From: Bacteroidales bacterium | Lineage (GTDB): Bacteria > Bacteroidota > Bacteroidia > Bacteroidales > UBA932 | Length of the DNA stretch: 63,007 nucleotides | NCBI GenBank assembly: GCA_017992915.1 | Contig: JAGONS010000001.1 | Location: 1 to 63,007 of the forward strand | Reading direction: 5' to 3' | Part shown: positions 1 to 63,007 of the stretch, piece by piece | How positions within the stretch are numbered: position 1 is the first letter of the stretch | Layout of the letters: each line of letters opens with the position of its first letter | Position numbers and translations under genes: made by a program | The notes under the pieces: generated by a model | Database searches by the model: none | What the model was told of the DNA's origin: nothing | The model's input: only the letters and a program-made list of their open reading frames with translations

Positions 1-657
1 GATCCTGTGATTTTTCCCAAAAAATTCGCACAATTGACCCAGTCCGGCAAAGCCTCCCTGCAGGATGTGGAAATCGCCGCCGTAATTGCGGCACATCTTG
101 CCTGGGGCAGAAGAGATATGACGGTGAAGAATTGCAACAGAGCTTTTGACGAGATGGAGTGGCAACCATACCGCTATATCATGGAAGGTGAATGGCGCAA
201 TGAAAAGATATCACTCCACAGAACAATTAAATGGAGTGACTTTGCAGCCATTTGTTTCAGGCTTCGCGATTTCTACATGCAATATGACTCTCTCGAATCA
301 CTTACTCCCGACCTTTTCAGAACTGAAATATACGGACAGAAAAGCGATCCGAAGGCAGCCAACAAAAAGATACACCTGCTCAGACGCTGGATGGTGCGTG
401 ATGACGGCATAATTGACCTGGGATTGTGGAAAAACAGCTCTCCTGCCGACCTTATCATTCCGCTTGATGTCCATGTCCATCGTACTGCTGCAATGCTCGG
501 CATTACCTCACGTAAAAGTACCGATTTATCAACAGCATTGGAGATTACCTCCTTTCTCAAGGAAATATTTCCTACAGACCCTTGCAAGGGAGATTTTGCA
601 CTTTTCGGCTATGGTATAACACACAAAAAAGAGGAGAATGCCGACAATTGTTGTTGA
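1..657 (+). CDS. TIGR02757/DUF2400-family protein, 5' end cut by the window edge
   Basis: The frame is open from nt 1. The size and sequence style (AAHLAWGRR, LLRRWMVRDDG.IDLG.W, IPLDVHV) match my memory of the DUF2400 family. There is no upstream start in the window. Confidence 0.55.
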   Translation, partial: DPVIFPKKFAQLTQSGKASLQDVEIAAVIAAHLAWGRRDMTVKNCNRAFDEMEWQPYRYIMEGEWRNEKISLHRTIKWSDFAAICFRLRDFYMQYDSLESLTPDLFRTEIYGQKSDPKAANKKIHLLRRWMVRDDGIIDLGLWKNSSPADLIIPLDVHVHRTAAMLGITSRKSTDLSTALEITSFLKEIFPTDPCKGDFALFGYGITHKKEENADNCC

Positions 658-700
658 CAAAAGGTTCTATAAAATTTGCTGATTACATAATTATTTTTAC

Positions 701-708
701 TATTTTTG
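701..708 (+). promoter_or_regulatory. Candidate Bacteroidetes -7 promoter box (TATTTTTG)
   Basis: Matches TAnnTTTG, 18 nt upstream of the ATG at 726. Confidence 0.35.
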
Positions 709-725
709 TTTTTGACTGAGGTGAT

Positions 726-1316
726 ATGCCTAGACTTTATATAATAGCAGGCTGCAACGGAGCAGGGAAAACCACCGCGTCCTACACGATATTACCCGAC
801 ATGCTCAATTGTGATGAGTTTGTCAATTCGGACGAGATTGCAAAGCGTTTGTCTCCCAATAAACCGGAAGAGTCTGCCGTAAGGGCTAGCAGGTTGATGA
901 TGGAGAGGATTGAAGAGTTGATTGACAAAGGTGAAACCTTCGGAGTTGAGACCACTTTGGCCACCAGAACACTAGTAAGAGTAATAGCTGAAGCACAGCA
1001 AAAGGGCTATGTAGTGACTCTGGTATTTTTTTGGCTAAAAATGCCGGAATTGGCAGTAGAGCGGGTAAAACTCAGGGTTGAAGCAGGCGGACACTACGTC
1101 CCCGAAGCTACCATCAGAAGACGTTATGATGTGGGGATCAGGAACCTTTTCAATCTCTATATTCCGGTGTGCGATTACTGGATAATGATAGATAACTCCA
1201 ACAACCCGAGCACTATTATCGCCGAAGGTGGAACGAGTGTTGTGACTAAAATACATAATAAAACCTTATATAACCTATTAATCAATTATGAGCGAACTAG
1301 AGACGAGAGAACTTAG
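726..1316 (+). CDS. Zeta-toxin-like / AAA P-loop kinase family protein
   Basis: Walker A GCNGAGKTT at the N-terminus and about 196 aa. Overall similarity to zeta-toxin / COG4185-type small ATPases (ETTLA, VVTLVFFWL Walker-B-like strand, RV..RV..GGH.VPE). Confidence 0.7.
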   Translation: MPRLYIIAGCNGAGKTTASYTILPDMLNCDEFVNSDEIAKRLSPNKPEESAVRASRLMMERIEELIDKGETFGVETTLATRTLVRVIAEAQQKGYVVTLVFFWLKMPELAVERVKLRVEAGGHYVPEATIRRRYDVGIRNLFNLYIPVCDYWIMIDNSNNPSTIIAEGGTSVVTKIHNKTLYNLLINYERTRDERT

Positions 1317-1446
1317 AGAAACCATTCTTCTAGGTTTGGACATCACTTTTGAAAGGCTCGTACAAGAAAAAAAACAAGACAATTCCGAATTGGCGTTTGC
1401 ACGTAAAGGACAGATTGTCAGAGTAAAAGCCGATGAAATTTGTTAA
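1288..1446 (+). CDS. Small 52-aa ORF overlapping the 3' end of the zeta-like gene (candidate partner or antitoxin); below the ORF-track size cutoff
   Basis: The ATG at 1288 reads MSELETRELRETILLGLDITFERLVQEKKQDNSELAFARKGQIVRVKADEIC and ends at TAA 1444-1446. It fills the otherwise unexplained space between the toxin stop and the terminator at 1492, and overlaps the toxin gene by 29 nt. Confidence 0.45.
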   Translation: MSELETRELRETILLGLDITFERLVQEKKQDNSELAFARKGQIVRVKADEIC

Positions 1447-1491
1447 ACTTGTAAGACTCTGCCAGCGAAATGAGAGATTATTAACCCAAAC

Positions 1492-1519
1492 ACTACTGCA
1501 GCAATGCAGTAGTTTTTTT
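1492..1519 (+). terminator. Rho-independent terminator
   Basis: Perfect 9-bp stem ACTACTGCA / TGCAGTAGT with loop GCAA, followed by a T-run (TTTTTT). Confidence 0.7.
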
Positions 1520-1523
1520 GTAT

Positions 1524-2939
1524 ATGAAAGACTACTTTGAATTGTTTAACATAACCAAGGAGCAATTGATCCTGCTTATGGAAGAAGCTCTCTCTTCCGG
1601 AGGCGAGTATGCCGATATTTTTTGTGAATACAGCACGCAGGAAGTGCTCGCGCTACGTGACGGTGAGGTCAATGCCATCCGCAACGACATAGATTTCGGT
1701 GCCGGCATCAGGGTCATTCGCAATGGTCGTACAGGTTATGCATATTCGGAAAGCACGGATATAAGACATTTGCAAGCTGCCGCACAGGCTGCCGCCCGTA
1801 TCGCGGAAAGTCCGGCCGGCGATAGAAAAAAAATCCCATTTACCCCTCTAAAATTAGCCGACTATTATTCCCGTACCCATTCATCAGCTGATGTTGACGT
1901 TTTCTCAAAAAAAGGATATCTCAAGGAGATCCACACAAGACTCTCCGAAGGAGATGGCAGGATAGTACAGATTATAGGACAAAGCTCCTCTTCTATGAGT
2001 AAAATAATGTTCTTCAACTCCCTGGGGGAATTTTATTGCGACGAAAGGCCACTCTCTTCAGTAGCCTTTACTGCGGTATTCAGCCGGAATGGCGTTACCG
2101 ATAATTACACTAGTTCGAAAAGTTTCAGGATGGGAAATGAAATGTTTACCCCCGCCCTTGCAGATGAGATTATTAATGAAATACTCGAAGCCATTCCCAC
2201 AGTGCTGGAGGCAGTTCGTCCCCAGGGAGGTGAAATGATGGTGGTAATGGGAGCAGGTGGATCCGGAATTCTGCTCCACGAAGCCATAGGACATGCATTC
2301 GAGGCAGATTTCAACCGTAAGGGAATCTCCATATTTTCCGACAAGATGGGCAAAAAGATCTGCAGCGAAGCTATAAGTATAGCAGACGATGCCATCATTC
2401 CCGCCAACAGAGGTTGTCTCAATGTAGATGATGAAGGAGTGCCGGGACAGAAGACTATGCTGATTACGGAAGGAGTACTTACCTCTTATCTACATGATCG
2501 CATCAGCGCCGTGCACTACAAAGTCGCCCCTACCGGAAATGGGCGCAGAGAGTCATTCAGGTTCGAACCCCTCCCAAGGATGCGCGCCACCTATATGGAA
2601 AACGGCTCCGCAACCTCCGAGGATATTATTTCCGGCGTACGAAAAGGCATCTATGTGGACAAATTTCGGAATGGACAGGTAAAGATCGGAGCAGGTGACT
2701 TCACATTCTTCGTCAAGAGCGGACGTATGATCGAGAACGGACGCCTCACCCGCCCTATCAAGGACATCAATATAATAGGCAACGGGCCCAGAGCGCTTGC
2801 CGATATTCTGGAGGTAGCATCCGACGGAAAAATGGAAGATGGCACCTGGACCTGCGGTAAGGGTCAACAGTGTCCCGTCTCGTGCGGTATGCCCACGGTA
2901 CTTGTAAAATCATTAACGGTAGGAGGAAGCAACGGATGA
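1524..2939 (+). CDS. tldD: Metalloprotease TldD
   Basis: HEAIGH zinc motif and TldD/PmbA fold signatures (GRTGYAYS, C-terminal GG.C.KGQ). The ATG at 1524 is preferred over the TTG at 1518, which lies in the terminator T-run. Confidence 0.9.
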   Translation: MKDYFELFNITKEQLILLMEEALSSGGEYADIFCEYSTQEVLALRDGEVNAIRNDIDFGAGIRVIRNGRTGYAYSESTDIRHLQAAAQAAARIAESPAGDRKKIPFTPLKLADYYSRTHSSADVDVFSKKGYLKEIHTRLSEGDGRIVQIIGQSSSSMSKIMFFNSLGEFYCDERPLSSVAFTAVFSRNGVTDNYTSSKSFRMGNEMFTPALADEIINEILEAIPTVLEAVRPQGGEMMVVMGAGGSGILLHEAIGHAFEADFNRKGISIFSDKMGKKICSEAISIADDAIIPANRGCLNVDDEGVPGQKTMLITEGVLTSYLHDRISAVHYKVAPTGNGRRESFRFEPLPRMRATYMENGSATSEDIISGVRKGIYVDKFRNGQVKIGAGDFTFFVKSGRMIENGRLTRPIKDINIIGNGPRALADILEVASDGKMEDGTWTCGKGQQCPVSCGMPTVLVKSLTVGGSNG

Positions 2940-4255
2940 GAGATATCACTATGAAAGCGCTCCAGATGGCGCTGGATGCAGGAGCATCGGATGTACGGGT
3001 GGTTTTCGAGAAGGGAAACGGCGATATGGTCACAATCCTCAACGGAGAAATAGACCGACTATATCAAGCTGCCAGTTCCGCTCTCAATTTCCATATTTTT
3101 GCCGAGGGCAGGTACGGCTCATTTTCCACCAATCTGTTTGATGACGCAACGCTGAGGAAGTTTACCACCGATGCGGTCAATGCCACGCTCCTGATGACCC
3201 CCGATGAGTGCAGATCTCTGCCCGATAAGGGTATTTGCTACAATGGAGGCGGACCCGACCTCCGGCAGTATGATTCTTATATTGAGACACGTCCTTCTTC
3301 CGGAGGTGTTACTATTGCACACGAAGTAGCGGCCGAGATGCTCTCCGAAGAGAGGGTTGTTTCAGCAGAGAGCGAGTATGGCGACTTTGTGGAGGAGTAC
3401 TTCATCGCAGACAGTCAGGGATTTGAGGGATATCAACGCAGATCCGGCTTCTCGATTGGAGCTACCTGTTCAGTCGCCGGTAAAGGTGACGAAAAACACG
3501 AAAGAAGTTGGTATGAGGATGAGGTTTTCTTTGCCAATCTCCGATACCGTGGATGTGGTAAAAAAGCTCTGAAAATGGCAATTGAAAGCATCGGTCCGCT
3601 TAAAATGCCTTCCGGTTCTTATAATATGGTCGTGGACAGGACCATTGCTGCAAATCTGGTCATACCTATCACCGAAGCACTTAATGGCAGTGCCCTCCAC
3701 ACACGCAATTCCTTTCTGATGGACAAACTCGGGGAAAAGGTTTTTGGGGAAAATGTCTTCCTGAGAGATATGCCGCATACTGTCGGCAATGCATACTCCC
3801 GTCTCTTCAACATTGAAGGTATAGCAACAAAGGAGCGCGATATCATTTCAGGCGGTACTATTTGTAATTATTTCATTGACAACTATTACAGCCGCAAATT
3901 GGCACTTGAGGTAACTATCGGTAATCCTTCGGTTGTAATGATGCCGAAAAGCGAGCTTTTGTCAAATAATAAATTATCTTTGTCCGATATTTTGAAGAGA
4001 GCGGGCAGAGGGATTTATGTTACACAGTTTAACGGAGGTAACTGTAATGCCGCAACCGGAGACTTCTCCTACGGCATAGAGGGATTTCTGTTCGACAATG
4101 GAGAAATAGTCCATCCGATAAACGAAATGTTAATTTCCGGCAACCTGGTCACCCTGTGGAACAATCTAATAGCCGTTGCTGATGACCGGTTGGAGAGCCG
4201 CAAATGGCAGATACCTTCGCTATGCTTCTCGAACGTAAATTTTAACGGACTCTGA
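2936..4255 (+). CDS. pmbA: TldD partner protease subunit PmbA/TldE
   Basis: TldD/PmbA family without the HExxH motif. The start is placed at the ATGA overlap with the tldD stop (MRDITMKAL...). The listed 2870 start would lie inside tldD. Confidence 0.85.
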   Translation: MRDITMKALQMALDAGASDVRVVFEKGNGDMVTILNGEIDRLYQAASSALNFHIFAEGRYGSFSTNLFDDATLRKFTTDAVNATLLMTPDECRSLPDKGICYNGGGPDLRQYDSYIETRPSSGGVTIAHEVAAEMLSEERVVSAESEYGDFVEEYFIADSQGFEGYQRRSGFSIGATCSVAGKGDEKHERSWYEDEVFFANLRYRGCGKKALKMAIESIGPLKMPSGSYNMVVDRTIAANLVIPITEALNGSALHTRNSFLMDKLGEKVFGENVFLRDMPHTVGNAYSRLFNIEGIATKERDIISGGTICNYFIDNYYSRKLALEVTIGNPSVVMMPKSELLSNNKLSLSDILKRAGRGIYVTQFNGGNCNAATGDFSYGIEGFLFDNGEIVHPINEMLISGNLVTLWNNLIAVADDRLESRKWQIPSLCFSNVNFNGL

Positions 4256-5727
4256 TGAAGAAAAAAGAGAAAAAACCCGGTCTGCTGCTTTCGCTCGTCC
4301 CGGTAGTGATACTGGTGGTAATACTGGCTGTAGGAGTAGTCATTTTCGGCGAAGATGTTACAAGCGGTCCCTCACAAATTGCGCTTGTAACTGCCGCTAT
4401 AGTTGCTTGTCTTATTGGAATGCTCTATCTCAAAGTACCATGGGCACGTTTTGGGGATGCGATGGGTGACAATATGAGCAAAACAAGTGAGGCTATTTTC
4501 ATCCTGCTTATGATTGGGGCACTGACCTCTACCTGGATGCTCTCCGGAGTTGTTCCTACAATGATATATTATGGACTCAAACTTATCCATCCATCGATAT
4601 TTTTGCTGGTGACATTTTTGCTATGCTCCATTATTTCCATAATGGCCGGCAGTTCATGGACCACTGTAGGCACTATAGGAGTGGCAATGCTCCATGCCGG
4701 CCAGATCGTGGGTATACCCACCGGTTGGCTTGCAGGCGCAATTATCTCCGGTGCATATCTGGGTGACAAGATCTCCCCTCTCTCCGACACAACCAACCTC
4801 GCTGCGTCAGTTGCGGGAGTCGACCTCTATAAACATGTAAAATACAATCTGATCACCACCATACCGGCAACAATCATCTGCATTATAATTTACACTCTGG
4901 CGGGATTCTTCATAGAGACTTCCTCGAATTTGGATGTGGGAGCACAACTTGCTGCTCTCCAGGAGACATTCAATATATCCGGATGGCTCCTTTTGATTCC
5001 CGCAGTGACCATTTACCTGATTTTCAAAAAGGTTCCTCCGATTCTTACACTTTTCATTTCGGCTTTTGTAGGTGCGTTGGTTGCTTTTTGGGCACAACCC
5101 CAGATAATAGAGCAGATTGTTACCGGAATGAGCAGTTTCAAAGAGTTCTTTTATGCCATCCTCAAGATGATGTCCAGCGAGATCTCTATCGAGGCCAGTG
5201 ACCCTATGATCACCACTCTGGCCTCCACAAGAGGTATGAGCGGCATGGTCAACACCGTCTGGATTATAATCTGTGTGATAATGCTCGGAGGTGCCCTCTC
5301 TGCCAGCGGAATGATACAGACCATAACCGAAAGTATGTTGCGCTTCATGCACAACTTGGTGAGCATGGTAACCTCCACCGTTTTGACCTGCATTTTCTGC
5401 AACATCATACTTGCTGACCAGTATATGGCCATCTTGATTCCCGGAAAGATGTTTGGTGACGTTTACAGGAAGAAGGGCTACGCCCCCGAGATGTTGAGCC
5501 GCACATTGCAGGACTCCGCTACCGTGAGTTCCGTAATGGTACCCTGGAATACCTGCGCAGTTGCACAAGCCGGTGTGCTTGGAGTCGCTTGTATGACCTG
5601 GTTCCCCTATGCATTCTTCTGCTTTATAACTCCAATAATATCGATCATCATAGTGGCTATGGGATACAAGATACGCCGTCTCCCTGTTGAGAATGGCGAA
5701 CCTGCAACTGCAACAGCAGAAGCGTAA
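4255..5727 (+). CDS. nhaC: Na+/H+ antiporter, NhaC family
   Basis: 490-aa polytopic membrane protein with NhaC-like motifs. TGATG one-nt overlap with pmbA. Confidence 0.8.
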   Translation: MKKKEKKPGLLLSLVPVVILVVILAVGVVIFGEDVTSGPSQIALVTAAIVACLIGMLYLKVPWARFGDAMGDNMSKTSEAIFILLMIGALTSTWMLSGVVPTMIYYGLKLIHPSIFLLVTFLLCSIISIMAGSSWTTVGTIGVAMLHAGQIVGIPTGWLAGAIISGAYLGDKISPLSDTTNLAASVAGVDLYKHVKYNLITTIPATIICIIIYTLAGFFIETSSNLDVGAQLAALQETFNISGWLLLIPAVTIYLIFKKVPPILTLFISAFVGALVAFWAQPQIIEQIVTGMSSFKEFFYAILKMMSSEISIEASDPMITTLASTRGMSGMVNTVWIIICVIMLGGALSASGMIQTITESMLRFMHNLVSMVTSTVLTCIFCNIILADQYMAILIPGKMFGDVYRKKGYAPEMLSRTLQDSATVSSVMVPWNTCAVAQAGVLGVACMTWFPYAFFCFITPIISIIIVAMGYKIRRLPVENGEPATATAEA

Positions 5728-5766
5728 CAATTTTTGACAACAATAATAACTGAAATTCATTATAAA

Positions 5767-6294
5767 ATGAAAATTGAAGACAACAAAGTAGTATCTCTGA
5801 TCTACAATCTGAAAGTCAATGGTGAGACCAAAGACTCCTGCGACAAGGAAAATCCGCTTGAATTCATAATGGGTATGGGCTATCTGCTCCCCAAATTTGA
5901 GGAATACCTTCTCGGCAAGGGTGTCGGTGACAAATTTGACTTCGTCCTTTCAGCTGCCGAAGGTTATGGCGAACTCAACCCCCAAGCCATCGTTGACCTT
6001 CCCAAAAACATATTCGAAGTAGATGGTGTACTCCAGGAAGAGCTTCTCGTACCGGGCAATTATATCCCCATGATGAATCAGATGGGTGGAGTAATCCCAG
6101 GTAAAGTTGTGGAAGTGAGTGAGGAAAGCGTAAAAATGGATTTCAACCACGAACTTGCGGGACAATCACTCCATTTCAAAGGCGAAATTACCGCAGTCAG
6201 GGAAGCTACAGATGAGGAGCTTACCAACGGACTTCACGGTGAGAGAGCCATGCATAACTGCGAAGGCAACTGCTCCTCTTGCGGAGGGTGCTAA
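5767..6294 (+). CDS. slyD: FKBP-type peptidyl-prolyl isomerase, SlyD-like, with a Cys-rich C-terminal tail
   Basis: N-terminus MKIEDNKVVSL.Y.L, an IF-domain insert, and FKBP motifs (LEF..G.G.LLP.FE..L.G). The tail is HNCEGNCSSCGGC. The start is taken at the internal ATG 5767. Confidence 0.8.
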   Translation: MKIEDNKVVSLIYNLKVNGETKDSCDKENPLEFIMGMGYLLPKFEEYLLGKGVGDKFDFVLSAAEGYGELNPQAIVDLPKNIFEVDGVLQEELLVPGNYIPMMNQMGGVIPGKVVEVSEESVKMDFNHELAGQSLHFKGEITAVREATDEELTNGLHGERAMHNCEGNCSSCGGC

Positions 6295-7319
6295 AGTTGG
6301 TTATAATCCGCAGCACGTGATATAGGCGCTACATCTATTGGCGCAAAAAGTCCTTTTCTGTAACGATAGAGTCCGGCTATGCCTATCATTGCTGCATTGT
6401 CGGTAGTAAATCTAAATTCGGGCAGGAACACATTCCAGCCCCGTTTTTCTCCTTCAATAGTAATACGCTCTCTGAGATACGAGTTGGCGGAAACTCCGCC
6501 ACCGAGGGCAATCTCCTTTATTCCGGTCTGTTTTGATGCAAGGATGAGTTTCTTGAGGAGAATATCTATCAGATCTTTCTGGTAAGAGGCGCAGATGTCC
6601 TTTTTGTTCTCTTCGAGAAAATCGGGATTCTCGGCAATATTATCCCTGAGAAAATAGAGGAGCGATGTTTTTATGCCACTGAAACTGTAATCCAGACCGG
6701 CAATGTTGGGCTTTGCAAAACGAAATGCAGAAGCATTTCCCTCTTTTGCAAGTCGGTCGATAATCGGACCGCCCGGATATCCGAGTCCAAGCAATTTTGC
6801 ACATTTATCAAATGCTTCTCCGACAGCATCGTCTATAGTGTGGCCGAGTATTTCAAAATCGAGATAATCATTGACCTTGACGATCTGTGTATGTCCTCCT
6901 GAAACAAGCAGTGAAAGAAAGGGAAACTTAGGCTCCCGATGTTCCCTACCCTCAATCCTGATAAAATGAGAAAGTATATGACCTTGAAGGTGGTTTACCT
7001 CTATCAAAGGCTTATCAATGGCGATGGCAAGTCCTTTGGCAAAGGAAGTGCCCACTAAAAGCGATCCAAGAAGACCGGGACCACGGGTAAATGCTATGGC
7101 ATCCAACTCTTTTACGGAGACACCGGCCTGTTCCAAAGCCTGTGAAACTACCGGAAGAATATTCTGTTGGTGCGCGCGGGAAGCAAGTTCAGGGACTACA
7201 CCGCCATACTTCTTATGAACCTCCTGAGAGGCCATGACATTGGATAACAGATATTCCTCCCTAAGCACTGCTGCTGAAGTATCATCACATGAGGATTCTA
7301 TCGCAAGGATTGTCACCAT
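6291..7319 (-). CDS. tsaD: tRNA N6-adenosine threonylcarbamoyltransferase TsaD
   Basis: ILAIESSCDDTSAAV N-terminus and the Gcp/Kae1 family HLQGH motif; 342 aa. Confidence 0.92.
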   Translation of the reverse strand: MVTILAIESSCDDTSAAVLREEYLLSNVMASQEVHKKYGGVVPELASRAHQQNILPVVSQALEQAGVSVKELDAIAFTRGPGLLGSLLVGTSFAKGLAIAIDKPLIEVNHLQGHILSHFIRIEGREHREPKFPFLSLLVSGGHTQIVKVNDYLDFEILGHTIDDAVGEAFDKCAKLLGLGYPGGPIIDRLAKEGNASAFRFAKPNIAGLDYSFSGIKTSLLYFLRDNIAENPDFLEENKKDICASYQKDLIDILLKKLILASKQTGIKEIALGGGVSANSYLRERITIEGEKRGWNVFLPEFRFTTDNAAMIGIAGLYRYRKGLFAPIDVAPISRAADYNQL

Positions 7320-7347
7320 ATCGTCAATTTGGATTGAAATTTGTACG

Positions 7348-7355
7348 CAAAATTA
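7348..7355 (-). promoter_or_regulatory. Candidate -7 box (TAATTTTG on the minus strand) for tsaD
   Basis: Matches TAnnTTTG, 29 nt upstream of the tsaD ATG. Confidence 0.35.
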
Positions 7356-7366
7356 GTAAAAATTAG

Positions 7367-7374
7367 TACTTTTG
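7367..7374 (+). promoter_or_regulatory. Candidate -7 box (TACTTTTG) for tamB
   Basis: Matches TAnnTTTG in the divergent tsaD/tamB intergenic region. Confidence 0.35.
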
Positions 7375-7429
7375 TTTGATATACTGAAAATTAAAGCCCA
7401 TCAAGACCTGGAAAAAAATAGTCCTTGCG

Positions 7430-10400
7430 GTGGTCATTCTTTTGGCACTTGTCCCGACCTCCCTTTATATTGCAATACAAATGCCTGCATTCCAGACATT
7501 TGTAGGCAATAAGGTCTCTTCTGTGCTTTCCGATAAGATCAATGGTGACATATCCGTGGGCAAAATATCATATGCCCTTTTCAACCGTCTGATTGTCAAG
7601 AATGTTCTGGTTACCGGCTTTGCAGGTGATACTATTGTACATACGAACAAGATATCCGTTAACCTTCACACAAGAAGTCTCATTTCGGGTGAGATAAAGG
7701 CTGGTAAGATAGTTATAGATGGAGGTGAATTCAATATCTGCCAGATAACTCCCGAAGAGAGCAATCTGGCTCTGCTTTTGAAGAAAAACGAAACACGGCA
7801 AGGGGAAGAACCGGCGGAGGCAATGCAAGAGGAATCTGATAAGAAATCGGAAGGGTGGCCTAAACCGGTGAACATTGACAAGATTGAGATACGGGACTTC
7901 ACATTCAGAGCACTAGATACATTCGACATCACCACTTATGCCGACCCCAGGACCATCGACTGGAGCAATATTGTCTTAAATGAGATCAATCTCTCCGCAC
8001 GCAATCTCCATATGGATGAAGATGTGACGGTAGAGCTGGACAATCTCTCGTTCAAAGAGGGTAACGGACTAAATATCAATGCCTTTAGCGGAAATATACG
8101 GCTCGGCGACGTACTGGAATACAACGGACTTGACACAATTACCCGTAAGGAGATATACATTGACGATATGCTCTATGACGACGGGTATTCCAGACTTGTG
8201 ACCGAGTATTATTCGATGAGATTTGACGATTTCAGTGACTTTTCGGATTATGTGAGGAAGGTTTATATGGGCCTGGATCTAAAAGAGGAGTCATTTCTGG
8301 ATTTCCAATCCCTGAGAAGTTATACCGATGAACTTTCATATTTTACATTGAAATTCTACCTGTCCGGTGAAACGAAAGGCACTGTGAGCAATCTGATCAC
8401 ACGTTCATTGAAAGTCCAATCCAAAACAAAACAAACATTGCTCGATTTCTCGGCACATCTTTCCGGTCTGCCGAACGCCGGCGAGACAATGGCCAGTTTC
8501 GATATCAAGAGATGCTACACCACCACCGCCGAGATAGCCGATATAGTAGAGTCGGTGACTGACACCCCTATTGACAAAAAAGCTATCGGCTCTTTCGCAA
8601 AAGGTGAAAGGATCCATTTTGACGGAAGCCTGAACGGCTTCTTCGAAGACTTTGTGGCATTCGGAGAGCTCGGATCCGAGGATCTGGGAAATTTCAAGGT
8701 CGACATCATATGCCGCAATGAAAGAGGGGCCGGATATGAACTTATCGGATTTATTAAGAGCAGAGCATTCGACCTCGGGCGTCTGATGGGCAACTCCCTT
8801 TTAGGGGATTTTACCTGCGATGCTACCGTTTCAGCCGTATTAGGTAAGGAATCAAGCATAGATATAGAGAATATCAGCATCAGCGAACTCGGATTCAACA
8901 ATTACAACTACAGCAACATACTGGCTTCCGGAAGGCTCGCCAATAATGAATTTGACGGACGCGTCATATGCAGTGACCCCAATCTTAACTTTATGTTTCA
9001 TGGAGTCTTCGCCCTTGCAGGCAAGAGCAGTAATTCTCTCTACAAATTCAATCTGGCACTGGGTCACGCCGACCTTCACGCACTCAATTTTGACAAGAGA
9101 GAAATTTCCAGACTCAAACTCCTGGCCGATGCCGATTTCACCAAAACCAAATCCGGGGATTTATACGGAGATATCCTTATCAAGAATTTCGTCTGCTCTC
9201 TGGGAAATGACAACTATGATGTAGGCAATATCAACCTGCGCTCAACTTCATACAAGAACGACTATAAACTCCAGCTCAAATCCTCGTTTGCAAGAGCCGA
9301 CTATGCAGGCACTGCTCCAATCTCCTCATTCATATCAGACCTGCTTAAACTTACCGCCGAGCACCATTTAAGCCACTTATTTGAGACGAAGGAGAAGGCA
9401 GAGGGGCTTCCCGATATAAATGAGAATTACAGCTTCACACTTCAGACTTTTGATATGAGACCGGTCTGCAGTTTCCTAATGCCCGGCCTCTACGTAGAAG
9501 ATCGAACCAACATTAATGTCAGGATGACAAGTGACGACAAGCTAAAAATCAATATAAATTCCCCTCTGCTGGCCTACAAACACAATTACATAAGAGATCT
9601 TGACCTGACTGTAGATAACCGTGACAGCATGATAACCACTATCGCCAGATCCGGAATGCTGCAATCCGGCAACGCAAAAGGTTATGACGCAATCATAAAG
9701 GCTCTGGTAAAAGATAATGCCATCGGACTTAATCTCGGATTTGACAACGGAAAAGAGAGAGCCACTTACGCTGACCTCAATGCCAAAGTATCATTCCCTG
9801 AACCCAAGGAGAATGGATTGAATATTCTGGCTGACTTTTATCCTTCCAATATCGTTATCAATGGAGAAAACTGGTCCTTAAACCCCTCTTCAATAGGCTA
9901 CAGAGAAAAAGATATATCGGTAGCCGGCTTCGGACTTTCCAATGGAGACCAGACTATCCGTTTTGACGGCCGACTCTCGGCAAACCCCAAAGATACACTT
10001 CTGGTGACATTGAATCGTTTTGATGCATCCGTGGCCAATCCCATTATCGGTATACCTCTCGACATAAAGGGTTTTCTGACTGGCAAGGCGGAAGTTTTCG
10101 GCATATTTTCCGATAACAAGGGCATATTGCTCAACATAGATGGAGAAAAAATGTCAATCGCCGGTGACCAAATCGGGGACCTGGATATCCTCACTCGATG
10201 GAATGAAGCCGCCAAATGTTTTGATTTCCTGGTCAACAACAGAAAAAATGAATTCACACCCCTACACCTTGCAGGGTCTTATTTTCCTAATAAAAAGAGT
10301 GTGGAGGGAAACTTGTCATTGGACAAATTTTCACTTGTCTGCCTCAATCCTGTAGTCGAAGGGGTGATATCCGATGTCAGCGGAAGCATCTCTGCAGATA

Positions 10401-12010
10401 TCGACATATCAGGAACACTGGATAAACTGGCCCTTAACAGCACTAACGGACATTTTAACGATTTTAATTTCATACTGGACTACACAAAGGTACCATATAT
10501 CGTAAATGGGCCTTTCAGCATGAGCGAAAAAGGGGTGGTGTTTGAGAAAGCGATTGTCACTGACAGATTTGGTCATGAAGGGACCCTTACAGGAGGATTG
10601 CAATATGACCATTTCAAGGACATGCGTCTTAACGCCAGACTGAATGCCGAGCATCTACACGGACTCAATACCACAGCCGCAGATAACGATTCATACTACG
10701 GAAGGGCATTCGCCACCGGTACAGTCCGTTTAAGCGGACCATTCAGAAAACTTTTGCTGGATATGAATATCACCACCGGAAGAAACTCCACCATACATAT
10801 CCCGCTAGGTTCCTCATCAAGCAGCCATACCTCATTGCTTACCTTTGTGGACAACACTACAGTCAAGTCCATCTCAGCCTATGATTCGTTGCAGGTGATG
10901 AACACCGCCGCCGAAAAGAGAGGCGGTTACGAATTTGCCGTCAGAATGCGTGTCAATGCCACTCCTGATGCTGAAGTCCATCTCGAAATCAATAAAGCGC
11001 TGGGCGATGTCCTTAAGACTCGTGGATCCGGACAGTTGGTGATAAATGCCGCCACAGATCTGTTTGACATAAAAGGTAACTATAATATCGATGAAGGCAG
11101 TTACAAGTTCGTGATGCTGGGACTCGCCTCCCGTGACTTCATCATCAATCCGGGCGGCACTATCAATTTCACCGGAGATGTAATGAAATCTGACCTCAAC
11201 CTTGAGGCCATATACCGTACGAAAGCCTCCATAGGTACTCTGATAGCCGATACTACCTCCATCAGCACCAGGCGCACGGTTGACTGCGGCATCGGCATTA
11301 CCGGTAAACTCGCCAATCCCGAACTCAATTTCTCCATTGATATTCCCGATTTGGACCCCACCATCAAAGGACGTGTGGAAAGTGCCCTGAGTACCGAAGA
11401 TAAGCGTCTTAAACAGTTACTTACTCTGCTCCTTTCAGGCAGTTTCGTGCCTGACGAACAGTCAGGCATTGTCAACAACACCACCGTACTTTACTCCAAT
11501 GCCTCCGAGATCATGGCCAACCAGCTCAACAATGTCTTCCGCCAACTCAACATTCCTCTCGACCTTGGATTCAATTACCAACCGGGAGAGAAAGGACGCG
11601 ACATATTTGACGTGGCAGTCTCGACTCAGTTGTTCAACAACCGTGTCAACATAAACGGAAACATAGGTAACAGGCAATATATGACCTCCAATCAGAGTGA
11701 CCTGGTGGGTGATGTCGATGTGGAAATCAAAATCGATCGTACCGGCAGGGTACGCCTCACTCTATTTTCTCATTCGGCAGACCAATACAGTAATTACCTC
11801 GACCAGTTACAGCGCAACGGAATAGGTCTATCTTATCAGGAAGAATTTGATGACTTCAGAGAACTTTTCAGAAAGATATTCTGGAGTAAAAGACGCCGCG
11901 ATGAGTACGCCGCCCAACAGGCAAGAGTTCTTGAAACACGTCGAATGGATCCCCTGCAACGGATGCAGGAACAAAAATCAGAGCAAACGCAAGGAGCCAC
12001 CATCAGGTGA
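7430..12010 (+). CDS. tamB: Translocation and assembly module protein TamB (DUF490-type giant envelope protein)
   Basis: 1526 aa with an N-terminal TM anchor, a long beta-rich body, and a C-terminal DUF490-like region (NPELNFSIDIP, LLLSGSF). The start codon is uncertain; see findings. Confidence 0.8.
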   Translation: MVILLALVPTSLYIAIQMPAFQTFVGNKVSSVLSDKINGDISVGKISYALFNRLIVKNVLVTGFAGDTIVHTNKISVNLHTRSLISGEIKAGKIVIDGGEFNICQITPEESNLALLLKKNETRQGEEPAEAMQEESDKKSEGWPKPVNIDKIEIRDFTFRALDTFDITTYADPRTIDWSNIVLNEINLSARNLHMDEDVTVELDNLSFKEGNGLNINAFSGNIRLGDVLEYNGLDTITRKEIYIDDMLYDDGYSRLVTEYYSMRFDDFSDFSDYVRKVYMGLDLKEESFLDFQSLRSYTDELSYFTLKFYLSGETKGTVSNLITRSLKVQSKTKQTLLDFSAHLSGLPNAGETMASFDIKRCYTTTAEIADIVESVTDTPIDKKAIGSFAKGERIHFDGSLNGFFEDFVAFGELGSEDLGNFKVDIICRNERGAGYELIGFIKSRAFDLGRLMGNSLLGDFTCDATVSAVLGKESSIDIENISISELGFNNYNYSNILASGRLANNEFDGRVICSDPNLNFMFHGVFALAGKSSNSLYKFNLALGHADLHALNFDKREISRLKLLADADFTKTKSGDLYGDILIKNFVCSLGNDNYDVGNINLRSTSYKNDYKLQLKSSFARADYAGTAPISSFISDLLKLTAEHHLSHLFETKEKAEGLPDINENYSFTLQTFDMRPVCSFLMPGLYVEDRTNINVRMTSDDKLKININSPLLAYKHNYIRDLDLTVDNRDSMITTIARSGMLQSGNAKGYDAIIKALVKDNAIGLNLGFDNGKERATYADLNAKVSFPEPKENGLNILADFYPSNIVINGENWSLNPSSIGYREKDISVAGFGLSNGDQTIRFDGRLSANPKDTLLVTLNRFDASVANPIIGIPLDIKGFLTGKAEVFGIFSDNKGILLNIDGEKMSIAGDQIGDLDILTRWNEAAKCFDFLVNNRKNEFTPLHLAGSYFPNKKSVEGNLSLDKFSLVCLNPVVEGVISDVSGSISADIDISGTLDKLALNSTNGHFNDFNFILDYTKVPYIVNGPFSMSEKGVVFEKAIVTDRFGHEGTLTGGLQYDHFKDMRLNARLNAEHLHGLNTTAADNDSYYGRAFATGTVRLSGPFRKLLLDMNITTGRNSTIHIPLGSSSSSHTSLLTFVDNTTVKSISAYDSLQVMNTAAEKRGGYEFAVRMRVNATPDAEVHLEINKALGDVLKTRGSGQLVINAATDLFDIKGNYNIDEGSYKFVMLGLASRDFIINPGGTINFTGDVMKSDLNLEAIYRTKASIGTLIADTTSISTRRTVDCGIGITGKLANPELNFSIDIPDLDPTIKGRVESALSTEDKRLKQLLTLLLSGSFVPDEQSGIVNNTTVLYSNASEIMANQLNNVFRQLNIPLDLGFNYQPGEKGRDIFDVAVSTQLFNNRVNINGNIGNRQYMTSNQSDLVGDVDVEIKIDRTGRVRLTLFSHSADQYSNYLDQLQRNGIGLSYQEEFDDFRELFRKIFWSKRRRDEYAAQQARVLETRRMDPLQRMQEQKSEQTQGATIR

Positions 12011-12901
12011 CACCTCAAGCACAGCCTCCCTTCCCAACACAAGTGAATAATTTGGCTGCTCGTGGCCACACGGGAATCCGAAAAGCACCGGACAATCGAG
12101 ACGATCGGTATGTTCCTTTATGAGGGTATATACATCTTTTTCCCACTTATCGCTATCCGCCGTATCGGTAAATTGGCCGATAATCACACCTTTGAGACGA
12201 TCCAGCATACCTGCACAACGCATGGTGAGCAACATTCTGTCTACCGTGTGCATCTTCTCGTCAATATCCTCAATAAACAGAATGGAGTCCTCTTCGAAAA
12301 GGTTCTGGATATGAGTGCCGATGGTGCTGGCAAAAAGGCATAAATTGCCTCCAACCAGCCTGCCCCTGCATTTTCCTATTTTACTGAATGGATGTGGAGC
12401 TGTGGAGTAGTGCATATCGGCACCGAAAAGTGCATTATGAAGTGAATCGAAGGTCTGCGGTAACGCTTCCCCAAAGGTACTGGGCATGGCTCCGAGTATT
12501 GACTCAATTCCCAGCGAGCGCAGTGCACTATGGAAGATGGTGATGTCGCTGAATCCGACCAGCCATTTCGGGTGTTCCCTAAATAGGTTGAGATCCAAGT
12601 GGCTGAGAGTACGCATCGAGCCATAGCCGCCGCGGTAGGAGATTATCGCCTTAATCTCATCGTCAAGAAGCATTTCGCAGATATCTTCGGCACGAAAAGC
12701 ATCTTCTCCTGCAAAGTCACCGGGGAGTGAGTGATATAGGTGTTTTCCCTTTTTGACCTTGAGCCCCCAGGAGTTGAAGATGGAGCTCCATTTTTCTTCG
12801 TATTCGGGTGTAAGTTGAGATTCCGATATGGCTGATGCCATAGCTACAAGTCCTATCGTATCACCCGGTTTGAGGTATGAGGGTCGGATAAACTGTCGCA
12901 T
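11978..12901 (-). CDS. ldcA: LD-carboxypeptidase (peptidase S66, LdcA/MccF-like)
   Basis: Nucleophile motif VGFSDITIFH, YRGGYGS and a C-terminal GH motif; 307 aa. Its 3' end overlaps the tamB 3' end (convergent). Confidence 0.85.
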   Translation of the reverse strand: MRQFIRPSYLKPGDTIGLVAMASAISESQLTPEYEEKWSSIFNSWGLKVKKGKHLYHSLPGDFAGEDAFRAEDICEMLLDDEIKAIISYRGGYGSMRTLSHLDLNLFREHPKWLVGFSDITIFHSALRSLGIESILGAMPSTFGEALPQTFDSLHNALFGADMHYSTAPHPFSKIGKCRGRLVGGNLCLFASTIGTHIQNLFEEDSILFIEDIDEKMHTVDRMLLTMRCAGMLDRLKGVIIGQFTDTADSDKWEKDVYTLIKEHTDRLDCPVLFGFPCGHEQPNYSLVLGREAVLEVSPDGGSLRLL

Positions 12902-12913
12902 CTGATGTATGGA

Positions 12914-14962
12914 TTACTGTTTGCTATCGCGTTTGCGCTTTGGATATGCAATACGCGCGTGATATGTCTGCTTGATCTGCCGTTTAAAGCACTCTTTGAC
13001 GGTATTTATTTCCTTGAGTGAGATGTCCGCACGGACAAGCTGTTGGTCTGAGAGACGTGAACCGAGAATCTCCTCAACCAGTTCGGAGATACTTTCATCA
13101 GTATATTTCTTGAGTGAGCGCGAGGCGGCCTCGACAGCATCCGCCATCATCACAATCACTTGCTCTTTAGTAGTAGGAAGCATCCCTCTATATGTAAAAG
13201 GTGCGGTGTTCTTAGGGTCACCTCCGTTGTTGCAATATACATTGTAAAAATAGAGAGTCATCGATTGCCCGTGATGCGAGCGTATGAAGTCTTTTATCAC
13301 ATCCGGAAGATGGAATTTACGGGCAAGCGCAAGTCCGTCATCTACGTGACGAATTATATCTGCTGCGCTCTCCTCAGGGGTGAGGCCTTTGTGGTAATTA
13401 TCCTGTCCGCTTCCGGGATTTGTATTTTCTATGAAACAGGCGGGATTTTCAATTTTTCCCACATCATGATACATTGCACCGGCTCTTGCCAGCATTGCAT
13501 TGGCGCCAATTTCCCGCGCAGCATTTTCGGCCATATTTGCCACCATGAGAGAGTGCTGGAAAGTACCGGGGGCACGGTGCGACAGTTCCTGAAGCAGGGG
13601 ATTGCTGCTGTCGGTAAGGTCAAAGAGACGGGAGTATGATGTAAATGAAAATATTTTCTCGAAGAGGAGAACAAACGGATTGAGAACAACACACAACACC
13701 GCATTAATAGCGAGGAATGTCACGGTGTAACTCTTCCAGATCATCGCTGCATCATCCGTCAACAGACGGAATGAGAGTAGCAGGATCATCATCCCCGCAA
13801 AGATGAAGACCGCATTGAGAAACAACTTCCATCCCCTGTTGAAATGAGCATAAGTGAGCAGCCCGATACTGCCGGCCACCAGGTTAATGCCAAAAAGTTC
13901 AATACCGTTCTCTGCAATTAGCAGAAGCGGCAAAAGCGATATTACATAAACGGGAAAGATGAGTTCATTCCTGAAAAAGGAGGCAGCAATGAGGACTAGC
14001 GCCGCAAAAGGCACCAGATAAATGAGATTTGCTCCAAGACGGTGGACCAAAGCTGTGGCTGCAAATGAGAAAAACGCCATCAACAGGATATACAACAGGT
14101 GACCTGTGCGTCTCAATACCTCCTTTGAAGTGAAGAAAATAGCAAGATATAGGAGTGCAACCAACATGAGTACCGTCAATATATGGCTGAGAATGAGCCA
14201 TCCGCGCGAAGAACTATAGCCAAAACTTCTACTATATTCAGCCTTGTAGGAATCCAGAATCTGCTCGATCTCAGCCGAAACTATCTCTCCTTTGGAGACA
14301 ATCAGCTGTCCGGAGTAGATAATACCCTTGGTGGGCGAAATGTAGTTGACCGCATCTCGGTGCAAAAGCGCAGTAACATTCTCATCGTACTCGAGGTTTG
14401 GTACAATCCAGGAAGGGATATTAAGCAGTGTTATAAGCGAATCAGTAGCCACCTTGGGAAAGGTGTAGCGCAAATCAGCCTGCAATAGACCGGCAGCCCG
14501 CTTCTGATCATAAACCTCCAGGGCAGGCATATCCGTTACCCTTCCGTTCCTGTTGACGAATATCACCTTATCCGATATATCATCTTCAAAAGTGGAGACT
14601 ATTCCACCGTAATAAGCATCGGTAAGAAACTCGGATATATGGCGTGAAATATCCTTCGGAATAGATTTATCAATGGAAAACCTTATGAAACCATCGATCA
14701 TCCTTTCGCCCGTCTCATCGTTGTAGTTGTAATATTCTATTATGCGCGAAGTCTTCTGCTCGATTTCAACAAGCATTTCGGCCTCCGTCTTCAAAATAGG
14801 AAAATCAATCGGAGCAATAAGTGTCTCATAAATCCAGGCTTGCCCACGTGCATATTCATATTTGAATTTTCCTTCAACGGGATAGAGCAGGATCATCAGT
14901 AGAGCCAAAACGCCAAACCAGATTAGTGATCGGTAGTTTTTGAGGTTTCTTGTCGTTTCCAT
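12914..14962 (-). CDS. 7TM-HD membrane phosphohydrolase (HDIG domain, PgpH-like)
   Basis: An extracellular N-domain, seven hydrophobic segments, then HD-domain motifs (FQHSL, YHDVGK, SHHG). Confidence 0.85.
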   Translation of the reverse strand: METTRNLKNYRSLIWFGVLALLMILLYPVEGKFKYEYARGQAWIYETLIAPIDFPILKTEAEMLVEIEQKTSRIIEYYNYNDETGERMIDGFIRFSIDKSIPKDISRHISEFLTDAYYGGIVSTFEDDISDKVIFVNRNGRVTDMPALEVYDQKRAAGLLQADLRYTFPKVATDSLITLLNIPSWIVPNLEYDENVTALLHRDAVNYISPTKGIIYSGQLIVSKGEIVSAEIEQILDSYKAEYSRSFGYSSSRGWLILSHILTVLMLVALLYLAIFFTSKEVLRRTGHLLYILLMAFFSFAATALVHRLGANLIYLVPFAALVLIAASFFRNELIFPVYVISLLPLLLIAENGIELFGINLVAGSIGLLTYAHFNRGWKLFLNAVFIFAGMMILLLSFRLLTDDAAMIWKSYTVTFLAINAVLCVVLNPFVLLFEKIFSFTSYSRLFDLTDSSNPLLQELSHRAPGTFQHSLMVANMAENAAREIGANAMLARAGAMYHDVGKIENPACFIENTNPGSGQDNYHKGLTPEESAADIIRHVDDGLALARKFHLPDVIKDFIRSHHGQSMTLYFYNVYCNNGGDPKNTAPFTYRGMLPTTKEQVIVMMADAVEAASRSLKKYTDESISELVEEILGSRLSDQQLVRADISLKEINTVKECFKRQIKQTYHARIAYPKRKRDSKQ

Positions 14963-14973
14963 AAATTATTTTA

Positions 14974-14981
14974 TAATTTTG
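14974..14981 (+). promoter_or_regulatory. Candidate -7 box (TAATTTTG) for the esterase gene
   Basis: Matches TAnnTTTG, 27 nt upstream of the ATG at 15008. Confidence 0.35.
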
Positions 14982-15007
14982 TAAAGGTAAGAAAAAAAAA
15001 TACTACA

Positions 15008-15850
15008 ATGAAAAAACTAATACTGGCCACAGCCCTATTTCTGGCCACATTTACAATGAAAGCGCAGGAACTTATCATCATCAGTTCCGACCTTCTCAAA
15101 TGTGACGATTCCATTCTTGTATTCACCCCGGGACACTCTAGATTCTGCAATAAATCGGATGACAATACCACTGAAGCCATACCCACACTCTTTCTGCTTC
15201 ATGGCTGGTCGGGATGCTACCGCAATTGGGCAGACAAGTCCGACCTTCAGCAGGTCAGCAACCGTTTCGGGTTCAGGATCATCTGTCCGGACGGATTTTA
15301 CAACAGTTGGTATGCAGATAATGTAGACAAAGAGAAAATGCAGTGGAGAAGTTTCTTTGACCAAGAACTCTATCCGCAAATGGTGGAAAAATACAATCTC
15401 GACCCCGAAAAAACATTCATCACAGGCCTTTCTATGGGAGGCCTCGGTGCCATCAACATTTTTCTTGACGACATATCCAGATTCAGAGCTGCCGGTTCGA
15501 TGAGCGGTGTACTGGACATCTATCATGCCTCACCAAATCTGCTTGACAAGGAGCTTAGCCAAATTCTAGGCCCTTATACGCCTGAGAACCCGCTCTACGA
15601 TGCCAATAATCCAATCGGAAACCTCGACAAAGTGGCAGGATCAGGCAAACTGATGGTAATATCCTGCGGATATGAAGATTATTATGTGAAATCTACTCTG
15701 GACTTTTCGGCAAAATGCCGCGAAATGAAGATTCCCCACATTATGCTTCTCTCCCCGGGACGCCACTCCTGGATCTACTGGGACTACGCCCTTGTAGAAC
15801 ATCTGGAGTTTTTCAAGAAAATTCTGGATGGAGCGAATCTGGGATTCTGA
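15008..15850 (+). CDS. Secreted alpha/beta-hydrolase esterase (esterase D / putative esterase family)
   Basis: Signal peptide, LLHGW oxyanion region and nucleophile elbow GLSMGG. Confidence 0.75.
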   Translation: MKKLILATALFLATFTMKAQELIIISSDLLKCDDSILVFTPGHSRFCNKSDDNTTEAIPTLFLLHGWSGCYRNWADKSDLQQVSNRFGFRIICPDGFYNSWYADNVDKEKMQWRSFFDQELYPQMVEKYNLDPEKTFITGLSMGGLGAINIFLDDISRFRAAGSMSGVLDIYHASPNLLDKELSQILGPYTPENPLYDANNPIGNLDKVAGSGKLMVISCGYEDYYVKSTLDFSAKCREMKIPHIMLLSPGRHSWIYWDYALVEHLEFFKKILDGANLGF

Positions 15851-15939
15851 GGTGCGAAATACGAGGTATGTGTTGCGAGGTTGCTAAACTCAGTACTTCC
15901 TCTCAACCCGTAACACATAGCACGCAGCCCGAACCACCC

Positions 15940-16009
15940 CGTAACACGTAACACGTAATACGTAACACTACTCACTCCCCACTACACACTACATACTCGA
16001 AACTCAGAA
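15940..16009 (-). repeat. Ten in-phase degenerate heptamers (TNNNNAG / TNTTACG) starting at the TAG stop of the downstream-facing gene
   Basis: The minus strand reads TAG|TTCTGAG|TTTCGAG|TATGTAG|TGTGTAG|TGGGGAG|TGAGTAG|TGTTACG|TATTACG|TGTTACG|TGTTACG. A further TGTTACG copy lies at 15909-15915. Confidence 0.9.
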
Positions 16010-17269
16010 CTACTTAATAGACATGTCTCTAATCTCCTCTGCATCATAAACACCCTTGTCGAGCTTCACCTTGATCTCGGCGAATGCATTGAGAGTATAC
16101 TCCACATCCTCGAGTGAATGGACTGCAGTGGGAATGATACGATACATTATGATGCCCTGAGGCACCACGGGATATGTAACTGTAGAGCAGAAAATCTTAT
16201 AATTTTTCCTGAGGTCAATCACTATATTTGTGGCCTGCGCCAAATTACCATCCATAAATACAGGTGTAACACATGCCTCGGCAGGTCCAATATCGAAACC
16301 TCTCTTGCGAAGCCCCTCCTGAAGAGCTCTTGTAACAACCCATAGTTTTTCACGCAGACGTGCGCCTTCTTTACCGCGGATGATTTCGAGACGTTTGAGA
16401 GCACCCTCTACGATAGGCATGGGAAGTGCCTTTGCATATATCTGTGAACGCAAATTATATCTGAGGTAATTAATGATGGCTCTGGGACCGGCTACAAATC
16501 CGCCGATGGTAGCCATAGACTTTGCATATGTACCAATATAGAGGTCAATTTCGTCCATAACTCCAAAATGCTCGGAAGTACCACGGCCTTCCTTGCCCAT
16601 AACACCGAAACCGTGTGCATCATCGATGAGAATGCGGAAATTGTACTTCTTTTTAAGATCAACAATATCTTTAAGAATACCGAGAGCGCCGGTCATACCG
16701 TAAACGCCTTCTGTGAGCAGGAGAACTCCTCCCCCTCTGGCCTTTGCCTCAGCGCAAGCTCTTTTAATGATCCTTTCGCAATCGGCAATATCATTGTGAC
16801 GATATTTATATTTGGTGCCGAGATGAAGACGGATTCCATCGAGCAGACACGCATGACATTCGTTGTCATACACTACCACGTCATGGCGACACAGAAGTGC
16901 ATCAATAGTAGATACAATCCCCTGGTAACCGAAGTTGAAAAGGAAACAATCCTCTTTTTTCTCGAAATCGGCAAGCTCCCTTTCGAGTCTTTCGTGGAGA
17001 GCGGTATGTCCGGTAAGCATTCTGGAGCCCATAGGATAAGCCATACCCCATTTTGCGGCTCCTTCTGCATCTGCTTTGCGTATCTCAGGATGATTGGCAA
17101 GACCAAGATAGTTGTTTATACTCCAACATAGGACTTCTTCGCCCTGGAAAAACATCCTGGGACCAATTTCACCCTCAAGTTTGGGAAACATAAAGTAACC
17201 GAAAGCTTTATCACGATATTGGCCCAAAGGACCGCCTGAGTCTTTGCTTAATCTTTCAAAAATGTCCAT
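16010..17269 (-). CDS. PLP-dependent alpha-oxoamine synthase family acyltransferase (SPT/KBL/BioF-like; possibly sphingolipid or sulfonolipid first-step enzyme)
   Basis: Class I/II aminotransferase fold. It has the DDAHG motif and a PLP-lysine context GTYAKS, typical of the AONS/SPT family; 419 aa. Confidence 0.75.
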   Translation of the reverse strand: MDIFERLSKDSGGPLGQYRDKAFGYFMFPKLEGEIGPRMFFQGEEVLCWSINNYLGLANHPEIRKADAEGAAKWGMAYPMGSRMLTGHTALHERLERELADFEKKEDCFLFNFGYQGIVSTIDALLCRHDVVVYDNECHACLLDGIRLHLGTKYKYRHNDIADCERIIKRACAEAKARGGGVLLLTEGVYGMTGALGILKDIVDLKKKYNFRILIDDAHGFGVMGKEGRGTSEHFGVMDEIDLYIGTYAKSMATIGGFVAGPRAIINYLRYNLRSQIYAKALPMPIVEGALKRLEIIRGKEGARLREKLWVVTRALQEGLRKRGFDIGPAEACVTPVFMDGNLAQATNIVIDLRKNYKIFCSTVTYPVVPQGIIMYRIIPTAVHSLEDVEYTLNAFAEIKVKLDKGVYDAEEIRDMSIK

Positions 17270-17298
17270 GGTAAAAAATATTTAGGTTTTAGTAATTA

Positions 17299-20999
<3,701 letters not shown>

Positions 21000-21001
21000 C
21001 T

Positions 21002-23992
21002 CTATTTCAGTTTATCAAGACGCATTTTTACCTGTTCCTTCACATCATCTGCATCTCCGGTAGGCTGGTATCCCTCGAGTACGCTTTCATAGGTTGCCCT
21101 GGCCTGTTCCACATCTCCCCTATCCGCAAATGAGTCACCCAGTATAATGAATGCTTTTGCAAGCCAGTAAATCTGGGAAGTTTCGGAGTCGGAAAAATCA
21201 TACACACGATTCTCAACCGCAAGGAAATCACCCGCTCCGTAAGCATCAGTAATCAGCAGATAAGTAGCTTCCGCCCCATAATTGTCGTGAGGATTGCGGG
21301 AAAGAGAATTGAGAATAGGCTTGGCCTCTTCTCTGTTATCAAGATATAGAAGGCTTTTGGCAGTAATATATTCCGCCTCACGTCGCATCTCATCGGGAAG
21401 TTCGGAAACTCCGATCACTCTTTTTGCGTCTGCAACGGCCTCTTCATACTGCTTATTATTGTAATATGAGCGCATACGACCGAAATAGCCGGTATTTTTC
21501 ATATTTTCAGTGCTTGCAATGTAAATGAGGGATTCGTATGCGGTCACAGCCGTCGGGTAATGCTCGAGTTCATATGAAATATCTGCATAATTGAGAGTGG
21601 CAGCCTCGGCAAAGGGGCCTTCACCCAGTTTTATAACCTTGAAATAAGCATCTGATGCAGCCTCTTTGCGCCCTTTGGCCTTAAGAGACTCGGCCAGATA
21701 ATAATATGCCTGTGCCGTTTTGGAACCTGAAGGATAGTTTTTCACAAATGACTGCAGAGATGTGATGGCTGAGTTATAATTGCCGGAAAGATAGCGGTGC
21801 TCGGCCGCATTGAAGAGCATCAGTTCCTTTTCATCGGCACTCTTGATGTCCGACATTCCTAAAGTCTCGAGGTATGCGAAATACTCTTCAGGCTTATTGA
21901 TAGTCTGATAGACACTTTCCATACCCGATATGGCATTTGGTACCTCGGGAGATAGCGGCATGCCTTCGATGATGTTCTTATAATATTCTATAGCTTTAGT
22001 GTATTTCCCATTATTGGCGTTGATCATCGCCAGCTCAAGCATCGATTTTGTGAAGAAAATACTATCCGCATCATGTCCTATAAGGGTGTGGAAGCAATCT
22101 GCCGCATCATCATCAGCCCCGCGCTGCACTAAAGTGCGTCCCAGTTCGAATAGGCACTGAGAATAGAGTTCCGCGTTGCGGTTGATTTTAAGCGCCTGTC
22201 TTAATATGGATATTTTTCTGGTGTCATTGCCCAGGAGGCCGTAAGATACAGCGCCCTGATATGCCGGATATAGGTCGCTGGAGGTGGGATATCTGTTGAA
22301 GACCCGTTCATAAGTGGCAGCTGCATCGGTATAGTTGTTCTGCATGAAGTAGGAGTCGGCCAGGCGAATCCTTGCATCCCTTTCAAACTGCTTGCGGCCA
22401 CTCATTCCGAGGTACTCGGAAAACCATTGCTGCGCACTTGCAAATTTACCCCACATGAAATAACTGTACGCAAGGTTGTATACTGCAGTCCGGTATTGCT
22501 CCGAATCTAGGAAATGGGGATTTTCCATCAGGCGGAGATTGATGTCGGTAGCTTGACGGTATTTTCCATTGCGGAAATGAGACTCTGCAAGCCAGTAATT
22601 GGCAAGCGCCTCAAGGCGAGGATCATGGCGTCCGTTCTCTATAGAGAGTTCCAGCATCGGAACTGCCGATCTGTATCCCCTGTTTTCAATAAGTTGCATC
22701 GCCCTGAAGAATGCCGCTTTCTGGAGATTGGCCGAGGATTCATCTGAAAGTTCCCGAATCTTCGTAAGGGCTGTCACTGCCGAGTTATAATCATTGCTCA
22801 GCAAGAAAGCTGCTGCAATGTAATTGTTTATGATATCATCTTTTCCACTCTCAGGATAAAGCTCCATATAATTTTCGAAACCGGAGATATCGCCGTTTAC
22901 ATCAAAAGAGAGTTTGGCATGATTGAAAAGAGCATCTTCTTTGATGACACTGTCAAAATCGGATTCAGAGGCCGCTTTGAAGGCTTCCATCGCAGCAATT
23001 TTATTGTGCAGGCGGAGAGAACTGTTGGCGCTGTAATAGTAAGCGCTCTGACCAAGTGCATCTTCATTTCCGACAACATTGCTGAAGGACTCTATGGCCT
23101 GCTTGAATGACTGAAGGGTGTAGGAAAGAAGACCGGAGTAATAATGGTCCTTTCGGGTAAGGTTGCCTCCGGATGTGGAGAACATATCGAAATACTGGGC
23201 AGCAAGTGTCGGCTGTCCCATAGAAAAATAGGCCTCTGAGACTATTCTGGCCAGATTGACCTGCAAATCGCGATCAAGCGTGCTGAATATGGCAGGACCA
23301 CGGTCAATTACATAACGGTAATTACCGAGCATAAACTCAGATTCTACTGTATAATAGGAAGCCAGTACCGAAAACCGGGGATCTTTCTCCGCTTTGCGGA
23401 AAAGAGGCAGAGCCGAAGCAAAATCCTTTTCCAGATAGCGCACGTAACCCAGATAATACTGACTTGGCACGGAGAAAGGACTGAAATCGCCCTCGATAAT
23501 GGCAGTAAGTCTCCGTGCAGCCACATCGGTGTCGCCTGCCCTTATATAACAATATGCGCTTTTGAAATCATATTCAATCTGTTCCTCTGCATAGAGGAAG
23601 GGCTTTTTTATGGAATCATAGATGACAAGTGCAGCGGCATACTCCTCTCTGTCGAAAAGACGCGATGCGAGTGCAAACTTGACCATCTGAAGCTCCGGAG
23701 CATTGGGATATCTATCCTCGAAATTCTTGACCAGACCGGCAATGTTGGACCTATCAAGACGGATGGCGCACATTGTCTTATAGGCCTCCACCTGAATTGC
23801 AAAAATGGAGATATCGCTGTCCGGATCAGGCGTGACAAGGTTTAACATCTGCTCTGCCGAATAGAAGGCTCCCTTTCTGTAAAGGTCAAGCGCCGACTCA
23901 AGACGGCCGACACGATGCTCCTGTGCCATGACTTGCCCTGACAGCATCAGAGCAAAATAAGCAAGAACCAATATGAGGCTTTTCCTTTTCAT
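21002..23992 (-). CDS. Large secreted tetratricopeptide-repeat protein
   Basis: Many TPR-like A/Y/F-rich 34-aa repeats. The start is placed at MKRKSLILVLAYFALMLSGQVMA (a good signal peptide); the ORF also allows 24019. Confidence 0.7.
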   Translation of the reverse strand: MKRKSLILVLAYFALMLSGQVMAQEHRVGRLESALDLYRKGAFYSAEQMLNLVTPDPDSDISIFAIQVEAYKTMCAIRLDRSNIAGLVKNFEDRYPNAPELQMVKFALASRLFDREEYAAALVIYDSIKKPFLYAEEQIEYDFKSAYCYIRAGDTDVAARRLTAIIEGDFSPFSVPSQYYLGYVRYLEKDFASALPLFRKAEKDPRFSVLASYYTVESEFMLGNYRYVIDRGPAIFSTLDRDLQVNLARIVSEAYFSMGQPTLAAQYFDMFSTSGGNLTRKDHYYSGLLSYTLQSFKQAIESFSNVVGNEDALGQSAYYYSANSSLRLHNKIAAMEAFKAASESDFDSVIKEDALFNHAKLSFDVNGDISGFENYMELYPESGKDDIINNYIAAAFLLSNDYNSAVTALTKIRELSDESSANLQKAAFFRAMQLIENRGYRSAVPMLELSIENGRHDPRLEALANYWLAESHFRNGKYRQATDINLRLMENPHFLDSEQYRTAVYNLAYSYFMWGKFASAQQWFSEYLGMSGRKQFERDARIRLADSYFMQNNYTDAAATYERVFNRYPTSSDLYPAYQGAVSYGLLGNDTRKISILRQALKINRNAELYSQCLFELGRTLVQRGADDDAADCFHTLIGHDADSIFFTKSMLELAMINANNGKYTKAIEYYKNIIEGMPLSPEVPNAISGMESVYQTINKPEEYFAYLETLGMSDIKSADEKELMLFNAAEHRYLSGNYNSAITSLQSFVKNYPSGSKTAQAYYYLAESLKAKGRKEAASDAYFKVIKLGEGPFAEAATLNYADISYELEHYPTAVTAYESLIYIASTENMKNTGYFGRMRSYYNNKQYEEAVADAKRVIGVSELPDEMRREAEYITAKSLLYLDNREEAKPILNSLSRNPHDNYGAEATYLLITDAYGAGDFLAVENRVYDFSDSETSQIYWLAKAFIILGDSFADRGDVEQARATYESVLEGYQPTGDADDVKEQVKMRLDKLK

Positions 23993-24137
23993 CAATAAAA
24001 AACTCACATAAAAACGCATATATCAGGTGGAGCGTTTAGCTGCAAGGCATTACAACAAACCGACTCCTGCCTAAAATAGGAAAAACAAAAATACAAAAAA
24101 AATCTCATTTACAGCAGTTCGGTGATAAAGGGCTCAA

Positions 24138-24902
24138 TCAGAATACAAATCCATAACCGAGGCTGATGTTTAAATTTCTGCCTGCGGTTGATGTTTCGTA
24201 CAACTTTCTGTCGTGCACAGTTTGATCTCTCTGAACTTCCAGTTCAGCAAAGGATTTTTGTATTGGTTGCTGGAAGTTTATATCCAGAAACAGTGCACCG
24301 CTGTCGGAAATAAGATACCGGGTTGATAAACCAACATTTAAGAATATGGATGATGCATGCTGTCTATATGAGACATTATATCTGACACCATCTTCCTTTA
24401 CACTTTTCGAAGATTCTTTATCGAACAAATATGTCATATATCCAATTCCTACCCCGGGATGTATGCTCCATTTATTTTGCTCAAATCGATAGATGATTCC
24501 AATATCAAAAGCCGGATATATTTTCGTAACCATTGGGATACTTACATCTACTAACTTTTTGATTATATCTATTACAATATCAGCAATACCGGAAGGATTG
24601 TACTCCGACTTTTCGGTTGAATAGAGATTAGCATGAAACCTGGCATATCCTCCAAACTTCTCTGCAAACAGATAGGTGAACCTAAATCCGGCTAAAGGAA
24701 CAATCTTGGGCTTGGATTCGAATAACTTGGATCCCGGAGGTGAGCCGGGACTGATTAGGTCAAAATTTGCTCCTGCCATCAGATCGAGTAGGAATTTTGA
24801 GTTCTGACTATTTAAGTGAGAATTCCCCGAGTTCAGTTGTTGACCATAGGAAAACAAACTAAAAAAGAGAAATATAAAGATCACGCAGTAATGTCTAATC
24901 AT
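24138..24902 (-). CDS. Small outer-membrane beta-barrel protein, function unknown
   Basis: Signal peptide ending FSYGQQ, alternating hydrophobic strands and a C-terminal GYGFVF. The gene is visibly AT-rich. Confidence 0.55.
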   Translation of the reverse strand: MIRHYCVIFIFLFFSLFSYGQQLNSGNSHLNSQNSKFLLDLMAGANFDLISPGSPPGSKLFESKPKIVPLAGFRFTYLFAEKFGGYARFHANLYSTEKSEYNPSGIADIVIDIIKKLVDVSIPMVTKIYPAFDIGIIYRFEQNKWSIHPGVGIGYMTYLFDKESSKSVKEDGVRYNVSYRQHASSIFLNVGLSTRYLISDSGALFLDINFQQPIQKSFAELEVQRDQTVHDRKLYETSTAGRNLNISLGYGFVF

Positions 24903-24939
24903 GAGTATGTGTTATACAGTATTTAGTTGTAGTATGGAA

Positions 24940-24993
24940 CTCAGAACTAGCTACTAGATAACTTACTCAGAACTCCATACTTTGGACTCGAAA
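24940..24993 (-). repeat. Degenerate heptamer array starting at a TAG stop codon (same family as 15940-16009 and 62891-63007)
   Basis: The minus strand reads TAG|TTTCGAG|TCCAAAG|TATGGAG|TTCTGAG|...|TAGCTAG|TTCTGAG. It shares the exact units TTTCGAG and TTCTGAG with the 16009 array. Confidence 0.7.
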
Positions 24994-26067
24994 CTAATTC
25001 AATTGTCCCATCATTTCCAAATGGCATTGCAACAGTTCGCCGGTTGACTCGTCGCGTAGGTGCAAACCGTTTCCTTCACAGTATTTATAAGCTTTACAAG
25101 TGGCGCATTTCCCTGTTTTGGTCCAGGAACGGTCACGCATTATCTGATATTTGGTATTCCAGACTGTCCAGAAGTCATCTTTGTAGATATTCCCCTGAAT
25201 GTAATCACCACGCAAGCTGGGACATGCGCTAATATCGCCGTTTGCCAACACCGAACCGATGTGAATGCCGGCCTGACAAAAGAAAGGTGCGTCGCGCACT
25301 TGCATTTCATAATCTGCCAAATAGCCCTCACAGCCATATGAAGCGCGAATTATCCCCTCTTTACGGGTCTGTTTAATGAAGTCCAGCATCTGCACAAACT
25401 CATCTACGGATAGTCTGAGTAGCGGGTTATCTTTTGCTCTTCCTTTAGGGAAAACGGTAAAAAGCCGCCAGTGAGTAACGCCCAGCGAAATAAGCAACTC
25501 CTTGAGCTTATGCAGGTCCAGCAATGATTTTTTATTGACACAAGTAACCACGTCATAAACCAAATCGGGAGTGGAGGCTACTCGCCGTATAGCATCTACT
25601 GCACGCTTCCAGGAGCCTTTTTTGCCGCGGAACCACTCGTGTGACTCTGCCGTATATCCATCCAGACTCACAGTTACAGAGCGTAAGCCTGCACGAAGCA
25701 GTTTATCCAATCTTTCTTGCGAAAGTCCCCATCCGTTGGTTACAAATCCCCAAGGGTATCCCATGTCGTACATGGCTCTTCCACACTCTTCCAAATCATT
25801 TCGCATCAACGGTTCGCCACCGGTAAGCACAATCATGGTCTTATTGGGGTTAACATGCGGACGAATATCCGAGAGCACTTTCAAAAAGTCTTCTTTTGGC
25901 ATATCGGGCGTAACTGATTCTCTTGTGCAATCACTTCCGCAATGGATACAGTTGAAATTGCAACGCAAGGTGCATTCCCAAAAGAAATAGTTGAGTTCGT
26001 GTAGTTTTGCTTGCGTTTTTCTGTGTTCGCGGTATAAGTTCAGTAGGATTTTGGTCCTTAATTTCAT
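24994..26067 (-). CDS. Radical SAM / SPASM-domain protein (rSAM-lipoprotein system type)
   Basis: CNFNCIHC (CxxxCxxC) radical SAM cluster and a GGEPL motif. The C-terminal Cys-rich SPASM-like region reads CQAG...ACPS...GKCATCKAYKYCEGNG. Confidence 0.85.
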   Translation of the reverse strand: MKLRTKILLNLYREHRKTQAKLHELNYFFWECTLRCNFNCIHCGSDCTRESVTPDMPKEDFLKVLSDIRPHVNPNKTMIVLTGGEPLMRNDLEECGRAMYDMGYPWGFVTNGWGLSQERLDKLLRAGLRSVTVSLDGYTAESHEWFRGKKGSWKRAVDAIRRVASTPDLVYDVVTCVNKKSLLDLHKLKELLISLGVTHWRLFTVFPKGRAKDNPLLRLSVDEFVQMLDFIKQTRKEGIIRASYGCEGYLADYEMQVRDAPFFCQAGIHIGSVLANGDISACPSLRGDYIQGNIYKDDFWTVWNTKYQIMRDRSWTKTGKCATCKAYKYCEGNGLHLRDESTGELLQCHLEMMGQLN

Positions 26068-26084
26068 TTTTACATCTGTTTTTG

Positions 26085-26594
26085 CTACTCTTCTTCTTTC
26101 ATTTCCTTATAGGGTGCCGCAGGCACACCATACATGGCAAGGGTTTCATGTTCCAATTCAAAGTTGGTGTCAGCCCTGAGAAAAACTCCGTCATACCACC
26201 TTCCATCACCTTTTTTTATCTTTTTCATTTGCTTCCAATCTACTTTAATTGAATCCGGAACAAACAATCCGCCATTTTCAAATCCATCCAAATCTTCGAC
26301 AACAATCAGATCTTCACCTCCGTAATGACGATATTTTAACTCATAGTCTCCACGAAAATTTGTCCTTACCGTGTCGTTCCCATAGGGTGAAGAATATGCT
26401 TTTCTGATAACTGCAATATTGTTTATAGGCTTTTTAGAGCGCTTTTCCGTCACTTTCCCTTTGATAATATAATCTGCGGAAGGACATCCGTATTCATACG
26501 AAGGTTCAAACCAGTCGCATCCGGTTATCATTCCTACCATTGAGAAAAAGAGGGTTAATATTTTCCCGTATGTTTTAATCGCTATCTTTTTCAT
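26085..26594 (-). CDS. Putative lipoprotein co-transcribed with the radical SAM/SPASM gene
   Basis: Lipobox MITGC. The 169-aa beta-rich body has YGCPSADYIIKGKV (carboxypeptidase-regulatory-like start) and an acidic tail KEMKEEE. It lies 17 nt upstream of the rSAM gene. Confidence 0.7.
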   Translation of the reverse strand: MKKIAIKTYGKILTLFFSMVGMITGCDWFEPSYEYGCPSADYIIKGKVTEKRSKKPINNIAVIRKAYSSPYGNDTVRTNFRGDYELKYRHYGGEDLIVVEDLDGFENGGLFVPDSIKVDWKQMKKIKKGDGRWYDGVFLRADTNFELEHETLAMYGVPAAPYKEMKEEE

Positions 26595-26853
26595 GACTTT
26601 CTGTGCACTGAAATTTTTAAATAAAAAAACATTTGTCTGATTATTCTATATACGCAGTGACTCACGAAATACTTCCATCATTGATTAAAGGCTTTGCGAC
26701 AATACATCTTAATTAATATTATATCGATGCAAAAAAAATGCAAAAGCGTTGCAAGTTGAGTGGTATTTTCCGCTATTCTCAACAAAGTTAAGTGAAAACT
26801 GTCGATTTGGACCAAAATTGTCAACCGAGATTTATTAAATGGGAATAAAAATG

Positions 26854-26861
26854 TAATTTTG
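26854..26861 (+). promoter_or_regulatory. Candidate -7 box (TAATTTTG) for ftsE
   Basis: Matches TAnnTTTG, 21 nt upstream of the ATG at 26882. Confidence 0.35.
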
Positions 26862-26881
26862 CATCCAAACAAGATCAAAAT

Positions 26882-27580
26882 ATGGACGAAAACGATATTA
26901 TCATAGAATTTGAGGATGTGGAGATCACAAACGGGGAGATTCCCGTCATTACTTCCCTCAACCTGAATATCCGTGAGGGGGAATTTATCTATCTCACCGG
27001 CAAGGTCGGCAGCGGCAAAACCTCCATCATACGCACCATAACAGCAGAAAATCCCATAACCACAGGCAATGCCCGCGTTGGGGATTTCAACCTCTCCAAC
27101 CTTAAAAGGAGGAAAATACCCTATCTCAGGCGCAAAATCGGTGTGGTTTTTCAGGACTTCCAACTCCTGATGGACAGGAGCGTGGAGGATAATCTCCTTT
27201 TTGTCCTCAAATCCACCGGATGGAAAGACCGCAAGCTTATGGAGGAGAGAATAAATAGCGTGCTTGAGGCGGTAGGAGTGGCCAGCAAGGCCCACAAAAT
27301 GCCGCATCAGCTCTCAGGAGGCGAGCAGCAGAGAGTAGCCATAGCCCGCGCTCTACTCAACGAGCCTCGTCTCATACTTGCAGACGAGCCCACGGGTAAT
27401 CTTGACGGCGAAACCGCTGCGGGCATAATGCGCCTGCTTTTCGAGATCAACCGTACACGCAAGACTGCCATCCTGATGGTTACACACAATATGAATATCG
27501 TACGGGAATTTCCCGGAAGAATACTGGTTTGCTCCAATAATGAATGCAAAGAAATATCAACAGGTCATAGCCTGGTTTGA
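26882..27580 (+). CDS. ftsE: Cell-division ABC ATPase FtsE-like
   Basis: Walker A GKVGSGKTS, signature LSGGEQQRVAIARAL and Walker B ILADEPTGNLD; 232 aa. No ftsX gene is adjacent. Confidence 0.75.
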   Translation: MDENDIIIEFEDVEITNGEIPVITSLNLNIREGEFIYLTGKVGSGKTSIIRTITAENPITTGNARVGDFNLSNLKRRKIPYLRRKIGVVFQDFQLLMDRSVEDNLLFVLKSTGWKDRKLMEERINSVLEAVGVASKAHKMPHQLSGGEQQRVAIARALLNEPRLILADEPTGNLDGETAAGIMRLLFEINRTRKTAILMVTHNMNIVREFPGRILVCSNNECKEISTGHSLV

Positions 27581-28172
27581 GGCCAATATGCCGGTAGCCG
27601 AAAGCGAGCTGGACTACAAGAACCCCTACCAGTTACTGTGTGCAGTGATACTCTCTGCCCAGGCTACCGACAAGCGGGTCAATATGATCACCCCCGAACT
27701 CTTCGAACGCTTCCCCACACCCGAAGATATGGCCGCATCCAATGAGGAGGAGATATATCAGATCATACGCTCCATAACTTACCCTAACAGCAAAGCACGC
27801 CACCTGCTGGGGATGGCACGAATGCTGGTGAGTGACTTCGGATCCGTGGTCCCGGATAATGTAGATGAATTGCAGAAACTTCCCGGTGTAGGACGTAAGA
27901 CAGCCAATGTGATTGCTTCGATCGTCTACAATAAGCCGGTGATAGCTGTAGATACGCATGTATTCCGCACCGCACGCCGCCTTGGACTCTCATCAGGCAA
28001 CAATGTGCTTGAAGTTGAAAAGGATCTGACCGCCGGTTTTCCGGAACACCTTCGCGCAAAAGCGCATCACTGGCTGATACTCCATGGCCGTTATGTCTGC
28101 ACTGCGAGAAAACAAAAGTGCGAATCCTGTGGACTCGCACCTTTCTGTGACCATTTCAACCAGAACAATTGA
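27540..28172 (+). CDS. nth: Endonuclease III (DNA glycosylase/AP lyase)
   Basis: HhH-GPD motif LPGVGRKTANV, catalytic VDTHV, and the C-terminal 4Fe-4S cluster CTARKQKCESCGLAPFC. Confidence 0.9.
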   Translation: MNAKKYQQVIAWFEANMPVAESELDYKNPYQLLCAVILSAQATDKRVNMITPELFERFPTPEDMAASNEEEIYQIIRSITYPNSKARHLLGMARMLVSDFGSVVPDNVDELQKLPGVGRKTANVIASIVYNKPVIAVDTHVFRTARRLGLSSGNNVLEVEKDLTAGFPEHLRAKAHHWLILHGRYVCTARKQKCESCGLAPFCDHFNQNN

Positions 28173-28178
28173 TTCTGA

Positions 28179-28691
28179 TTAAAATCTCTTGGTAATACCT
28201 ATATAAGATCTGTAAGGAATATCAGGTCCGAGAAGTCTAAGGTTGTATTTACCATCCAAAAATAGGCTCCAGCCATTGCTGAAGTTGTACTCAATGCCTG
28301 CACCGAAGTCCATACCGACGTGGAAGTCAACATTCTTACCGAATCCTATGTTCACACCAATGATGGGATAAACATTTAGGCCGTCAATGAGATTGATCAG
28401 GTAGTGAAAACCCACATCGGCACCGAGATGGATGGAGTTATGATCATCTACTCTTTCAAAGAATAGATCGAATCCTGCCCTTCCTCTAAAGTTGTTTGCG
28501 TTAAAGTCACCATGGAGGCCGACTGTAGGACCCCAAAATGCGTAACCTATGTGTGCGCCCACTGCACCGAAAGTGGTGGAGACTTTATAAGTTTTCTGAT
28601 CTGATTCGGTTGCCTGATCCGAGTTGGTCTGGGCTGATAGTGATGAAACACCGATGAGTGCAACCGCCAACACTAGGATTAATTTCTTCAT
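28179..28691 (-). CDS. Small outer-membrane beta-barrel protein (OmpW/porin-family-like)
   Basis: Signal peptide ...SSLSAQ, glycine/aromatic beta-strand pattern and a C-terminal ...GITKRF. Confidence 0.55.
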   Translation of the reverse strand: MKKLILVLAVALIGVSSLSAQTNSDQATESDQKTYKVSTTFGAVGAHIGYAFWGPTVGLHGDFNANNFRGRAGFDLFFERVDDHNSIHLGADVGFHYLINLIDGLNVYPIIGVNIGFGKNVDFHVGMDFGAGIEYNFSNGWSLFLDGKYNLRLLGPDIPYRSYIGITKRF

Positions 28692-28726
28692 TTGATAAAA
28701 TTATGTTAGTTAAAATTTCAAATTTG

Positions 28727-29701
28727 ATGTATCTTTATTATTTGAAACAGGAAACAAATGTAACACTTTTTTTAAATTCTCATCTTTTTTTGAAAGGCAA
28801 TGCTGACATATTTGCAACGACTCTTGCCGATTTCAGGTCCTGTCTGAAACTGGAGAGATCATTGTCAGACAACACCATAGCCGGGTATAACTCCGATTGT
28901 TCAAAATATTTCAAATTTCTGAAGGAAAAGGGTATCATTTCGCCGGAGGCTGCATCATCCGAAGATATTTCGGAATACCTTGCGAGAGCGACTGACGCGG
29001 GTCTCTCCAAGAGGAGCCAGTCCCGTCTGGTCAGTTCCCTGAAATCACTCTATCGCTTTTTAGAAGGCGAGGGACGGCTAAAGGAGAATCCTTGCGACAG
29101 AATTGATACCCCAAAACCAGGCAGATATCTTCCGGAGGTACTCTCCGTCGATGAGGTGGAGCGCATCCTTGATTCTTTTGACCTTTCGAAAAGCGAAGGA
29201 CAGCGCAATAAAACCATCATCGAGGTGCTCTACTCCTGCGGATTGAGGGTGAGCGAACTGGTGGGTCTACGCATCAGCGATCTCTTTTTGGCTGAGCAGT
29301 TTATCAGAGTAACCGGTAAGGGTTCCAAGCAGCGTCTGGTGCCCATCGGAGAACCGGCAGTGCGGAGCATCTCCCTCTATATGAGGATACGTAATGCCGG
29401 TCCGATAGCAAAGGGAGCGGAGGATATACTCTTTCTCAACCGCCGCGGAGGCAAGCTTACGCGGGAAATGATTTTTTTGATTGTTCGCCGTCAGGCGGAA
29501 ATTGCCGGAATCCGCAAAAAAGTCTCTCCTCACACTTTCAGACACTCTTTTGCCTCCCATCTGGTGGAAAACGGAGCCGATTTACGTGTCGTACAGGAAA
29601 TGCTCGGTCACGAAAGCATACTCACCACAGAAATTTACACACATATAGATACAAAGAAATGGCAGCAAACTATTCTTCAATTCCATCCTAAAAGAAAATA
29701 A
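28727..29701 (+). CDS. xerD: Site-specific tyrosine recombinase XerD (start uncertain; possibly TTG at 28790)
   Basis: N-terminal SAM-like domain (LERSLSDNTIAGY) and catalytic R..HxxR..Y motifs (HTFRHSFASHL, EIYTHI). Confidence 0.8.
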   Translation: MYLYYLKQETNVTLFLNSHLFLKGNADIFATTLADFRSCLKLERSLSDNTIAGYNSDCSKYFKFLKEKGIISPEAASSEDISEYLARATDAGLSKRSQSRLVSSLKSLYRFLEGEGRLKENPCDRIDTPKPGRYLPEVLSVDEVERILDSFDLSKSEGQRNKTIIEVLYSCGLRVSELVGLRISDLFLAEQFIRVTGKGSKQRLVPIGEPAVRSISLYMRIRNAGPIAKGAEDILFLNRRGGKLTREMIFLIVRRQAEIAGIRKKVSPHTFRHSFASHLVENGADLRVVQEMLGHESILTTEIYTHIDTKKWQQTILQFHPKRK

Positions 29702-29771
29702 TTTTCACTACCTTTACAAATTGAATTTCAAAATAAATTTTCAGCATAACACTTAACTTATCTTTATACAT

Positions 29772-30971
29772 ATGGCTTACACCACTACAACTAAACAGAG
29801 TTATGGAAACAGGGTTTCCAAATCTTTCAAGGGTATCGGCAGCGGTATCCTGCTTTTTATCATCGGTACGGTATTGCTATTCTGGAACGAAGGCAGGACG
29901 GTCAAAGTTAAACGCGCATTAAACCAGGCTGCGGATGTGACTGTGGAAATGCCCGACATTTCCCGAATAGATCCCCAGTTTGAAGGCAAGATGGTACACG
30001 CTATAGGTGATGCATCCACAGCTGAAATCCTTAGTGACGGACTCTTCGGCATTTCGCTGAATGCCATCAACCTCTCACGGAACGTGGAATACTATCAGTG
30101 GACCGAGCAGAGCAAAGAGGAAAAAAAGGAAAAAATAGGGGGCGGTCAGGAGATCACAACCACCTATACTTATAGCAAGAAATGGGTCTCTTCACCTATC
30201 AACTCTTCAGAATTCGCCGATCCTGATTACCGGAACTCCAACTTTGTACTCACCACTATTGAACCAAATCAAATTGTCGCTGATGTAGTCGACTTCGGAA
30301 CCTACAAACTTCCTCCCTTTCTCAAGAACGGTATAAGTAGTGCGGAAGATGCCACCCCTGAACTGACCGAGCAGATGATCAAAGAGTGGAATGAAGTACT
30401 ATGGAAGAGGGACAGTTCCGCTACAATTACAGTGAGTACGGGGCAGGCCTACTTAGGACGAGACGTGAACAACCCTGACGTGGGTGATGTCAGGGTAACA
30501 TTTGGCTATACTCCTACTCCTCAGACAGTCTCCATACTCGCAGTTGTTGTAGGTGATACATTCGGTGAGTTTGTGGCGAAAAACGGCAAAAATGTCTCCC
30601 GAATTGCACTCGGCTCGGTTTCTGCCGAAAATATGTATGACGCAGCACAGAAAGAGAATAAGGTAATCGCCTGGATCCTCCGCATACTGGCCGTTATACT
30701 TATTATCGGTGGGCTAAAGGGTATCTTCAACTTCCTCAGCACCATATTCGCAGTTGTTCCCTTTATACGAAGAGTTCTCGCTGCGGGCATCAACTTTGTC
30801 TGTACCGTCGTAGGTCTGATCTGGAGCCTATTGATATTTGTCATTGCCTGGATATCATATCGACCTGCACTCGGCATCACTTTCCTTGTTTTGATAGCGG
30901 CCCTCATAGTGCTGCTGGTTATGCGTTCAAAGAAAAAGAAGAACACTCCCGCTGACGTGCCTGCCCAATAA
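29772..30971 (+). CDS. TMEM43/LUMA-like membrane protein (DUF1625)
   Basis: N-terminal TM followed by WNEGR, a long soluble domain, and a cluster of 3-4 C-terminal TM helices. This matches the DUF1625 architecture as I recall it. Confidence 0.6.
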   Translation: MAYTTTTKQSYGNRVSKSFKGIGSGILLFIIGTVLLFWNEGRTVKVKRALNQAADVTVEMPDISRIDPQFEGKMVHAIGDASTAEILSDGLFGISLNAINLSRNVEYYQWTEQSKEEKKEKIGGGQEITTTYTYSKKWVSSPINSSEFADPDYRNSNFVLTTIEPNQIVADVVDFGTYKLPPFLKNGISSAEDATPELTEQMIKEWNEVLWKRDSSATITVSTGQAYLGRDVNNPDVGDVRVTFGYTPTPQTVSILAVVVGDTFGEFVAKNGKNVSRIALGSVSAENMYDAAQKENKVIAWILRILAVILIIGGLKGIFNFLSTIFAVVPFIRRVLAAGINFVCTVVGLIWSLLIFVIAWISYRPALGITFLVLIAALIVLLVMRSKKKKNTPADVPAQ

Positions 30972-30979
30972 TAGAAGAC

Positions 30980-32200
30980 ATGAAGCTGAGAGTATTTTTA
31001 TTTTGCACCCTGACAATAGCTTTGGCGATAAGTTGTTCAACAGGAGACAAAACTCCTCAGACAGCCGCCGGCATAAAAGAGAATCCATATAAAGGCTTTA
31101 GGACACGTGCCGATTTCGGACTCAACGGTCCGGTCAAGTCATTTACCGAGACCAGATACCATGAGATGCAACCTTTCTCACGTACATGGCACTTTGACCA
31201 TGACGGCAGAGTGACTTCGATTGTAGAGGAGGATGTGCACCCTCAGACACGTCTGGAAATAAGAATCGATAAAAAAGGAAATCCTGTCGATACGGTTTTT
31301 TCCTTTACAGATTCTCTAAATTATGCATTTGATATGCAGGCCAGCACTTATCTTTCCGACGGCAAGCCTCTCAAAGAGGTCTATAAAATGAATGGCCAGT
31401 TGGCTGAGGTACATCAATTCATCTACGACAAAAAAGGCCGCTGCATCAGGATCAACATAGTTGAAAGTAACGGTGAACTTAGAGGTTCTTTCCTATATTT
31501 CTACGATGAGAATGGCAACCTGACAAACGAACGCTATGTAAGTATCAAATATGCCGTCGATGGTAACGAAATCATCTCAGAGATCGTAAATGTATACGAT
31601 AGCTATGGGAATCTTATCGAGATCAGCAAGTACAATGTCGGCAAACTTGAGGTAAGAGATGTCATGTATTATAACGACAAAGGAGACCTGCTGCGCCAAT
31701 ATTCCGAGTACGAGGGAGGATATGTCACCGAGATTTTCTACACCTACGACAGAGATGGCAAGCGCAACGGCGATAGGTTCTATACCATTGAGGATGACCG
31801 GCGTGTGATAATGACCAGAGATAGTACGTTTATTGATGAAGCCGGCTACAGACATGAGGAGCAATACACCTGGACAGACGGTCTTCATACCAGTGAAGCT
31901 GTTTTTGATAAAGAGGGAAAAATGATGGAATATCATTACTATGGCGAGTTTGCTCAGGAACCCCGTATTCCTAACAACACAATAACTTTCCATTACGATG
32001 AAGAGGGCTACCTCAGTAAAGCCGAGCTTAGAAGCGGAAGTGATATTATTCCCTACCTATTCGGAGAAAAAGACAGTTTTGACAACTGGACCCGCCGTTA
32101 TCTTACTCCTGAAGAGGTATTTGATACCTACGGCATAGGTATGGAAGATTTCAGCTATTTCCTCCGACGCTATGAAAGAACCTACACCTATTACGACTAA
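30980..32200 (+). CDS. Lipoprotein with about ten YD-repeat-like motifs (xYDxxGxL)
   Basis: Probable lipobox LAISC. Repeated motifs are FDHDGRV, IDKKGNP, YDKKGRC, YDENGNL, YDSYGNL, YNDKGDL, YDRDGKR, FDKEGKM and YDEEGYL. Confidence 0.6.
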   Translation: MKLRVFLFCTLTIALAISCSTGDKTPQTAAGIKENPYKGFRTRADFGLNGPVKSFTETRYHEMQPFSRTWHFDHDGRVTSIVEEDVHPQTRLEIRIDKKGNPVDTVFSFTDSLNYAFDMQASTYLSDGKPLKEVYKMNGQLAEVHQFIYDKKGRCIRINIVESNGELRGSFLYFYDENGNLTNERYVSIKYAVDGNEIISEIVNVYDSYGNLIEISKYNVGKLEVRDVMYYNDKGDLLRQYSEYEGGYVTEIFYTYDRDGKRNGDRFYTIEDDRRVIMTRDSTFIDEAGYRHEEQYTWTDGLHTSEAVFDKEGKMMEYHYYGEFAQEPRIPNNTITFHYDEEGYLSKAELRSGSDIIPYLFGEKDSFDNWTRRYLTPEEVFDTYGIGMEDFSYFLRRYERTYTYYD

Positions 32201-32237
32201 AAACACAAATATTTATTAACACATAAAACTTTATTCT

Positions 32238-32789
32238 ATGGTAACAACATTGATTGTGATTGGCATCCTGGCCATTTTGATAATCTGGGTGATTTCCGTA
32301 CAACGGAATCTTATCAGCAAAGAAGAATTGTGCAAAAATGCAATGAGCCAGATAGGTGTCCAAATGTCGAGCCGCTGGGATGCACTTACGGCACTCGCGG
32401 AACTCATCAAATCCTATGACGAACACGAGTACAATTCACTCAAAGATGTAATTGCACAGCGCACAAGCATCACCGGCAGCAGTTCAGCAGCCGATGCCAA
32501 CATGCAGGAAACCATCCTTACAGATGCCATGAGACGTATAGCCGTGGTAGTTGAGCAGTACCCCAACCTCAAAGCCAATGAGATGTACGTCAAGACTATG
32601 GATAGCGTCAATTTGTATGAAAATCAGGTACGTATGAGCCGTATGGTATACAATGACAGCGTAACCAACTACAACCGTCTCATCCGTCAGATTCCCAGCA
32701 ATATCGTAGCTTCATTGTTCGGGTTCAAGTCCAAGGATTATCTCGAAGAAAATCCGGCCAAGACTGAAATGCCCTCAATGAAAAAGTAA
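32238..32789 (+). CDS. lemA: LemA family protein
   Basis: N-terminal TM helix followed by the NxL coiled region typical of LemA (QRNLISKEE.C.NA.SQI.VQ...R.D) and a YPNLKAN motif. Confidence 0.85.
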   Translation: MVTTLIVIGILAILIIWVISVQRNLISKEELCKNAMSQIGVQMSSRWDALTALAELIKSYDEHEYNSLKDVIAQRTSITGSSSAADANMQETILTDAMRRIAVVVEQYPNLKANEMYVKTMDSVNLYENQVRMSRMVYNDSVTNYNRLIRQIPSNIVASLFGFKSKDYLEENPAKTEMPSMKK

Positions 32790-34489
32790 TGAAACGTCTG
32801 TTGCTCACGTTTTTGACCGCGATTGCCGCTTTTACTGCGACAGCGGAAAATACCACCATTCGGAATATTGACATAACATATATTCTTACACCCGAAGGGC
32901 ACGCCAAAGTGACTGAAGTGTGGGATGTCAGTGCAAAAAACATCACCGAGTGGTATTTGGTCAAATATAATATGGACTCTGCCGTCTCAATTACAGACCT
33001 TGCGGTAACTGATGAGAATGGCCTCAACTTTATAAATGAAGGTGAATGGGATATAGACCGAAGCCTCAGCAAAAAGGCAGGTAAATGCGGTATTGTATAC
33101 AAAGGTGTTAATGATTACGAATTGTGCTGGGGTATCGGCTCCTATGGAGATCATATTTTCACCGTTAAGTATACTATCAACAACTTTGTATTGTCAATGG
33201 AGGATTATGATGCGCTTCATTTCCAATTCATCTCCCCGGACCTCTCTTCCGCTCCAGAACACGCGAAAGTGACTGTCAGATATCAGGATGACCTCTACCA
33301 GCTGGATACCTCCAACACTCTGATTTGGGGTTTTGGATATGAAGGCACCTGCGAATTCATAGATGGTACCATTGTAGCTAAATCAGATGCTCCTTTTAAG
33401 AAAAACAGTTCGGTCATAATATTGGCGCGCTTTGAAAAGGAGATGTTCCATAATCTTGTCAACCTAGACAACCGTTTGTTTGAAGAGCGCCATGCGCTGG
33501 CGATGGAGGGCAGCCACTTTGATGGAGAGCCTTCGGAATATTCATACGAAGATTTTGAAGCTAAAGATTCCATTATTCCGATTCTATGGACTCTGGGTAT
33601 CATACTGGCCGGTGTAGGTATAGGCAAACAGAGCAAGAAGTATAAAAATGTCTCCACCTTCGGGGTAAAAAAACTCAAAGATATCGACTGGTGCAGAGAA
33701 ATTCCGTACAATGGAAACTTGCTCGCAACCAATTTTGTTATTACAAAAGCCCCTTCCCTGTTTAAGACACGCAATAGTTATGCTATTGCGTCAGCATATA
33801 TCCTTAGAATGATTCAGAAAAATATTCTGATTACAGGTAAAGACGAGAAGGGGAAAATTACCATCTCTTTCAACGACAAGGCAGATCTCGATAAGCTTGA
33901 ATCTCCCGAAAAGTCACTTTTCAACATGATGAAACAGGCCAGCGGAGCAAACCTGATCCTTGAAGACAAAGAGTTTTCGAGATGGGCCAAAAAAAATAAA
34001 AGTACGCTAATCAGCTGGACAAATTCCATAAGCACCAAGGGTGTCAAAGCTCTGGAAGCGGGAGACTTTTTCTCAAACAACAAGTTCACCCCTTCAGGTG
34101 TTCAGGCCAACAACAAAGTACTGGGATTTTTCAAGTATCTGCAGGATTTTACGCTTATCAATGAAAGAAGATCGGTAGAGGTACATTTGTGGCAGGATTA
34201 TCTGGTGTTTGCCACCCTTTTCGGCATTGCGGACAAGGTAGCTAAAGAGCTCAAGGATATCGACCCTATAGCCTTCGAGAAAGCTGTCAACTACGATTTC
34301 GACACATTCTCTACCATTCTCTACCAAACGAGAATGCTTTCCAATGCAATAACACTGAACTCATATGTGGCATCTTCTTCGGGTGGCTCATTCTCAGGAA
34401 CAAGCTCCTGGAGTGGCGGAGGAGGAGGTTCTTCCTTTGGCGGAGGCGGAGGATTTTCCGGTGGCGGTTCCGGCGGCGGAGGCAGATAA
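32789..34489 (+). CDS. DUF2207-domain membrane protein with a Gly-rich C-terminal tail
   Basis: Signal peptide, an extracytoplasmic domain, a mid-protein TM segment, and the characteristic tail GGGGGSSFGGGGGFSGGGSGGGGR. TAATG overlap with lemA. Confidence 0.8.
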   Translation: MKRLLLTFLTAIAAFTATAENTTIRNIDITYILTPEGHAKVTEVWDVSAKNITEWYLVKYNMDSAVSITDLAVTDENGLNFINEGEWDIDRSLSKKAGKCGIVYKGVNDYELCWGIGSYGDHIFTVKYTINNFVLSMEDYDALHFQFISPDLSSAPEHAKVTVRYQDDLYQLDTSNTLIWGFGYEGTCEFIDGTIVAKSDAPFKKNSSVIILARFEKEMFHNLVNLDNRLFEERHALAMEGSHFDGEPSEYSYEDFEAKDSIIPILWTLGIILAGVGIGKQSKKYKNVSTFGVKKLKDIDWCREIPYNGNLLATNFVITKAPSLFKTRNSYAIASAYILRMIQKNILITGKDEKGKITISFNDKADLDKLESPEKSLFNMMKQASGANLILEDKEFSRWAKKNKSTLISWTNSISTKGVKALEAGDFFSNNKFTPSGVQANNKVLGFFKYLQDFTLINERRSVEVHLWQDYLVFATLFGIADKVAKELKDIDPIAFEKAVNYDFDTFSTILYQTRMLSNAITLNSYVASSSGGSFSGTSSWSGGGGGSSFGGGGGFSGGGSGGGGR

Positions 34490-34519
34490 ATTCCATTTGT
34501 CTGAATTTCAAAAAAAAAT

Positions 34520-34527
34520 TACCTTTG
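34520..34527 (+). promoter_or_regulatory. Candidate -7 box (TACCTTTG) for the M23 peptidase gene
   Basis: Matches TAnnTTTG, 19 nt upstream of the ATG at 34546. Confidence 0.35.
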
Positions 34528-34545
34528 CGACTAAAATAGAATCCT

Positions 34546-35505
34546 ATGAAGCGCAGAGGTATTTTTTTATTAGCCTTTATTATAATCACAATACAGGTCT
34601 CCGGACAAAACAGAAACTATACACGAGACACCATTCCGCAAAGGGACTCCCTCACCTACTTCGAGGAAGTGCTGGTAATAGATACTCTGGATACGGATGA
34701 CAAATTTACCAAAATCATCCTCTATGATGACTATACCTGGGCATATTTTGATCTGGGCAGACCGGTGATAGATACTGCGGAGTTCTTCGATTCCTGGGAA
34801 GGAACAGGCGTACATTCCTTCAGGGATGTAAAACTCTCGGACATACCCGAAGAAGTGGACCTGTTGCTGGTAGACTCCCTCAACGGATTCTGTGTCCCAT
34901 ATCAACAGAAAGTGGGATCCGGGTTCAAGTTCAGAAGGACAAGGGAACATAAAGGGGTTGACTTATCGCTCAAAACGGGAGACACCATCAGAGCCGCATT
35001 CGACGGTATGGTGCGTCTCTCTGAAGGTACAAGGAGAACCGGAGGTTACGGCAATCTGGTAGTAATTCGCCACCCAAACGGACTTGAAACCTACTACGCT
35101 CACCTATCCAAACGGATAGTGGATAGCGGAGAGGTAGTTAAAGCAGGTGAAGTGATAGGACTGGGAGGAAATACCGGACGCAGCAACGGTCCGCATCTTC
35201 ACTTCGAGACCAGATACAAAGGACATCCTTTTGATCCTCAACGTATCATAGACTTTGAGAAGGGAGTGCTCAGAGACTCGCTTTTTACCCTCAAAAAACA
35301 CTACTTCAGCATCTATTCACATTGGGGACAGACCGACGAGGAGTCGCTAGCTGCTTCACAGCGAATCATCCATACCATCAAATCGGGAGATACTCTCGGT
35401 GCACTCGCCATAAGATATGGCACCACCGTCAGGAGAATCTGTCAACTCAACGGCATAAGTTCCAACAAGATATTAAGAATTGGCCAGCGCCTGATAGTTA
35501 GGTAG
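34546..35505 (+). CDS. M23 family metallopeptidase with a C-terminal LysM domain
   Basis: HKGVDL (HxxxD) and GPHLHFE (HxH) motifs. The LysM region is HTIKSGDTLGALAIRYGTTVRRICQLNGI. Confidence 0.88.
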   Translation: MKRRGIFLLAFIIITIQVSGQNRNYTRDTIPQRDSLTYFEEVLVIDTLDTDDKFTKIILYDDYTWAYFDLGRPVIDTAEFFDSWEGTGVHSFRDVKLSDIPEEVDLLLVDSLNGFCVPYQQKVGSGFKFRRTREHKGVDLSLKTGDTIRAAFDGMVRLSEGTRRTGGYGNLVVIRHPNGLETYYAHLSKRIVDSGEVVKAGEVIGLGGNTGRSNGPHLHFETRYKGHPFDPQRIIDFEKGVLRDSLFTLKKHYFSIYSHWGQTDEESLAASQRIIHTIKSGDTLGALAIRYGTTVRRICQLNGISSNKILRIGQRLIVR

Positions 35506-36288
35506 TATCCGTTCCAGAAGCGCTACACGCAGGCTATCTCCCTCCTTCAGAAATAGAGAGTGAAGCTCTTTGAGGTATGCATAGGGTAAAAACCCATACT
35601 CTCTGCGCAGCAATTCCTCTTCCGGAAGGAAAAACAACTCTCCCTGATTGAAGACATTGATGCAGAATAGCACCTTATCCTCCTCAATCCAGGCCGGAAT
35701 CAGCTTATTGCGATATTCCACGGGATATACCGGAAGGGAGCAATCCTGCGCAAACATAAAATAGAGAAGCATAAGGAGATGTTTTCCGCCCTCTCCACGG
35801 CTGAGAATAATGGCCGGCATTTGATATTCGGGCGAAAGGTCATCCGATGGAAACGCCTTGAATCCGAACCTATTGAAAAAAATGTGATTGAAGACTCCAC
35901 AACTCTCCATTGCGGTCATTCCGCCACTCAATTCCATAACCATCTCCGCTGACTTGCCGACAAAAGCATTGACCAATTCACGCCAGTTCTCACCGCGATA
36001 GAGCAGTTTTGTGAGCAGCACTGCGAAATCCAGAAGTTGAAATTGTTCGCCCTCTTCAAGGTGGATGGCCTCATTCATGGAATTAATGACCATTTCATAA
36101 TAAATCTCTTCCAGGCGATGCGCTACCTCTTCTTTGACGGCGGGATCGCTTTCACGGGAAGCAATCTCCTCAAGGGCAGAAAGCATTTCCTGACCCTGCC
36201 TGAGGACTTCTGCCATGACACTTCTCGATACGACCTGATCCGGGTCATCAAGCAATGCATAGAGGGAATGTTGGAGATCAGTCTGCAT
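35473..36288 (-). CDS. SirB1/UPF0162-like (transglutaminase-like fold) protein, function unknown
   Basis: The pattern FNRFGFKA...LSRGEGGKHLLMLLY...SLPVYPVEY...INVFNQGE resembles the E. coli SirB1 N-domain. Weak call. Confidence 0.4.
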   Translation of the reverse strand: MQTDLQHSLYALLDDPDQVVSRSVMAEVLRQGQEMLSALEEIASRESDPAVKEEVAHRLEEIYYEMVINSMNEAIHLEEGEQFQLLDFAVLLTKLLYRGENWRELVNAFVGKSAEMVMELSGGMTAMESCGVFNHIFFNRFGFKAFPSDDLSPEYQMPAIILSRGEGGKHLLMLLYFMFAQDCSLPVYPVEYRNKLIPAWIEEDKVLFCINVFNQGELFFLPEEELLRREYGFLPYAYLKELHSLFLKEGDSLRVALLERILPNYQALANS

Positions 36289-37181
36289 CAGATGGATGTG
36301 CCGGTAAGTGTATCAAGTGCCAATTGCACAAGGCCTTTCATCAAAAGATGGTAGTCAGGACGGCTCTCTTTTGCATAGCGGTTGGCTATTACGAGGCAGA
36401 TTGTGCCTGCATCATGTCCCAGAAGTGCAGAGAGACCGGAAAGTGCGGAACTTTCCATCTCAATATTAGTCACCCTTCGGTCATAATATCTGAATGATTC
36501 CAGATTGCCTATAAGATCGTCAAACGTGAGCGGTAATCTTACCGATCTGCCCTGTGGACCGTAAAAGCCGGGAGCGGAGATAGTCATCCCCATTACCGAG
36601 TTCTTTTCAAACAATGATATCAGGCGTTCTGCAGATTTGATGAAATAGGGGGCCGGAAGTCGCTTCGGCCAATTCATGTGCTGCACAAAAGCAGCTTCCA
36701 TGGCAGCATCCGCAACCTCGCTACACCCGGCATACCAGTTCAGGAGTCCGTCAAATCCGATGGAATATTCCGAAAATACGTAACTTCCAAGAGGTATATC
36801 GGGCTGTACGGCACCGCAGGTGCCAATACGAAGCAGTGTCAACCGTTTGTGATCAGGTCTGACGCATTTGGTATTGAAATCGATATTTGCCAGAGCATCC
36901 AGTTCTGTGACTACTATATCTATATTGTCGGTGCCTATGCCGGTAGAAATAACGGAAACCTCCCTTCCGTTGTAGCGGCCCGTGACTGTACGAAATTCCC
37001 GCGATGATTTGTCAACCCTGATTGAACCCTCCTCAAAAAAAGAGGCCACAAGTTTTACTCTGCCGGGGTCTCCAACCAGTATGACGGTATCAGCCAACTC
37101 TTCAGGCAAAATATGAAGATGAAAAATTGATCCGTCGGGATTGATGATCAGTTCTGAAGGTGCTATGGGTAATGAAGACAT
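36288..37181 (-). CDS. Nucleoside phosphorylase (PNP/UDP family, uridine-phosphorylase-like)
   Basis: VILVGDPGRV, STGIGTDNIDIV and NIEMES motifs. The start is taken at MSSLPIAPSELI. TGATG overlap with the downstream gene. Confidence 0.75.
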   Translation of the reverse strand: MSSLPIAPSELIINPDGSIFHLHILPEELADTVILVGDPGRVKLVASFFEEGSIRVDKSSREFRTVTGRYNGREVSVISTGIGTDNIDIVVTELDALANIDFNTKCVRPDHKRLTLLRIGTCGAVQPDIPLGSYVFSEYSIGFDGLLNWYAGCSEVADAAMEAAFVQHMNWPKRLPAPYFIKSAERLISLFEKNSVMGMTISAPGFYGPQGRSVRLPLTFDDLIGNLESFRYYDRRVTNIEMESSALSGLSALLGHDAGTICLVIANRYAKESRPDYHLLMKGLVQLALDTLTGTSI

Positions 37182-37229
37182 TAGTGTCGTTATTTGTGGT
37201 TTAAAATTCAAATATAGGACTTTTTTCCC

Positions 37230-37237
37230 TAATTTTG
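37230..37237 (+). promoter_or_regulatory. Candidate -7 box (TAATTTTG) for the DUF4293 gene
   Basis: Matches TAnnTTTG, 27 nt upstream of the ATG at 37264. Confidence 0.35.
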
Positions 37238-37263
37238 TCAAATCAATCTACACATTAGGCAGT

Positions 37264-37725
37264 ATGCTCAGAAGATTCCAGACATATCTTATAATTGCAG
37301 CGGCTCTGCTGCTTGGCTCAATGTTTTTCTCCAATATGTGTTACGGCATAATTCCCACCGACGCCCCTTCGGAGACATGGGAACGCATTACCATCAGATT
37401 TTTTGAGAGGAGCCAGTTTTTGATAATGACATTCGTTACCTTCTCCCTATGCGTGATTGCACTCTTCTATCACAAAAAACGTCTGCTGCAGATACGTATC
37501 TGTCTGCTCAACTCCATAATTCTTTTTGCTTTTCAGATATGGATTTTGGTGGAATTCATGAAACTGAGGCCCCTCTATTCTCTTTCTGTCCCGTCACTAT
37601 TTCCCATCATCTCTATTATCCTGCTGGTATTGTCAATCAGGTATATCGCAAAAGATGAAGCCGTAGCGATGTTTTCCCGTGCAGTCCGCGCGAATGACAC
37701 CGGTAAAAAAGGAAAGAAAAAGTAG
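37264..37725 (+). CDS. DUF4293-like small multi-pass membrane protein
   Basis: N-terminus MLRRFQTYLIIAAALLL and four hydrophobic helices, about 153 aa. The start is chosen downstream of the divergent gene and the promoter box. Confidence 0.55.
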   Translation: MLRRFQTYLIIAAALLLGSMFFSNMCYGIIPTDAPSETWERITIRFFERSQFLIMTFVTFSLCVIALFYHKKRLLQIRICLLNSIILFAFQIWILVEFMKLRPLYSLSVPSLFPIISIILLVLSIRYIAKDEAVAMFSRAVRANDTGKKGKKK

Positions 37726-37727
37726 CC

Positions 37728-39728
37728 CTACTCTTCGCTCTTGCAATATTTTTGGATAACGCTGTAGGCATCCTGGATGCCCAGCTCTCCCGCCATGCTC
37801 AGATCCATACAGCCTTTTTCTTTGTCTTTAAGGTATATCAGTACCAGACCGCGGTTGTAGTAGGCTTCACCGATATTGGGATAGAGTTCTATCGCTTTGG
37901 TATATTGTACTATTGACTCGGGAAGGTCATCGGAGAGACAGTAGAGGTTGCCGAGATTGTAGTATATGTAGGGGAATGAAGGATCTATCGAAGCCGCCTT
38001 TTTCATATCGTGAATTGCGGGAGTATAGTCATATGTATGACGCACCTGCTCCTGTACTCTGGTCTTGACTGTATTGTCGTTATCGAGTGTAAGAACGGGC
38101 ACGTTGTTTTCTATGGATGAAATGAAATCTATCATTTCAGCCTGCAGAGCACCTCTGTTGATGTAATAAAAGATATTATCAGGGCTTTTTGTTATGGCTT
38201 CGTCATAGCAAACCATTGCAGTGTTGAACTGTTTGTTATCCGTTTCCAGAAGTGCTTTGGCAAAGAGATTGATATCGTTACGGTCTGTACGAAGCAGGCG
38301 GTTGACTTCTTCGCGCAGACTTTGAGCATCTGGCAGGTAACCGCCTTTAGATGATTCGAATTTCACGGCAATGGGAGATGAGCTGATAAAACTGTCGAGT
38401 GATGCATTATCAAACCTGCGGTTGATAAGTATATTACTCTCCTGAGGAATGTTGTCCGGAGCTACGGCAGCAAATTTATAAAGGGGTTTGAGACGAATAT
38501 CTACATCTCTGTACTGCAGCAGTTCATTGTCAAAGTCCTTCTTGGCAAAATCTGCATCGAGCGCCAGCAAGTGGTCATATTTCCTGGTGGTATCGGCAAA
38601 GGCGGCATATCCTGTGGAATCCGAAGTCTGAGCGCGGTACTCCTCTATTTTTCTTTGTGCTATTTCGTAATCCTGGCGCGAAGAGTTATATTGTCCTAGC
38701 TGACTCTTTGCATAAGCCCTATTCATGTAAGCTTTCGCAAAATCCGGATATAGGTTGATGGCTTTCGAGTAGTCATCCATCGCATCGCGGTAGCGACCCA
38801 TTTCCATAAAGACGGCGGCACGGTTGAAATAGGCCAGCACGTTGTTCGGATTTATGGCCAGCACTCTGTCGTAATCATCGAGTGCACTGCGATAATCTCC
38901 AACCTGAGCTCGGATGATGGCTCTGTTATAGAGAGTGAGAGCATTGCCGGGTTCTTGTTCCAGCACTTTATCCAGGTCAGCCAGCGCTCCTTCGATATCC
39001 TTCATTTCATGTCGAATTATCGCTCTGTTGAAATATGCAAAAGTGTTTGCAGTATCCAATTTCAATGCGGTATTCAGATCTTCAAGTGCAGGTTCCATAT
39101 CTTGCCTGAGCGCATATATTCTGGACCTGCGAACATAGGCTTCAGGGTCATATCTATCTATGGAAATGGCTTTGTTGTAGTCATCCAGGGCTTTGGTCGT
39201 GTCACCCAGATAGAGGTAGGATGCCCCTCTGTTGAGGTATGCATTACTCTCACGAGGCTCTTTTTTGATGAACATATTGAAGTCCTTGACCGCTTTCTCG
39301 AACTGCTGTGAAAGAAAATAGGTTACTCCCCTGCTGAAATAGAGTCCGGTATAGCCGGGACGCAAATCTACGGCCTCTTCAAGGTCTTTGAGTGCCAGAT
39401 CGTACTTGCCTATCCTACTGAGTGTGATTGCGCGGTAGTGATATGCGGGTGTATATATGGGATTGAAGTGTATGGTCTTATCGAAGTCCATCTGGGCTCC
39501 TACAAGGTCGCCGAGATTGTATTTTGCTATTCCCCTGAAGAAGTAGGCTTCAAATATGGTACTGTCCAGACGGGAGAGGATGTTGAAACTCTCGATTGCG
39601 TTGGAATACTTGCCTTCAATCAGCGCCTGTCTTCCCCTATAGTAAAAATGGTCAAGATCGTACTGGCACCAGGCCGGTACGGCGGTGACGATAATGAAGA
39701 GTGAGACGAAAAAGGCTTTTTTGAACAT
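37728..39728 (-). CDS. Tetratricopeptide-repeat protein (secreted)
   Basis: Signal peptide MFKKAFFVSLFIIVTAVPAWCQ, then more than 10 canonical TPR units (AYFNRG, AI.D.. KAI.L.P). The start is at the internal ATG 39728. Confidence 0.75.
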   Translation of the reverse strand: MFKKAFFVSLFIIVTAVPAWCQYDLDHFYYRGRQALIEGKYSNAIESFNILSRLDSTIFEAYFFRGIAKYNLGDLVGAQMDFDKTIHFNPIYTPAYHYRAITLSRIGKYDLALKDLEEAVDLRPGYTGLYFSRGVTYFLSQQFEKAVKDFNMFIKKEPRESNAYLNRGASYLYLGDTTKALDDYNKAISIDRYDPEAYVRRSRIYALRQDMEPALEDLNTALKLDTANTFAYFNRAIIRHEMKDIEGALADLDKVLEQEPGNALTLYNRAIIRAQVGDYRSALDDYDRVLAINPNNVLAYFNRAAVFMEMGRYRDAMDDYSKAINLYPDFAKAYMNRAYAKSQLGQYNSSRQDYEIAQRKIEEYRAQTSDSTGYAAFADTTRKYDHLLALDADFAKKDFDNELLQYRDVDIRLKPLYKFAAVAPDNIPQESNILINRRFDNASLDSFISSSPIAVKFESSKGGYLPDAQSLREEVNRLLRTDRNDINLFAKALLETDNKQFNTAMVCYDEAITKSPDNIFYYINRGALQAEMIDFISSIENNVPVLTLDNDNTVKTRVQEQVRHTYDYTPAIHDMKKAASIDPSFPYIYYNLGNLYCLSDDLPESIVQYTKAIELYPNIGEAYYNRGLVLIYLKDKEKGCMDLSMAGELGIQDAYSVIQKYCKSEE

Positions 39729-39742
39729 ATTGACAAAAATAG

Positions 39743-39750
39743 TATTTTTG
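39743..39750 (+). promoter_or_regulatory. Candidate -7 box (TATTTTTG) for the M28 peptidase gene
   Basis: Matches TAnnTTTG, 20 nt upstream of the ATG at 39770. Confidence 0.35.
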
Positions 39751-39769
39751 CACTTTGCTTGGAAAAAAA

Positions 39770-40711
39770 ATGAAAAAAATCGCACTATATACGTTATTCC
39801 TGTTAGCAACCCTCCCGCTTTTAGCACAGGTAACGACCAAATACGAACAAAAGCTATACCGCGGCAAACAGCAGGAGATACTCTCCCATATCGCAGATGA
39901 TATGGCAAAAGGGCGTGCCTCAGGTACGATCGGCAAGCAGGCAATTGAGCAGTATATAGTACGCAGGTTTCAGGAATATGGTCTCAAGCCCTACAAATGG
40001 CATTATATACAAAGCTCCAGGTGCAACGACTCCATTATAGCGAGAAATGTGGTCGGCGTAATTCCTGCAACAGTCCAAACCGACAAATATGTAATAGTAG
40101 GTGCTCATTACGACCACATAGGCGAGATCAAGGGCAATATCTACAACGGAGCCGATGACAACGCTTCCGGAGTTACCGCTCTCATCAACCTTGCAGAAAT
40201 GTTTTCTGAAATGAAAAAAGATGGCAAGGGACCGGGCAAAAACATAGTTTTTGTAGCGTTTGACGGCAAGGAGTTCAATATGTGCGGCTCGGAACATTTC
40301 GTACAAAATCTGCCCTTTCCCGCACGCAATATCACCTGTATGGTAAATCTGGATATGATTGGCACCGACCTTGAACCGGTAGGATTCAGACGCGACTATC
40401 TTATCGTACTCGGCGAAGAACGCCTTGACCCCAAATACAGGGGCATTTTGGGCTATCTGAGTCGAAGAAAAAACTACGAAATGGACCTTGACCTGACATT
40501 TTATGGCAGCAAAGACTTTACCAAGATTTTCTACAGGATGAGCGATCAGTACTCCTTTGCCAAAGCGGGAATTCCGGCCCTACTCTTCACCAGCGGTATT
40601 CACAAACACACTTACAAGCCATCCGATAAGTCTGATATCATAAACTACGACTTGTTGAGAAAACGCACATTGTTGATATTCAATTTCCTCTTCAGGGTCT
40701 GTGAATACTGA
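39770..40711 (+). CDS. M28 family aminopeptidase
   Basis: Signal peptide plus GAHYDH, GADDNASGVTALINLAE and DGKEF metal-ligand motifs. Confidence 0.85.
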   Translation: MKKIALYTLFLLATLPLLAQVTTKYEQKLYRGKQQEILSHIADDMAKGRASGTIGKQAIEQYIVRRFQEYGLKPYKWHYIQSSRCNDSIIARNVVGVIPATVQTDKYVIVGAHYDHIGEIKGNIYNGADDNASGVTALINLAEMFSEMKKDGKGPGKNIVFVAFDGKEFNMCGSEHFVQNLPFPARNITCMVNLDMIGTDLEPVGFRRDYLIVLGEERLDPKYRGILGYLSRRKNYEMDLDLTFYGSKDFTKIFYRMSDQYSFAKAGIPALLFTSGIHKHTYKPSDKSDIINYDLLRKRTLLIFNFLFRVCEY

Positions 40712-40791
40712 TTCATATATTTGGGGATTATTCACTATATTTGTTGTTTATAACACACGATAATGCTATCGTGACGACAACATTTTATACA

Positions 40792-42309
40792 ATGAAATAC
40801 ATTAAGATCACTCTCGCGGTTATTGCCGCCTTGTTTATTTCTCAGACACTATCGGCTCAAGTACCGCTGAAAATCGTCATCGGAGGAGAGGACACGGTTT
40901 ACAACCAGAAACACACCCTTGTGTGCATTACAGATCCGGGCAATGTCGCTGCCATCAATGAAAATCAGTTGAAAGTCTACCGCACCGGTGCTTTCGGTAC
41001 GGAAATCGATCTAAGGCGAGGCAACAACAAGATCGAAATAACATTATTCAAAGGAAAAAACAGACGTATTGAAACCATCAACGTTTATTACGATCCCGAT
41101 GCCAAAAAGCCTGTTCGCCCCGAACCCAAAATGACCCTGGAAGAGGCAAAGGCAATTATGGAGAAGTCACAATATAAGGAGGAGTTATTTTATGGTCTCT
41201 CCCTGGACGGAGCATATTTGCAGTTCGGTGACGGTGACGACCGCCTTGGCGGATCCAAAATGGGATATGTGGATGCTGGAATAGTATTCAAGGTGGTTGC
41301 CTCAGTTGGCGACCTCTATAAAGTGCAGCTTTCACAGAATAAATTTGCATACATTCCTCAGGAATATCTCGAAAGAACTGACGAAAGGACATCTCAGATC
41401 AACACCGGAAGCTGGAGCGTCTCAAATCTCGGCAAGGCCGACAGGGTGAGAATCTCTTTGCCAAAGCGTCTTCCTTATGTCTCCTGGACACAGCTTGACC
41501 CCACCACCATCTGCATCGACATTTTCGGAGCTACCAACAACAGCAACTGGATAACCCAGTACAGAGGCCTGCAAATGATCTCCTATGTGGACTATAGACA
41601 GGTTGACAGCGATGTATTCAGGGTAATCCTCCGCCTTAAACACAAATATTGCTGGGGTTACAAAATAGGATATGAGGGCAACAATCTGGTAATTGATGTA
41701 CGTCACACTCCGGGGCTTTCACTTAACGGACTTAGAGTGGGTCTTGACGCCGGTCACGGTGGTTCCGCACTCGGTGCCGTAAGCATCACCGGCATCCGGG
41801 AGAAAGATGTCAACCTCGATATTGTAAATATGCTCAAAAGAGCTCTCGAAGCCAAAGGAGCCACAGTCGTACTCAGCAGGAGCGGCGATTATGATATCTC
41901 CATGAGTGAAAGAAAACGCATATTCAATGAAAACAACGTTCATATAGCACTATCTATCCACAACAATGCGGGAGGATCTCCGGTCAACCCGATGGGATCA
42001 AGCACCTACTACAAACACATCACCAACCGCGACTTTGCTGAAACCATGCTTGAGAGACTCCTGGAACTTGGAGTACCGAACTTCGGACTCGTGGGCAACT
42101 TCAACTTTTCATTAGCTGCACCCACAGAATACCCCGTGGTGTTGCTTGAACTCCTCTTTATGAGCAGTATATGGGATGAAGACAAGTTGATTGATCCCGA
42201 TTTCCGGAAAAAGATGGTCAACAATATCGTGCTCGGACTTGAAGATTATCTCGAAAAAGTGGATGCTTCCATTGAAGAACCCGTCGTTAAAAAGAAGAAA
42301 AGGAGATAA
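40792..42309 (+). CDS. N-acetylmuramoyl-L-alanine amidase (Amidase_3, AmiC-like) with an N-terminal accessory domain
   Basis: GLDAGHGG, KDVNLDI and LSIHNNA motifs with a signal peptide. The start is at MKYIKITLAV. Confidence 0.85.
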   Translation: MKYIKITLAVIAALFISQTLSAQVPLKIVIGGEDTVYNQKHTLVCITDPGNVAAINENQLKVYRTGAFGTEIDLRRGNNKIEITLFKGKNRRIETINVYYDPDAKKPVRPEPKMTLEEAKAIMEKSQYKEELFYGLSLDGAYLQFGDGDDRLGGSKMGYVDAGIVFKVVASVGDLYKVQLSQNKFAYIPQEYLERTDERTSQINTGSWSVSNLGKADRVRISLPKRLPYVSWTQLDPTTICIDIFGATNNSNWITQYRGLQMISYVDYRQVDSDVFRVILRLKHKYCWGYKIGYEGNNLVIDVRHTPGLSLNGLRVGLDAGHGGSALGAVSITGIREKDVNLDIVNMLKRALEAKGATVVLSRSGDYDISMSERKRIFNENNVHIALSIHNNAGGSPVNPMGSSTYYKHITNRDFAETMLERLLELGVPNFGLVGNFNFSLAAPTEYPVVLLELLFMSSIWDEDKLIDPDFRKKMVNNIVLGLEDYLEKVDASIEEPVVKKKKRR

Positions 42310-42318
42310 AATTGGATA

Positions 42319-44310
42319 ATGGAGTTCAGGATCAGTTCGTCATACAAACCTACAGGTGACCAGCCTGAGGCTATAGAGCAAATCTGCAATTCGATCAGGG
42401 AAGGCACTCAGGCAACTACGCTTATGGGTGTGACCGGATCGGGCAAGACCTTCACTATGGCCAATGTCATCGAACGACTTCAAAGGCCGACACTTATCCT
42501 GAGCCACAACAAAACACTCGCCGCACAACTCTACGGCGAGTTCAAATCCTTCTTCCCCGACAATGCAGTGGAGTATTTCGTATCATACTACGATTACTAT
42601 CAACCGGAGGCCTATTTGCCTACGACCGATACCTACATCGAGAAGGATCTGAGCATCAATGACGAAATTGAGAAACTCCGTCTGAGCACCTCCTCGTCCC
42701 TCCTTTCGGGGCGAAGGGACATCGTTGTGGTCTCCTCCGTCTCCTGCCTCTACGGTATCGGAAATCCCGAAGATTTTCACAGCACCACCATTCATATCAA
42801 GAGAGGGGAATTGTTTAGCCGCCAACAGCTCCTTTATAAGCTGGTTGATGCTCTCTATTCACGCAATGAGATTGAGTTTAACAGAGGCAATTTCAGGGTA
42901 AAGGGAGAGTGTGTGGAGATTTATCCCGCTTATGGCGATATCTCTTTCAGAGTGCTCTTTTTCGGCGATGAGATTGAGAGCATCGAGATGACCGACCCCC
43001 TCAGCGGTGCTACACTGGAGTATTTAAATGAGATATCCATCTTCCCCGCCAACAATTTCGTCACTACAAAGGAACGTATTCGCAGTGCGATTAACAACAT
43101 CCGGGATGATATGATGGCACAGTACAACTATTTTAGGGAGATTGGCAAGCATCTTGAAGCTAAGAGACTCAAAAGTCATGTGGAATATGACCTGGAAATG
43201 ATAAAGGAGATCGGCTATTGCCCCGGTATCGAGAACTATTCGAGATATTTTGACGGCCGCAAGGCCGGTGAAAGACCCTTCTGCCTGATAGATTACTTCC
43301 CGGATGATTTTCTTACATTTGTAGATGAGAGTCACGTCACACTGCCCCAGGTAAGGGCAATGTATGGCGGAGACCGTTCCCGTAAGGAGACTCTCGTGGA
43401 GTATGGATTCCGTCTGCCTGCAGCTGCCGACAATCGTCCGCTTAAATTCGATGAGTTCGAGTCTCTGATCGGCCAGCGGCTTTTCGTAAGCGCAACTCCC
43501 GGAGAGTACGAATTGGAGGCCTCAGGCGGTGTAATTGTGGAGCAAATAGTACGGCCTACGGGACTCCTGGACCCTCCCATAGAGATCAGGCCCATCGCCA
43601 ACCAGGTGGACGACCTGCTGGAAGAGATAGAGATACGTGCCGAGCAAGATGAAAGAGTGCTCGTCACCACTTTGACCAAGAGGATGGCTGAAGAACTTGA
43701 GAAATATCTGACCAAGGCCTCAGTAAGAGCCCGCTACATTCACTCGGATGTGGATACGCTCGAGAGGGTTGAAATCATTGAGGATTTCAAGGAAGGCAGG
43801 TTTGACGTACTGGTGGGTGTCAATCTGCTGCGCGAAGGTCTCGACATACCTTCAGTATCGCTGGTTGCAATACTGGATGCCGACAAAGAAGGATTTCTCC
43901 GCTCCGGCAGGGCTCTTACACAAACCGCAGGCAGAGCGGCGCGCAATCTCAACGGCAAGGTAATAATGTATGCGGATACCATCACACGTTCCATGAAAGA
44001 AACTATGGATGAGACTGAGAGACGCAGAGCCAAACAGGAGGCCTATAACAAGGCTCACGGTATCACTCCCAAACAGGTAGCGATCTCTGCAAGAAGTGTT
44101 CTCTCAAAGAGCACATATCAGGCCCGGGAAGAGGCAGAAGTGCGAATGCTGGCAGAGGACCCTGTCATCAGCAGGATGTCTCCGGCAGAACTGATTCGTG
44201 TGGTAGAGGCTGCCAAAAAGAAGATGGAGGAATCGGCGGCTGAATTGGATTTCATTCTCGCCGCAAAATATAGGGATGAAATGAATGCCCTCAAGAAATT
44301 ACTGAAATAG
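42319..44310 (+). CDS. uvrB: Excinuclease ABC subunit B
   Basis: GVTGSGKTFTMA Walker A, DESH box, helicase motifs and a C-terminal UVR domain (AAKYRDEM). Confidence 0.95.
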   Translation: MEFRISSSYKPTGDQPEAIEQICNSIREGTQATTLMGVTGSGKTFTMANVIERLQRPTLILSHNKTLAAQLYGEFKSFFPDNAVEYFVSYYDYYQPEAYLPTTDTYIEKDLSINDEIEKLRLSTSSSLLSGRRDIVVVSSVSCLYGIGNPEDFHSTTIHIKRGELFSRQQLLYKLVDALYSRNEIEFNRGNFRVKGECVEIYPAYGDISFRVLFFGDEIESIEMTDPLSGATLEYLNEISIFPANNFVTTKERIRSAINNIRDDMMAQYNYFREIGKHLEAKRLKSHVEYDLEMIKEIGYCPGIENYSRYFDGRKAGERPFCLIDYFPDDFLTFVDESHVTLPQVRAMYGGDRSRKETLVEYGFRLPAAADNRPLKFDEFESLIGQRLFVSATPGEYELEASGGVIVEQIVRPTGLLDPPIEIRPIANQVDDLLEEIEIRAEQDERVLVTTLTKRMAEELEKYLTKASVRARYIHSDVDTLERVEIIEDFKEGRFDVLVGVNLLREGLDIPSVSLVAILDADKEGFLRSGRALTQTAGRAARNLNGKVIMYADTITRSMKETMDETERRRAKQEAYNKAHGITPKQVAISARSVLSKSTYQAREEAEVRMLAEDPVISRMSPAELIRVVEAAKKKMEESAAELDFILAAKYRDEMNALKKLLK

Positions 44311-44313
44311 CAG

Positions 44314-46473
44314 ATGATTATGATTCCCGAAACACTTAAAAATATAATCCGTAATTACAATGATGAGGATGCTGCAATGGTTACACGCGCCTGTCGCATA
44401 GCTGAATCCGAGTTGAGAGAGAGAGAACGCGGCAACAACAGACCGTTTATCGAACACCCTCTGGGAGTAGTATCTATCATTTCTGAAATGGGCCTGATGG
44501 CAGATTCCGTAACAGCCGTTTTTTTACACGAAGCCAACCGTTTCAAGGTGGAAAACCTTTCAGAACTCAATAGAACGGTACTTTTCAACAGTTTCAAGTC
44601 TGATTTTCCGAAGGAGATCGTAGATATCGTCGCAGGACTGAACAATATAGCTTCAATAAAGCTCCAGGAGACAAATCTCGATGCCGAACGCTACCGCAAA
44701 CTCATCGTATCTTACTCCAGCGATCCTCGGGTAATACTGATTAAGCTTGCAGACCGTGTGGAGGTGATGCGCAACCTCGACATATTACCCGCATCCAAGC
44801 ACAAGTCCAAGATAATGGAGACTATGCTGCTCTACATACCGCTCGCCCACCAGCTAGGGCTATACCGTATAAAAAGCGAACTGGAGGATCTTTTTCTCAA
44901 ATATGCCGAACCAGAGCAATATCGCGCCATCACCAACAACCTCAAGGCCACCGAAAGAGACCGTAATCTGCTGGTAAGCCGTTTCGTTAACCCCCTAAAA
45001 GATAAACTCAGCCGCAACGGCATCGAATATACGCTCAAGGCACGCACCAAGAGTGCCTATTCCATCTGGAAAAAGATGCAAGCCCAGAAGGTACCCTTTG
45101 AGAAAATACACGATGTATTTGCCATCAGGTTCATCATAGAATCTCCGCCCGATAGGGAAAAAGAACAGGAACTTTGCTGGCAGGTCTATTCCCTTGTGAC
45201 CGAAAAATATCAGCCCGACACTTCACGTCTGCGTGACTGGATTACCGTACCCAAGGAAAATGGCTATGAATCCCTTCATACCACCGTACAATACAGGGAG
45301 GGTGTAACGATTGAAGTGCAGATACGAACCGTCAGAATGGATTACGAGGCAGAGCATGGCCACGCATCACACTGGTCATACAAAGGCATCAAAAGCGAAA
45401 GCGGAATCAGCAGCTGGCTTGACAGAGTGCGGATGATTATGCAGGATGGTAATGACATGCAACAATACACACAGGTCTCCCCTATTCTGCTCAACGAGGT
45501 ATTCGTCTTCACTCCCACCGGTGACCTCAGGCAACTCCCGGAAGGGGCAACTGTATTGGATTTTGCATTTGACATCCACACCAACCTCGGCGTAAAGTGT
45601 TCCGGAGGCCGTGTCAACGGAAAAATGGTCTCCATCAGGGAGAAACTCAAGACCGGTGATGTAGTGGAGATCATAAGCAACAAAAACCAGAAACCCACCT
45701 CTGACTGGCTCAATATTGTCGTTACCTCCAAAGCCCGGAGTAAAATCAAACAGAAACTCAAGGAGGAGGAAAACAAAAGAGCATCAATCGGGAAGGAAAT
45801 TTTCGAAAGAAGACTTAAGAACTGGAAAATCGAGGCGAGTGACGAAATTCTTCACGCCCTGATCAAGAAATACAAGTACAAAACTCTCAACGAGTTTTAC
45901 AGCGCCATAGGGGATGATGCCATTAACATGGTGGAGGTAAAGGAGTTTCTTTCCGATGACAAGAGACAGGAAAAGTTGCCCGATACTCTCGAGAAGGTGA
46001 GCAGAAGCAGTACGAAGGAGGAGTCTTCCGATTATCTGGTTATTGACGGAAAACTTGGAAATGTAGATTACAGAATGGCAAAGTGTTGTAATCCCATTTT
46101 CGGAGATGAAGTATTCGGTTTTGTAACCATCAGGGAAGGCATTAAAATCCACCGCATTTCCTGCCCGAATGCCGCACGCCTGATAGAATCTTACCCATAT
46201 CGAATCCAGAAGGTGAAATGGAGGGAAAACGTCGGCAAAGGAAGTTTCCAGGTAACATTGCGCATAATGGCTTACGGTGATTTCTCCACCACTAATAATA
46301 TAATAACAACCGTCAATTTGTTCAAGGCTTCCATACGCTCTTTCAATGTTAATGAAAAGAGAGGAGAGTTCGAAATAATGATGCAACTCTATGTTCCCAA
46401 TAATCTCGAACTTGACAAGATAATAGCATCACTCAAAAAGCTTGGGTATGTAAGACAGGTAACACGGCTATAG
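44314..46473 (+). CDS. relA: RelA/SpoT homolog; (p)ppGpp synthetase with apparently degenerate hydrolase motifs
   Basis: Synthetase motifs RTKSAYSIWKKM and EVQIRT..M...AE.GHASHW.YK, plus TGS and ACT-like C-terminal domains. The HD motif reads LHEANRF instead of LHDxxED. Confidence 0.85.
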   Translation: MIMIPETLKNIIRNYNDEDAAMVTRACRIAESELRERERGNNRPFIEHPLGVVSIISEMGLMADSVTAVFLHEANRFKVENLSELNRTVLFNSFKSDFPKEIVDIVAGLNNIASIKLQETNLDAERYRKLIVSYSSDPRVILIKLADRVEVMRNLDILPASKHKSKIMETMLLYIPLAHQLGLYRIKSELEDLFLKYAEPEQYRAITNNLKATERDRNLLVSRFVNPLKDKLSRNGIEYTLKARTKSAYSIWKKMQAQKVPFEKIHDVFAIRFIIESPPDREKEQELCWQVYSLVTEKYQPDTSRLRDWITVPKENGYESLHTTVQYREGVTIEVQIRTVRMDYEAEHGHASHWSYKGIKSESGISSWLDRVRMIMQDGNDMQQYTQVSPILLNEVFVFTPTGDLRQLPEGATVLDFAFDIHTNLGVKCSGGRVNGKMVSIREKLKTGDVVEIISNKNQKPTSDWLNIVVTSKARSKIKQKLKEEENKRASIGKEIFERRLKNWKIEASDEILHALIKKYKYKTLNEFYSAIGDDAINMVEVKEFLSDDKRQEKLPDTLEKVSRSSTKEESSDYLVIDGKLGNVDYRMAKCCNPIFGDEVFGFVTIREGIKIHRISCPNAARLIESYPYRIQKVKWRENVGKGSFQVTLRIMAYGDFSTTNNIITTVNLFKASIRSFNVNEKRGEFEIMMQLYVPNNLELDKIIASLKKLGYVRQVTRL

Positions 46474-46482
46474 TATTGCATA

Positions 46483-49293
46483 ATGGCCGACAAATTCATA
46501 CATATCAAAGGAGCCAGGGTCAATAATCTAAAGAACATTGACCTGAAAATACCGCGGGACAAACTGGTGGTTATCACAGGTGTATCCGGTTCAGGCAAAT
46601 CTTCTTTGGCATTCGATACGCTTTTTGCCGAAGGACAACGCCGTTTTGCCGAAAGTCTCTCCTCATTTGCAAGACAATTTCTCGGCAGGATGAACAAACC
46701 GGCAGTAGACTACATCACCGGCATACCGCCGGCCATTGCCATCGGCCAGCGTGTTCACAGCCGTAATTCAAGATCCACGGTTGCCTCAAGCAGCGAGATC
46801 TACGACTATCTGAGACTGCTTTATGCCAAGATTGGAAAGACATATTCCCCCATTTCCGGCAGAGAAGTGACCTGCGATACTCCCAAAAGTGTCTCAGATT
46901 ATATTTTTTCTCTCGGTGAGGGAAAGACTGCGCTAATCGTGGCTGATATAGGATGGAAGGAGGATGGCAAGGTTGAGAAACTCCTGGACCTGAAGCAGGA
47001 GGGATTTGTCAGAATTACCTCATCGGAGGGTGCTATTTTCAGGATAGATGAAATCTTGCAAAATATGGCAACTTATGAGGAAATGGAACTCTATCTGCTC
47101 GTCGACCGCATCATCATAAGTGACAACGAGGAGACACGCAGTCGACTTCTTGACTCCATTCAGACTGCATTTGCCCGTGGAAACGGACGCATTGCACTCT
47201 TCAGTGACGGTATATTGAAAGAGTTTTCAAATATCTTCGAGTGTGACGGGATAGTGTTCGAGCGCCCGGCCGAATATATGTTCAGTTACAACAATCCGCT
47301 GGGTGCCTGCTCCAGATGCGGCGGTTTCGGCAAGGTAATGGGTATTGATGAAGCACTTGTAATTCCCGACCCCTCTCTGAGTGTTTATGAGGGTGCAGTA
47401 GCGTGCTGGAAGGGAGAAACTATGAGCAGTTTTCTGAATGATTTCATAATGGAATCCGCACAAACCGGATTTCCGATCCACAAACCATATTACAAGCTTT
47501 CACCGGAGGAAAAAACCATACTCTGGGAGGGGGTTAATGGCAGTACGGCCATCACTCCTTTCTTCAAATGGATTGAGAGCAAAAAGTACAAGATACAATT
47601 CAATTATATGCTCTCCCGCTACTCCGGAAAGACTACCTGCCGTCTCTGCAACGGAACCAGACTCAAGGAACAGGCTCGATGGGTAAAGATAGGCGGCAAA
47701 GATATCACCGAACTGATGCAGATGCAGGTAGGAGATCTGGCCAAGTATTTCGAAGCATTGCTTCCGGGTTCCAAATCCGGAATCGAACTGGATGAATATG
47801 ACTACGGTATCGCATCCAGGGCACTGAAGGAGATAAGACAGCGACTGGACTATATTCAATCAGTAGGGCTCTCCTACCTCACCCTTGACAGACCCTCTTC
47901 CACCCTCAGCGGAGGAGAAAGCCAGCGCATCGCCCTTGTAAGCTCTCTGGGCAACAATCTGGTGGGATCCATGTACATCCTGGATGAGCCGAGCATAGGT
48001 CTTCATCCCAGGGACACCCGCCGCCTTATATCCGTACTGAAAAAACTCCGTGACCTCGGCAACACCGTAATTGTGGTGGAACATGATGAAGATATCATAC
48101 GTGCTGCCGATCAGCTTATTGACATCGGACCTTTAGCCGGAAAATATGGCGGCGAGGTTGTCTATCAGGGGCCTGTCACCGATGGCAATAATTCATCACT
48201 CACACTCAAATGCCTCTCCGAAAGGGACCTAAAGAGCATCCCCCCCGTCAGAAGAAAGTGGAAATACTCCATAGAGGTAGTGGGTGCTATGCAGAACAAT
48301 CTGAAGAATATCAATGTCCGCTTTCCACTAAAATGTCTTACTGCAGTCACGGGTGTCAGCGGCAGCGGCAAATCTTCTCTGGTGGGAGACATACTGCATC
48401 CGGCACTTTATCGCCATATTCATCAGTTGGGTAGCAAACCCGGACTTTTTAAGGAACTGAGGGGAGATCTGGGTAGGATAAGTTCGGTCGAGTATATAGA
48501 CCAGAACCCCATCGGAAAGAGTACAAGGTCCAATCCGGTAACCTATCTTAAGGTCTATGATGATATCCGAAAGCTTTTTTCCGAACAGCCCTATGCGAAA
48601 ATGAACAACTACGGACACTCCCATTTTTCATTCAATATTGATGGAGGACGTTGTCCTGAATGTCAGGGAGAAGGAGTGATCAAAATTGAGATGCAGTTTA
48701 TGGCCGATGTGACCATAACTTGCGAGGCATGCGGCGGCAAAAGGTTCCAGCCGGATATTCTAGAGGTGAGATTTCAGGGTAAGAATATCAGCGATGTGCT
48801 AAATATGAGCGTGGATGAGGCCATAGAGTTTTTCTCAGCCCAAAATGATCAGTCGGCAAAGAGGATTGCCGAAAGACTCCGGCCTCTCAAGGATGTCGGA
48901 CTTTCCTACGTCAGTCTGGGGCAGAGCAGCAGTACACTCAGCGGAGGAGAGAGCCAGAGAATCAAACTGGCTTCATTCCTCGGAAAGGAGTTCGCTTCGG
49001 GAAGCATTCTGTTTATATTTGATGAACCTACCACCGGACTTCATTTTCAGGATATAGAAAAACTGCTCAAGTCATTTGATGCCCTTATCGAAAAAGGACA
49101 CTCTATAATTGTGGTGGAACACAACCTCGACATCATAAGGGCTGCAGACTGGGTTATAGATCTCGGTCCTGATGCCGGAGACAAAGGTGGCGAACTGGTA
49201 TTCGAAGGCACGCCTGAAATGTTGGCCCTCCATCCTGAACTCCCTACAGGTGCTGCTTTGGCAGGAAACTTCAGGAATCATTTTCCACAATAG
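46483..49293 (+). CDS. uvrA: Excinuclease ABC subunit A
   Basis: Two ABC modules (GVSGSGKSSL twice, LSGGESQRI twice) and zinc-finger Cys clusters; 936 aa. Confidence 0.95.
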   Translation: MADKFIHIKGARVNNLKNIDLKIPRDKLVVITGVSGSGKSSLAFDTLFAEGQRRFAESLSSFARQFLGRMNKPAVDYITGIPPAIAIGQRVHSRNSRSTVASSSEIYDYLRLLYAKIGKTYSPISGREVTCDTPKSVSDYIFSLGEGKTALIVADIGWKEDGKVEKLLDLKQEGFVRITSSEGAIFRIDEILQNMATYEEMELYLLVDRIIISDNEETRSRLLDSIQTAFARGNGRIALFSDGILKEFSNIFECDGIVFERPAEYMFSYNNPLGACSRCGGFGKVMGIDEALVIPDPSLSVYEGAVACWKGETMSSFLNDFIMESAQTGFPIHKPYYKLSPEEKTILWEGVNGSTAITPFFKWIESKKYKIQFNYMLSRYSGKTTCRLCNGTRLKEQARWVKIGGKDITELMQMQVGDLAKYFEALLPGSKSGIELDEYDYGIASRALKEIRQRLDYIQSVGLSYLTLDRPSSTLSGGESQRIALVSSLGNNLVGSMYILDEPSIGLHPRDTRRLISVLKKLRDLGNTVIVVEHDEDIIRAADQLIDIGPLAGKYGGEVVYQGPVTDGNNSSLTLKCLSERDLKSIPPVRRKWKYSIEVVGAMQNNLKNINVRFPLKCLTAVTGVSGSGKSSLVGDILHPALYRHIHQLGSKPGLFKELRGDLGRISSVEYIDQNPIGKSTRSNPVTYLKVYDDIRKLFSEQPYAKMNNYGHSHFSFNIDGGRCPECQGEGVIKIEMQFMADVTITCEACGGKRFQPDILEVRFQGKNISDVLNMSVDEAIEFFSAQNDQSAKRIAERLRPLKDVGLSYVSLGQSSSTLSGGESQRIKLASFLGKEFASGSILFIFDEPTTGLHFQDIEKLLKSFDALIEKGHSIIVVEHNLDIIRAADWVIDLGPDAGDKGGELVFEGTPEMLALHPELPTGAALAGNFRNHFPQ

Positions 49294-49305
49294 AAACTCT
49301 TTGAC

Positions 49306-49313
49306 TATATTTG
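49306..49313 (+). promoter_or_regulatory. Candidate -7 box (TATATTTG)
   Basis: Matches TAnnTTTG, 14 nt upstream of the ATG at 49327. Confidence 0.3.
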
Positions 49314-49326
49314 TATTTTCAAGAAG

Positions 49327-50859
49327 ATGAAGACCCTATCCTTATTGCTTATACTTACGTTGCTCTCCTTCTGCAACAGGCAGAGTGAAAGGGTCACAGG
49401 TACATCTTCCGAAAATGATTCGCTCGGTACGGCAATTTCACCTCTGCCGGATACCTCTTTCTCCTCCGTCGAGGCATTAATATACGACATAACAATTTTC
49501 GATACAATCAACAGCGGAATTATCGAAGACTTAAGGGACCTGTACGACTCCGTTCCGGGCATATTGACCTTCAGAGGGGGTCCATACAGAGATTTCCCAA
49601 AATATGGGAAAGTGGCGGGCAGACCGGAATCAATTAGTGTCGACTGGACCTTTAAGACTGCATTCGATACCACAAAAACACCTTACGGCATCTGGGGAGG
49701 CGGCACGGGATGGACCGGACAACCTCTACTGGCAGAGTGGCCCGGTGACATTACCGGCGAAAATGCTCCAAACAGAGAAATCATCGTCGGCTCTCTCGCA
49801 GGAGAACTCTATTTCCTTGATTATTTAACCGGCCAACCCTCCAGAAATGCAATCGATGTCTTCAATGTCATTAAAGGCACACCTTCACTTGACCCCACAC
49901 TAAATGGTAACCTTTATGTGGGACAGGGAGTAGAGCTCAACCCTCCCTTCGGGGCAATGGTAATAGACCTGAATAAAGATGCCATAACTCATTTCGTACC
50001 GAAAGACCCCAAGGCATGGCGCGGATGGGGTGCATATGACTCTTCACCTATTAGGGTAGGGCAATTTCTTTTCAGATTGGGTGAAAACGGCACGATATAC
50101 AAATACCTTGTGGAACAGGGAACATTGAGTCTCCACTCCACCTTGAGATACAGAATCAAGGGTAAAAAGGCACCCGGTATCGAATCCTCACCGGCAATCT
50201 ACCGCAACTACGGCTACTTTACCGATAACAGCGGTAATGTGATCTGCTTCAACCTGAACAATCTAAAGCCGGTATGGAGATATGACAACCACGATGACAG
50301 CGATGCCACTCCGGTACTCTGCGAGGAGATGGGCATCCCCTACCTTTACACATCCTGTGAGGTTGACAAACAGGATTCCATAGGCTTTTCCCATTTTATT
50401 AAACTCAATGCCCTGACCGGCGAAAAGGTTTGGGAAAACAAAATCGCCTGCCAAAAAGCATTTTCAGAGGAAAAATGGTCTGATGGAGGAATGTTCTCCA
50501 CTCCGCTTCCCGGCATTGGAGATTGCAGCGAATACATTTTTGCCTCTATAGCTACACATATACCGGCCTACAAGGGAATTTTTATGGCCATTGACAAAAG
50601 CACAGGAAAGACACTGTACAGCATTGACCTCAAACGCTACGCCTGGTCCTCTCCCGTGCCGATGCTGGATCCCGAAGGAAAGATGTATATCTTTGCAGCT
50701 GACTGTTGGGGATATGTTTATCTCATTGAAGGGGGCACAGGAGAGGTGCTTCTTACACAAAAGGTGGGCATTAATTTCGAGGGGTCTCCGATAATAGTGG
50801 ACAATACTGTCATTATCGGTTCCCGCGGAGATAAGATTTACAAGATTTCAATTCATTGA
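49327..50859 (+). CDS. PQQ-like / BamB-like beta-propeller repeat lipoprotein
   Basis: Probable lipobox LLSFC. Recurrent propeller-blade motifs (G.LY.LD..TG, LN.L.PVWRY, ALTGEKVWE, DKSTGKTLY). Confidence 0.5.
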   Translation: MKTLSLLLILTLLSFCNRQSERVTGTSSENDSLGTAISPLPDTSFSSVEALIYDITIFDTINSGIIEDLRDLYDSVPGILTFRGGPYRDFPKYGKVAGRPESISVDWTFKTAFDTTKTPYGIWGGGTGWTGQPLLAEWPGDITGENAPNREIIVGSLAGELYFLDYLTGQPSRNAIDVFNVIKGTPSLDPTLNGNLYVGQGVELNPPFGAMVIDLNKDAITHFVPKDPKAWRGWGAYDSSPIRVGQFLFRLGENGTIYKYLVEQGTLSLHSTLRYRIKGKKAPGIESSPAIYRNYGYFTDNSGNVICFNLNNLKPVWRYDNHDDSDATPVLCEEMGIPYLYTSCEVDKQDSIGFSHFIKLNALTGEKVWENKIACQKAFSEEKWSDGGMFSTPLPGIGDCSEYIFASIATHIPAYKGIFMAIDKSTGKTLYSIDLKRYAWSSPVPMLDPEGKMYIFAADCWGYVYLIEGGTGEVLLTQKVGINFEGSPIIVDNTVIIGSRGDKIYKISIH

Positions 50860-50874
50860 CAAAAGAGATAGATT

Positions 50875-51462
50875 ATGGATAGAACATGGAAAGAGATAAC
50901 GGACATAGCGCTCCCGGCGCCGCGCCGCAAAGGAGGGATGCCTCTGATGGAGGCTCTCAACCGCAGGAAATCCTCCAGGGAACTAACCTCAAAGCCACTT
51001 GACTTGCAGACACTTTCGGATCTGCTCTGGGCTGCCTGGGGTTACAACCGAGATCACAAGCGCACTGCTCCCTCATCACATAACCGACAGGAAATAGACC
51101 TTTATGTCTTCCTCGAGAGCGGCACTTACATCTATGATGCTGCAGGCAACCGTCTGCTGCTCCACGATAACGATGACCTGCGCAGCCTTACCGGCACACA
51201 AGACTTTGTGGGCTCCGCCGCTGTAGAAATTGCAATGGTCGCCGACACATCAAAAATCAAGGGTAAAACTCCCCAGGGCACTATAGAGGCCATATACGCC
51301 AATACCGGCTTTATCTCCCAAAACATCTATCTCTTCTGCGCCAATGCAGGCCTTGGAGGCGTCACCCGCGCCATGGTTCCGAAAGAAGAACTGGCACAAA
51401 GGTTGCGGCTCAGCAATAGTCAGGTGATAACACTCGTCCATACTGTAGGATATAAAAAATGA
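50875..51462 (+). CDS. Nitroreductase-family (SagB-like) flavoprotein
   Basis: RRSSRE-type motif (RRKSSRE), LLWAAWG and a typical nitroreductase fold length (195 aa). Confidence 0.65.
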   Translation: MDRTWKEITDIALPAPRRKGGMPLMEALNRRKSSRELTSKPLDLQTLSDLLWAAWGYNRDHKRTAPSSHNRQEIDLYVFLESGTYIYDAAGNRLLLHDNDDLRSLTGTQDFVGSAAVEIAMVADTSKIKGKTPQGTIEAIYANTGFISQNIYLFCANAGLGGVTRAMVPKEELAQRLRLSNSQVITLVHTVGYKK

Positions 51463-51471
51463 AACCCCAAA

Positions 51472-52887
51472 ATGGAACAACTAAGGATACTTTTTGAACA
51501 ATTTACAGGCGAACAGCTACTATCAACGGAAGAACTTCCCTCATCCGGAAGCAACAGGCGTTATTTCCGCCTACAAAGCAAAAACCACTCTCTGATTGGA
51601 GCACAGGGCACCTGCGTGGATGAAAATATTGCTTTCATCACCATTGCCAGACACTTTCGCGATCAGGGACTTAAAGTACCGCAGGTGTACAACTGTAGTG
51701 AAGACAATATATATTATCTGCAAGAAGACCTTGGTGACGACACACTTTTCAGCCGAATAGCACAGGGGCGAGAGAGCGGTAAATACTCTAATAAAGAGAA
51801 GGAATTGCTCCTAAAGACAATTCGCAAACTTCCTGCAATCCAGTTTGAAGGTGCCAGAGGACTTGATTTCTCCATATGTTATCCTCAGCCGGAATTTGAC
51901 GAAAGGATGGTCTTTTTTGACCTCAACTATTTCAAATACTGTTTTCTTAAGGCAACCGGTATAGAATTCAGCGAAATAGAATTGCAGAATGATTTTGATT
52001 CAATGTCGCAAGTGTTGATGCACAATATGTCCGACACTTTCCTGTACCGTGATTTCCAGGCCCGTAATGTGATGATTGTTAATGATGAACCCTATTTCAT
52101 CGATTTCCAGGGTGGACGCAAGGGACCTATCTTTTACGATGTGGCATCATTCATATGGCAGGCAAAGGCCTGTTATTCGGAAAATCTCAAAAATGAACTT
52201 ATAGAGGCCTATCTGGATGCTCTTAAACAATATATTCCGGTAGACAAAAAACAGTTTCGTGCTACTCTACGCCATTTCGTACTATTCAGAACGCTACAGG
52301 TGCTGGGAGCATATGGTTTTAGGGGATATTTCGAGAAAAAACCACACTTCCTGCAGAGTGTGCCATTTGCGATAGACAACCTCAAGAAACTTCTTGTCGA
52401 ACCATTTACAGAGTATCCCTATCTGTCACAGATTCTTGGTGAGCTGACCCGCATGCGCGAATTTTCGGAGATGGGAGTTGATAGACGTCTTGAGGTTAAA
52501 ATCTACAGTTTTGCCTACAAAAAGGGTATTCCAAATGATGTCAGTGGCAATGGAGGCGGATATGTCTTTGATTGCCGAGCTCTTGAAAACCCGGGGAAGT
52601 ATGACCATTTCAAGCATTTCACCGGCCTGGACAAGGAGGTGGCCGATTTCATGGAAGCGGAAGGCGGGGTTCAAAAATTCCTAACCAAGGTCTATTCGCT
52701 CGCCGATACCCATGTTCAGAGATATATAGAGCGCAAGTTTACCCATCTGATGTTTTGTTTCGGTTGTACCGGAGGCCAGCACCGGTCTGTCTATTGCGCC
52801 CAGCATCTGGCAAGACATCTGGCCGGTAAGTTCAATATAAGGATTCACGTCTACCATCGGGAACAAGGTCTGGAGCAGGAGTTTTGA
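51472..52887 (+). CDS. Fusion protein: AmgK-like anomeric sugar kinase (APH fold) plus a RapZ C-terminal domain
   Basis: Residues 1 to about 335 carry the kinase motifs YRDFQARNVMI and FIDFQGG. Residues from about 339 to 471 align convincingly to the E. coli RapZ C-domain as I recall it (SFAYKKGIP, VFDCR.L.NP, TGLD, FGCTGGQHRSVY). Confidence 0.75.
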   Translation: MEQLRILFEQFTGEQLLSTEELPSSGSNRRYFRLQSKNHSLIGAQGTCVDENIAFITIARHFRDQGLKVPQVYNCSEDNIYYLQEDLGDDTLFSRIAQGRESGKYSNKEKELLLKTIRKLPAIQFEGARGLDFSICYPQPEFDERMVFFDLNYFKYCFLKATGIEFSEIELQNDFDSMSQVLMHNMSDTFLYRDFQARNVMIVNDEPYFIDFQGGRKGPIFYDVASFIWQAKACYSENLKNELIEAYLDALKQYIPVDKKQFRATLRHFVLFRTLQVLGAYGFRGYFEKKPHFLQSVPFAIDNLKKLLVEPFTEYPYLSQILGELTRMREFSEMGVDRRLEVKIYSFAYKKGIPNDVSGNGGGYVFDCRALENPGKYDHFKHFTGLDKEVADFMEAEGGVQKFLTKVYSLADTHVQRYIERKFTHLMFCFGCTGGQHRSVYCAQHLARHLAGKFNIRIHVYHREQGLEQEF

Positions 52888-52888
52888 G

Positions 52889-53638
52889 ATGAAGCCTTAC
52901 GCTCTGATATTCGCCGCAGGTCTGGGAACAAGACTCAAGCCGCTGACTGACACGATGCCCAAGGCACTAGTGCCTGTCGGAGGTATTCCGTTGCTGGAGA
53001 GAGTAATTCTTCGTCTAAAGGAGGCAGGGTACCGCCATATTGTGATCAATGTCCACCATTTTGCGGAACAGATTATGAATTTTATAGAGCAGAAGGAGTC
53101 ATTTGGGATTTCGGTAGCCATATCGGACGAGAGAGACCTGTTGCGCGAGACCGGTGGAGGCATTAAGCATGCTGCCAACCTGCTGAAGTCCGATCATTTC
53201 CTGGTTCATAACGTAGATATCATATCCAATCTGGACCTTTCACTCTTCGAGAAAAAATACCTGGAAACGGAAAAAGAGTATAACAATTCTGAAAAGCCTC
53301 TTCTGGCAACGATTCTGGTGAGTGAGCGTAAGACGAAGCGATTTTTTCTCTTTGACAGTTGTAACAATCTGGTCGGCTGGACCAATATCGCCACAGGTGA
53401 GGTTCGTTCTCCATTTCCGGAACTTGATCCCGGCAAATGTCGTAAACTTGCATTCGCGGGAATCCACAATATATCGGAGAGAGTATTTCCGCTTATGGAA
53501 AAGTGGCCTGAGCGTTTTTCAATTGTAGACTTCTATATCGAAAATTGTGACAAGTATATTATAAAAGGAATCGAAATACCCGGACTTGCAATCCGCGATG
53601 TAGGCAAGATTGCTGATCTGAAACAATTTAATTGTTAG
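52889..53638 (+). CDS. murU: Sugar-1-phosphate nucleotidyltransferase, MurU-like
   Basis: N-terminal AAGLGTRLKPLTDTMPKALVPV nucleotidyltransferase motif; 249 aa. Only 1 nt separates it from the kinase gene. Confidence 0.7.
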   Translation: MKPYALIFAAGLGTRLKPLTDTMPKALVPVGGIPLLERVILRLKEAGYRHIVINVHHFAEQIMNFIEQKESFGISVAISDERDLLRETGGGIKHAANLLKSDHFLVHNVDIISNLDLSLFEKKYLETEKEYNNSEKPLLATILVSERKTKRFFLFDSCNNLVGWTNIATGEVRSPFPELDPGKCRKLAFAGIHNISERVFPLMEKWPERFSIVDFYIENCDKYIIKGIEIPGLAIRDVGKIADLKQFNC

Positions 53639-53826
53639 CCTGATTTCCTGAAAAAAGGTCACTAATTACACGAGACTTACAAATCTTCTCATGATGGAAG
53701 ATTATTTACCAATTCCGGATGAATTGTACGTTCGGAGTGATATTCCGGTGCGAAATTGTGTTTTTACCCACTAAAATGTTAACTTTATAGTTTAAAATAA
53801 AATTATCCATTATAAATAAACCATCC

Positions 53827-55254
53827 ATGAAACGCACATTAATTATGCTTGCAGGAGCAATCACAATCCTCAGTTGTGCCGGTTGCGGCAGCAAAACCAA
53901 GTTCAAGAGCATCGATGATATCGAAAAATACCGCGCCTATTACAATGAATCACTCAAAGAACTCTCAGATGTATCTTATCACGGGCGCAGCAATTATGGA
54001 GATGGCAACATCAAAGCAGCAGTGTACCTGATAGGCGAACTGCAGAAGATGGGTATAGGTCCGATGGTTGACGAGATTGGAGCAGAACCTCAAGAGGCCA
54101 CACCCCCTTTCAAGGGTACCGTCACTCCTTGCGGCCCTATGCGCTTTGAAGGCGCTCCCGATGACCAAATGGCATATCTACAACACTACTGTTTACCGAT
54201 GAACGTGATGCGCGGTGCAATGCAGGTCATAGTTGACGGAAACGAACTGGTTACTTCCGTTGACTTTGTCGCAAAAGAATTTTCCCCCGCCTGCAAAGGA
54301 GAATTTACACTCGCGTACCCCGGTGTTGATAAATACACTTCCGTTAAGGAGCTTGCAGACCATATCAACAGCGGTATTTATAAAAAGAAATTCGTAGTTA
54401 TCGAATGGGAACCCTACATTGACAAAATAGGCACAAATCGCTTTGACAGATACCGCGAATTTATGGATATGCTCCAGGCGGACAAGGTAGCCGGGATTAT
54501 CTACAAAATGGAGTCCAAACTCCCTTATTTCAAGGCACGGTCCTATTATGTAACACCCGTTCCCGCATTTTGCATATGGAACGGACTTACCGAGGGAGCA
54601 AAGAAAATAAAAGTAAACATGGATTGCGAGTTGATTGAGTGCCACGACGCTCATAATGTTCTCGCCTCGATCAAAGGCACGAAATACCCCGAAAAGCGTT
54701 ATCTGCTGATGGGTCACTTCGACCACCTCGGCTATATGGGAATTGAAAATGTGCACCCAGGTGCCAACGATAATGCCTCGGGTCCCGGCATGATGCTTGC
54801 TCTGGCTAAATATTTCTCCGAGAATCCCCCTGAGTGCACCATCGACTTTGCATTTTTCGATGCTGAGGAGAACAATCTGCTCGGCTCATTCTATTACAAG
54901 AACAATCCACGCTATCCCCAGGAGAATATCAGATATATTCTCAATTACGATATGGTTGCAGATACTCCTGAGTCGATCTACCTTCAGATTCCCGAAGAGG
55001 GCATGGCAGGTTACGAACTGATTCAGAAAATCAATGTGAGCTTTGAAGAACCTTTCAATTTCATACTGGACGATATAGTGGACGACAGTGACAACTATTT
55101 CTTTGCGCTTGACGGAGTTCCCTCCATATATTTCCACACGGAAGGCAAATACAAGGATATTTACCACACACCGCTTGACACTTACGAAAACATATCCGAC
55201 ATAGGTTTTGAACGTCTGTTTACTCTTTCGATCAACTTTATAAACAATTATTGA
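53827..55254 (+). CDS. M28 family peptidase lipoprotein with a PA-like insert
   Basis: Probable lipobox ILSCAGC plus MGHFDHLG, GANDNASGPGMMLALAKYF and DAEE metal-ligand motifs. Confidence 0.8.
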   Translation: MKRTLIMLAGAITILSCAGCGSKTKFKSIDDIEKYRAYYNESLKELSDVSYHGRSNYGDGNIKAAVYLIGELQKMGIGPMVDEIGAEPQEATPPFKGTVTPCGPMRFEGAPDDQMAYLQHYCLPMNVMRGAMQVIVDGNELVTSVDFVAKEFSPACKGEFTLAYPGVDKYTSVKELADHINSGIYKKKFVVIEWEPYIDKIGTNRFDRYREFMDMLQADKVAGIIYKMESKLPYFKARSYYVTPVPAFCIWNGLTEGAKKIKVNMDCELIECHDAHNVLASIKGTKYPEKRYLLMGHFDHLGYMGIENVHPGANDNASGPGMMLALAKYFSENPPECTIDFAFFDAEENNLLGSFYYKNNPRYPQENIRYILNYDMVADTPESIYLQIPEEGMAGYELIQKINVSFEEPFNFILDDIVDDSDNYFFALDGVPSIYFHTEGKYKDIYHTPLDTYENISDIGFERLFTLSINFINNY

Positions 55255-55343
55255 GAATAGCCTACTTATGACCCCAATTTGGTATTTAGTACACTAATCA
55301 GTAGATTTGCGGGCTATTTTTAAGTCTTAACACGAAGAATATC

Positions 55344-57386
55344 ATGTTGAACCATTCATATTGTTCTGACAAATATCAGTATACGATGGGAAAATCATAC
55401 TACGACAGTGGTATGAAGGATACCATCGGTATATTCAATCTCTTTTACAGAACAGCTCCAGATAACAATAACTGGGCTGTAGTCAGCGGTATCAGCGAAG
55501 CGCTTGAAATGATTGCCGGACTTGGTTCGGAGGATGAGTCTTTCTTCGAGAAATTCCTTCCCGGAGATGAGTATGCAGAGTTTCGTTCCTATCTCGCAGG
55601 AATGAAATTCACAGGTCAGGTATATGCGATGAAGGAGGGTGAGATTGCATTTCCCAAACAACCGATAATCACCGTTGTAGGCCCCATAATCGAGGCGCAG
55701 GTACTCGAAACGCCACTCCTTTGCATAATGAACCACCAGATGGCCGTAGCAACGAAAGCCTCACGTGTTACTCGCAGCACTCCCAAACCGGTCAGCGAAT
55801 TTGGCTCGCGCAGGGCACACGGTCCATGGGCTGCCCAGTATGGCGCCAAGGCAGCTGTTATCGGAGGATGCCAAAGCAGTTCCAACATTCTCGCCGGCAT
55901 AGAGTGCGGATTTGAATCAACGGGCACAATGGCCCACAGCTATACTACATCATTCGGCTGCTCCATTGAAGGCGAATACAAAGCCTTTGACGCCTATATA
56001 AAGACACACAAAAACGAGCCGCTAATCCTGTTGATAGACACCTTTGACACTCTCAAATGCGGTCTGAAAAACGCAATCAAAGCCTTCCGGGCCAATGGTA
56101 TCGACGACTCCTATCCTCAGGGCTATGGAGTACGTCTCGACAGCGGAGACTTAACCTATCTCTCACAAAAGTGCCGTGAAGCGCTTGACGAAGCGGGACT
56201 CACAAAATGCAGAATATTTGCAACGAACTCTCTCGACGAGTATATCATTTCCGACCTTGAGAAGCAAAATGCCCGCATTGACAACTATGGCGTGGGCGAT
56301 GCCATTGCCACTTCCAAACACAATCCCTGTTTCGGCAATGTCTATAAACTGGTGCAGGTGGGTAATGAACCGGTACTCAAACGCTCCGAAGACAAGATCA
56401 AACTCATCAATCCTGGTTTCCAGATTACATACCGTCTGATTCAAAAGGGACGCTTTGAAGCCGATGTAACCTGTCTCAGAGGCGATTCCTTTGCCAAAAT
56501 CATAGAAGCCGGGGAAGAACTTACAATCGTGGACGAGATGGATGTGAGCAAGTTTACCACTTTCCCTGCCGGCTCATACACCTTCCGCAAACTCCAGGAG
56601 CTCGTATTCGACAATGGGAAAATCATCCCTGACACACGCACCATTCAGCAAAAAAGAGAGTACTATAAGGCAAATCTCGCCTGCTTTGACGAAACACAGA
56701 CCCGTATACTCAATCCCCACTTCTATAAAGTGGATATCTCCGATGACCTATATGATTTGAAAATGAAAATCATCAACAGGATAATCTTGCAGATCAATGC
56801 AATGGAGGAGATGGAAGACACCAGCGGCATAAGGAGATATACCCACGTAGTGGTAGATATGCTCTACGACTTTATAGACGGCTCCCTGGCTTGCACCAAT
56901 GCTGAAAAAGCAGTGGAGGAGAGTGTCAAATATATTGATGCACATCCGGGTCAAAAGGTTCTCTATGTGCTGGACAATCATCCGGAGAATCACTGTTCGT
57001 TTAAAAATAATGGGGGTATCTGGCCGGTACACTGCGTCCAAAAGACACGCGGAGGTGATATTCACGCCAGATTTTACCGCATAGAAAATGAATCCAACAG
57101 GCCTTCCCGCGAAAACAAATTTTACAAGGGCTGCAACCCCCGTAAAGAGCAATACTCCGGATTTGAGGGGCGTGACCGCGAAGGCATTGAACTCAACTCG
57201 TGTCTCAGCAAGGATGTCATAGTGAGCGGCATCGCTACCGAATATTGTATCCGCGAAACCTGTTTTGATCTGATCAAGGCCGGACACAATGTGTTCCTGC
57301 TTGAGAAAGCGCTCGCCTATATAGATGAGAAAGGACACGAAAAAACCTTAAGGGAACTGGCCAAAATCGGAGTAAAAATCATATAA
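55344..57386 (+). CDS. pncB: Fusion protein: nicotinate phosphoribosyltransferase (PncB) plus nicotinamidase (PncA, cysteine hydrolase)
   Basis: The N-terminal part (about 490 aa) has NAPRTase motifs (DKYQYTMG, FGSRRAHG, GTMAHSY, VRLDSGD). The C-terminal part (about 185 aa) has nicotinamidase motifs (VVVDMLYDF, DNHPENHCSF, GIATEYCI). Confidence 0.85.
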   Translation: MLNHSYCSDKYQYTMGKSYYDSGMKDTIGIFNLFYRTAPDNNNWAVVSGISEALEMIAGLGSEDESFFEKFLPGDEYAEFRSYLAGMKFTGQVYAMKEGEIAFPKQPIITVVGPIIEAQVLETPLLCIMNHQMAVATKASRVTRSTPKPVSEFGSRRAHGPWAAQYGAKAAVIGGCQSSSNILAGIECGFESTGTMAHSYTTSFGCSIEGEYKAFDAYIKTHKNEPLILLIDTFDTLKCGLKNAIKAFRANGIDDSYPQGYGVRLDSGDLTYLSQKCREALDEAGLTKCRIFATNSLDEYIISDLEKQNARIDNYGVGDAIATSKHNPCFGNVYKLVQVGNEPVLKRSEDKIKLINPGFQITYRLIQKGRFEADVTCLRGDSFAKIIEAGEELTIVDEMDVSKFTTFPAGSYTFRKLQELVFDNGKIIPDTRTIQQKREYYKANLACFDETQTRILNPHFYKVDISDDLYDLKMKIINRIILQINAMEEMEDTSGIRRYTHVVVDMLYDFIDGSLACTNAEKAVEESVKYIDAHPGQKVLYVLDNHPENHCSFKNNGGIWPVHCVQKTRGGDIHARFYRIENESNRPSRENKFYKGCNPRKEQYSGFEGRDREGIELNSCLSKDVIVSGIATEYCIRETCFDLIKAGHNVFLLEKALAYIDEKGHEKTLRELAKIGVKII

Positions 57387-57393
57387 GGAAGCT

Positions 57394-58344
57394 ATGAACT
57401 ATATCGGAATAGATCTGGGCGGCACCAAAGCAGTCGGAGCCATTTTCAACACAGATGGAGAAATTCTACTCCAAAAACATGCGCTTCTCGAAAATAGAAG
57501 TGGTGATGAGGTCGGTGCACTCGTATGTAATCTCTGCAGAGATATATGTGACGAAGGTGGCATCCCACAAGGAGCACCTCTGAGCATCGGGGTCTGCATT
57601 CCGGGCATCTCCTACTCCGATACGGGATGTGTATGGGCCCCGAACATTCCCGGATGGGAGAATTACCCCCTTCGCAACGAATTACTGAAAGTCGCGCCAC
57701 AGGCTACCGTTACCATAGAAAGCGACCGTACCTGCTATATCCTCGGAGAAGTTCAGATGGGTTGTGCAAAGGGGTGCCGCAATGCGATCTTTATAGCCGT
57801 CGGCACCGGTATCGGGGCCGGTATTCTGATCGACAACCGTGTGCTCCATGGCCATTCGGATATCGTCGGAGCCATCGGCTGGCTCGCTCTCAAGCCCCCT
57901 TATACACATGAGTACGATGAGTGCGGCTGTTTTGAGACACATTGTTCCGGAGAGGGCCTCGCCAAACAGGCGCGCAAATTCTTAAGGGAAGATAAAGAGT
58001 ATCGTGGAGAACTCCGTAAACATAGCATCGAAGATATCACCTCCTATCACATTTTTGAGGCATACGACAATGGAGATACTATTGCCAAGAGGGTGATGGA
58101 GGAGGCAATCGAAATGTGGGGCATGGCCACGGCCAATCTCATAAGCATATTCAACCCCGAGAAGGTAATTTTCGGAGGAGGAGTCTTTGGTCCGGCGGTT
58201 AAATTTATTCCTCAAATCCGCCGTGAAGCGGAAAAATGGGCCCAACCCATAAGCATGAAACAGGTAGAAATTACATCAACAGCGCTGCCCAAGCTCGCAG
58301 GACTCTACGGAGCCGGAGCGGTAGCCATAAAATATGCAAAATAA
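57394..58344 (+). CDS. ROK family sugar kinase
   Basis: N-terminal IGIDLGGTK, GTGIGAG, and a ROK Cys cluster variant ECGCFETHCSGEG. Confidence 0.8.
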   Translation: MNYIGIDLGGTKAVGAIFNTDGEILLQKHALLENRSGDEVGALVCNLCRDICDEGGIPQGAPLSIGVCIPGISYSDTGCVWAPNIPGWENYPLRNELLKVAPQATVTIESDRTCYILGEVQMGCAKGCRNAIFIAVGTGIGAGILIDNRVLHGHSDIVGAIGWLALKPPYTHEYDECGCFETHCSGEGLAKQARKFLREDKEYRGELRKHSIEDITSYHIFEAYDNGDTIAKRVMEEAIEMWGMATANLISIFNPEKVIFGGGVFGPAVKFIPQIRREAEKWAQPISMKQVEITSTALPKLAGLYGAGAVAIKYAK

Positions 58345-58350
58345 CGGACT

Positions 58351-59499
58351 ATGACACAAAAGACTAATATTAAGGTAGTGATTGCCGCTCAAATCGGTAT
58401 CTTCTTTTTCGGAGTTGTGTTCTTTGTACTGGGCACAATCCTCAATGCACTGGGCCTGACCTCTGCCCAGAGCTCGACACTGGCCAGCTCGCTCCCTCTG
58501 GGAGTGCTTATCGGCTCATTGGTATTTGGTCCAATCATCGACAGATACGGATACAAAATTCTCTTGGTCGGTGCAGCTGCAATGGGCGTTGTAGGTCTTG
58601 AGATCCTCGCATTTACAAACTCCTTCGGTGCAATGGTGGCTGCCATACTTTTGATCGGTACCTGCGGAGGAATGCTCAACGGATCCACCAGCGCCCTCAT
58701 TTCCGACTCTTCCGAAGGAAAAGCCAGGACATCTAACCTTTTTGTGCTCGGTCTGGTCTATTGCATCGGAGCCATTGTCATTACCCTGATAATGACACTC
58801 CTATATGATATTGTTGACTATCACAAGGTTCTCATGGTAATGGGCTTTTTCATGGCATCCGCCATGCTCTATTTCATAGTGATAAAATTTCCCGAAGCCA
58901 AATGCAAGCAGGGTATCTCCTTCAGAAGCGTGATCAAGATGATTAAGGAACCCACCCTTATTATTTTCAGCCTTGCACTGGCGTTCCAGAGTGGTCTGGA
59001 AGCCCTTGCGGCTACATGGACCTCAAAATATCTGGCAGATATAGGGTATGTCGGAAGAATGGCGCTTGTAGCATCGATTTTCATTCCTGTCGGCCTCGCA
59101 ATCAGCAGGGCATCTCTGATTGGTATCTCCAGAAAGGCCTCCAGCAAGGCAATCGTGCTAACAAGTATGGCAATAGCCGTTGTAGGTATCATTTGTCTCT
59201 TTACCGCCAACAACGCAGTGATGACCATTATAGGTACAACACTAATAGGTATGGGCCTTGCAGCTACATTCCCCGCCACATTCGGCATACTCGGAGAGAA
59301 GTACAGCGAGATGTCGGGTACTGCCTTCAGTTTTGCCCTGACCATCGCTCTTATAGGCAACACCCTCCTCAATAAACTTGTGGGAACACTAGGAACAGGT
59401 TCCCTTCTCTATGTAATGCTTGGATCCATCGTACTGCTTGTGGTATTATTCTTGATTGGATGTTCTACCATTAAGCCTAAAAAGGTGACAAAAGGGTAA
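58351..59499 (+). CDS. MFS transporter
   Basis: About 12 hydrophobic helices in 382 aa, with a DRYGYK loop motif between TM2 and TM3. Confidence 0.75.
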   Translation: MTQKTNIKVVIAAQIGIFFFGVVFFVLGTILNALGLTSAQSSTLASSLPLGVLIGSLVFGPIIDRYGYKILLVGAAAMGVVGLEILAFTNSFGAMVAAILLIGTCGGMLNGSTSALISDSSEGKARTSNLFVLGLVYCIGAIVITLIMTLLYDIVDYHKVLMVMGFFMASAMLYFIVIKFPEAKCKQGISFRSVIKMIKEPTLIIFSLALAFQSGLEALAATWTSKYLADIGYVGRMALVASIFIPVGLAISRASLIGISRKASSKAIVLTSMAIAVVGIICLFTANNAVMTIIGTTLIGMGLAATFPATFGILGEKYSEMSGTAFSFALTIALIGNTLLNKLVGTLGTGSLLYVMLGSIVLLVVLFLIGCSTIKPKKVTKG

Positions 59500-59514
59500 T
59501 TATTGATTGATTTG

Positions 59515-61869
59515 ATGCCATCGATGGTCAGTAAAAGAGTTGTAATAGTGCTGCTGACGGTATTGTGTCTGGTCGCTTCCTCATATGGACGCGGCCGTTA
59601 TATTATTACTATCGGTCGACACACTATTCCCGCTTTTTGCGACACCATTCCTACTGTTCAGGATACCATTCCCGCTTTTCGCGACACTATTCCTACTGTT
59701 CAGTATACCATTCCCGCAATTCAGGATAGTGCCGCACTCTCTTCCGGAGTACCGGTCACCGATACAATCGCGGCCTCGTCTGACACTCTGACCTATCCAT
59801 ACGGCATTATGGAGATAGATACGGTGAATTTCTGGAAATGCATCGATACGCTCACCATCCCCTATCTCGACTCTACCTATACCGCTTACTTTGATTCTCT
59901 CGCACTTTACCTTCCGGATGCAAAAGATATAAAAAGGGCTGAACGAAGAATCGCCAGAGAGTACCGCGACAGCGTAAGGCTGGCCACACCCCGTATTTTG
60001 GACAGCTATATCATTCCCGATTCACTCCACTACCGGCGTATGCTCACCTGGACACACGATCAGGATTTCAACGACATTACTCTCATGGAAATAGATACCT
60101 CGTTCCAGTACAGGTTCAACGACTATCCCTTCCTGCGTAATGACGTCAATGGCACATATCTCGGAACAATTGGCTCTGCAATACAGTATCACAACTTTTT
60201 TAAACGGGAAAAAATGGATGTATTTCCGATGTTCGAACCCTATCTGGGCTACTTTTACACGCCGGAAAACATACCACAATACAACACCAAATCTGCATAT
60301 ACGGAACTTGCATATTGGGGGACACCCTTCGCCACTCAGCAACTGGAGGAGTCCTGTGTCAAAATCCTCACCACCCAGAATATCACGCCTGCACTCAACC
60401 TCTCCTTCCTATACAGACAGTACGGATCGAAAGGTATGCTCAAGGATGAAGCTACCAACAACCGTTCATACGCTATCGGAGTCAATTATCTCGGCAAAAA
60501 ATACCTTCTCAACGCCGGCTTCATCAGCCAAGCGGTAATCCGTTCCGAAAACGGCGGTCTGCAAGACTCATTCTGGATCAGGGACACCATCGTAGATGCC
60601 AAATCCATTGACGTCAATCTTCAGGATGCCGACAATCTGCTCAAACGAAGAACTGCATATCTAAGCCACACCTACACCATACCGATGAATTTCTTCCGTA
60701 AAAAGGATTCACTTTCGGTAGGTGAAGGTACCGTCGCATACATAGGACATAGCGCCGAGTACTCGAGATATGGAAAAGTTTACACTGACAACATCGCTGA
60801 AAACGACATTCACGGTCGTAATTTCTATTTAAACCAATTCCATCTCAACAATATATCCAGCAGAGACTCTCTGGGAACGGAACGGTTTGAAAATAAAGCC
60901 TTCATACGTCTGCAGCCGTTTGCCCACGATGCCGTTTTATCAAAAATCGACGCTGGAGTCGGCTACCAGATGCTCTCCATCCATAGTTTCGAACCCTCGC
61001 ACTATCTGAGCGGAACCAACAATGAGCGTCACAATAATCTCTACCTTTATGCCGGAGTTTCGGGACAATACCGAAAATACCTCTCCTGGAATGCTGATGG
61101 CAAATACACCTTTGCCGGATACAATCTCAATGACCTCGACATTGGAGGAAAAATCAGATTATCATTCTACCCTATAGAGGGTGGTATCCATCTTACAGGT
61201 CGATTGCGCACCACACTGACGGAACCTCACCCTTTTCATCAGAAAATTTATACAAACCACCACAAGTGGCACAATGACTTCACCAAAATCTCCGACAGCA
61301 GGGTCGAGGCTTCTCTCGATATTCCGAAATGGCATACACATGCCGGATTCGACTATGCTCTCGTGAGCGGGCTGATCTATTACGACACTCTCTCGATTAT
61401 AAGACAAGTGAACAAGCCTGTAAGCATCATTTCGGCATCTCTGGAGCAGAACATCCGACTTTGGATACTCCATCTGGACAATCGTGCTCTGTTCCAGATG
61501 GCATCTGATGGAGAGGCGCTCCCTTTGCCGAAACTTTCCCTCAATCTCAAATATTATATAGAATTCAACGTGGTCAAGGATGTGATGAGAATGCAAATAG
61601 GTCTCAACGCCCTCTTCCACACCAAATATTATGTTCAATCGTACAGCCCCGACCTCGGAGTATTCCATAACCAGCAAAAGGAACTCATAGGAGGCACCCC
61701 ATATTTCGATGCATTTGTCAATGTACAGTGGAAAAACGTCACTCTATTTGTCAAGTACACCAACACATTCAAAGGGTGGCCTCAGGCAGATTATTTTTCA
61801 GCCTACAATTACATAAGGCCTGAAAGGGGCTTCAAATTTGGCATCTGGTGGCCATTCTACATCAGATAA
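59515..61869 (+). CDS. Bacteroidetes 'putative porin' family outer-membrane protein with an N-terminal TIP heptad repeat
   Basis: Signal peptide and a large beta-rich body. The C-terminal ...FVKYTNTFKGWP...YNYIRPERGFKFGIWWPFY is typical of the putative-porin family. The start is ATG 59515 or 59524. Confidence 0.6.
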   Translation: MPSMVSKRVVIVLLTVLCLVASSYGRGRYIITIGRHTIPAFCDTIPTVQDTIPAFRDTIPTVQYTIPAIQDSAALSSGVPVTDTIAASSDTLTYPYGIMEIDTVNFWKCIDTLTIPYLDSTYTAYFDSLALYLPDAKDIKRAERRIAREYRDSVRLATPRILDSYIIPDSLHYRRMLTWTHDQDFNDITLMEIDTSFQYRFNDYPFLRNDVNGTYLGTIGSAIQYHNFFKREKMDVFPMFEPYLGYFYTPENIPQYNTKSAYTELAYWGTPFATQQLEESCVKILTTQNITPALNLSFLYRQYGSKGMLKDEATNNRSYAIGVNYLGKKYLLNAGFISQAVIRSENGGLQDSFWIRDTIVDAKSIDVNLQDADNLLKRRTAYLSHTYTIPMNFFRKKDSLSVGEGTVAYIGHSAEYSRYGKVYTDNIAENDIHGRNFYLNQFHLNNISSRDSLGTERFENKAFIRLQPFAHDAVLSKIDAGVGYQMLSIHSFEPSHYLSGTNNERHNNLYLYAGVSGQYRKYLSWNADGKYTFAGYNLNDLDIGGKIRLSFYPIEGGIHLTGRLRTTLTEPHPFHQKIYTNHHKWHNDFTKISDSRVEASLDIPKWHTHAGFDYALVSGLIYYDTLSIIRQVNKPVSIISASLEQNIRLWILHLDNRALFQMASDGEALPLPKLSLNLKYYIEFNVVKDVMRMQIGLNALFHTKYYVQSYSPDLGVFHNQQKELIGGTPYFDAFVNVQWKNVTLFVKYTNTFKGWPQADYFSAYNYIRPERGFKFGIWWPFYIR
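59620..59724 (+). repeat. Five tandem 21-nt coding repeats (HTIPAFC DTIPTVQ DTIPAFR DTIPTVQ YTIPAIQ)
   Basis: Read directly: five consecutive in-frame 21-nt units, with a 42-nt higher-order unit, inside the porin-family gene. Confidence 0.9.
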
Positions 61870-61873
61870 CAGC

Positions 61874-62890
61874 ATGACCAAAAAGGACATTTACTTCTTC
61901 GGGAAATGTTTGCTGGTACTGATAATAGTGATTACTATCAAACTGATGATTCCGGAGAACCGCGGAAAACGCAATACTTATCACATATATCTTAAGGACA
62001 CTCTTGTGTTCAGCATTATACCGGACTGCCAAAGCCGTCAGGGAGGATTCAATCGCGAATTGATTGAGAGATTTGCAGAGTACAATGGCTCTGAATCTCT
62101 CATAGTACCTTCTGTGGGTGGCGAACTGGACTGGAAATACCTTGTTGATGGGAAGTATGACATGCTGGTCTTCAGTATGAACGATTCAATTCCCGACCAA
62201 TATGCTTCAAAGGTGCTTGTAACACGTGAAACCGGCGGCAGGGATGCCTGTGCTGTAAAAGTCGGCAATAAACGGCTGCTCAACAGTTTCAATTTCTGGC
62301 TTTCCGACTTCAAGTCGGACGATACCTATAGGCAGATGGTCTTCAGGTTTTTCAGGTCATACCGTTTGAGTGCAATGCCGGAGGGATTTGACCATAAGAA
62401 TGCCATTTCCCCATACGATTACATTATCAAGAAATATAGCAGCTACATAAATGCAGACTGGAGGCTTATCAGCGCCATTATTTACGAAGAATCGCGTTTC
62501 ATCCACTCTTCGTCATCGGCAAAGAATGCACGTGGTCTGATGCAAATCAAAGAGTCCACCGCAGCCATTTACGGCGTGGAGGATATTCTAGATCCGGAAC
62601 TCAATATAAAAGCGGGAACGCTCCATTTCGACTATCTTTTCAATCTTTACCGAAAAGAAGGATTAGATTCTGCTAATGTGATCAAATTTGCTCTCGCATC
62701 CTACAATGCAGGTACCGGACGCATCAAGCAATGTCGCGAACACGCCGCATCAGTAGGGTTGGACCCAAATAACTGGGAAGAAGTGGTAAAGGGCTTCGAT
62801 TCAATGCCCGATTTCAAAGGAACACAGACGACAAGGTATGTGAGAAATGTCATAGACCTTTTCGAACGCTACAAACAAGTGGTTGAGTAG
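61874..62890 (+). CDS. Membrane-anchored lytic transglycosylase (SLT domain, MltF-like)
   Basis: N-terminal TM anchor and SLT catalytic motifs IIYEESRF, GLMQI and YNAG. The start is taken at MTKKDIYFF. Confidence 0.8.
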   Translation: MTKKDIYFFGKCLLVLIIVITIKLMIPENRGKRNTYHIYLKDTLVFSIIPDCQSRQGGFNRELIERFAEYNGSESLIVPSVGGELDWKYLVDGKYDMLVFSMNDSIPDQYASKVLVTRETGGRDACAVKVGNKRLLNSFNFWLSDFKSDDTYRQMVFRFFRSYRLSAMPEGFDHKNAISPYDYIIKKYSSYINADWRLISAIIYEESRFIHSSSSAKNARGLMQIKESTAAIYGVEDILDPELNIKAGTLHFDYLFNLYRKEGLDSANVIKFALASYNAGTGRIKQCREHAASVGLDPNNWEEVVKGFDSMPDFKGTQTTRYVRNVIDLFERYKQVVE

Positions 62891-63007
62891 TCTGTAGTGG
62901 GGAGTGTGTAGTCTGTAGTGGGGAGTGTGTAGTGGTGAGTGGGTAGTGGGGAGTGGGTAGTGGGGAGTGGGTAGTGGGGAGTGGGTAGTGGGGAGTGGGT
63001 AGTGGGG
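62891..63007 (+). repeat. Tandem heptamer array (TNNNNAG)n: (TCTGTAG TGGGGAG TGTGTAG)x2, TGGTGAG, then (TGGGTAG TGGGGAG)x4.5, running off the window
   Basis: Read directly. It is perfectly phased in 7-nt units from the base after the TAG stop at 62888-62890. Apart from two C bases it is C-free on this strand, with GGG/GGGG tracts every 7 nt. Confidence 0.95.

Follow-up and report, generated by a model that had tools for sequence, protein, structure and literature searches.

A gene-oriented array of mixed heptanucleotide repeats behind an alpha-oxoamine synthase gene in uncultured Bacteroidales

Gene pair and repeat units at the locus

The window (the whole stretch of DNA analysed here, 63,007 nt) possesses a convergent pair formed by an alpha-oxoamine synthase (AOS) gene on the minus strand and an esterase gene on the plus strand, and the spacer between them carries tandem heptamers. 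Heptamers of the same kind are found at other places in the window. The closest genomes are those of uncultured Bacteroidales from anaerobic digesters, and the exact window sequence was present in DNA runs from digesters and activated sludge. The features are the following.

15008 to 15850, plus strand: esterase gene, 280 aa, convergent with AOS (Pfam PF00756, E 3e-16)
15851 to 15885, plus strand: short array on the esterase sense strand, directly after the esterase TGA, with the units GGTGCGA AATACGA GGTATGT GTTGCGA GGTTGCT
15867 to 15883, plus strand: esterase-side arm of the spacer hairpin, which is the inner part of the esterase array
15904 to 15919, minus strand: AOS-side arm of the spacer hairpin, TATGTGTTACGGGTTG, made of TGTTACG-like units
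15927 to 15939, minus strand: junction motif closing the AOS array, GGGTGGTTCGGGC, which is GGGGTGGTTCGGG with the last G of the array
15940 to 15967, minus strand: distal block of the AOS array, four TRTTACG units (TGTTACG TATTACG TGTTACG TGTTACG)
15968 to 16009, minus strand: proximal block of the AOS array, six TNNNKAG units (TTCTGAG TTTCGAG TATGTAG TGTGTAG TGGGGAG TGAGTAG)
16010 to 16016, minus strand: TAAGTAG, the last codon of AOS plus its TAG stop, in the frame of the units
16010 to 17269, minus strand: AOS gene, class I/II aminotransferase of the alpha-oxoamine synthase type, 419 aa (Pfam PF00155, Aminotran_1_2, E 2e-38)
24966 to 24993, minus strand: weak array of four units (TTTCGAG TCCAAAG TATGGAG TTCTGAG) directly after the TAG of a radical-SAM gene
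62884 to 63007, plus strand: second strong array, which begins in the TAG stop of an SLT-domain gene (61838 to 62890) and reaches the end of the window

On the minus strand the AOS gene ends with ...ATT AAG TAG. From the first base after the TAG stop (16010 to 16012), ten gapless heptamers in phase were found at 15940 to 16009. Read from 16009 down to 15940, the six units of the proximal block are followed by the four units of the distal block in the order listed above, and exactly the units quoted in an earlier note on this DNA were recovered. The statement of that note that TAAGTAG also fits the unit was correct, as it precedes the ten heptamers in phase. The note had extended the array over 15895 to 16009. 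This holds for the heptamers at 15940 to 16009 but not for 15895 to 15939, which has no in-phase heptamers and contains GGGGTGGTTCGGG and one hairpin arm. The note also placed the region 45 to 160 nt downstream of the esterase stop, and since that stop ends at 15850 this is correct. The array is non-coding, being situated entirely between the AOS stop and the esterase stop (15848 to 15850). It is composed of at least eight distinct units which share only the common frame T....[A/C]G. GTAG occurs in four of the ten units, or in five when the stop-codon unit TAAGTAG is included.

The periodicity of the array was compared with shuffled sequence. Tandem Repeats Finder reported two period-7 rows, at 15940 to 15968 and at 15965 to 15997. 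Self-identity at period 7 peaked at 0.78, and none of 100 shuffles exceeded 0.59. The run of T....[AC]G units on the minus strand is 11 units long with the stop unit, and that at 62884 to 63002 is 17 units long, against at most four in 200 shuffles. Units of the AOS array are not over-represented in the rest of the window. Head-to-tail repetition beyond chance, non-coding position and whole-unit differences in copy number among relatives are all observed. The AOS array is a heptanucleotide long simple-sequence repeat (LSSR) and represents, in Bacteroidales, a variant of a class which is known but functionally unexplained. Searching Rfam 15 gave no family match, the sole hit being at chance level (18 bits against a gathering score of 40).

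The earlier note was right to describe the array as a second member of one heptamer family that keeps phase with the stop codon. Two of its units, TGTGTAG and TGGGGAG, occur again in the array at 62884 to 63007, and two others, TTCTGAG and TTTCGAG, on the minus strand at 24966 to 24993, where the array lies between co-directional genes.

Folding of the AOS array was no better than that of its shuffles (z -1.3). The inner units of the AOS-side and esterase-side arrays pair with each other, and this is the only stable hairpin in the spacer (15867 to 15919). It was calculated at -23.1 kcal/mol with z -3.5 on the plus strand and at -20.6 kcal/mol with z -1.8 on the minus strand, so that on the AOS strand it is only moderately better than shuffles. 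The hairpin has a 20-nt loop with no T-run after it, and a scan for intrinsic terminators on both strands of 15600 to 16300 gave no terminator-like site.

Turnover, constraint and orientation among relatives

AOS orthologues were found in 80 loci, and the convergent arrangement of AOS and esterase is kept down to relatives with 50% esterase identity. In seven sister species (L001 to L006 and L019), whose AOS genes have 82-91% nucleotide identity, the array is present at the same site, directly after AAG TAG. Relatives with AOS protein identity of 84% or less have no heptamers at this site and a spacer of about 40-50 nt; in the array-bearing species the spacer measures 75-739 nt. In L013 the short spacer contains a strong hairpin (z -5.7) with A and T runs on its flanks. 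Alignment of the intergenic region across relatives had been suggested as a check, and its expected outcome was found in the seven sister species, as unit number varies and the array start at the AOS stop is kept. Lack of period-7 structure in close relatives had been named as evidence against the element, and such structure is present in 7/7 sister species.

The sister species differ from each other in unit count. The indels were called as multiples of 7, and the gaps in the alignment are of 7, 7, 63 and about 38 nt. Natural variants with 4, 10, 11 or more than 40 units exist, according to species. The TNNNKAG block is missing as a whole from L004 and L006 (63 nt, nine units), which have four NGTTRCG units only, and the NGTTRCG units of the distal block are found in 7/7 close relatives. 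The more than 40 units of L019 are arranged with a higher-order repeat of 46 nt. A duplication of 7 nt in L087 extends into the last codons of AOS and changes the C-terminus from ...SIK* to ...SIKY*. Behind the AOS array, the closing motif is conserved in the window, L002 to L005 and L019, with GGGTTGGTTCGGG in L001. The window version of the array was identical in four metagenomes dated 2017-2025, showing no within-strain variation.

Substitutions in the array were compared with those at four-fold degenerate sites of AOS, of which 30-33% differ between the window and L001 to L003. Between the window and L003, each with ten units, the array and closing motif differ at 9/82 positions against 61/185 four-fold sites (Fisher p 1e-4), and the rest of the spacer differs at 9/77 against the same 61/185 (Fisher p 4e-4). 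Between L001 and L002 the array differs at 3/86 positions against 26/188 four-fold sites (Fisher p 0.01). The window, L001 and L003 share an identical core of 22 nt, AGTGTGTAGTGGGGAGTGAGTA, although 30% of four-fold sites differ. The sequence of the array appears to be constrained because its substitutions are about three times slower than at four-fold sites (9/82 against 61/185); whole units come and go, while the bases within them are conserved. Function, gene conversion among copies or a locally low mutation rate could each account for the slow substitution.

The esterase side of the spacer was also compared. Short arrays of G[GA]T[GA]CG[AG]-like units follow the esterase stop in L003, L006 and the window. 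In L001, L005 and L019 the sense strand of the esterase reads TAG TTTTGAG TTAGGAG TTATGAG TTTCGAG, continued by GTGCG-type units, and L002 has a shorter esterase array of its own. In these four species the strongest hairpin of the spacer separates the esterase array from the AOS array. It carries a T-run on the AOS-sense strand, and its esterase-sense tail is weak. By folding, this hairpin has z -7.6 in L001 and -7.8 in L019. The pattern scan called the L001 copy a terminator and called none in L007 or L019, the hairpin of L019 being confirmed by folding.

In all arrays which could be placed in the lineage of the window, the G/T-rich strand is the sense strand of the gene that the array follows. 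Such sense-oriented arrays stand behind AOS, the esterase, the SLT gene (window, L088, L097 and L099), the convergent partner of the SLT gene in L088, the radical-SAM gene, a convergent pair in L094 and an ORF of 359 aa in L292. For AOS, the G/T-rich, C-poor strand of the array is the sense strand, and the array begins with the first base past the stop. In convergent pairs two oppositely oriented arrays stand within 200 nt of sequence, so the orientation is tied to the gene and not to the direction of replication.

Orientation was also counted across phyla. The first counts favoured sense by 48 vs 11 and 33 vs 4 and were rejected as an artefact of ORF calling, because the KAG strand has stops in all frames, so that shadow ORFs end at the array, and the other strand is stop-free. 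When the longest ORF on each side was taken as the gene, the counts of sense vs antisense became 39 vs 17 (p 0.005) and 22 vs 14 (p 0.24), which leaves a sense preference of about 2:1 near gene 3' ends. Among arrays sampled without bias near AOS in distant relatives, many of which are orthologous, a tendency towards a G+T-rich sense strand or towards stop codons was not significant (12 vs 5 and 6 vs 4) and was not retained.

Several groups of uncultured Bacteroidales often carry period-7 arrays, whose units are of many types, and in more distant relatives (L039, L043, L056, L060 and L079) arrays are flush with the start codon of AOS. The patterns (KAGTNNN)x5 and KAG TTCTGAG TTYYGAG TNNNKAG were each found at more than 120 loci in many phyla. 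These TTCTGAG/TTYYGAG arrays were rejected as a conserved element; with about 2,300 heptamer classes and 596 Gb of sequence each class is expected many times, and because the collection is so large the loci do not demonstrate homology. A fixed order of unit types, TNNNKAG followed by NGTTRCG and then GGGTGGTTCGGG, holds behind AOS, behind the SLT gene of L097 and behind the esterase of L001 and L019. It was rejected as a rule, since it fails at L242 and L290, and at these and similar loci the order is reversed or absent. A related motif, GGGGTTCGGG, follows the SLT array of L097. The 21-nt string TGTGTAG TGGGGAG TGTGTAG is identical in a palindromic element of about 84 nt in rumen Bacteroidales, which sits in frame inside housekeeping genes.

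Transcription and possible roles of the array

RNA evidence was taken from metatranscriptome contigs, which are directionless and may include some DNA. In run X26 a contig spans 15796 to 16438, with the body of the esterase uncovered, and in runs X27, X28 and X32 contigs extend from 15828 to 16040 or 16099. These contigs are continuous from AOS through the whole array without an end inside the interval, and the RNA continuous with AOS reaches at least 180-214 nt beyond the AOS stop. Because the contigs cover it continuously with AOS, the array is taken to be part of the AOS 3' UTR and not a stop for the AOS transcript, on evidence that is indirect since the contigs are unstranded. The shared contig end at 15828 in three runs was considered as an RNA 3' end and rejected. 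It is probably a branch of the assembly graph at a strain variant, because a contig of X27 overlaps this end by 30 nt and X26 continues to 15796. RNA contigs also span the array at 24966 to 24993 and join both of its neighbouring genes. In the runs with raw RNA reads, X21 to X23, 0 reads were mapped. The earlier note had named read-through of both transcripts, with no 3' ends in the interval, as grounds against its proposal; the contigs read through for at least one of them.

On balance we favour the reading that the array is a heptamer element of the AOS 3' UTR, turned over by slippage and retained as an RNA-level 3'-end module together with a hairpin. Its units would be gained and lost through slipped-strand mispairing during replication. 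Such slips would be tolerated only past the stop codon, because a slip of 7 nt inside a gene is a frameshift. The retained module would be a single-stranded G/U-rich stretch leading into the hairpin of the convergent arrays, and it may influence the ends or the lifetime of the transcript rather than load Rho.

Slippage could also be the whole explanation, the array being neutral junk in an unselected spacer with no role for either transcript. Several observations agree with this. Unit number and content differ in every sister species by indels of whole units, and the spacer grew from about 40-50 nt to 75-739 nt. Among long simple repeats, heptamers are the most frequent kind in many bacteria, and the account of Mrazek 2007 that PMC4679880 cites gives polymerase slippage as their source. 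Against it stand the threefold rarity of substitutions relative to four-fold sites, the 22-nt core unchanged in three species, the recurrence of identical units at unlinked loci and the consistent sense orientation in this lineage. The combination of mixed units in one frame, orientation to the gene, transcription and substitution about three times slower than neutral argues against mere slippage debris, and a purely neutral origin is in our view rather unlikely.

The earlier note had read the C-rich, G-poor plus strand as having the composition of a Rho-utilisation (rut) site, so that one DNA element could act on both converging transcripts; as a rival reading, such a site would end esterase transcripts. 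The rut site of E. coli Rho is about 80 nt of C-rich, G-poor, unstructured and untranslated RNA. RNA of the esterase strand resembles it in each of these respects. Over the 80 nt from 15914 to 15993 the plus strand contains 33 C and 8 G, and in the whole 63 kb just one 80-nt stretch, in the other array, is more C/G-skewed. It is essentially unstructured (-4.6 kcal/mol, z -0.24), lies untranslated downstream of the esterase stop, and no canonical intrinsic terminator stands behind the esterase in the strain of the window. The claim of rut-like composition was thus upheld. The composition of the AOS array differs from that of a rut site in mirroring an element which is oriented to the other gene. 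Orientation follows the trailed gene even between co-directional genes, where the C-rich strand belongs to no converging transcript. A rut-like stretch is not kept relative to the gene to be terminated in L001, L002, L005 and L019, in which the esterase has its own sense array and the strongest hairpin precedes the AOS array, though with its T-run on the AOS-sense strand. L004 and L006 are without the TNNNKAG block while the gene pair is unchanged, and other convergent pairs of the window overlap or abut without a spacer. The orientation, the hairpin of the relatives and the RNA read-through speak against the other part of the claim, an element serving both converging transcripts. A Rho site of that kind is decidedly improbable, and a selected Rho function for the esterase is unlikely; opportunistic loading of Rho on read-through RNA of the esterase might still occur in the strain of the window. 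We infer that the C-rich plus strand is the mirror of a G/T-rich array oriented to AOS, a by-product of that orientation. Rut-like composition can arise as the mirror image of another element, which calls for caution in predicting rut sites from composition only.

The GTAG heptamers might instead come from, or have been spread by, a mobile GTAG-tagged palindrome, that is a REP-like element with a RAYT-type transposase, and not from local slippage. The 21-nt string shared with the rumen palindrome and the presence or absence of the TNNNKAG block as one unit would suit such an origin, as would the habits of GTAG-tagged REPs, which lie near gene 3' ends, often provide the TAG stop and can be intragenic (PMC3733652). 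The array is, against this, a direct repeat without a palindrome, and the body of a GTAG-tagged REP, a palindrome of 20-40 bp with unpaired GTAG at one end, is not found in it. Among ten small ORFs tested in the window there was no match to a transposase family. Unit-by-unit variation suits slippage, and short shared strings are weak evidence when any heptamer class is expected many times in 596 Gb. Descent from a mobile palindrome is therefore held to be very improbable. Pausing or ending of transcription by a G-quadruplex or R-loop, with the G-rich sense strand folding in DNA or RNA, is scarcely credible at AOS. The sister array at 62941 to 62993 is a textbook quadruplex motif and quadruplex formation in vitro is known for the G-rich heptamers of Xanthomonas and Nostoc (PMC4692102), but the AOS array has no run of four G3 tracts, a pattern scan (four or more G3+ tracts, loops of 1-7 nt) found none in 15851 to 16009 and placed the canonical motifs of the window only at 62941 to 62993 inside the SLT array, and RNA contigs read through the AOS array.

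Beyond the favoured reading of a slippage-turned-over 3'-end module, a wider proposal may be put forward as a speculation that we regard as doubtful. The AOS array would be one copy of a family of constrained, gene-oriented 3'-end modules in uncultured Bacteroidales, whose GTAG heptamers are read or made by a sequence-specific factor, for example a protein binding single-strand RNA or a RAYT-like transposase acting on single-strand DNA, and the same heptamers would build the in-frame rumen palindrome. If true, this family would link simple heptamer repeats, REP-like mobile palindromes and 3'-end formation.

Comparison with known repeat families

Heptamers flush with stop codons have been seen for years in Xanthomonas, cyanobacteria and giant sulfur bacteria without being explained, and a Bacteroidales lineage is added here. 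The AOS locus offers a testable case with natural variants in unit number. Searches of the literature for the units and for heptamer repeats in Bacteroidetes yielded no earlier account either of these Bacteroidales or of the unit family. Heterocystous cyanobacteria have STRR heptamers with consensus units such as CCCCAGT; consensus units and host group differ from those of the AOS array. Both the STRR heptamers and the LSSRs, as far as the latter are described in PMC4679880, are like the AOS array in being non-coding heptanucleotide tandem repeats with a patchy distribution among lineages. LSSRs have units of 5-11 nt and were attributed to polymerase slippage by Mrazek et al. 2007, as cited in the same paper.

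G-rich heptamers were described by Rehm et al. 2015 (PMC4692102), with the units GGGAATC in Xanthomonas and GGGGA(C/T)T in Nostoc. These repeats overlap stop codons and differ from one relative to another; most of them are transcribed, and no function is known for them. They resemble the AOS array in their tandem 7-nt units, in being mostly intergenic and rare between divergent genes, and in length and sequence which vary among close relatives while the flanking genes stay constant. The sense preference of about 2:1 found here across phyla is in line with that described for the GGGNATC repeats of Xanthomonas and Nostoc (PMC4692102). The arrays of Xanthomonas and Nostoc repeat one unit, prefer four copies and form quadruplexes, whereas the AOS array is of mixed units, has no quadruplex motif and belongs to Bacteroidales.

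Direct repeats of TAACTGA are known from Beggiatoaceae, cyanobacteria and some Bacteroidetes (MacGregor 2015, PMC4679880), and single-strand RNA-binding proteins were suggested there as their readers. They share with the AOS array the form of intergenic heptamers flush with gene boundaries and the presence of stops in all frames on one strand. TAACTGA consists of a single unit and is situated mainly just upstream of start codons, whereas the AOS array directly follows a stop codon.

GTAG-tagged REP elements and Rickettsia palindromic elements were treated by Di Nocera et al. 2013 (PMC3733652), whose REP survey did not report GTAG repeats in the phylum of the present host. The AOS array is like the GTAG-tagged REPs in its GTAG motif, in its location at the 3' ends of unidirectional and convergent genes, in a TAG supplied by the element and in the pairing of convergent copies into larger hairpins. 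The REPs are palindromes of 20-40 bp, whereas the AOS array is a direct repeat of which only the innermost units take part in a hairpin.

Convergent spacer and the end of the AOS coding sequence

The class I/II aminotransferase gene (AOS, alpha-oxoamine synthase type; minus strand) and the esterase gene facing it form the only convergent pair of the window with a long spacer, since all the remaining pairs (6291-6294, 11978-12010, 35473-35505 and 28172-28179) either overlap by 4-33 nt or are separated by a gap of 6 nt. In one related locus, L087, 7 nt (ATTAAGT) were duplicated within the final AOS codons (L087:315-330), and the C-terminus of the protein was thereby changed from ...SIK* to ...SIKY*. 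Apart from this duplication, the spacer of L087 closely matches that of the sister-species locus L003, with few substitutions. The duplication suggests that heptamer slippage can extend into the 3' end of a coding region.

Other repeats in the window

The second strong array of the heptamer family is located behind the SLT-domain gene, and further tandem repeats were found in two ORFs.

62884-63007, heptamer array behind the SLT-domain gene (61838-62890, plus strand)
59614-59730, tandem repeats with 21-nt and 42-nt units (up to 94% matches), within a 788-aa ORF (59503-61869)
34413-34479, GGAGGA-rich tandem repeats with 24-nt and 12-nt units, at the 3' terminus of ORF 32789-34489

The array behind the SLT-domain gene starts within the TAG stop of that gene, turns into a perfect (TGGGTAG TGGGGAG)n and contains the only canonical G-quadruplex motifs of the whole window (62941-62993). 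Because it extends as far as the last nucleotide of the window, the contig break probably lies inside the repeat. The orthologous arrays in L088, L097 and L099 share the start at the stop codon and differ widely in content. The repeats in ORF 59503-61869 imply a repeated peptide of 7 or 14 residues, and the segment 34413-34479 is among the most G-over-C skewed windows. Separately, the 196-aa ORF at 726-1316 has Zeta-toxin and AAA_33 kinase family matches (E 5e-10).

Heptamer elements in relatives

In the sister-species locus L004, an opposite-strand heptamer run (AGCCAAC AGCCAAT GGCTAAC GGCCAAT) was observed downstream of the short AOS array, together with a long inverted repeat whose arms match perfectly, AAAATGACACGTGCC ... 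GGCACGTGTCATTTT (both in L004:4340-4495). In more distant relatives of a Cryptobacteroides/Limimorpha-like group (L039, L043, L056, L060 and L079), a distinct heptamer array of TTCTAAA/TTCTAAC units on the AOS sense strand (~2950-3000) runs right up to the start codon of AOS. It is similar to the TAACTGA repeats that Beggiatoaceae carry upstream of start codons (MacGregor 2015, PMC4679880).

A palindromic element of ~84 nt, made of heptamers identical to the window array family, recurs in rumen Bacteroidales MAGs.

Carriers: L081-L085, L089-L091, L093, L098 and L101-L103 (examples L083:4262-4350 and L102:186-280)
Left part: AG TGTGTAG TGGGGAG TGTGTAG TGGATAG
Right part, after a ~15-nt spacer: CTACCCA CTACCCA CTATCCA CTA
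Hosts, among others: NqrA, RecG, PIF1 helicase, GT4 glycosyltransferase; further, amidohydrolase, fumarate reductase/succinate dehydrogenase flavoprotein, tRNA-ligase anticodon domain and MnmA

The element is in-frame within these housekeeping genes and adds a peptide resembling VCSGECVVDSTRGQALPTTHYPLPT, often positioned between Pfam domains. The survey of GTAG-tagged REPs gives no GTAG repeats for Bacteroidetes (Di Nocera et al. 2013, PMC3733652). The rumen element looks like a GTAG-tagged REP or an analogue of the Rickettsia palindromic element.

Follow-up and report, generated by a model that had tools for sequence, protein, structure and literature searches.

[quoted passage not shown] With moderate confidence, we take it to belong to a Bacteroidia form of the AmgK/MurU salvage route that carries an accessory C-terminal domain (CTD), which would dimerize and bind a phospho-sugar rather than act as an RNA/RNase adaptor. 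The gene lies in a 63,007-nucleotide stretch of contig JAGONS010000001.1, hereafter the window, and its features are listed in Table 1. It forms one intact frame with no internal stop codons and ends in a TGA at 52885-52887; a single G separates this stop from the ATG of a MurU-like gene at 52889. The original prediction had these coordinates and frames right. It had also named a frameshift or a pair of adjacent genes as a possible source of a spurious fusion. Such an artefact is ruled out because the architecture recurs: over 8000 database proteins share it, as do all 116 of the 116 loci that were retrieved. Promoter and terminator scans around the operon returned matches at chance level only.

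Table 1 Features of the fusion gene and its downstream partner in the window
Feature	Residues	Position	Strand	Basis or remark
Whole ORF, AmgK-like kinase plus RapZ-type CTD	471 aa	51472..52887	+	AF2 full-length model, pLDDT 91.1, pTM 0.84
APH-fold anomeric-sugar-kinase domain	1-335	51472..52476	+	Pfam APH, NCBIfam AmgK, Foldseek
Inter-domain linker	~327-340	52450..52491	+	pLDDT down to 66 at residues 331-340
RapZ C-terminal-type domain	339-471 (133 aa)	52486..52884	+	PF22740; PDB RapZ; AF2/Foldseek
SGNGGG, glycine-rich stretch specific to the kinase-linked domain type	358-363	52543..52560	+	Conservation comparison
YVFD strand, then Cys368 and Arg369	364-367, 368, 369	52561..52578	+	Equivalent to RapZ-CTD dimer-interface strand 179-182
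Anion-binding loop GCTGGQHRSVY	431-441	52762..52794	+	Equivalent to RapZ C247, T248, G249, H252 and R253; between β-strand and helix
MurU-like sugar-1-phosphate uridylyltransferase	249 aa	52889..53638	+	NCBIfam MurU best family, PDB matches

An AmgK-like kinase and its MurU-like partner

The N-terminal part of the protein matches Pfam APH over residues 21-249 (E = 8e-10), and its best NCBIfam family is AmgK (E = 1.8e-20), with scores of 73.3 and 41.3 bits that fall far below the equivalog cut-offs of 550 and 500 (NF045759 and NF045698). The closest Foldseek match of the kinase model is 3csv, with a target TM-score of 0.76. Kinase motifs include SNRRYFR at residues 27-33, the catalytic loop YRDFQARN (residues 192-199; nt 52045-52068) and the Mg-binding DFQGG (residues 211-215; nt 52102-52116), and all 73 homologues compared keep D194, N199 and D211. 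The domain therefore has the APH/protein-kinase-like fold, the catalytic loop Asp and Asn, and the Mg-binding Asp of AmgK. The adjoining MurU partner is also present, 1 nt away here; in about 105 of 116 loci it is the next gene on that strand, and it can be called a conserved companion.

For this partner, MurU is the best NCBIfam family (NF045761, E = 1.1e-32), with 113.7 bits against an equivalog cut-off of 250 and an alignment that covers profile positions 3-121 of 226. Its best two PDB matches are the MurU structures 4y7t and 8hhd (E about 2e-16). It has an NTP-transferase fold (Pfam NTP_transferase, E = 1.4e-15), and its GxGTRL nucleotide loop reads AAGLGTRLKPLT. Judged by conserved residues, the kinase and the MurU-like enzyme both look catalytically intact. 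The pairing resembles the AmgK/MurU recycling systems of Pseudomonas putida and P. aeruginosa, known also from Caulobacter, Legionella and Tannerella forsythia, in which an APH-fold anomeric kinase is likewise followed by an NTP-transferase gene. These enzymes supply the best-matching families and structures. The kinase described here differs from the NCBIfam AmgK models, of 324 and 360 positions, in its extra 133-residue RapZ-type domain.

The three components occur in several arrangements. Triple fusions of kinase, CTD and MurU account for 8 of 150 cluster representatives, one of them confirmed on independent ENA and Logan contigs, and two loci (L101 and L094) carry all three as separate genes. 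In other genomes, split genes and CTD genes that stand alone start at the point marked by the linker; L101, for example, has the end of its kinase at 1491 and the start of its CTD gene at 1495. Bacteroides thetaiotaomicron and a Carboxylicivirga species are examples of cultured carriers of a homologue. The CTD is present in 43 of 45 sampled Bacteroidota genomes that have this kinase clade, and genomes G067 and G254 hold kinase and MurU without it. The kinase-CTD-MurU arrangement is ancient and modular, and the CTD is near-obligate yet dispensable for the kinase clade. That two genomes manage without the CTD counts against our preferred explanation. Odd domain partners of the CTD (solute-binding protein, PDZ/S41, HEAT, TyrRS and GT1) were set aside as probable chimeric contigs because the flanking domains are truncated.

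The original prediction missed how widespread this architecture is and that databases already have a name for it. Our literature search found no study of the kinase-RapZ domain fusion, even though databases list it, and the NCBI name "RNase adapter RapZ" attached to some homologues is a misnomer.

The RapZ-type domain and its remodeled pocket

As a comparison system for the CTD we used RapZ, the E. coli RNase adaptor and GlcN6P sensor (PDB 5O5O, 5O5S and 8B0I), together with its homologue YvcJ; a tie to amino-sugar metabolism of the cell wall is common to RapZ and the CTD. PF22740, the RapZ C-terminal domain, matches residues 341-465 at E = 6.8e-35, scoring 120 bits where 27 would suffice, and a search of PDB sequences recovers E. 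coli RapZ (5o5s) at E = 3e-15. The AF2 model of the CTD (pLDDT 95.1) aligns with 5o5s in Foldseek at a TM-score of 0.90 and an rmsd of 2.0 Å with 33% identity. The full-length NCBIfam RapZ profile (NF003828) aligns over positions 150-277 only and scores 105.5 bits, below its cut-off of 244. The protein thus possesses the PF22740 domain and fold of RapZ and lacks its N-terminal P-loop (Walker A) NTPase domain, with zero Walker A motifs in 150 representative homologues. APH and PF22740 both match within the 471-residue ORF far beyond chance. These profile and structure matches uphold the proposal that an AmgK-like kinase of another fold takes the place of the RapZ P-loop domain and is joined to a genuine RapZ C-terminal domain.

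The RapZ pocket has been defined in two structural studies (PMC5737377, PMC9841335), and in RapZ crystals its loop binds sulfate or phosphate through backbone amides and Arg. The equivalent loop here, C432-TGGQH-R438-S439 (C-x5-R-S), sits between strand 425-432 and helix 438-453 in the AF2 model. All 116 of 116 loci carry GCTGG.HRS, as do 146 of 150 representatives that were gathered with no motif imposed. Our canonical RapZ sequences came from a metagenome scan, were chosen on the GCTGG motif and share at least 43% identity with E. coli RapZ; that GCTGG is conserved among them follows from how they were selected. Shared by RapZ and the fused type (E. coli numbering) are S166, F167, F181, D182, R184, N188, P189, G200, D202, the loop 246-255 (G-C-T-G-G-x-H-R-S-V) and H276; of the pocket residues, C247, T248, G249, H252 and R253 are kept and H190 is not. 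Cys, His, Arg, Ser and Asp of the pocket are so strictly conserved that they resemble an active site more than a mere binding site, which counts against our preferred explanation.

The original prediction described the domain as matching RapZ almost motif for motif. The quoted motifs are all found (SFAYKKGIP at residues 346-354, YVFDCR..NPG at 364-375, TGLD at 384-387 and GCTGGQHRSVY at 431-441), but the pocket departs from that of RapZ. In the fused type, His190 is replaced by Gly in 100% of sequences, Arg238 by Phe and K251 by Gln, and the pocket gains Arg421, Cys368 and the GNGGG insertion. Given these differences, the ligand may differ from GlcN6P. Compared with RapZ, SGNGGG contains a four-residue insertion and places GG in the positions of Ala177-Asp178, just before the dimer strand. 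It occurs in 0 of 79 canonical RapZ sequences and in at least 91% of 254 fused-type domains. The YVFD strand that follows corresponds to the self-interaction strand of the RapZ CTD (PMC5737377). Its Phe and Asp are conserved in 100% of the fused-type domains; Cys368 is conserved in 98% and is specific to this type, and Arg369 is common to RapZ. Fused-type CTDs form one group, and the branch that parts them from canonical RapZ has 100% support.

The C-terminal tail reads GKFNIRIHVYHREQGLEQEF. The basic RNA-binding tail of E. coli RapZ (K270, K281, R282 and K283) is missing, an absence that says little because this tail is also weak in most non-enteric RapZ proteins. Net charge was dropped as an argument against RNA binding, since the domain and tail charges of fused and canonical proteins do not discriminate (means -0.4 and -0.3) and the E. 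coli basic tail is an outlier in that comparison.

Across 300 sampled Bacteroidota genomes, PF22740 occurs in at most one copy per genome and never in a RapZ-sized frame (~285 residues), so a check for stand-alone rapZ found none. A GlmZ search of 40 Bacteroidales genomes gave nothing above threshold and detected the E. coli control, in keeping with the expectation that these bacteria lack the GlmY/GlmZ circuit.

Absence of MurA and MurB from most genomes of the genus

Of 24 genomes of the window's genus, 17 have neither MurA nor MurB. This set includes all four genomes that group with the window in the kinase tree at 100/100 support, three of which are 90-91% complete; their lack of MurA and MurB is a new observation. 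The same four relatives retain murC-F, anmK and murQ. The window's own genome likewise encodes MurC, AnmK and MurQ, along with one kinase of this clade; the genome is 52% complete, and its lack of MurA and MurB is inferred from these relatives. AnmK is found in 12 of the 17 genomes without MurA and MurB versus 0 of the 7 others of the genus. The neighborhood of anmK in the window's own genome held no phosphatase candidate.

Because the closest relatives lack MurA and MurB yet keep MurC, AnmK and MurQ, the AmgK/MurU-like module is probably the sole source of UDP-MurNAc in this bacterium. With the normal route to that sugar lost, the bacterium probably depends on the fusion and, as the module would replace MurA/MurB, would be a MurNAc scavenger like T. 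forsythia, whose AmgK and MurU produce UDP-MurNAc and function in E. coli (PMC7670621, PMC10941766).

Proposed role of the fused domain

In the mechanism we propose, the kinase would convert MurNAc, and possibly GlcNAc too, with ATP to the sugar-α-1-phosphate, and the MurU-like enzyme would use UTP to yield UDP-MurNAc. The CTD would act as a third, autonomous unit of the pathway, whether joined to the kinase alone, joined to both enzymes or made from a gene of its own between theirs. Retention of the RapZ phosphate-binding loop and dimerization strand suggests that it makes the enzyme a dimer and has a nucleotide sugar or phosphorylated sugar as its ligand. A MurNAc phosphate, with its phosphate and lactyl carboxylate, or a UDP-sugar would fit the Arg, Cys and Gly-rich loop that the pocket has gained. 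In its ligand-bound state, the CTD would tune kinase output or pass the product to MurU; its part would be accessory, as the chemistry could proceed without it, and it would have no RNase adaptor role. The earlier suggestion of a sensor linking recycling to amino-sugar homeostasis may hold and is one of several readings.

The domain might instead be an enzyme in its own right, a Cys-dependent phosphatase, phosphotransferase or mutase acting on amino-sugar phosphates. One example would be MupP-like removal of the 6-phosphate from AnmK-derived MurNAc-6P, followed by C1 phosphorylation by the fused kinase and transfer to MurU. We consider this unlikely. The loop shares motif spacing and strand-loop-helix position with the Cys phosphatases (PTP, LMW-PTP and ArsC; C-x5-R-(S/T)) and recurs in the unbiased representatives and, by selection, in canonical RapZ; the polar residues D182, R184, N188, D202, H252 and H276 are invariant in both families; and a kinase domain adjoins the RapZ-type domain in both architectures. 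The C247S variant of E. coli RapZ is dead; its authors raise a catalytic role and report a "chemically transformed" ligand in crystals soaked with GlcN6P (PMC9841335). The prevalence of AnmK in the genomes without MurA and MurB adds to this, as it implies that MurNAc-6P is made there.

No fold similarity to the Cys phosphatases is detectable, however. Here the motif sits close to the C terminus of the domain, and a PTP, LMW-PTP or rhodanese-like fold was rejected, since the DUSP/PTP matches in Foldseek all had E values of at least 4 and probabilities no higher than 0.04. A Foldseek search of the CTD model for PTP-like or PTS-EIIB-like folds gave nothing beyond RapZ. The nearest fold reported for the RapZ CTD is the fructose-6-phosphate-binding subdomain of 6-phosphofructokinase (PMC5737377); phosphofructokinase chains are among the weak matches here, at a marginal level (E about 2, probability about 0.1), and their binding pocket is not conserved. 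Moreover, MurQ in the same genomes already provides a sink for MurNAc-6P, and the CTD also occurs without AnmK in 4 of 16 relatives from other families of the order and in the members of the genus that contain MurA and MurB. T. forsythia lacks AnmK by its authors' account, and F181 and D182 are accounted for by the dimer interface.

A broader form of this idea, tentative and unlikely, holds that catalysis or phosphoryl handling on amino-sugar phosphates is the basic business of the RapZ C-terminal domain, and that it always does this beside a kinase, P-loop in RapZ and APH here. In Bacteroidales without MurA and MurB, the kinase-domain(-MurU) unit would then be a two- or three-step machine leading from MurNAc-6P (made by AnmK) or MurNAc to UDP-MurNAc. 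Its Cys-x5-Arg loop would perform a MupP-like dephosphorylation or a 6-to-1 phosphate shuffle, and enterobacterial RapZ would have put the phosphate pocket to use in RNA binding only late.

It is decidedly unlikely that the domain is a structural dimerization or scaffold module only, joining two kinase subunits and perhaps MurU through a domain whose loop has no functional ligand. Conservation of the YVFD strand, the position of the domain between both enzymes in the triple fusions, and a core pathway that runs without it in G067, G254 and Pseudomonas all fit such a scaffold. An anion pocket that is invariant across long-diverged families is unexpected for one, and the family-specific Arg421, Cys368 and GNGGG beside the pocket are not needed by it.

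The substrate assignment to MurNAc rests on the best-family match, the gene pairing and the missing MurA/MurB, because both enzymes miss the equivalog cut-offs. APH-fold anomeric kinases for other sugars are known, NahK being one example. That the pair instead salvages another N-acetylhexosamine (GlcNAc or GalNAc to UDP-HexNAc) is quite improbable: the sub-threshold scores and the restriction of the MurU match to the N-terminal, nucleotide-binding half would allow it, but the highest scores, among families and PDB entries, go to AmgK and MurU, and genomes with MurC and without MurA and MurB need a route from MurNAc to UDP-MurNAc, for which the window's genome offers a single kinase of this kind.

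Very little credence can be given to the view that the domain works like E. coli RapZ, binding RNA and bringing in a ribonuclease, and so couples salvage to post-transcriptional control: it is homologous to the RNA-contacting domain of RapZ, keeps K170 and R184 and has the net charge of canonical RapZ domains, but GlmZ is absent from the 40 relatives, His190 (whose H190A substitution abolishes GlmZ cleavage in RapZ) gives way to Gly, R238 to Phe and K251 to Gln, the basic tail and the RapZ N-domain, suggested to mediate the RNase E interaction (PMC5737377), are missing, and the domain is genetically tied to two enzymes.

RapZ has been studied almost only as an enterobacterial RNA adaptor, and the original task of its conserved C-terminal pocket, in which the structural papers hint at chemistry, is what is at issue. 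The fused family sets the RapZ domain in an RNA-free, enzyme-only context with a defined pathway, MurNAc to MurNAc-1P to UDP-MurNAc. The existence of natural fused, split and domain-less versions makes the question of the pocket directly testable by simple enzyme and binding assays. The finding also bears on how Bacteroidales of guts and digesters build their cell walls, since an entire clade in this genus appears to have lost MurA and MurB and to live on scavenged muramic acid; the kinase would be essential there, and these bacteria would be without the target of fosfomycin.

A RapZ-type domain fused to an AmgK-like kinase

The original prediction, that an AmgK-like kinase is fused here to a RapZ C-terminal domain (CTD), is confirmed by Pfam, NCBIfam, PDB and an AlphaFold model, and every motif it quoted lies at the residues it named. 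Pfam assigns residues 21-249 to the APH kinase domain (E = 8e-10) and residues 341-465 to the RapZ C-terminal domain PF22740 (E = 6.8e-35). The top NCBIfam family is AmgK for the N-terminal part (E = 1.8e-20) and MurU for the product of the downstream gene (E = 1.1e-32), while the NCBIfam RapZ model matches the fusion through the model's C-terminal half only; the AmgK, RapZ and MurU scores all lie well under the curated equivalog cut-offs. Among PDB sequences, E. coli RapZ is a match for the C-terminal part (E = 3e-15) and 3csv for the kinase part, and MurU structures are the top two matches of the downstream protein. Catalytic residues are intact. The full-length AlphaFold model is confident (pLDDT 91, pTM 0.84); in its kinase part it is similar to 3csv and further small-molecule kinases of the APH type. 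[quoted passage not shown]

More than 8000 database proteins share this two-domain architecture, under names such as "phosphotransferase", "RapZ C-terminal domain-containing protein" and "RNase adapter RapZ". NCBI applies the last label to many kinase fusions even though they have no RapZ N-domain and fall short of the RapZ score cut-off, probably a misannotation that is propagating. Our literature search found no paper naming AmgK with RapZ, or RapZ with CX5R. The fusion represents a genuine and widespread version of the AmgK/MurU pathway, annotated in databases yet unstudied, and the window's copy is a typical family member.

At 29 of 116 loci, the kinase gene has close by a homolog of the downstream NAD-salvage fusion, which combines two consecutive steps in one protein, and the SagB-like gene is a neighbor at only 17.

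Coordinates of the genes discussed (in the window unless a genome, G, contig, C, locus, L, or homologous protein, P, is named; G000 is the window's own genome)
Feature	Location	Strand	Remarks
510-aa ORF upstream of SagB-like gene	49327-50859	+	hydrophobic N-terminus, PQQ/BamB-like beta-propeller repeats
SagB-like nitroreductase-family gene	50875-51462	+	ends 9 nt before kinase start
Fusion ORF, 471 aa	51472..52887	+	TGA stop
MurU-like ORF, 249 aa	52889-53638		begins one base past the fusion ORF's TGA
680-aa ORF	55344-57386	+	nicotinate phosphoribosyltransferase (NAPRTase N + C domains) fused to isochorismatase/nicotinamidase-type domain
Triple fusions	L219:4001-6169; P0136, P0143, P0177, P0201, P0218, P0244, P0262		L219 is a 93 kb ENA contig
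Three-gene versions	L101:472-2600; L094:546-2697		kinase 327-339 aa, stand-alone RapZ-type domain 133 aa, MurU-like gene
Domain-less kinase-MurU loci	L221:2590-4301 (G067); L222:2202-3940 (G254)
Unlinked kinase (G298)	L223:2635-3669
Unlinked domain (G298)	L224:1530-1940
anmK	G000:C25:5488-6519
murQ	G000:C32:604-1365
murC	G000:C47:20857-22164
283-aa sugar-kinase-like gene	L218:about 3250-4100 (G016); L217:3-581 (window's own genome)		L217 copy cut by contig end

Modular organization across Bacteroidota

Of 40 related Bacteroidales genomes, 35 encode a single PF22740 copy each, and every one of these copies sits in an ORF of ~470-500 residues. Among 300 high-quality, evenly drawn Bacteroidota genomes, the domain is present in 42, single-copy in every case and either fused or encoded by its own gene of 134-149 residues; none of the 300 has it in a RapZ-sized frame. 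A MurU-like gene lies directly 3' of the kinase gene on the same strand in ~105 of 116 loci.

With the domain alone as query, the best 150 representatives of 50%-identity clusters comprise 105 kinase-domain proteins, eight kinase-domain-MurU triple fusions, one domain-MurU protein and several stand-alone domains. The triple fusions are single polypeptides of 714-768 residues, ordered kinase, RapZ-type domain and MurU-type transferase, and one was seen again on contigs of two independent assemblies (ENA and Logan). Two loci carry the same order as separate, tightly packed genes whose starts and stops overlap or lie 3-4 nt apart; in one of them (L094), the 35-nt overlap of the kinase and domain frames could reflect a true split or a frameshift. 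A kinase-domain search of the same 300 genomes found the kinase clade in 45, 43 of which have the CTD. In G067 and G254 the kinase gene is coupled directly to MurU, and neither genome has a RapZ-type domain at any locus. The unlinked domain gene of G298 adjoins a 428-residue ORF without known function. Given these fused, split and domain-less versions, the domain is a third component of the module that is nearly constant yet can be separated or dispensed with. Five odd domain partners (P0123, P0207, P0217, P0149 and P0126: pieces of a solute-binding protein, PDZ/S41 protease, HEAT repeats, TyrRS and GT1 glycosyltransferase) most likely reflect chimeric contigs or gene calls, since the partner pieces are truncated.

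The pocket of the kinase-linked domain

We compared 254 kinase-linked domains and 79 canonical RapZ sequences in one alignment. In a tree, a branch with 100% support separates all kinase-linked CTDs from canonical RapZ. In E. coli numbering, both groups share S166, F167, G172, P174, F181, D182, R184, N188, P189, G200, D202, V205, H276 and the loop G246-C-T-G-G-x-H-R-S-V255, which in RapZ forms the pocket for sulfate, malonate and RNA phosphate (PMC5737377, PMC9841335). Loop conservation in the canonical sample is true by construction, as that sample was retrieved by the loop motif; in the kinase-linked set, chosen without motif selection, 146 of 150 representatives and all 116 loci carry the loop. 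The YVFD strand, which mediates CTD dimerization in RapZ (PMC5737377), is also retained. Only the kinase-linked type has a four-residue glycine-rich insertion, which with GG replacing Ala177-Asp178 gives SGNGGG, and Cys368 (FDCR). The pocket residue His190 becomes Gly, Asn236, which adjoins the E. coli pocket (PMC9841335), becomes Arg421, and the RNA-contacting Arg238 becomes Phe423. By sequence, the pocket thus has a conserved core and a remodeled rim, which suggests a ligand related to that of RapZ but different from it.

In the mechanism we propose, the kinase would make MurNAc-1-phosphate and the MurU-like enzyme UDP-MurNAc, while the CTD would dimerize the enzyme and bind a phospho-sugar or nucleotide sugar, thereby regulating output or passing on the product. 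In the main rival reading, the CTD would itself be catalytic: the loop reads exactly C-x5-R-S within a strand-loop-helix arrangement, a C247S change inactivates RapZ, and a transformed ligand was seen in the RapZ pocket (PMC9841335). Nevertheless, the structure search against the PDB revealed no fold similarity to Cys phosphatases, MurQ offers MurNAc-6P an alternative fate, and the domain also occurs in genomes without AnmK. An RNA adaptor role is unlikely, because the fusion family lacks the RapZ P-loop N-domain, the kinase-linked CTD has His190 and Arg238 replaced and no basic tail of the enterobacterial type, and GlmZ was not found in 40 relatives (the E. coli control was detected). Net charge does not separate kinase-linked from canonical domains and was dropped as evidence.

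Loss of MurA and MurB within the genus

Scoring true MurA by TIGR01072 above cut-off and MurB by PF02873, we found both enzymes, encoded by adjacent genes, in seven of 24 genomes of the window's genus and neither in the other 17, some of which are 90-98% complete. Relatives from other families of the order have MurB in 16 of 16 cases and MurA above cut-off in 13 of 16. In the fused-protein tree, the window's protein groups with those of G019, G011, G006 and G016 (support 100/100), four genomes in which neither MurA nor MurB was found. Both the window's own genome and its MurA/B-less relatives encode MurC and ligase paralogs, so peptidoglycan is built from UDP-MurNAc without the usual means of making it.

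AnmK occurs in 12 of the 17 MurA/B-less genomes and MurQ above cut-off in 14, the window's own included in both cases, versus none of the seven with MurA/B. Immediately upstream of murQ, and overlapping it, lies a gene for a 283-residue sugar-kinase-like protein with a weak NagK match (E = 1.5e-7) and no match in a Pfam scan; by analogy with the murK-murQ pair of T. forsythia, this protein could be a MurNAc 6-kinase of the MurK type. The MurA/B-less genomes thus have the gene content of a scavenger of muramic acid, as described for Tannerella forsythia (PMC7670621), and seem to represent a MurNAc-auxotrophic lineage outside Tannerella. Given this gene set, the kinase/MurU module is the only visible route to UDP-MurNAc, in a genome that is 52% complete and whose close relatives show the loss. 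The window's organism therefore probably depends on the module of the fusion gene.

Follow-up and report, generated by a model that had tools for sequence, protein, structure and literature searches.

A heptanucleotide repeat array of variable length directly behind the stop codon of a lytic transglycosylase gene in Bacteroidales

The 63,007-nt stretch of Bacteroidales DNA analyzed here (the window) ends inside a tandem array of 7-nt units that starts at the stop codon of an SLT-domain gene. With its tandem units and its copy-number steps of unit size, the array is a heptanucleotide long simple sequence repeat. We tentatively read it as a hypervariable microsatellite, immediately 3' of the SLT gene's TAG stop, whose transcribed tail likely buffers or protects the 3' end of the mRNA.

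The array behind the SLT gene

The SLT-domain (lytic transglycosylase) gene occupies positions 61874..62890 of the + strand, as judged from its open reading frame and translation (Pfam SLT, E = 8e-19), and at least 24 contigs encode this protein. Its C-terminus, ...YKQVVE*, is kept as ...YKQVVD* in array-free relatives. The TAG stop (62888-62890) is the end of the first repeat unit, TGAGTAG (unit 0, 62884..62890, +), in which the final coding bases and the stop already have the phase of the array, as the original prediction had proposed. Behind it lie the proximal heterogeneous units TCTGTAG TGGGGAG TGTGTAG TCTGTAG TGGGGAG TGTGTAG TGGTGAG (62891..62939, +), a duplicated copy of a conserved Bacteroidales module, and then a homogeneous distal block, (TGGGTAG TGGGGAG)n (62940..63007, +), which is cut by the window end, varies in copy number, and is predicted to be quadruplex-capable. 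The sequence is exactly as that prediction had read it to base 63007: from 62884 to 63007 it follows (T-N4-A-G)n throughout, perfectly phased, and the window stops within the array.

Several repeat searches single out this region. Tandem Repeats Finder reports a period of 14 for it, with 8.0 copies, 90% matches, and a score of 175. In a lag-7 autocorrelation over 63 kb only 15919-16019 and 62883-63007 stand out, and at the other lags from 4 to 12 no region of the 63-kb window does. The pattern (TNNNNAG)x4, with at most 1 mismatch, has 23 matches in the window versus 0.20 expected from shuffles, and all of them except one fall in this array (site 1) and in the two further sites described below. 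The full array plus flanks contains 92 G and 4 C in 171 nt of sense strand, which bears out the C-poor composition that had been claimed for it. The array also has TAG/TGA triplets in all three sense frames, again as predicted (5, 5, and 2 per frame; none in the antisense frames), and a (U/G)AG triplet every 7 nt. A search of Rfam gave 0 matches at the gathering threshold in the window and 0 at E ≤ 1 in positions 10900-11300 of contig L001; neither a known RNA family nor a tRNA was found.

Three independent assemblies (ENA, JGI, and NCBI) contain the same array, with 19 units (133 nt) followed by a 23-nt spacer, TTTTGTGGGGTGGGGGGTGCGAA, and then by the stop of a convergent FtsX gene. Between samples the array differs by three copies of the 14-mer (19 vs 13 units), with 5 copies in the distal block of contigs L001-L003 and 2 in that of L004. 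In a related species whose SLT protein is 83% identical, 3, 4, or 5 TATGTAG copies follow an identical protein, and the number of units between related species ranges from 4 to 19. These copy-number differences support a hypermutable simple-sequence tract, one of the options that the original prediction had listed. Searching a metagenome contig collection for the exact left-flank pattern gave 0 matches, this collection evidently being without samples that carry the organism.

The window and contigs L005 and L006 all break within the distal block, as would be expected from an assembly or contig-end artifact; in all, several contigs besides the window break inside such arrays. We nevertheless reject an artifact, to which we assign a negligible probability. 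The 19-unit array is identical, with both flanks, in the three assemblies of different sources, and a 13-unit allele exists as well; orthologous arrays are present in several species; and arrays of the same unit type lie within 1.4- and 2.6-Mb contigs of other taxa (L159 and L179).

Other arrays, the empty junction, and a shared module

The original prediction had placed the same repeat family at two other gene ends in the window. Relatives of the array are indeed present there, each directly after a TAG stop on the sense strand, but their units lie on the minus strand, and the third site fits only 24966-24993, the remainder of 24940-24993 being an inverted arm. At site 2, seven T-N4-AG units, TAAGTAG TTCTGAG TTTCGAG TATGTAG TGTGTAG TGGGGAG TGAGTAG (15968..16016, -), begin within the TAG that ends a PLP aminotransferase gene on the minus strand (16010..17269; Pfam Aminotran_1_2). 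The distal units TGTTACG TATTACG TGTTACG TGTTACG (15940..15967, -; period 7 and 4.1 copies in Tandem Repeats Finder) are of an older NGTTNCG type that is also found in an array-poor sister species (L234: AGTTGCG AGTTACG). Behind the convergent esterase gene, on its sense strand, weak heptamers (TTCTGAG GTGCGAA ATACGAG ...; 15845..15885, +) repeat the units of the opposite gene end in inverted form. The site has inverted repeats at 15845-15857/15997-16009 (85% complementary) and 15851-15877/15909-15935 (70%) and a predicted fold of -38.6 kcal/mol (z = -3.2). Orthologous arrays are present in L141, L186, and L164, and one sister species has only a 30-nt hairpin spacer at this position. Site 3 consists of four units, TTTCGAG TCCAAAG TATGGAG TTCTGAG (24966..24993, -), immediately 3' of the TAG that ends a radical-SAM/SPASM gene on the minus strand (24994..26067; Pfam), with a partial inverted arm at 24931-24945 and no convergent gene. 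It is not G-rich and has no G-runs and no quadruplex motif. Two or more consecutive units occur at 3 of the 45 mechanically called gene ends in the window, which are the three sites named here, and the genes that carry them are functionally unrelated.

A genome scan of 163 arrays, selected by a pattern containing TAG and compared with mechanically called ORFs, found a same-strand ORF end within 10 nt of the array 5' end for 51 of them and the mirror arrangement for 2, the offsets of -7, -14, and -21 being partly forced by the TAGs within units. Within the limits of such a pattern-selected sample, this is a strong bias in position and orientation 3' of stop codons. Together with the three stop-adjacent sites and the related species that have arrays at the same positions, it upholds the proposal of a family of 3'-end elements. 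When period-7 arrays abutting one gene end were collected by a motif-free test, their sense strand had 6% C and 36% G, and G exceeded C in 22 of 23 arrays (p = 5e-7); counts of arrays inside ORFs were left out as unreliable, as they depend on mechanically called ORFs. Depletion of C on the sense strand, which holds also for units that are not T-N4-AG, thus appears to be more general than any particular unit. T-N4-AG accounts for 44% of Bacteroidales heptamer arrays versus 21% expected, making it a frequent subclass, and T-N4-AG/AGT was rejected as a universal rule for these arrays. The cyanobacterial repeats STRR1 (CCCCAGT) and STRR3 (CAACAGT) would likewise fit T-N4-AG in one of their frames. 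In viral contigs, matches to (TNNNNAG)x6 are uninformative on AGT because any homogeneous AGT-containing heptamer matches this pattern. Arrays of TGGGTAG/TGGGGAG recur across phyla. Some units have no stop triplet of their own, such as TGGGGAG in the window and TGGTCAG among the viral-contig matches listed. No preference for convergent gene pairs was seen, as arrays flush with a stop were followed by a co-directional gene in 20 cases and by a convergent one in 19.

The SLT/FtsX junction was compared between species with and without the array. In species whose SLT proteins are 88% and 86% identical, the SLT and FtsX genes overlap by 4 nt and there is no array. In another species (SLT 88% identical) the junction is only TAG, TTCCGGGGTGCGAG, and TTA, so that the genes lie 14 nt apart, again with no array. 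This spacer matches the distal spacer of the window, which places the array precisely at the boundary of stop and spacer. In the closest relative, L193, the position of the proximal units is taken up by just TCTGTAG TGGGGAG TGTGTAG TGGGTAG, a four-unit stretch that is one mismatch from the 28-nt module described below. At site 2 the newer T-N4-AG units likewise lie between the stop and the older units. No target-site duplication was evident in the filled-versus-empty comparison. By comparison of these junctions, the array is a derived state that fills a site where sister species have next to no sequence between the genes. Its core is a 28-nt module, and it has since grown by 7- and 14-nt steps, with replication slippage as the presumed cause.

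The module consists of four units, TGTGTAG TGGGGAG TGTGTAG TGGRTAG, and recurs with 0-1 mismatch in Bacteroidales bins at many loci that are not orthologs of one another, in every case preceded by NAG; viral contigs gave 0 matches to it. At many loci of rumen and gut Bacteroidales bins, the module is followed by a loop and a second arm, all near-identical between loci. An inverted partner lies 3' of the array in 64 of the 64 arrays that have one, and never on the 5' side; the pair in L157 folds as a long hairpin (-56.3 kcal/mol, z = -4.9). An origin purely from the last bases of the SLT gene itself (AGTGGTGGAC, which resembles the units) is weakened by the finding that the module is common to unrelated loci. 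Slippage alone would leave the module at unrelated loci and in other genera unexplained, and its distribution suggests copying by some mechanism or else strong convergent selection.

Predicted RNA structure and similarity to described repeats

In the whole window, canonical G3+N1-7 quadruplex motifs occur only within the SLT-gene array, which has 15 G-runs of at least 3 and 10 overlapping motif starts. When the quadruplex term was included, ViennaRNA predicted two three-layer quadruplexes (-35.1 vs -20.1 kcal/mol). Thus, the array is G-quadruplex-prone in silico, as originally claimed, but this is not a trait of the family: sites 2 and 3 have no such motif, and a quadruplex was rejected as the common denominator. 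Without the quadruplex term the sense RNA is barely structured (centroid of ~0 kcal/mol), and the antisense RNA has a minimum free energy of 0.0 kcal/mol. An intrinsic terminator (GC-rich hairpin plus U-tract) was rejected at site 1, where neither strand of the spacer forms a stable hairpin. A terminator scan of 12-30 kb gave 22 hits versus 15.6 in shuffles, barely above background, and nothing at the arrays. The antisense transcript has, by composition only, what defines a Rho utilization site, namely at least ~80 nt of C-rich, G-poor, unstructured RNA. In the sense RNA, NAG triplets lie at regular spacing in a predicted single-stranded region with weak Watson-Crick structure.

The original prediction had known of no described element of this kind in Bacteroidota, which overstated its novelty, since similar stop-adjacent, coding-strand, G-rich heptamer repeats are already known from other bacteria and heptamers have been noted between genes in Bacteroidetes (PMC4679880). 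The closest match is to the coding-strand G-rich heptamer repeats near stop codons of Xanthomonas (GGGAATC) and Nostoc (GGGGA(C/T)T), which are mostly transcribed and for which no regulatory role was found (Rehm et al. 2015, PMC4692102). Like the SLT-gene array, those repeats have a period of 7, are intergenic, contain quadruplex-capable G-tract units in 2-26 copies, and vary in copy number and sequence among close relatives at the same gene pairs; they also occur as inverted pairs, as happens among the Bacteroidales arrays. The SLT-gene array shares with them, in silico, a G3+ tract in at least 4 units, which sites 2 and 3 do not have. It also shares their placement (within 50 bp of the stop codon or overlapping it, with the G-rich strand coding), its first unit containing the stop. 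Its units (TGGGTAG, TGGGGAG, and TGTGTAG) do not fit their consensus GGGNATC/GGGGAYT. The Bacteroidales arrays differ further in phylum, in their T-N4-AG unit with (U/G)AG on the G-rich strand, in including members without a G-tract (site 3), and in a 28-nt multi-unit module that recurs at unrelated loci.

Other described repeats match in part. Long simple sequence repeats (Mrazek et al. 2007) and the cyanobacterial STRR heptamers of Calothrix and Nostoc likewise consist of tandem 7-nt units and are described as lineage-specific, enriched between genes, and due to polymerase slippage; these descriptions differ in giving no stop-codon anchoring rule and no module. The TAACTGA direct repeats of Beggiatoaceae, Cyanobacteria, and five Bacteroidetes are intergenic, break contigs, and show indels in steps of 7 nt; the same study mentions further heptamer repeats between genes of Bacteroidetes (MacGregor 2015, PMC4679880). 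The reverse complement of TAACTGA, given as TTATCAG, fits T-N4-AG. Unlike the SLT-gene array, these repeats are mostly found a short distance 5' of start codons, in "forward" orientation, and are A/T-rich rather than G-rich, and a role in translation initiation was proposed for them (PMC4679880). HutP reads NAG triplets at 7-nt spacing (U498/U505/U512), and the SLT-gene array resembles HutP and TRAP sites in having A-G repeated at regular spacing in RNA that is here predicted to be single-stranded (PMC2425495). However, those sites are 5'-leader antiterminators or attenuators of Firmicutes, with 3+3 or 11 triplets, that overlap a terminator, whereas the SLT-gene array lies in the 3' UTR and overlaps none. 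The Bacteroides RRM protein RbpB binds 3x GUAGGAUA and not a C/U-rich motif (bioRxiv 10.1101/2021.04.27.441718). A literature search for the repeat units themselves gave nothing relevant.

Possible function and competing explanations

What we propose at the RNA level for the SLT-gene array is inferred. If the array is transcribed with the SLT mRNA, the message would end in a tail that is almost free of C, has little Watson-Crick structure, presents (U/G)AG every 7 nt, and could also fold into G-quadruplexes. Such a tail may serve as a multivalent platform for single-strand RNA-binding proteins, the likely effect being that the 3' end of the message is buffered or protected. Because every sense frame of the array contains stops, no amount of slippage can extend the protein, which would account for arrays being tolerated flush with a stop only in the sense orientation. 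As a side effect, two convergent operons would be set 156 nt apart, and the opposing FtsX transcript would meet C-rich, G-poor RNA without predicted structure, similar in composition to the sites where Rho loads. Any role of the element is modulatory at most, and the element is dispensable, since sister species with overlapping genes have no array and in the window only 3 of 45 gene ends, of unrelated genes, carry one.

The main competitor to a protective tail, itself somewhat unlikely, is that the array is a neutral by-product: a slippage-prone repeat without a cellular role that accumulates at gene 3' ends, where it does least harm, with a sense-strand bias only since in-unit stops make that orientation harmless beside an ORF. 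Copy-number polymorphism and rapid turnover, the array-free sister species, and the minority of unrelated genes that carry arrays all agree with this, as does the lack of a regulatory role for the analogous repeats of Rehm et al. (PMC4692102). Heptanucleotides are also described as the commonest class of long simple sequence repeats in bacteria and ascribed to slippage (Mrazek 2007, as cited in PMC4679880 and PMC4692102). Neutrality would leave unexplained the 28-nt module at non-orthologous loci of different Bacteroidales with 0-1 mismatch, the extreme depletion of C on the sense strand even for units other than T-N4-AG, and the 51:2 asymmetry, with arrays that abut the stop instead of lying at any point of the spacer. 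REP/REPIN sequences with their RAYTs are likewise short repeats scattered between genes, at gene 3' ends, that differ in presence between relatives and form inverted hairpin doublets, and the 5' GTAG of REP elements is recognized by RAYT transposases. We consider it unlikely, if less so than the alternatives that follow, that the module is one arm of a small intergenic element of this kind that moves or is copied, inserting in fixed orientation just 3' of a stop-like NAG; the full element in rumen bins would be two inverted heptamer arms with a ~16-nt loop and the window array a one-armed copy later expanded by slippage. Consistent with such an element are the near-identical module, loop, and second arm at many rumen and gut loci, the 3' position of every inverted partner (64/64), the hairpin formed by the paired arms in L157, variable presence among sister species, the NAG before every module, and GTAG in most units. 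The window array, however, lacks a palindrome, a hairpin, and an inverted arm, with 0 inverted repeats in L001 11000-11190; the filled and empty junctions show no evident target-site duplication; strict 7-nt periodicity and the cross-phylum recurrence of TGGGTAG/TGGGGAG are not REP features; and the module is absent from the viral contigs searched.

The antisense strand could instead be the functional one, with RNA read in from FtsX loading Rho at a polar terminator so that convergent transcription would halt before entering the SLT gene. Rho loads at C-rich, G-poor, unstructured sites, and the antisense RNA, the complement of a strand with 92 G and 4 C in 171 nt and itself without predicted structure, looks like one; its C-rich composition is family-wide, and at site 1 the spacer contains no hairpin-plus-U-tract terminator for either of the convergent genes. 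Several observations make us doubt a Rho terminator strongly: stop-flush arrays precede co-directional and convergent genes equally often, site 3 has no convergent gene, the termination point would fall inside the SLT gene and not before it, and the strongest statistical feature, abutment of the sense strand to the stop, is not needed for it. A fail-safe against translational readthrough or frameshifting is very improbable. Stops in all three sense frames and the use of the gene's own stop as a unit end would suit it, but one to three units would suffice where 19 are present, some units lack a stop triplet, and random sequence stops ribosomes within a few tens of codons anyway. More speculative than a buffering tail, and about as doubtful as the Rho terminator, is a system of undescribed 3'-UTR cis elements, in which multivalent (U/G)AG-N4 platforms after stops would have their dose tuned by slippage and their module spread by dedicated copying. 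Their reader would be an abundant protein that binds single-stranded RNA; candidates are RRM-1 family proteins, which take the place of Hfq in Bacteroidota, and a HutP-like ring that reads NAG. The stop-proximal heptamer arrays of Cyanobacteria, Xanthomonas, Acidobacteriota, and Planctomycetota might share a common basis with it.

Coding-strand heptanucleotide repeats flush with stops have been noted in several phyla since 2007-2015. The results presented here provide a filled-versus-empty series at one junction, from a 4-nt overlap through a 14-nt spacer to 4 to 19 units, and a module common to unrelated loci in uncultured Bacteroidales, which speaks for either a mechanism that copies it or a reader that recognizes its sequence. 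In practical terms, heptamer arrays interrupt assemblies of short reads and are found at contig ends in binned Bacteroidales genomes. Should there be a protein that reads them or an enzyme that mobilizes them, they would represent a tunable 3'-UTR element of wide occurrence in the Bacteroidota, a phylum whose post-transcriptional control is poorly known.

The heptamer array behind the SLT gene

The gene 5′ of site 1 encodes an SLT-domain lytic transglycosylase (61874–62890, + strand). On re-reading of the window sequence, the array at 62884–63007 matched the original prediction exactly: unit 0, TGAGTAG (62884–62890), comprises the final coding bases and TAG stop (62888–62890) of the ORF and is followed on the + strand by two copies of TCTGTAG TGGGGAG TGTGTAG, one TGGTGAG, and then alternating TGGGTAG and TGGGGAG to the last window base. 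Site 1 scored 175 at period 14 in Tandem Repeats Finder. By lag-autocorrelation of the window, lag 7 alone gave a signal, which was confined to 15919–16019 and 62883–63007. A window scan for (TNNNNAG)x4 with at most 1 mismatch returned 23 matches (0.2 expected), all except one inside the three sites originally named. Neither the array nor the window matched Rfam families or tRNAs.

At least 24 public contigs code for this exact SLT protein. The array is spanned identically in three independent assemblies (ENA, JGI, and NCBI), with 19 units (133 nt) followed by TTTTGTGGGGTGGGGGGTGCGAA and then the stop codon of a convergent gene for an FtsX/MacB-type permease, which rules out the assembly or contig-end artifact against which the original prediction had cautioned. 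A fourth assembly is shorter, at 13 units, by three TGGGTAG TGGGGAG 14-mers, and two more contigs break within this block, as the window does. From these results, we conclude that the array is real, bounded, and length-polymorphic.

The sense strand at site 1 contains 92 G and 4 C in 171 nt, and the antisense is its complement. Watson-Crick structure is nearly absent from the sense RNA (MFE −20.1 kcal/mol, centroid about 0); with a quadruplex term, two three-layer quadruplexes are predicted (−35.1 kcal/mol). The antisense RNA has an MFE of 0.0 kcal/mol. Stop triplets rotate through all three sense frames, as had been proposed, and the antisense frames are stop-free (3/3 versus 0/3).

Runs of at least two consecutive T-N4-AG units were found on the sense strand downstream of 3 of the 45 gene ends given by mechanical gene calls in the window. 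One is site 1; the others, both on the minus strand, are site 2 (15968–16016), which follows a PLP aminotransferase gene, and site 3 (24966–24993), which follows a radical-SAM/SPASM gene. Each of the three genes has TAG as its stop, in phase with its own array (window stop usage: TAA 17, TGA 15, TAG 13). The units TTCTGAG and TTTCGAG are common to sites 2 and 3, and TGTGTAG TGGGGAG TG.GTAG to sites 1 and 2; the in-phase arrays and their orthologs in relatives bear out the proposed family of 3′-end elements. Inverted-repeat character is partial at sites 2 and 3 and was not seen at site 1. The predicted canonical quadruplex motifs are present in site 1 but absent from sites 2 and 3, so quadruplex potential is a trait of the site 1 array and not of the family.

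Other convergent pairs in the window (6291–6294, 11978–12010, 35473–35505, and 28172–28179) overlap or are separated by ∼6 nt. Only 15851–16009 and the SLT/FtsX junction are convergent spacers of any real length, and both are largely heptamer arrays. The window also contains a 21/42-nt tandem repeat (59621–59728, score 163) in the N-terminal part of a Porin_10-family gene (59503–61869), encoding repeated DTIPAF/DTIPTVQ motifs, and a GGN-rich 12/24-nt repeat (34413–34479) near the 3′ end of ORF 32789–34489.

Array-bearing and array-free junctions in relatives

Arrays of 4 to 9 units occupy the same position in relatives with SLT identities of 95.5%, 94.4%, and 90.2% (genome bins UBA3543, CTOTU18329, and binned_ad_7.188), with proximal units conserved and distal units divergent. 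In a species at 83% SLT identity, TGTGTAG is followed by 3, 4, or 5 TATGTAG, depending on the sample, with an identical protein encoded; with the 19- and 13-unit alleles, these copy-number differences support the hypermutable-tract option of the original prediction. Species at 88% and 86% SLT identity have no array, their SLT and FtsX genes overlap by 4 nt (...GAC TAA TTCAC...), and no period-7 arrays were found in their 21-kb syntenic loci. In a different 88% species, only TTCCGGGGTGCGAG separates TAG from TTA. This 14-nt spacer is homologous to the distal spacer of site 1, which places the array precisely between the stop codon and a spacer that is older.

At site 2, a 91%-identity species has a 30-nt spacer with a 10-bp hairpin and two NGTTNCG proto-units, and in the window the T-N4-AG units lie between the stop and older NGTTNCG-type units, the same pattern as at site 1. 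Protein C-termini are unaltered between array-bearing and array-free relatives. As judged from these comparisons, the arrays were appended behind the native stop and not inserted within genes, and the site 1 array is the derived state relative to sister species.

In the sister species compared at site 2 (L234, 4261–4290), a perfect 10-bp hairpin, AGTTGCGAGT ... ACTCGCAACT, makes up the whole 30-nt aminotransferase/esterase spacer; built of two heptamer proto-units, it could represent the condition from which site 2 arose. Right of the site 1 array, two close relatives (L193, the closest, and L199) have a different, co-directional 242-aa ORF where a 19-unit contig (L001) has FtsX, so a synteny break coincides with the array.

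A shared module and a strand bias

The 28-mer TGTGTAG TGGGGAG TGTGTAG TGG(G/A)TAG occurs with 0–1 mismatch at many non-orthologous loci in rumen and gut Bacteroidales bins, followed by a conserved ∼16-nt loop and four CTAYCCA units; a long hairpin is predicted for this inverted pair (−56.3 kcal/mol, z = −4.9). The inverted partner is on the 3′ side in 64/64 arrays having one. With one mismatch, this module is the entire site 1 array of the closest relative, and the window array looks like a duplication of the module with an enlarged TGGGTAG TGGGGAG block added. A search of viral contigs for the module gave no hits.

As a dispersed ∼80-nt element in these bins (L127–L223; for example L157 3355–3435, L128 6263–6334, and L223 1254–1346), the four G-rich heptamers, loop (CACACGGGGTCAAGYG or its complement), and four CTAYCCA look REPIN/MITE-like. 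A short GC-rich hairpin often lies 5′ of the element, which often takes up the whole spacer of a convergent gene pair.

A scan for T..GTAG TGGGGAG TG.GTAG, with one genome per species, returned 97 stretches from many uncultured Bacteroidales (rumen, gut, and digesters), Chitinophagales, Sphingobacteriales, Acidobacteriota (∼ten loci in one Bryobacteraceae bin), Gemmatimonadota, Planctomycetota, cyanobacteria, Desulfobacteraceae, and some Proteobacteria. The Bryobacteraceae bin (L130, L133, L135, L136, L151, L153, L158, L175, and L187) and a Vicinamibacterales bin (L148, L190, L191, and L203) both Acidobacteriota, carry many TGGGTAG/TGGGGAG arrays, which here too abut stops and form convergent inverted pairs, so the same two heptamers recur across distant phyla.

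Among 163 arrays of at least 4 units from the scan loci (ORFs of at least 100 aa), a same-strand ORF ended within 10 nt of the array 5′ end in 51, versus 2 with an opposite-strand ORF end equally near the 3′ end. In-unit TAGs partly dictate the offsets of −7, −14, and −21, but not the asymmetry itself. The gene after stop-flush arrays was co-directional in 20 cases versus convergent in 19. When period-7 arrays in Bacteroidales loci adjoining exactly one gene end were taken irrespective of motif, including units such as AGGTGAA and AGTTGAA, the sense strand of that gene had 6% C and 36% G, with G>C in 22/23 (p = 5e-7). Other heptamer arrays are abundant in these loci and only 44% contain AGT (21% expected), so T-N4-AG is a common subclass and not a law.

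Heptamer repeats are exceptionally abundant in some rumen Bacteroidales genomes. Across 28 Bacteroidales loci of 8 kb, period-7 arrays occur roughly once every 5 kb (for example L139 4928–4991, L167 2008–2088, and L172 7148–7262), with varied units (GTTAACG, TTTCTAA, AGGTGAA, CGATTAA, and others).

Relation to known repeats and possible roles

These results demonstrate that site 1 is a real, hypervariable heptanucleotide repeat, placed exactly behind a TAG stop, built on a module common to unrelated loci, and one of a widespread class strongly biased to the sense strand and to positions near stops. The G-rich heptamer repeats described in Xanthomonas and Nostoc lie close to stop codons, on the coding strand; they include inverted pairs, differ from one close relative to another, and are for the most part transcribed, but no function has been established for them (Rehm et al. 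2015, PMC4692102); site 1 shares their position and quadruplex motif but not their unit consensus. TAACTGA and other heptamer repeats, in which contigs break, occur in Beggiatoaceae, Cyanobacteria, and five Bacteroidetes (MacGregor 2015, PMC4679880). The original remark that no described element of this kind was known in Bacteroidota therefore overstates the novelty, although we found no paper on these units or this family in Bacteroidales.

Heptanucleotides are the dominant long simple-sequence-repeat class, with slippage hypothesized (Mrazek 2007, as cited in PMC4692102 and PMC4679880). The site 1 array belongs to this class, and it is possible, if doubtful, that it is a by-product without function. 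A REP/REPIN-like copied element is unlikely; site 1 departs in at least one tested defining feature from each of the REP, intrinsic-terminator, HutP-type, and Rfam families. We regard polar loading of Rho onto antisense transcripts as improbable, and a fail-safe against readthrough as very improbable.

We favor a model in which the array expanded by slippage and would form the transcribed 3′ UTR of SLT. The resulting RNA, poor in C and weakly structured, with (U/G)AG every 7 nt, may serve as a tail for multivalent protein binding or for quadruplex formation that would buffer or protect the message 3′ end. HutP recognizes NAG triplets spaced 7 nt apart (PMC2425495), and the Bacteroides RRM-1 protein RbpB binds 3x GUAGGAUA, not a C/U-rich motif (bioRxiv 10.1101/2021.04.27.441718). 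Sense orientation may be tolerated flush with ORFs because the units carry stops.

The site 1 array is not a categorically new system; it is a genuine example, in a new phylum and with a new unit variant, of a kind of element already reported without a solved function. Its value lies mainly in the clean series of filled versus empty junctions, together with a strand rule that holds generally and a module that is conserved.
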